Shown: positions 1 through 853 of the stretch, one piece after another | Layout: each line of letters begins with the position of its first letter | Numbering within the stretch: position 1 is the stretch's first letter | Origin: Escherichia coli | Lineage (GTDB): Bacteria; Pseudomonadota; Gammaproteobacteria; Enterobacterales; Enterobacteriaceae | Strand: one strand, 5' to 3' | NCBI RefSeq assembly: GCF_003334335.1 | Contig: NZ_QOWQ01000143.1 | DNA: 853 nucleotides | Notes under the pieces: model-generated | Databases searched by the model: none | What the model was told of the DNA's origin: nothing | Seen by the model: only the letters and a program-made list of their open reading frames with translations | Program-made: the position numbers and the translations under genes

Positions 1-494
1 GTCACCCACATGCTGTACTGCACCTGGGCCATGTAAGCCGACTTTATGGCCTCGAAACCACCGAGCCGGAACTTCATGAAATCCCTGGAGGTAAACGGGC
101 ATTTCAGCTCAAGGCCATTGCCGTCACTGCATAAACCATCGGGAGAGCAGGCTGTGCGCATACTTTCGTCGCGATAGATGATCGGGGATTCAGTAACATT
201 CACGCCGGAAGTGAATTCAAACAGGGTTCTGGCGTCGTTCTCGTACTGTTTTCCCCAGGCCAGCGCCTTAGCATTAACTTCCGGAGCCACACCGGTGCAA
301 ACCTCAGCCAGCAGGGTGTGGAAGTAGGACATTTTCATGTCAGGCCACTTCTTTCCTGAGCGGGGCTTTGCTATCACGTTGTGAACTTCTGAAGCGGTGA
401 TGACGCCGAGCCGTAATTTGTGCCATGCATCATCCCCCTGTTCGACAGCTCTCACGTCGATCCCGGTACGCTGCAGGATAATGTCCGGTGTCAT
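1..494 (-). CDS. exo: Lambda exonuclease (Exo / Red-alpha), 5'->3' dsDNA exonuclease; N-terminal 164 codons, 3' end truncated by window edge (full protein is about 226 aa)
   Basis: Minus-strand translation from the ATG at 494-492 reads [164 protein letters not shown](T), with no stop through position 3. This matches the lambda Exo N-terminus as I recall it, including Arg28 and the PD-(D/E)XK catalytic residues Asp119, Glu129 and Lys131. It was absent from the ORF track only because there is no in-window stop codon. Confidence 0.96.
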
Positions 495-853
495 GCTGCC
501 ACCTTCTGCTCAGTGGCTTTCTGTTTCAGGAATCCAAGAGCTTTCACTGCTTCGGCCTGTGTCAGTTCTGACGATGCGCGAATGTCGCGGCGAAATATCT
601 GGGAACAGAGCGGCAATAAGTCGTCATCCCATGTTTTATCCAGGGCGATCAGCAGAGTGTTAATCTCCTGCATGGTTTCATCGTTAACCGGAGTGATGTC
701 GCGTTCTGGCTGACGTTCTGCAGTGTATGCAGTATTTTCGACAATGCGCTCGGCTTCATCCTTGTCATAGATACCAGCAAATCCGAAGGCCAGACGGGCA
801 CACTGAATCATGGCTTTATGCCGTAACATCCGTTTGGGATGCGACTGCCACGG
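491..853 (-). CDS. bet: Bet (Red-beta) single-strand annealing / recombination protein; C-terminal 120 codons plus TGA stop, 5' end lies beyond the window (full protein is about 261 aa)
   Basis: The minus-strand frame is open from 853 down to the TGA at 493-491 and reads [120 protein letters not shown]. This matches the C-terminal region of lambda Bet. The supplied ORF (491..829) starts at an internal Met (Met codon 829-827); the frame continues without a stop to the window edge, so the true start is upstream and outside the window. Confidence 0.96.
499..505 (-). promoter_or_regulatory. Probable Shine-Dalgarno sequence for exo (AAGGTGG on the minus strand), embedded in the last codons of bet
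   Basis: The minus-strand sequence reads ...GAGCAGAAGGTGGCAGCATGA. AAGGTGG lies 4 nt upstream of the exo ATG (494-492), with the AGG core 7 nt upstream. This is consistent with a ribosome-binding site placed inside the upstream gene for coupled translation. Confidence 0.55.

Follow-up and report, generated by a model that had tools for sequence, protein, structure and literature searches.

The 853 nucleotides analysed here, referred to below as the window, carry on their minus strand the 3' part of bet, the gene for the Red-beta annealase, which leaves the window at its high-coordinate end, and downstream of it the 5' part of exo, the gene for lambda exonuclease (Red-alpha). We hold it to be practically certain that the window represents an intact bet–exo junction, belonging to the Red module for homologous recombination in a lambdoid phage of E. 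coli, and that the two genes are co-transcribed; none of the observations speaks against this reading. The original prediction, made from the letters without database searches, had recognised the C-terminal 120 residues of Bet and the N-terminal 164 residues of Exo, and both readings are borne out residue by residue. The minus-strand translation yields Bet residues 142-261 followed by a stop, with 119/120 residues as in lambda, and translation of positions 1-494 yields 164 codons of Exo, with 164/164 residues as in lambda. Strand and order had been likened to the lambda pL operon, with bet upstream of exo, and the lambda RefSeq annotation agrees: exo (31348-32028) and bet (32025-32810) lie on the complement strand with a 4-nt overlap, and gam is located upstream of bet. 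The lambda Red genes (exo NP_040616, bet NP_040617; NC_001416 31348-32810) accordingly share identity, order, strand and the 4-nt ATGA overlap with the window. The lambda Red bet–exo feature is already known, and nothing in the window is new in kind. Its features are collected in Table 1.

Table 1. Annotated features of the 853-nt window; Bet and Exo residues carry the numbering of the complete proteins.
Feature	Positions	Strand	Details and basis
bet, 3' part (Red-beta annealase)	491..853	-	codons 142-261 at 853..494, stop TGA 493..491
End of the Bet N-terminal DNA-binding/annealing domain (residues 142-177, including W143)	746..853	-	7ujl_A residues 142-178
Bet interdomain linker (residues 178-194)	695..745	-	limits from PMC6393309, PMC9512822; identical to lambda
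Bet C-terminal three-helix bundle (residues 195-261; L223, F249, Q252, E256)	494..694	-	6m9k_D, 8tfu_A
Bet codon 255	512..514	-	ACT (Thr) here, GCA (Ala) in lambda
Shine-Dalgarno-like GAAGGTGG	499..506	-	4 nt 5' of the exo ATG, within the last bet codons
ATGA overlap	491..494	-	exo start ATG 494..492, bet stop TGA 493..491; from the sequence
exo, 5' part (lambda exonuclease, Red-alpha)	1..494	-	ATG 494..492, codons 1-164 at 494..3
Exo helix E, residues T90-T95	210..227	-	ridge T90, L91, F94 docks into the Bet C-terminal domain
Exo catalytic codons D119 (138-140), E129 (108-110), K131 (102-104)	102..140	-	PD-(D/E)XK motif
exo codon 165, first two bases	2..1	-	gene leaves the window at the low-coordinate end

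The identity of the Exo fragment is supported at several levels. A search of PDB sequences returned 6m9k_A, 1avq_A and 3slp_A (lambda Exonuclease) with E about 1e-111, and the alignment with 6m9k_A is identical at 164/164 positions. The Pfam model YqaJ (PF09588) matches residues 24-164 (E=1.1e-28), and the NCBIfam model TIGR03033 (lambda-exonuclease family) matches with E=6.7e-12, under its whole-protein cut-off. The NCBIfam scores of the Exo and Bet fragments (45.8 and 37.7 bits) both lie below the curated whole-protein cut-offs because the queries are fragments and not whole proteins. Complete Exo comprises 226 residues, and its gene has the full length of 681 nt in the phage PhiR5_1, which is identical to the window and is described below. 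R28, L78, T90, L91, F94, T95, D119, E129 and K131 are all present in the translation. Of these, we take D119, E129 and K131 to be the catalytic PD-(D/E)XK residues (structures 1AVQ and 3SLP/3SM4) and R28 to belong to the 5'-phosphate-binding pocket; the role of L78 is likewise assumed from the structural literature on lambda Exo. By its sequence, the Exo fragment qualifies as a member of the lambda exonuclease family (YqaJ / PD-(D/E)XK viral recombinase nucleases).

The Bet fragment retrieved 8tfu_A, 6m9k_D and 7ujl_A, all named 'Recombination protein bet', the last of which is the cryo-EM construct of Red-beta residues 1-177. It is matched by the end of the Pfam model RecT (PF03837; fragment residues 1-42, E=1.2e-7) and by the NCBIfam model TIGR01913 bet_lambda (E=1.8e-9), both matches being limited to the final ~35-45 positions of the profile, the ones represented inside the window, and it also matches the PHROG annealase families 12233/252. 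The fragment can consequently be assigned to the Bet/Red-beta family of single-strand annealing proteins. Red-beta residues 1-177 constitute the DNA-binding and annealing domain, in which W143 is almost universally conserved (PMC9512822). From this annealing core, which includes F66 and W143, the window holds residues 142-177 alone, and these are identical to lambda. W143, L223, Q240, F249, Q252, E256 and K258 are all present in the translation. Compared with 6m9k_D residues 1-67, the fragment displays one mismatch, at position 255, and the comparison with 8tfu_A likewise gives one; this exchange, A255T, is the sole residue at which the encoded proteins depart from lambda. Position 255 is naturally variable across lambdoid phages: lambda has Ala, whereas PhiR5_1, POCJ13 and PA28 have Thr, and five others have Ser.

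How closely does the DNA itself follow lambda? The similarity to lambda Exo and Bet is far beyond chance, and the near-identical, near-full-length match to the lambda genome that the original prediction had anticipated was indeed obtained: the window aligns without gaps to NC_001416 31535-32387, where 833/853 bases are the same (97.66%). The catalytic and interface residues are all shared. Among the 20 substitutions, 14 lie in exo and are synonymous throughout, and six lie in bet; just two of the 20 change the protein, both of them in Bet codon 255. The DNA is not that of lambda itself, being 97.7% identical to lambda and 100% identical to Escherichia phage PhiR5_1. A megablast search of the phage collection found 198 records matching the window, with PhiR5_1 (PV340545.1 5549-6401) as the best at 853/853 nt, and with lambda isolates at 97.5-97.7% identity. 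PhiR5_1 is a complete phage genome record with E. coli C as its listed host. Its annotation corresponds to that of the window, with an 'exonuclease' of 681 nt and a 'Bet' of 786 nt, both full-length and downstream of Gam and Kil; the completeness of exo and bet beyond the window is taken from this identical record. In PhiR5_1 as in lambda, gam is followed by bet and bet by exo on a single strand, the last two genes overlapping, which is the layout of the Red operon. A literature search turned up no paper on the PhiR phage series. The segment is also common in its host: matching DNA occurs in 3,610/5,426 complete E. coli assemblies, where it is nearly always chromosomal, reaches a best identity of 99.8% and is annotated as 'lambda exonuclease family protein' next to 'phage recombination protein Bet'.

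Recombineering cassettes derive from lambda itself. It is conceivable that the window stems from an engineered lambda Red cassette, on a recombineering plasmid or in a recombineering strain, and not from a natural phage or prophage, given that the Red genes have been widely cloned and that, of the 5,206 matches recorded across complete E. coli assemblies, 15 are located on plasmids. However, the window departs from lambda at 20/853 bases and coincides over its whole length with a natural isolate, PhiR5_1, and neither the phage nor the E. coli genome collection showed a cloning vector or engineered strain matching at 100%. Because of the 20 differences we reject a lambda-derived recombineering cassette as the origin, and we give an engineered source virtually no chance. 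We attribute the window instead to a PhiR5_1-type lambdoid phage or prophage, and neither to lambda nor to a lambda-derived recombineering construct, and PhiR5_1 or an indistinguishable relative is most likely the origin of the sequence.

Several records of these relatives deserve a comment. The 'Campylobacter phage CJLB-4' record (MW057783.1 31455-32307; 48,361 bp, host Campylobacter jejuni) contains the segment at 97.7% identity and at near-lambda coordinates, which suggests that this record is essentially lambda DNA, perhaps from a control or a contaminant. The gene gam has an annotated length of 417 nt in lambda RefSeq (segment 2017-2433) and of 297 nt in PhiR5_1 (segment 5282-5578), a difference in length that may reflect only another choice of start codon. 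Outside the window, between kil and cI, PhiR5_1 encodes on the minus strand of segment 6367-7940 a HipD antitoxin and a HipA toxin, which together correspond to PDC-M66B/PDC-M66A, a candidate defence system in PADLOC (E=4e-16 and 6e-15). On the lambda map, as we understand it, rexAB adjoins cI; the HipD/HipA pair may thus represent defence cargo at a position comparable to that of lambda rexAB.

A comparison of substitution patterns among the relatives indicates which reading frames are under selection. From nine relatives that align without gaps, including one that matches the window exactly, 117 distinct substitutions were collected. The exo frame contains 51 synonymous and 13 non-synonymous changes, and the bet frame 33 synonymous and 19 non-synonymous changes as well as a single change that affects the stop codon. 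In the four frames that share no wobble positions with the genes, by contrast, 6-12 synonymous changes stand against 37-57 non-synonymous ones. The only other frames rich in synonymous changes are antisense frames, and their excess is a geometric effect, since their wobble positions are those of the genes. Purifying selection therefore acts on exactly the minus-strand frames of exo and bet.

Might the opposite strand nevertheless contribute coding capacity? Two plus-strand open reading frames run antisense to the bet–exo junction, at 397-663 (88 aa) and 420-713 (97 aa). Either could be taken for a real overlapping gene: the first matches the PHROG family phrog_23778 over its full length (E=6e-61), the second matches phrog_22877 (E=3e-66), both families being labelled 'unknown function', and both frames run uninterrupted in lambda, as they do in the majority of relatives with 96% identity or more. 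Yet an alignment of 12 related phage segments speaks against this reading. Both contain two internal stops in POCJ13, which is 91.6% identical and has intact exo and bet; phi80, Mulock and Ss-VASD also have a broken frame at 397-663, whose GTG start has been lost in AU6Stx1 and phi80, and the frame at 420-713 is broken in Ss-VASD and has lost its stop in 2B8 and PA5. Substitutions in the former comprise 16 synonymous, 35 non-synonymous and 2 stop-related changes, and in the latter 27 synonymous, 28 non-synonymous and 3 stop-related changes, the higher synonymous count of the latter following from geometry, because this frame shares wobble positions with bet. Neither frame has an NCBIfam match, a sigma-70-like promoter is lacking on either strand, and none of the phage records whose features were inspected annotates a plus-strand gene here. 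A literature search for ribosome-profiling evidence of antisense reading frames in lambda exo/bet gave nothing specific. In view of the internal stops in relatives and the minus-strand substitution pattern we reject these frames as genes, and we regard additional coding capacity on the plus strand as extremely unlikely. The families phrog_23778 and phrog_22877 are best explained as antisense overcalls of gene callers, which would have been clustered from near-identical prophages.

Scans for other elements in the window gave a similarly plain picture. Allowing E values up to 10, an Rfam scan produced five matches, all at chance level (10-14.5 bits against gathering scores of 38-60), and these matches, to eukaryotic lncRNA and snoRNA families and to one sRNA family, were rejected. 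A promoter scan of both strands of the window yielded 0 promoter-like sites. A single terminator-like hairpin on the plus strand (718-732) was set aside, as 0.6 such hairpins are expected by chance. Neither direct nor inverted repeats were detected within the window, nor was a Chi site (GCTGGTGG). Base composition is even along the window, at 50-55% GC, and thus gives no sign of a foreign insert. Together with the broken plus-strand frames, the negative scans for RNA, promoters, repeats and folds agree with the earlier claim that the window contains neither further coding capacity nor non-coding structure.

Alternatively, the window might belong to a prophage remnant that has decayed and lost function, with exo or bet truncated beyond the limits of the window. 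Truncated copies do exist: in the Stx phage Stx2a_WGPS9 (NC_049923.1 1471-1961), only window positions 363-853 are represented, at 99.0% identity, and the truncated exo is annotated as 'exonuclease, N-terminal part'. PHROGs, moreover, includes families that resemble fragments of exo or bet, namely phrog_19459, phrog_38119 and phrog_17377. Here, however, both frames are open over the whole window, an identical complete phage genome record carries both genes at full length, and the substitution pattern indicates ongoing purifying selection. A decayed remnant is accordingly very unlikely in our estimation, and an intact junction remains the preferred reading. The three short families, each labelled 'unknown function', correspond to window positions 285-494 (phrog_19459; 73 positions, Exo residues 1-70), 363-494 (phrog_38119; 44 positions, Exo residues 1-44) and 494-673 (phrog_17377; 60 positions, the C-terminal Bet residues 202-261), and presumably derive from truncated prophage copies.

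The junction between the two genes is itself conserved. Positions 490-494 (GTCAT on the plus strand) are invariant in 13/13 aligned phages, and the CCTTC (plus strand) of the Shine-Dalgarno-like site is kept in ten close relatives and in phi80; around this putative exo ribosome-binding site, the coding strand reads ...GAGCAGAAGGTGGCAGCATGACACC. An ATGA stop/start overlap is an arrangement typical of translational coupling. The overlap and the putative ribosome-binding site embedded in the end of bet suggest that the translation of Exo is probably coupled to that of Bet. An unusual RNA fold was not found at the junction (545..445, coding strand; z = -0.71).

The junction also marks a limit of similarity between phages. 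In Ss-VASD, TL-2011c, ArgO145, PhiR12_3 and Klebsiella phage Mulock (79%), DNA similarity to the window is confined to exo and ends at its start codon. In phi80, Mulock, Ss-VASD and Stx phages such as TL-2011c, a homologous exo lies directly downstream of an annealase gene, with a junction that overlaps likewise; nucleotide identity in exo amounts to 75-79% over window positions 1-495/504 in these relatives, and the similarity spans 1-721 in phi80. The annealase genes of phi80, Mulock and Ss-VASD are much more diverged from bet and are longer (918, 846 and 951 nt, respectively, against 786 nt here). In Ss-VASD, the C-terminal region of the annealase, including the Exo-binding domain, retains 43% amino-acid identity to that of Bet. 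The bet/exo boundary (window positions 495-504) is a mosaic module boundary located at the gene junction.

How might the two proteins interact? The crystal structure 6M9K reveals the C-terminal domain of Bet as a three-helix bundle, and mutating Exo L91/F94 or Bet L223/F249 abolishes the complex and impairs recombination, with Bet Q252 and E256 also located at the Exo interface (PMC6393309). In Red-beta, the part that interacts with lambda Exo, and possibly also with SSB, comprises residues 178-261 (PMC9512822). By analogy, the Bet C-terminal domain encoded here probably binds Exo, and the host SSB too. Both halves of the Exo–Bet interface fall within the window, and the residues that vary most recurrently among nine close relatives are Exo-90 (T/A/V; 225-227) and Bet-255 (A/T/S), the former located on the helix-E ridge and the latter between the interface residues Q252 and E256. 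Conceivably, variation at these two positions tunes how specifically or how tightly Exo and Bet alleles pair when mosaic recombination shuffles them. Clean co-variation of Exo-90 with Bet-255 was sought among the nine phages and not found; the tuning idea is weakened by this result, and we consider it unlikely.

The RecE/RecT system of the Rac prophage follows a like logic, combining a 5'-3' exonuclease with a single-strand annealing protein, and is functionally analogous. RecE-like exonuclease families give weak PHROG matches (phrog_434, E=2.8e-10). At close range, however, RecE and RecT belong to other protein families, and the proteins encoded in the window are orthologues of lambda Exo and Bet.

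Both genes are read from the minus strand and follow gam in the early leftward operon (pL), and we envision a scenario whereby the ATGA overlap joining the end of bet to the start of exo would couple the synthesis of Exo to that of Bet. Exo, presumably a PD-(D/E)XK-type 5'-to-3' exonuclease that assembles into a toroidal trimer, would digest one strand at a double-strand DNA end and thereby generate a 3' single-stranded overhang. Docking of the C-terminal three-helix bundle of Bet on helix E of Exo might then load Bet onto the emerging single strand, which the loaded Bet would anneal to complementary DNA. For the allele with Bet A255T, the biochemical activities of both proteins are those that we infer by analogy with lambda.

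Recombineering is built on the Red system, which is also the textbook example of recombination by an exonuclease and an annealase. The window adds nothing new to this system; it serves as a clean positive control, for which the unaided first identification was exact. Two practical points emerge. The segment is a natural lambdoid allele, marked by Bet A255T, and not lambda, and two PHROG families labelled 'unknown function' seem to have arisen as antisense overcalls across bet and exo.

Follow-up and report, generated by a model that had tools for sequence, protein, structure and literature searches.

The question raised by this locus is how the exonuclease of a phage recombination operon comes to be translated, by ribosomes that arrive afresh at its own start codon or by way of the translation of the annealase gene directly upstream, whose stop codon overlaps that start. 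The window (the whole stretch of DNA that we analysed, 853 nucleotides long) is 100% identical at the DNA level to positions 5549-6401 of Escherichia phage PhiR5_1 (PV340545.1), in which the annotated gene order is Kil, Gam, Bet and exonuclease. On its minus strand there are two long open frames, each running off an edge of the window: the 3' part of bet, which encodes the Red beta annealase (853-491, annotated as Bet in PV340545.1; the last 120 codons and the stop codon TGA at 493-491), and the 5' part of exo, which encodes lambda exonuclease, or Red alpha (494-1, codons 1-164, annotated as exonuclease in the same record). The translation of 494-1 is that of lambda exonuclease (PDB 6M9K_A/1AVQ) in 164 of 164 residues from Met1 on (E=1.6e-111), and the translation of 853-491 is identical to the Bet C-terminus (8TFU_A, also 6M9K_D) at 79 of 80 residues, bearing out the gene names proposed in the initial annotation. 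The same structure upholds its statement that Bet and Exo form a physical complex, as PDB 6M9K holds three Exo chains together with three chains of the Bet C-terminal domain; 6M9K_D is the C-terminal domain of Bet from these co-crystals, and the gene upstream of exo encodes this Exo-binding domain.

The window segment is matched by 198 phage records, most of them at 95-99% identity, among which are lambda-like phages, 434, SfI and many Stx-converting phages. With the lambda Red operon it shares the genes, their order, the ATGA overlap, the Shine-Dalgarno (SD) motif AAGGTGG and the spacer CAGC, and within the 80 nt around the junction the two differ at few nucleotides; Bet residue 256, for example, is Ala (GCA) in lambda and Thr (ACT, 514-512) in the window. 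Judged by every feature of sequence that we compared, the locus is where bet meets exo in the pL (Red) operon of a lambdoid phage. The PhiR5_1 neighbourhood differs from that of lambda further upstream, where a HipA toxin and a HipD antitoxin are annotated in the same leftward operon, upstream of kil (positions 1-1487 of the PhiR5_1 locus, L001); these two genes are an accessory insertion, and lambda is without them at that place. The 3' junction of exo is likewise overlapping, by 10 nt with an orf60a-like gene in PhiR5_1 (L001 4031-4040) and by 4 nt in lambda (L003 549-552), and chained gene overlaps run through the exo part of the operon in both phages.

Read directly on the minus strand, the frame of bet ends in GAG CAG AAG GTG GCA GCA TGA and that of exo begins with ATG ACA CCG GAC, and the two meet in the tetranucleotide ATGA at 494-491. 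The exo start codon (494-492) takes its first base, A494, from the third position of the final Ala codon of bet and overlaps the bet stop codon (493-491), such that the coding sequences, the stop codon counted, overlap by 4 nt. These positions, and that of the AAGGTGG upstream within bet, agree with the initial annotation, which erred on one detail: it had the stop and start codons share three nucleotides, and they have two in common, T493 and G492. An identical 4-nt overlap is found in lambda (NC_001416, complement), where bet occupies 32025-32810 and exo 31348-32028. ATG494 is the first possible start of exo, because its reading frame is interrupted by an in-frame TGA at 512-510; the next candidate start after it is a GTG 13 codons downstream, and the N-terminus of the encoded Exo is the same as in the crystallised lambda protein. 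The gene junction is unambiguous; as a motif it is only modestly unlikely by chance.

Within the last codons of bet, the motif AAGGTGG (505-499, minus strand) contains the core AGGUG (504-500), which pairs without mismatch to CACCU in 16S rRNA, and is separated from the exo ATG by a 4-nt spacer, CAGC (498-495). Upstream of the ATG, the most favourable duplex with the 3' tail of 16S rRNA (GAUCACCUCCUUA) is centred on AGGUG and has an energy of -8.1 kcal/mol, which places it in the top 1.4% of the minus strand (12 of 843 ten-mers pair equally well or better, grouped in three other places). Read in the AGGUG register, the motif lies at a distance that would be about 7 nt if counted from the canonical GGAGG core, within the usual functional range of SD spacing, and the curated record of phage 434 has a ribosome-binding site annotated at the equivalent position. 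Complementarity to the anti-SD is strongest elsewhere in the window, in the GGGGGAU of exo codons 18-22 (424-443, minus strand; -11.2 kcal/mol); three out-of-frame ATGs (433-431, 430-428 and 426-424) come after it, the last of them opening a 28-codon reading frame (426-340, minus strand). The G-run of this site is absent from more distant exo genes, and for that reason we regard the site as probably a by-product of the codons for Q-G-D-D.

Taken together, bet-exo agrees in every sequence feature with the class of gene pairs that undergo termination-reinitiation at ATGA: co-directional genes, the overlap, and an SD motif in the upstream gene. Five native ATGA pairs of E. coli were examined with dual reporters and premature stop codons (Huber et al., 2019; PMC6728339), and the outcome lends coupling general experimental support: three pairs proved strictly coupled, one was coupled to about 60% and one (bioBF) was uncoupled, and removal of the SD lowered reinitiation in four of the five. 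These pairs share with bet-exo the co-directional arrangement, the 4-nt stop/start overlap and the SD inside the upstream gene, but whereas they were tested with reporters and range from strict coupling to none (PMC6728339), bet-exo is placed among them from its sequence. For lambda itself, the CnRed paper of 2025 states that Exo production depends on this coupling, by way of assertion and not of a test (PMC11934132). We found in the searchable literature no direct experiment on bet-exo coupling, on polarity of bet nonsense mutations on exo or on profiling ratios. Reduced amounts of exonuclease in certain classical amber mutants of bet carry no weight in our argument.

The architecture of the junction can be read off directly, and what we infer from it is that Exo translation is coupled to Bet translation by termination-reinitiation, a reading to which we assign a probability of roughly 0.65. 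Under this model a single transcript, with no intervening promoter, would carry bet and exo. On reaching the UGA (493-491) a ribosome would end bet with the AUG of exo one base behind; the SD (AGGUG/AAGGUGG), 5-7 nt upstream, would retain the ribosome, whole or as its 30S subunit, and allow it to restart on exo. Ribosome traffic on bet may in addition keep the structured ribosome-binding region of exo open for fresh 30S subunits. In sum, Exo synthesis would track Bet synthesis; coupling would fix the Exo:Bet ratio, at no more than 1 and not necessarily at equimolarity. As to the single transcript, a consensus scan of the minus strand of the window, a weak test in that its promoter part covers consensus sigma-70 sites only, revealed no sigma-70-like promoter and no intrinsic-terminator-like site, and a search of the window against Rfam returned no match at E<=1. 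On the plus strand, which is non-coding, there is one terminator-like stem-loop with a T-tract (718-741), and such sites occur there at chance frequency (1 found versus 0.6 expected).

We compared the junction in close and distant relatives. The close set comprised 83 loci: lambda, 434, PhiR5_1 and 80 from IMG/VR whose Exo has 97% identity or more. Neither ATGA nor AAGGTGG varies in any of the 83, but we rejected this invariance as evidence: divergence in the set is very low, since of the 80 positions surrounding the junction no more than about a dozen vary, and the bases concerned are also constrained by coding. The distant set covered 14 lineages, with Exo 28-100% identical to the query, whose junctions were read individually; the lineages are not independent of one another and the start positions are those of gene-caller annotations. 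A 4-nt ATGA overlap directly upstream of exo occurs in nine of these 14 lineages, with Bet, RecT or ERF encoded upstream: PhiR5_1/lambda and Mannheimia 535AP2 (Bet), TL-2011c, Erwinia Midgardsormr38, Aeromonas 4_4512 and Vibrio 1.177.O (all RecT), Vibrio vB_VpP_1 (ERF) and two Klebsiella phages. The remaining junctions are a 17-20 nt overlap in Pseudomonas phages, a 1-nt overlap (TAATG) in Yersinia vB_YenM_12, where a homing endonuclease gene lies between bet and exo, an annotated gap of 5 nt in Paracoccus Shpa and an annotated gap of 94 nt in Acinetobacter TCUAN1. The endonuclease gene of vB_YenM_12 (L090 959-1447) abuts bet without a gap and overlaps exo by the 1 nt, and a second homing endonuclease gene lies 3' of exo. 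In both Shpa (L095 1498-1510) and TCUAN1 (L096 1462-1603) the start of exo is probably mis-annotated. In Shpa an unannotated in-frame ATG at 1498 overlaps the stop codon of ERF as ATGA; in TCUAN1 the annotated start, TTG 1603, evidently lies too far downstream, with Exo homology from 1501 on and in-frame ATGs at 1462 and 1489.

Each of the 11 lineages that we scored has an SD-like motif before exo (-4.5 to -9.8 kcal/mol), and an AGG at a fixed distance of 7 nt from the ATG is invariant across the aligned Bet and RecT contexts. As in the window, SynExo modules with RecT or ERF (TL-2011c, Vibrio vB_VpP_1) have the annealase directly upstream of a nuclease of the lambda-Exo/YqaJ type, but that annealase is without sequence homology to Bet. 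Between TL-2011c and lambda the sequences upstream of the ATGA, in recT, are unrelated, from the ATGA on they are homologous, and both the overlap and an SD are kept. When TL-2011c (L084 1431-1581) is set against PhiR5_1 (L001 3290-3440), the mosaic boundary coincides with the gene junction.

The initial annotation had also argued that the overlap fits the function of Bet and Exo as a complex. This argument is weak, as the other co-directional neighbour pairs in the same loci, which we took as control, overlap by 4 nt in 28 of 73 cases (38%). Set against this background, the nine overlapping exo junctions out of 14 represent a marginal enrichment (binomial P=0.045, Fisher P=0.067), and we dropped the proposal of specific selection for overlap at annealase-exo junctions on account of these values (P~0.05-0.07). 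Because 28 of the 73 other pairs share the overlap type, we take the ATGA overlap to be the standard junction in these early operons of phages, with at most a mild preference for it before exo; it is no mark of partners in a complex.

That background frequency bears on the most serious rival to coupling, according to which most translation of exo starts with ribosomes newly bound at its own SD, independently of bet, with the ATGA as a neutral by-product of genome compaction. In its favour, 38% of other neighbour pairs in these operons have the overlap as well, and an SD of -8.1 kcal/mol is respectable and could support initiation by itself. Engineered constructs that supply exo with a ribosome-binding site of its own yield functional Exo, which we count in favour of independent initiation. 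E. coli bioBF sets a precedent, since it initiates de novo despite its ATGA overlap, but the other four of the five E. coli pairs are coupled (PMC6728339). The tight junction, moreover, persists where an unrelated annealase family replaces the upstream gene. The predicted accessibility of the start site also speaks against independent initiation: the cost of opening the region from -18 to +12 of the exo start is predicted at 13-14 kcal/mol, compared with 7.5-9.8 kcal/mol for gam and bet, and the ribosome-binding region of exo is accordingly predicted to be more structured than theirs. Over 11 lineages the mean opening cost is 11.3 kcal/mol for exo versus 8.6 kcal/mol for the annealase gene (one-sided Wilcoxon P=0.034). 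A structured exo initiation site, as these folding predictions suggest, is compatible with a benefit from upstream ribosomes, although it is not uniform across lineages. On balance we consider it unlikely that independent initiation accounts for most Exo synthesis.

The same high opening energy would also fit a coupling of another kind, in which ribosomes on bet merely melt an RNA structure over the exo SD and a different ribosome then initiates, with no true reinitiation. When the 120 nt around the junction are folded, both the minimum-free-energy and the centroid structures contain a predicted hairpin, GCCACU and GGUGGC enclosing an 8-nt loop (517-498, minus strand), whose 3' arm comprises most of the SD and whose isolated energy is -8.5 kcal/mol in the window. 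Its energy in lambda is weaker, at -5.5 kcal/mol, the overall fold of the 120 nt is not better than that of shuffled sequence (z=-1.1), and in more distant homologues the upstream sequences differ. Among the 83 related loci, position 514 in the 5' arm is A, G or T, giving Thr, Ala or Ser at Bet 256; a G at this position retains a G·U pair and a T breaks a pair of the hairpin. We found no covariation of the hairpin in these 83 loci, its 3' arm being invariant and compensatory changes being absent. On these grounds (z=-1.1, no compensatory changes, a pair broken in some relatives) the hairpin was rejected as a conserved RNA element and retained at most as a minor or contributory mechanism, and we judge it improbable that coupling here works by unmasking only. 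Less credible still is an extended version, in which the hairpin, formed with bet codons 255-257, masks the exo SD so as to make Exo strictly conditional on Bet translation, and in which the polymorphism of residue 256 (G/A/T at 514) tunes the Exo:Bet ratio among lambdoid phages. Coupling by termination-reinitiation, with whatever contribution ribosome traffic may make to opening the start site, is the reading that we prefer.

Annotations of lambda have included the overlap ever since the sequencing of its genome. It is given in the lambda reference annotation, its interpretation as translational coupling is in print (PMC11934132), and both are thus already known. Slightly new are two points from the comparative work, namely that tight junctions preceded by an SD recur before exo with three annealase families (Bet, RecT and ERF), and that the overlap is barely enriched over the operon background, which makes it no specific signature of complex-forming partners. 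For discovery the finding matters little; its practical relevance lies in the re-engineering of Red recombineering operons, where Exo levels may change when bet is deleted, truncated or recoded, or when the operon is moved to hosts with different reinitiation behaviour.

Follow-up and report, generated by a model that had tools for sequence, protein, structure and literature searches.

Organization of the bet-exo junction

The window, by which we mean the whole 853-base stretch of Escherichia coli DNA that was analysed, contains parts of two genes, both encoded on the minus strand. Positions 1–494 hold the 5′ part of exo (lambda exonuclease, Red-alpha), which was identified by translation, by its identity to PDB and lambda sequences and by a Pfam match. 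The ATG start codon of exo lies at 494-492, and codons 1–164 of 226 are included, with base 3 being the end of codon 164 and bases 2-1 opening codon 165. Positions 491–853 hold the 3′ part of bet (Red-beta single-strand annealing protein), i.e. codons 142–261 followed by the TGA stop codon at 493-491. The bet gene is located directly upstream of exo on the same strand, and in the records that match the window exactly gam and kil are found further upstream. In minus-strand translation, the exo frame consists of 164 sense codons and is free of stops up to the window edge, and the bet frame (853-494) consists of 120 sense codons that precede the TGA. The first-pass annotation of this DNA had stated that neither portion is interrupted by a frameshift or an internal stop. 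This holds for the codons inside the window, as no such lesion was found in exo codons 1–164 or in bet codons 142–261.

The two genes overlap by four bases (ATGA, 491–494, minus strand), so that the stop codon of bet and the start codon of exo are interlaced, and the junction can be read directly as GCATGA. Annotated records of lambda, PhiR5_1, 434 and others also show bet and exo overlapping by these 4 bases. A Shine-Dalgarno-like box, AAGGTGG (499–505, minus strand), is present in the sequence 5′ of the exo ATG, within the end of bet, and in the record of phage 434 a ribosome-binding site is annotated at the place that corresponds to window positions 504-501. Both the overlap and the box would fit coupled translation of Bet and Exo. 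A search of the window against Rfam with E-values up to 1 gave no matches, and no promoter-like sites were found in the window. A single terminator-like hairpin was detected on the plus strand, antisense to bet (718–732; CTGCAGTGTATGCAG followed by TATTTTCG), which corresponds to chance level (0.6 hairpins are expected in shuffled sequences). Two plus-strand open reading frames of 88 and 97 aa, also antisense to bet and without support as genes, were rejected as spurious.

Exo residues involved in catalysis and 5′-phosphate binding

The 164 residues of Exo encoded in the window are identical to residues 1–164 of the product of exo from NC_001416, and their protein identity to PDB entries 6M9K (chain A), 1AVQ and 3SLP is 100%. 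Residue 131 is the sole difference from the K131A trap mutant (3SM4). The residue numbers that had been given in the first-pass annotation agree with those of the crystal structures, and since the match to a characterised enzyme is complete, chance resemblance is not an issue. The fragment matched the Pfam YqaJ family (PF09588), which belongs to the PD-(D/E)XK superfamily, with an E-value of 1.1e-28 over model positions 2-146 of 150, and the full-length copies are named 'lambda exonuclease family protein' in RefSeq. The scores for two NCBIfam profiles were below the curated cut-offs: 45.8 bits against a whole-protein cut-off of 68.05 for TIGR03033 (phage_rel_nuc), for which the query covered 164 of the 226 aa of Exo, and 37.7 bits against 76.95 for TIGR01913 (bet_lambda), of which the window covers profile positions 152-188 only. 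Such scores are expected with fragments of whole proteins as queries, but they do not amount to a match at the cut-off.

The 15-residue context that had been given for the triad in the first-pass annotation was found in the translation, and the catalytic motif of Exo within it reads PD-x9-ELK, which corresponds to PD-(D/E)XK. In the codon reading of the minus strand, the PD half (143-138) is formed by Pro118 (CCC) and Asp119 (GAT, 140-138), and the (D/E)XK half (110-102) by Glu129 (GAG, 110-108), Leu130 (CTG, the middle codon) and Lys131 (AAA, 104-102). All the coordinates that had been assigned to the Asp119-Glu129-Lys131 triad were thus found to be right, and the codon that had been claimed for Arg28 is present as CGG at 413-411. 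Asp119, Glu129 and Leu130 are ligands of the catalytic metal (PMC3118119), with the role of Asp119 also given in PMC7496540, Lys131 serves as the catalytic base, Glu85 belongs to the active site and Leu78 acts as a wedge (PMC7496540). In the window, the codon of Glu85 is located at 242-240 and that of the hydrophobic wedge residue Leu78 at 263-261, both on the minus strand. The 5′ phosphate is bound by Trp24 and Arg28 (PMC7496540, PMC3239189), and the phosphate pocket is completed by Ser35, Ser117 and Gln157 (PMC3239189). This pocket is complete in the window, with five of five residues present on the minus strand: Trp24 (TGG, 425-423), Arg28, Ser35 (392-390), Ser117 (146-144) and Gln157 (26-24). 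Position 48 is a lysine in both lambda and the window.

Lambda Exo (NP_040616; PDB 1AVQ, 3SLP, 3SM4, 4WUZ and 6M9K) and the Exo of the window are therefore the same in the triad, the phosphate pocket, the wedge and helix E. LHK-Exo, an alkaline exonuclease from Laribacter hongkongensis (3SYY), belongs to a fold family that is common with lambda Exo (PMC3239189), and its Arg, PD and E-I-K residues align in register with Arg28, Pro118-Asp119 and Glu129-Leu130-Lys131, respectively. It is only a distant relative, with an E-value of 8e-11 over residues 18-145.

Bet and the Exo-Bet interface

The Bet part (residues 142–261) agrees with lambda Bet (NP_040617), a member of the RecT/Red-beta family, at 119 of 120 positions, and matches were obtained to PDB entries 8TFU (E-value of 6e-47), 6M9K (chain D) and 7UJL. 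The entire Exo-binding C-terminal domain, which consists of three helices, falls inside the window. The N-terminal DNA-binding/annealing domain (residues 1–177) is represented in the window by residues 142–177 and is intact in the exact-match records. In the structure of the complex (6M9K), helix E of Exo (Thr90, Leu91, Phe94 and Thr95) docks into Leu223, Ile227, Phe249 and Leu250 of Bet, and Gln252, Lys253 and Glu256 of Bet surround the docked helix (PMC6393309). Mutations in the hydrophobic core of this interface abolish double-strand DNA recombination (PMC6393309). In the window, the ridge of helix E that docks into the Bet C-terminal domain is encoded at 210–227 and the Bet interface residues at 509–610, with Leu223 at 610-608, Ile227 at 598-596, and Phe249, Leu250, Gln252, Lys253 and Glu256 within 532-509 (all on the minus strand). 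Every contact residue that was reported for the interface is kept on both proteins.

The sole amino-acid difference from lambda in the whole window is A255T in Bet, for which codon 255 (512–514, minus strand) is ACT (Thr) in the window and GCA (Ala) in reference lambda, i.e. two bases are changed. Among nine lambdoid records, this position is occupied by Thr in seven and by Ser in one, and Ala is found only in lambda. Thr is the common allele in this sample, and it is therefore reference lambda that is the outlier. Residue 255 is part of the C-terminal-domain helix, where it has the contact residues Lys253 and Glu256 on either side.

Exact copies, flanking genes and prevalence

Escherichia phage PhiR5_1 (PV340545.1, 5549-6401) is 100% identical to the window over all 853 bases. 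Its exo and bet encode 226 and 261 aa, gam and kil are located upstream, and the record contains a complete lambda-like set of structural genes. When the Exo protein of PhiR5_1 was looked up by exact match, it was found in 431 blocks of the assembly collection, and eight of these places were fetched (L014-L021). The window is present base for base in six of the eight (L014, which is CU928162.2, L015, L016, L018, L020 and L021), on contigs of up to chromosome size and each time with full-length bet and exo, and L017 differs from the window by one base. Examination of the flanking sequence had been proposed as a check on the integrity of the genes. Run on the exact-copy records (PhiR5_1 and the six bacterial ones), it revealed no truncation or frameshift of exo or bet, as both genes have their full lengths of 226 and 261 aa in seven of seven. 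Because exact copies lie inside bacterial contigs, e.g. CU928162.2, the prophage setting that had been considered for the window is plausible, and the identical sequence is also found in a record that was deposited as a phage genome. A paper on PhiR5_1 and its sister phages, which might say whether they were isolated as plaque-forming phages, was not found by phage name, topic or accession number. Lambda and the exact-match records have the same order of genes, kil-gam-bet-exo, and in both exo overlaps with bet by ATGA.

Of 5,426 complete E. coli genomes, 3,610 contain a match to the window, with the gene products labelled lambda exonuclease family protein and Bet, and 198 phage records contain one as well. 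A 100% copy is absent from all 5,426 of these complete RefSeq genomes, the best match being 99.8%. That exact copies exist in GenBank assemblies and none in complete RefSeq genomes is a matter of the content of the collections, not of biology. The two proteins are Exo and Bet of lambda themselves, encoded here by an allele common among E. coli. This is an already known and ordinary system, and the window contains nothing new with respect to the lambda Red system. The main use of the analysis is the correct annotation of this DNA as the 3′ part of bet and the 5′ part of exo from a lambdoid Red operon, which appears functional from its sequence.

Substitution pattern and comparison with decayed copies

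The window and lambda differ at 20 of 853 bases (97.7% DNA identity). In exo, all 14 differences from lambda are synonymous base changes. With the observed 10 transitions and 4 transversions placed randomly on lambda exo codons 1–164, the probability that 14 of 14 are synonymous is ∼1.1e-8. Five bet codons are changed relative to lambda, four of them synonymously and one with a replacement. When compared with the exo of E. coli TUM22767, which is more divergent (79% DNA identity), the window shows 90 synonymous and 33 non-synonymous codon differences, and all 11 functional residues that were checked are unchanged in TUM22767. Among the nine lambdoid records, 23 codons of exo 1–164 vary only synonymously and five are variable in amino acid.

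We read the window as the place where bet meets exo in the Red operon of a lambdoid phage or prophage, comprising the last 120 residues of Bet and the first 164 of Exo, with both genes under purifying selection, and assign a probability of about 0.93 to this reading. The comparisons support the view that these are retained, constrained Red recombination genes rather than a decayed remnant. The first-pass annotation had likewise called exo probably functional and not a remnant, and this suggestion is backed by the synonymous-only divergence of exo, the intact interface and the full-length exact copies. The argument that it had offered, namely the triad, stands in part: the residues are indeed intact, but three intact codons are necessary for function and not sufficient.

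Two copies in other records illustrate how these genes decay, and a third may do so. The exo pseudogene of DLP12 (E. coli K-12 type, L005 2314-2903) retains residues 134–226 only and is 95.7% identical to window positions 1-93. Since the remnant starts at residue 134, it is devoid of the triad, and Arg28 is also gone. It abuts a piece of replication gene P, which lies on the opposite strand, and everything from bet to O has been deleted. The YqaJ pseudogene of E. coli C10 (L007 1998-2449) is 92.8% identical to the window over positions 45-501 and contains a 1-base deletion near codon 48, P118L, a change of the Glu129 codon from GAG to TAA and further replacements. It is cut off at about codon 150, so that the C-terminus is lost, and its neighbours are an IS4 pseudogene and part of a gene for tail-fibre assembly. 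None of the lesions of the DLP12 and C10 copies is found in the window. In the third copy (L019; GCA_900449405.1, UGCV01000008.1), an identical Exo protein is encoded beside a bet that is frameshifted by an additional T in codon 210 (∼2845; equivalent to window positions 647-649), so that Bet would end at 213 aa and lack the domain that binds Exo. There is an IS1 element in the vicinity. The insertion may be real decay or a sequencing or assembly error. Either way, an identical Exo accompanies a broken bet in this record, and an intact triad alone is therefore no proof of an intact Red system.

Such copies also bear on the possibility that the prophage behind the window is decaying, with a catalytic core of exo that still looks perfect and a break in exo or bet just beyond the window. 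Sixty-two codons of exo (165–226) and 141 codons of bet (1–141) lie outside the window, and broken copies do occur, as seen in L019 with its frameshifted bet, in the C10 copy with its frameshift and stops, and in DLP12, where Exo is reduced to residues 134–226. However, wherever the window was found as an exact copy, both genes were full length (7/7), and L019 does not belong to the exact copies, since it is lesioned at bet codon 210, a site within the span of the window at which the window itself is intact. We therefore regard a break just outside the window as very unlikely.

Less probable still, and in our view hardly tenable, is that the genes are free of selection and owe their perfect state to very recent shared ancestry with lambda. 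The DNA identity of 97.7% does mean that the two lineages are close. Nevertheless, 20 substitutions have accumulated between them, and their distribution (14/14 synonymous in exo, P ∼1e-8; four of five changed codons synonymous in bet) is not that of unconstrained sequence. The same pattern is observed at 79% identity and in the nine lambdoid records (23 versus 5), whereas the C10 copy, which is unconstrained and 92.8% identical, has been frameshifted, interrupted by a stop and altered by several replacements. Purifying selection on both genes remains the preferred reading, and what serves to settle a question of function of this kind is the synonymous pattern, the flanking frames and the comparison with decayed copies. 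The intact triad by itself is a weak test of function, and the window has value for calibration in this respect.

Proposed mechanism of the Exo-Bet pair

Based on its identity to an enzyme that has been crystallised and assayed, the Exo of the window is predicted to be a Mg-dependent 5′-to-3′ exonuclease. By analogy with lambda Exo, it would assemble into a trimeric ring, load onto the end of double-strand DNA and thread the duplex (PMC7496540). The 5′ phosphate would be seated in the Trp24/Arg28 pocket and the duplex end unpaired on the Leu78 wedge (PMC7496540). The 5′ strand would then be cut processively into mononucleotides in a two-metal PD-(D/E)XK site composed of Asp119, Glu129 and the Leu130 carbonyl, with Lys131 presumably serving as the base in two-metal cleavage (PMC7496540). 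With its C-terminal domain held by helix E of Exo, Bet would be loaded on the emerging 3′ overhang (PMC6393309), and the loaded Bet may coat the 3′ strand and anneal it to a complementary strand (PMC7496540, PMC6393309).

The window encodes the two partners of this reaction in adjoining genes. Both exo and bet belong to the pL operon, which is silenced by the repressor in a lysogen. Because the operon is silent in this state, the selection that keeps exo and bet most likely acts on the phage during lytic growth and not on the host.

Variation in the Exo tail, the Bet C-terminal domain and neighbouring genes

Beyond the window, the distribution of changes in exo is different. Between PhiR5_1 and lambda, codons 1–164 contain 14 synonymous changes and no replacements, and codons 165–226 (L001 3814-4002) contain no synonymous changes and six replacements (Fisher P = 2.6e-5). 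From lambda to the exact-match records, the replacements in these last 62 residues are N168D, D192N, S198N, I202M, F221Y and R226Q. Among the nine lambdoid records, the ratio of synonymous-only to amino-acid-variable codons is 23:5 in the core and 4:9 in the tail (P = 0.003), and the variable tail sites are 168, 189, 192, 194, 198, 202, 221 and 226. In Bet, four of four residues that vary among the nine records are located within the last 66 residues. The simplest reading of the variation in the Exo tail and the Bet C-terminal domain is that an exposed region is less constrained. That diversifying selection acts on a surface seems doubtful; if true, it might point, for example, to interaction with a host factor or defence system, or to partner specificity. 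The variable C-terminal part of Exo was also considered as a contact surface for Bet and rejected, as the published interface is helix E (residues 90–95), which is invariant here.

In TUM22767 (L006 1814-3699), the lambda-type exo has a 305-aa RecT-type annealase and GamL as its partners, not Bet and Gam. The Bet-binding residues of its Exo helix E (Thr90, Leu91, Phe94 and Thr95) are unchanged despite the RecT-type partner. In PhiR5_1, genes for a HipA toxin and a HipD antitoxin are annotated between kil and cI (L001 6367-7940), and the corresponding stretch of the annotated lambda locus contains cIII and ea10 just past kil. The gam gene is annotated as 98 aa in PhiR5_1 (L001 5282-5578), 434 and 4C10, and as 138 aa in the lambda RefSeq record (L002 2317-2733), SfI and Stx2 phage 1717, a difference that looks like one of start-codon choice rather than of sequence.

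Follow-up and report, generated by a model that had tools for sequence, protein, structure and literature searches.

The CTD of Bet (Red-beta), which works with Exo in the Red recombination module of phage lambda, is built of three helices, and its helices 2 and 3 form a groove for helix E of Exo (PMC6393309). Leu223, Ile227, Phe249 and Leu250 make up the pocket on the Bet side. Gln252 and Glu256 are located at the Exo interface, yet their alanine versions keep 55-106% activity; Lys253 is required for binding of the SSB C-tail and for recombination, and deletion of residues 251-261 abolishes function (PMC6393309). The eight Red-beta residues that were tested had been picked for their interface location, and the text of that work does not name residue 255 as one of them (PMC6393309). 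A literature search on PDB entries 8TFU and 8TG7 and on the structure of the Red-beta CTD with SSB returned no relevant paper. In lambda, bet (32025-32810) and exo (31348-32028) overlap by an ATGA, the stop of the one gene serving in the start of the other.

The window (that is, the entire 853-base stretch of E. coli DNA analysed here) is read as the place where exo meets bet in the Red recombination module of a lambdoid phage or prophage of natural origin, with a probability that we put at about 0.95. Its features are collected in Table 1. The ATGA arrangement is the same as that of lambda, as is the purine-rich stretch AGAAGGTGG, which is identical in lambda and the window; phage 434 and P27 carry an annotated ribosome-binding site for exo, at 501-504 and 502-507, respectively. 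All remaining open reading frames of the window, the longest of which has 97 aa on the plus strand, overlap exo or bet and are taken as incidental. An Rfam scan of both strands (E<=1) matched no RNA family.

Table 1. Features of the exo–bet window (positions counted from the first base of the 853-base stretch)
Feature	Position	Strand	Remarks
exo (lambda exonuclease), codons 1-164 + 2 bases	1..494	minus	ATG at 494-492; 164/164 aa as in lambda Exo chains
bet (Red-beta annealase), codons 142-261 + stop	491..853	minus	stop TGA at 493-491; match to lambda Bet CTD chains
ATGA overlap of bet stop and exo start	491..494	minus	read from the sequence
Purine-rich, Shine-Dalgarno-like AGAAGGTGG for exo	499..507	minus	inside bet codons 257-259; read from the sequence
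GTCGAT replacing lambda ClaI site ATCGAT (lambda 31990-31995)	456..461		silent at exo Asp13; from alignment
Bet codon 255, ACT (Thr); GCA (Ala) in lambda	512..514	minus	only amino-acid difference of the window

The closest relative is Escherichia phage PhiR5_1 (PV340545.1), whose bases 5549-6401 are identical to the window throughout (853/853). It is followed by an E. coli prophage of SCU-104 with two mismatches, 4A7 with seven, SfI with eight and phage 434 with nine; phage 434, SfI, 4A7 and many E. coli prophages are 98.9-99.8% identical to the window. The SCU-104 prophage, 4A7, SfI and 434 all carry both Thr255 and GTCGAT and depart from the window at a few further silent bases, and over this stretch the Exo and Bet residues encoded by phage 434 do not differ from those of the window. 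The layout of PhiR5_1 is lambda-type, head and tail genes included: int, xis, ea22, orf61, orf60a, exo, bet, gam and kil are followed by the immunity region with cI, cro and cII, by O, P and ren, by the nin genes and Q, by the lysis genes, and by Nu1 through J (Nu1-A-W-B ... J). Outside the window PhiR5_1 differs from lambda in the immunity region (HipA/HipD by cI) and on the integrase side. Its segment 7915-9488, between kil and cI, is annotated as HipD antitoxin and HipA toxin and corresponds to the region of N and rexAB in lambda, and in the gap at 7491-7914 neither an N nor a cIII gene is annotated. A literature search for PhiR5_1 found no relevant paper, and its origin is known from the GenBank record alone. 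The window could derive from a prophage or from another phage sharing the module, 853 bases being insufficient to fix the source.

Against reference lambda (NC_001416.1, 31535-32387) the window aligns ungapped and is identical at 833 of 853 bases (97.66%). The 20 substitutions (2.34%; zero indels) are divided between exo, which has 14, every one of them synonymous, and bet, which has six in five codons, counted as five synonymous changes and one nonsynonymous change (A255T). Transitions make up 14 of the total and transversions six. Eighteen are single synonymous changes, 17 of them at third positions and one at a first position (CGG->AGG, Arg137); the other two both fall in Bet codon 255, changing GCA to ACT and Ala to Thr. 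The Nei-Gojobori method counts 19.0 synonymous and 1.0 nonsynonymous differences (dS 0.106, dN 0.0015, dN/dS 0.014), and so low a dN/dS argues for two functional genes under strong purifying selection, unlike the product of sequencing error or recoding. In the plasmid collection a single lambda Red plasmid was found, pCAGO, which equals lambda across the window and so has the same 20 mismatches. The original prediction took such differences, if real, to point to a lambdoid variant close to lambda and neither to canonical lambda nor to a standard recombineering plasmid; the check it asked for was just such an alignment and classification of mismatches, and full identity to lambda would have counted against it. 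This reading holds up well: the window stands at 97.66% to lambda and pCAGO and at 100% to PhiR5_1, and by nucleotide identity to NC_001416 (20/853 mismatches, 19 synonymous and one nonsynonymous) it does not belong to canonical lambda.

Lambda records themselves are not entirely uniform in this segment. Whereas pCAGO has no difference from NC_001416 within the window, a second lambda record (PV340536.1, 'Escherichia phage Lambda') is one base off, at the equivalent of window position 432, giving Exo D21E. The DE3 and lambda imm434 records have one extra mismatch in the 64-base stretch used as the GTCGAT query (below), which is possibly the same difference between laboratory-stock and reference lambda.

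The encoded Exo fragment is identical over 164/164 residues to the solved chains 6M9K_A, 1AVQ_A and 3SLP_A (E about 1e-111), and the gene is annotated as an exonuclease in PhiR5_1 and in all related records. Its translation contains, as in lambda, the catalytic residues D119, E129 and K131, and all four residues of the surface that contacts the partner (Thr90, Leu91, Phe94 and Thr95) are present. By its identity to solved structures the predicted protein is assigned to lambda Exo (Red-alpha; PD-(D/E)XK / YqaJ-type 5'-3' exonuclease). The full-length PhiR5_1 Exo (5362-6042) scores 54.6 bits against TIGR03033, under the cut-off of 68.05; the match covers residues 18-176, and within it 18-164 are the same as in lambda Exo. 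This shortfall is most likely due to the model rather than to the protein, and would carry no weight against membership in the Exo family. TIGR03033 appears, in other words, to under-score its namesake. In three phages of the comparison panel (L011, L013 and L005), positions 90 and 93 of Exo (window 227-225 and 218-216) are of note.

On the Bet side, residues 182-261 are all identical to chains 8TFU_A and 6M9K_D save for A255T. Scored against the bet_lambda equivalog model TIGR01913 (cut-off 76.95), the full-length Bet of PhiR5_1 reaches 169.5 bits; the fragment contained in the window gives 37.7 bits on its own, its match being confined to the last 37 positions of the profile. Identity to the structures together with the TIGR01913 score places the predicted product among the Bet / Red-beta single-strand annealing proteins. 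From the near-identity of both proteins, the Exo and Bet of the window should work as they do in lambda: Exo would resect 5' strands, and Bet, loaded through its CTD, would anneal single strands.

How common the variant bases are was judged in two ways. Nine other lambdoid phages, including 434, SfI, 4A7 and 933W, form the comparison panel, and allele counts were taken with short queries that hold only the site of interest, a match of >=99% being an exact match. (The resulting fractions are approximate: megablast needs a 28-base exact word and misses copies without one, and the best place per record was counted.) In the panel, 18 of the 20 window bases are found in one to eight of the nine phages; the other two, 86T and 707T, were seen, among the sequences examined, in PhiR5_1 and the SCU-104 prophage only. 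The window base is the commoner one at 13/20 sites, and at 15/20 sites no more than three of the nine phages have the base of lambda. The 54-base stretch with the Thr255 codon ACT is matched exactly by 48 of 99 matching phage records and by 2,245 of 3,108 matching E. coli records (complete records), and the 64-base stretch with GTCGAT by 79 of 182 and 2,716 of 3,277, respectively. The 54-base lambda version with Ala255 (GCA), for its part, is exact in 219 of the 2,987 E. coli records that match the lambda query; several laboratory strains (J53, an MG1655 derivative, BLR(DE3)) are among the top-listed records that have it. At codon 255 the GCA of lambda is common to phage 21 only among the nine panel phages, and at position 456 the A that forms the ClaI site is shared with lambda by BP-4795 alone. 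These panel and E. coli counts make lambda the minority type, or outlier, at Bet 255 and at ClaI 31990, and the alleles of the window the common ones.

Exchange of gene segments among lambdoid phages is well known, and the differences between the window and its relatives are distributed as such exchange would leave them, clustered and flanking long identical runs. Bases 154-649, a run of 496, are identical to phage 434, which has nine differences in all (P about 0.003 under uniform placement), and bases 164-706, a run of 543, are identical to SfI (P about 0.002-0.003 under uniform placement); these P values assume that sites are placed uniformly and are uncorrected for ten comparisons. The identical runs fit recombinational mosaicism within the exo–bet module.

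The single amino-acid replacement deserves separate consideration. The original prediction stated that lambda Bet ends in KQKAAEQKVAA and that the window carries a Thr within this end; alignment bears this out, with Thr in place of Ala255. The codon had been misplaced, at 509-511, which reads CTC and specifies Glu256 (GAG); the Thr codon reads AGT on the plus strand at the position given in Table 1, and the span 456-511 to which attention had been drawn ends just before it. Within the CTD, residue 255 belongs to helix 3, where it falls between Q252/K253 and E256. Across a panel of 12 sequences it takes three states: Ala in lambda and phage 21, Ser in ev099 and P27, and Thr in the window, 434, 4A7, SfI, BP-4795, Lambda_2E9, 933W and SCU-104.

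It can be argued from this that A255T is functionally meaningful and selected, tuning the helix that binds Exo and the host SSB so that it differs from that of lambda. The change is the sole replacement in the window and involves two bases of its codon, three residues are represented at the site, and the site sits in helix 3 among residues of the Exo interface (Q252 and E256) and the residue needed for SSB binding and recombination (K253) (PMC6393309). On the other hand, Ala, Thr and Ser are all small and the exchanges among them conservative; position 255 goes unnamed in the text of the structural work, in which substitution of its neighbours Q252 and E256 by alanine is well tolerated (PMC6393309); the named Bet residues that bind Exo or SSB (L223, I227, F249, L250, Q252, K253 and E256) are all unchanged in the window; and Thr255 occurs alongside an N-terminal part of Exo that is identical to that of lambda, so that no compensating change is evident. 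We consider a selected, functional A255T very unlikely. A related version, in which Bet 255 is under diversifying or host-adaptive selection, tuning the binding of its partners or evading a recombinase-sensing defence, with Thr255 functionally distinct, is to be rated about as low. Most simply, Ala, Thr and Ser at Bet 255, with Thr the majority state in nature, would constitute a neutral or nearly neutral polymorphism.

The other difference singled out at the outset was the absence of a ClaI site near the start of exo. The ungapped alignment confirms that lambda has ATCGAT where the window has GTCGAT and that the change is synonymous, exo codon 13 going from GAT to GAC with Asp kept; the hexamer occupies nt 34-39 of exo, and the position first given (about nt 33-38) was thus off by one. 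ATCGAT has a single occurrence in the corresponding stretch of lambda and none in the window. (The two sites spotted in this way account for 3/20 of the differing bases.) In lambda the sequence ATCGATC (31989-31996, window 455-462) overlaps a Dam site, GATC (459-462), which the window retains. In DNA from dam+ hosts, methylation by Dam would keep ClaI from cutting at ATCGATC.

Silent loss of a restriction site is, by inference only, a typical cloning edit, and the window might on that account be suspected of being an engineered or recoded Red cassette from which the ClaI site was deliberately removed with silent changes. However, GTCGAT is carried by phage 434, SfI, 933W, phage 21 and others, the exact stretch around it is the one found in thousands of E. 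coli records (2,716, as counted above), and the entire window equals a natural phage that was induced or isolated on E. coli (PhiR5_1). Among plasmids (PLSDB) there is no vector-like context for the window, the best matches being large chromosome-like or prophage-bearing records at <=99.2%. Recoding is accordingly a very improbable account of these bases. Least credible of all is the proposal of canonical lambda, or of a Red plasmid derived from it, with sequencing or assembly errors: it would accommodate the collinearity of the window with lambda and the lack of indels, but 19/20 differences are synonymous, unlike random error, pCAGO matches lambda and not the window, and the differences are not sequencing noise because PhiR5_1 is an identical, independent record and all 20 variant bases recur in independent records.

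On the favoured reading, the natural exo–bet alleles of the window differ from those of lambda by ordinary standing variation under strong purifying selection, amounting to 19 silent changes and the conservative A255T; one of the silent changes removes the ClaI site that lambda has at 31990, and homologous recombination shares and reshuffles such alleles among lambdoid phages.

Another silent difference touches a sequence motif. On the minus strand at window 294-310 (lambda about 31828-31844), the sequence in both lambda and phage 21 is TTGCTGAGGTTTGC, a perfect match to the CII-binding consensus TTGCN6TTGC, and the record of phage 21 lists it as a CII site. A silent change in exo (Leu62, CTT->CTG) turns the version of the window into CTGGCTGAGGTTTGC, in which the first repeat is broken. 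The TTGCN6TTGC of lambda at this location is probably a chance motif; by our own arithmetic about six occurrences of TTGYN6TTGY are expected per lambda-sized genome.

Four further database records stand out. Three plasmid records of 48,499-48,502 bp, from Salmonella (NZ_CP082339.1), Stenotrophomonas (NZ_CP104294.1) and Paenibacillus (NZ_CP068597.1), have the exact score of lambda against the window (97.7%, 1465 bits), and MW057783.1 ('Campylobacter phage CJLB-4', 48,361 bp) matches the 54-base bet query in the pattern of lambda. All four look like lambda DNA, possibly control or spike-in material, filed under unrelated hosts.

The exo–bet variation seen here is that of ordinary alleles of a conserved, recombining phage module; nothing about it is new, and no new biology is implied. 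Its value is mostly one of provenance: the window derives from a lambdoid phage or prophage found in the wild, neither laboratory lambda nor a Red plasmid being its source, and Bet 255 and ClaI 31990 are usable as markers that tell lambda control DNA and recombineering constructs from natural prophage in assemblies.

Follow-up and report, generated by a model that had tools for sequence, protein, structure and literature searches.

The stretch of DNA analysed here, 853 nucleotides in length and referred to below as the window, carries lambda-type Red recombination genes, and the question that it raises is whether it came from a free phage, a prophage or an engineered Red cassette. Our analyses make it highly probable that the window belongs to the Red module, part of the early-left (pL) operon, of a lambda-like temperate phage that occurs in nature and has Escherichia coli or a close relative as its host, and that it stems neither from lambda itself nor from a construct derived from lambda. 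The case for a natural phage origin is made by exact matches over all 853 bases in Escherichia phage PhiR5_1 and in an IMG/VR prophage contig, together with a divergence from lambda of the synonymous type. By base rates, the DNA was most likely sampled as a prophage integrated in an E. coli chromosome. The window alone cannot separate virion DNA from an integrated prophage of the same phage.

Translation and comparison with lambda showed that all 853 bases are coding, on the minus strand, and the following features were located.

1 to 494, minus strand: 5′ part of exo (lambda exonuclease, Red-alpha), residues 1-164 and two nucleotides of codon 165
491 to 494, minus strand: ATGA overlap of the bet stop TGA and the exo start ATG, read from the sequence
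491 to 853, minus strand: 3′ part of bet (Red-beta single-strand annealing protein), residues 142-261 and the TGA stop at 493-491
499 to 505, minus strand: Shine-Dalgarno-like AAGGTGG, 4 nt upstream of the exo ATG, within the end of bet
512 to 514, minus strand: Bet codon 255, ACT (Thr), which is GCA (Ala) in lambda; the sole amino-acid difference from lambda within the window

The sequence-only reading had described this DNA as internal gene sequence and nothing else. It is indeed coding throughout, but the bet-stop/exo-start junction at 491-494 and the Shine-Dalgarno-like site also lie inside it. Lambda has the identical 4-nt overlap between the two genes (exo 31348-32028 and bet 32025-32810 in NC_001416), and such an ATGA overlap is typical of translational coupling. 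The AAGGTGG motif is a putative ribosome-binding site, and in phage 434 records a ribosome_binding_site is annotated under the window match. The G+C content is even across the window, at 50-55%. Within the 853 bases we found no repeats, no promoter-like sites and, in a permissive scan, no Rfam family at E ≤ 1; the one terminator-like hairpin lies on the antisense strand and is at chance level. Two plus-strand open reading frames of 88 and 97 amino acids, at 397-663 and 420-713, run antisense to bet and exo; no supporting evidence was found for them as genes and they were treated as chance open reading frames. Vector, attachment-site and host sequence were also looked for within the window and none was found, in agreement with the sequence-only reading, which had seen no vector backbone, attachment site or host flank.

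The Exo fragment, residues 1-164, is identical in protein sequence to lambda Exo over the same residues. It is matched by the Pfam family YqaJ (PF09588; E 1.1e-28, residues 24-164 against positions 2-146 of the 150 in the model) and, in a sequence search of the PDB, by 1avq, 3slp and 6m9k_A with E values of about 1e-111. TIGR03033 gave 45.8 bits against a cutoff of 68 bits, a score that falls short because the window edge truncates the protein: Exo is cut at codon 165, and the full protein has 226 residues. The residues R28, L78, D109, E129 and K131 are all present in the window; from lambda Exo crystal structures we take D109, E129 and K131 to be catalytic and R28 to bind the 5′-phosphate. 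By these matches the fragment is classed as a member of the lambda exonuclease / YqaJ family, a PD-(D/E)XK nuclease.

The Bet fragment, residues 142-261, shares 119 of its 120 residues with lambda Bet, the one difference being A255T. Its start is matched by the C-terminal end of the Pfam RecT family with an E value of 1.2e-7, and a sequence search of the PDB returned 7ujl, 8tfu and 6m9k_D. In this case too an NCBIfam score (TIGR01913, 37.7 bits) was under its cutoff, because only the last 37 positions of that profile fall in the window. The fragment is accordingly assigned, from its sequence, to Bet (Red-beta), a RecT-family single-strand annealing protein, with the C-terminal Exo-binding domain included. 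That domain, which has been crystallised bound to Exo (PDB 6m9k), lies wholly inside the window, while the N-terminal DNA-annealing core comprises residues 1-177 and the window covers residues 142-261 only. The presence of lambda-type Red genes, as first read from the letters, is therefore borne out by the translations and by the Pfam and PDB matches.

Lambda Exo is a trimeric 5′-3′ double-strand DNA exonuclease. By analogy with the lambda system, Exo would resect one strand from a double-strand DNA end, and Bet would load on the exposed 3′ single strand and anneal it to complementary DNA, with the C-terminal domain of Bet expected to contact Exo as in the complex of PDB 6m9k. Gam, encoded downstream, would inhibit RecBCD. 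Translational coupling of bet and exo on the pL transcript would fit the ATGA overlap and the internal ribosome-binding site.

Genes, gene order, the 4-nt overlap and reading frames are the same in the window as in the lambda Red module. At the DNA level the identity is 97.7%, with 20 of the 853 bases mismatched to nt 31535-32387 of NC_001416. Eighteen of these differences are synonymous; the remaining two share a single codon and give Bet A255T. Sequencing error was considered as their source and rejected, since nearly all are at third codon positions and they are common to many independent records. The pattern has the character of natural divergence under purifying selection, and not of error or design. 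As for residue 255, which is within the C-terminal domain that binds Exo, the codon is Thr (ACT) in 50 of 57 fetched loci, Ala (GCA) in 5 and Ser (TCT) in 2, so that the Ala255 of lambda is in the minority, in a sample that is biased towards relatives of the window because its loci were picked by exact matches to it.

We then asked where this allele occurs. The best match had a megablast E value of 0 and 1,576 bits, far beyond chance. Among 50,697 phage records 198 match the window, but only one does so over 853 of 853 bases, that of Escherichia phage PhiR5_1 (PV340545.1, host E. coli C), and the next-best phage records have 99.2% identity. In PhiR5_1 the identical stretch is at 5549-6401 of the record (exo and bet at 5362-6824), with the same junction and with Thr at Bet position 255. 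A literature search on PhiR5_1 or the PhiR phage series found nothing relevant. In IMG/VR, 50 contigs contain the 200 nt of window positions 640-839 exactly; a single one of them, UViG_643348545_000013 (57.9 kb), matches over 853 of 853 bases, and two others are off by one base. Of the 5,426 complete E. coli genomes, 3,610 contain related sequence, in 5,206 places of which 5,191 are chromosomal and 15 lie on plasmids, but none of these 5,426 genomes has an exact 853-base match. The best of them is strain SCU-104, at 99.8% identity with two mismatches, in a prophage adjoining mlrA.

The IMG/VR, metagenome and GTDB searches used exact 200-base patterns, of which the most discriminating was window positions 31-230 with the rare 86T/153T allele. 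This pattern was found in four IMG/VR contigs and in one metagenome contig of 276 kb; the latter was rejected as the source on account of 10 mismatches elsewhere in the window. No GTDB species representative has the exact pattern, and consequently no representative of a species other than E. coli carries the allele. More distant Red copies, with 79% identity, are found in Enterobacter (PLSDB). The 86T/153T combination occurs in only 7 of 54 loci, whereas positions 640-839 are exact in 50 IMG/VR contigs, and the differences among relatives cluster in blocks at about 42-153, 193-309 and 357-578. A patchwork of this kind is to be expected where lambdoid Red alleles recombine with one another.

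The surroundings of the match were examined in the relatives. In all fetched loci (about 56, gap-free) the remainders of exo and bet, and gam as well, are collinear, within a neighbourhood orf60a-exo-bet-gam-kil of which only the bet/exo junction lies inside the window. As had been predicted, the rest of exo follows beyond position 1, as 187 nt collinear in every relative fetched. On the other side gam had been placed directly past position 853, and this needs correction: because the window starts at Bet codon 142, there are first 423 nt of bet (141 codons) and a 5-nt spacer, according to the lambda annotation and the collinear loci. Gam itself is annotated with 98 amino acids in PhiR5_1 (L001 6830-7126) and in RefSeq prophages versus 138 in lambda (L002 2317-2733); the two lengths reflect where the start site was annotated and no change of sequence.

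The left arm of PhiR5_1 is of the standard lambdoid type and reads, in order, int, xis, ea22-type genes, a TraR-like gene, orf61, a gene for a 250-amino-acid protein, orf60a, exo, bet, gam and kil, and past kil follow the immunity and replication regions, in which cI, cro, cII, O, P and ren are annotated. PhiR5_1, UViG_643348545_000013 and the SCU-104 prophage have in common a block of about 3.65 kb with more than 99.5% identity, from the end of ea22 through gam, and outside this block the identity among the three falls or vanishes. The chromosomal lambdoid prophages of SCU-104, VCSW7 and FDAARGOS_144 are 99.5-99.8% identical to the window, differing by 2-4 bases, and have the same orf60a-exo-bet-gam-kil neighbourhood. 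However, the SCU-104 prophage has a 428-amino-acid integrase and adjoins mlrA, whereas those of VCSW7 and FDAARGOS_144, with Red genes that are 99.5-99.6% identical, adjoin icd and have a 380-amino-acid integrase and immunity genes that differ from those of SCU-104. Near-identical Red alleles are therefore found at different attachment sites, and neither the integration site nor the other modules can be predicted from the allele. This lack of a link is not really surprising, as it is the expected mosaicism of lambdoid phages. For the same reason, the Red match to PhiR5_1 says nothing about the integrase, the cI or the genes annotated as HipA and HipD in the parent of the window.

Some genes near these Red modules may be mentioned in their own right. 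In PhiR5_1, a HipA toxin and a HipD antitoxin are annotated between kil and cI (L001 7915-9488), where lambda has N, rexAB and neighbours, and the pair may be a phage-borne toxin-antitoxin system or defence cargo. The SCU-104 prophage has a gene for an “Nmad5 family putative nucleotide modification protein” directly past cIII (L004 10153-10776). In FDAARGOS_144, a very large inverse autotransporter beta-domain gene (L061 15863-18853; record 479795-484060) lies about 250 nt after the replication gene P and occupies the expected position of the nin region; either the prophage is truncated there or the adhesin is carried as cargo.

Against this background the other possible origins can be weighed. 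An engineered recombineering cassette, on a plasmid of the pKD46, pSIM or pCAGO type or in a strain with a defective lambda prophage, would be a reasonable thought, given that such tools use these very genes and that pCAGO is found in PLSDB with a match of 97.7% to the window. This plasmid (KY563785.1), the only small engineered one among the PLSDB matches and the sole recombineering plasmid directly compared, nevertheless speaks against the idea: its Red insert is lambda nt 31088-33232, with 100% identity across 2,145 nt, and the 20 positions at which it departs from the window are precisely those of lambda. The other Red tools (pKD46, pSIM and the defective-prophage strains) presumably carry the lambda allele as well, and we take the laboratory cassettes to consist of lambda nt 31088-33241, as in pKD46. 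Judged by pCAGO, a laboratory cassette encodes the same proteins as the window and the two would be interchangeable in function, but its DNA is lambda base for base and that of the window is not. Moreover, the exact allele of the window is present in a natural phage and a prophage contig, and the differences, nearly all of them synonymous, lie in blocks common to many wild prophages, which fits neither error nor a designed recoding. We consider a cassette very unlikely for these reasons. Phage lambda itself, as a laboratory stock, a lysogen or spiked control DNA, is less credible still. Lambda is a common contaminant, and PLSDB contains several 48.5-kb “plasmids”, from unrelated bacteria, whose identity to the window is 97.7%, but 20 mismatches in 853 bases against NC_001416 are far above what sequencing error or variation among laboratory strains would give, and the pattern is synonymous. 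With 20 substitutions relative to lambda, while the pCAGO insert is 100% lambda, the window is neither lambda nor a cassette derived from it.

There is also the idea of a natural Red module in an unusual carrier, be it a plasmid or phage-plasmid, a host outside Escherichia/Shigella, or the decayed remnant of a cryptic prophage. Plasmid records account for 15 of the 5,206 E. coli places, PLSDB has matches at 98-99% on records called plasmids, and there are the more distant copies, at 79%, in Enterobacter. Many of these PLSDB records, however, are hundreds of kb to Mb in size and resemble mislabelled pieces of chromosome, and every match that was examined, the two exact ones and the close ones alike, belongs to a full lambdoid phage or prophage in which int, immunity and replication modules are present. 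A decayed remnant also fits poorly with two reading frames that are intact in the window and differ from lambda almost only synonymously. This origin is highly improbable in our judgement. The same slim chance is given to the wild Red allele in any unusual carrier when this is taken to include a construct deliberately built from the Red module of a lambdoid phage other than lambda, for which the window offers no support. The origin that we favour is still a natural phage of the lambda-like temperate type, with E. coli or a close relative as host.

The sequence-only reading had expected the flanks to discriminate between the possible origins. This stands for free phage versus prophage, but the cassette and lambda could be rejected from the window itself, from the 20 substitutions, the comparison with pCAGO and the exact natural matches. 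A flank of 2 kb on each side, the minimum that it proposed, would be too short in many cases and might show shared phage genes only: among the relatives, phage, prophage and in part plasmid have exo-bet-gam in common along with several kb of surrounding sequence, and on the exo side int and the host junction are reached only about 7-9 kb out.

Some of the deposited records found along the way are of interest by themselves. Three PLSDB entries of about 48.5 kb match the window at 97.7%, under the names of Stenotrophomonas maltophilia (NZ_CP104294.1, 48,499 bp), Paenibacillus sonchi (NZ_CP068597.1, 48,499 bp) and Salmonella enterica (NZ_CP082339.1, 48,502 bp). NZ_CP104294.1 (43527-47379), the only one of the three that was compared, is 100% lambda over 3,388 nt. 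All three look like lambda control DNA that was assembled and deposited as plasmids. Several other Red-bearing PLSDB “plasmids” have sizes of 0.3-4.9 Mb, for example NZ_CP134663.1 (4.9 Mb), and are probably chromosome pieces labelled as plasmids. Such records inflate plasmid counts for prophage genes.

The sequence of the window is ordinary and already known, its allele being already in GenBank. Because lambdoid genomes are mosaic, a Red fragment of this kind does not show from which prophage or attachment site it comes, or whether it was integrated. The biological weight of the finding is small, since lambdoid Exo and Bet are among the best-studied recombination proteins. Its use is one of method: the allele at synonymous sites is sufficient on its own, without any flanks, to separate a short Red fragment from contamination by laboratory lambda or recombineering DNA.
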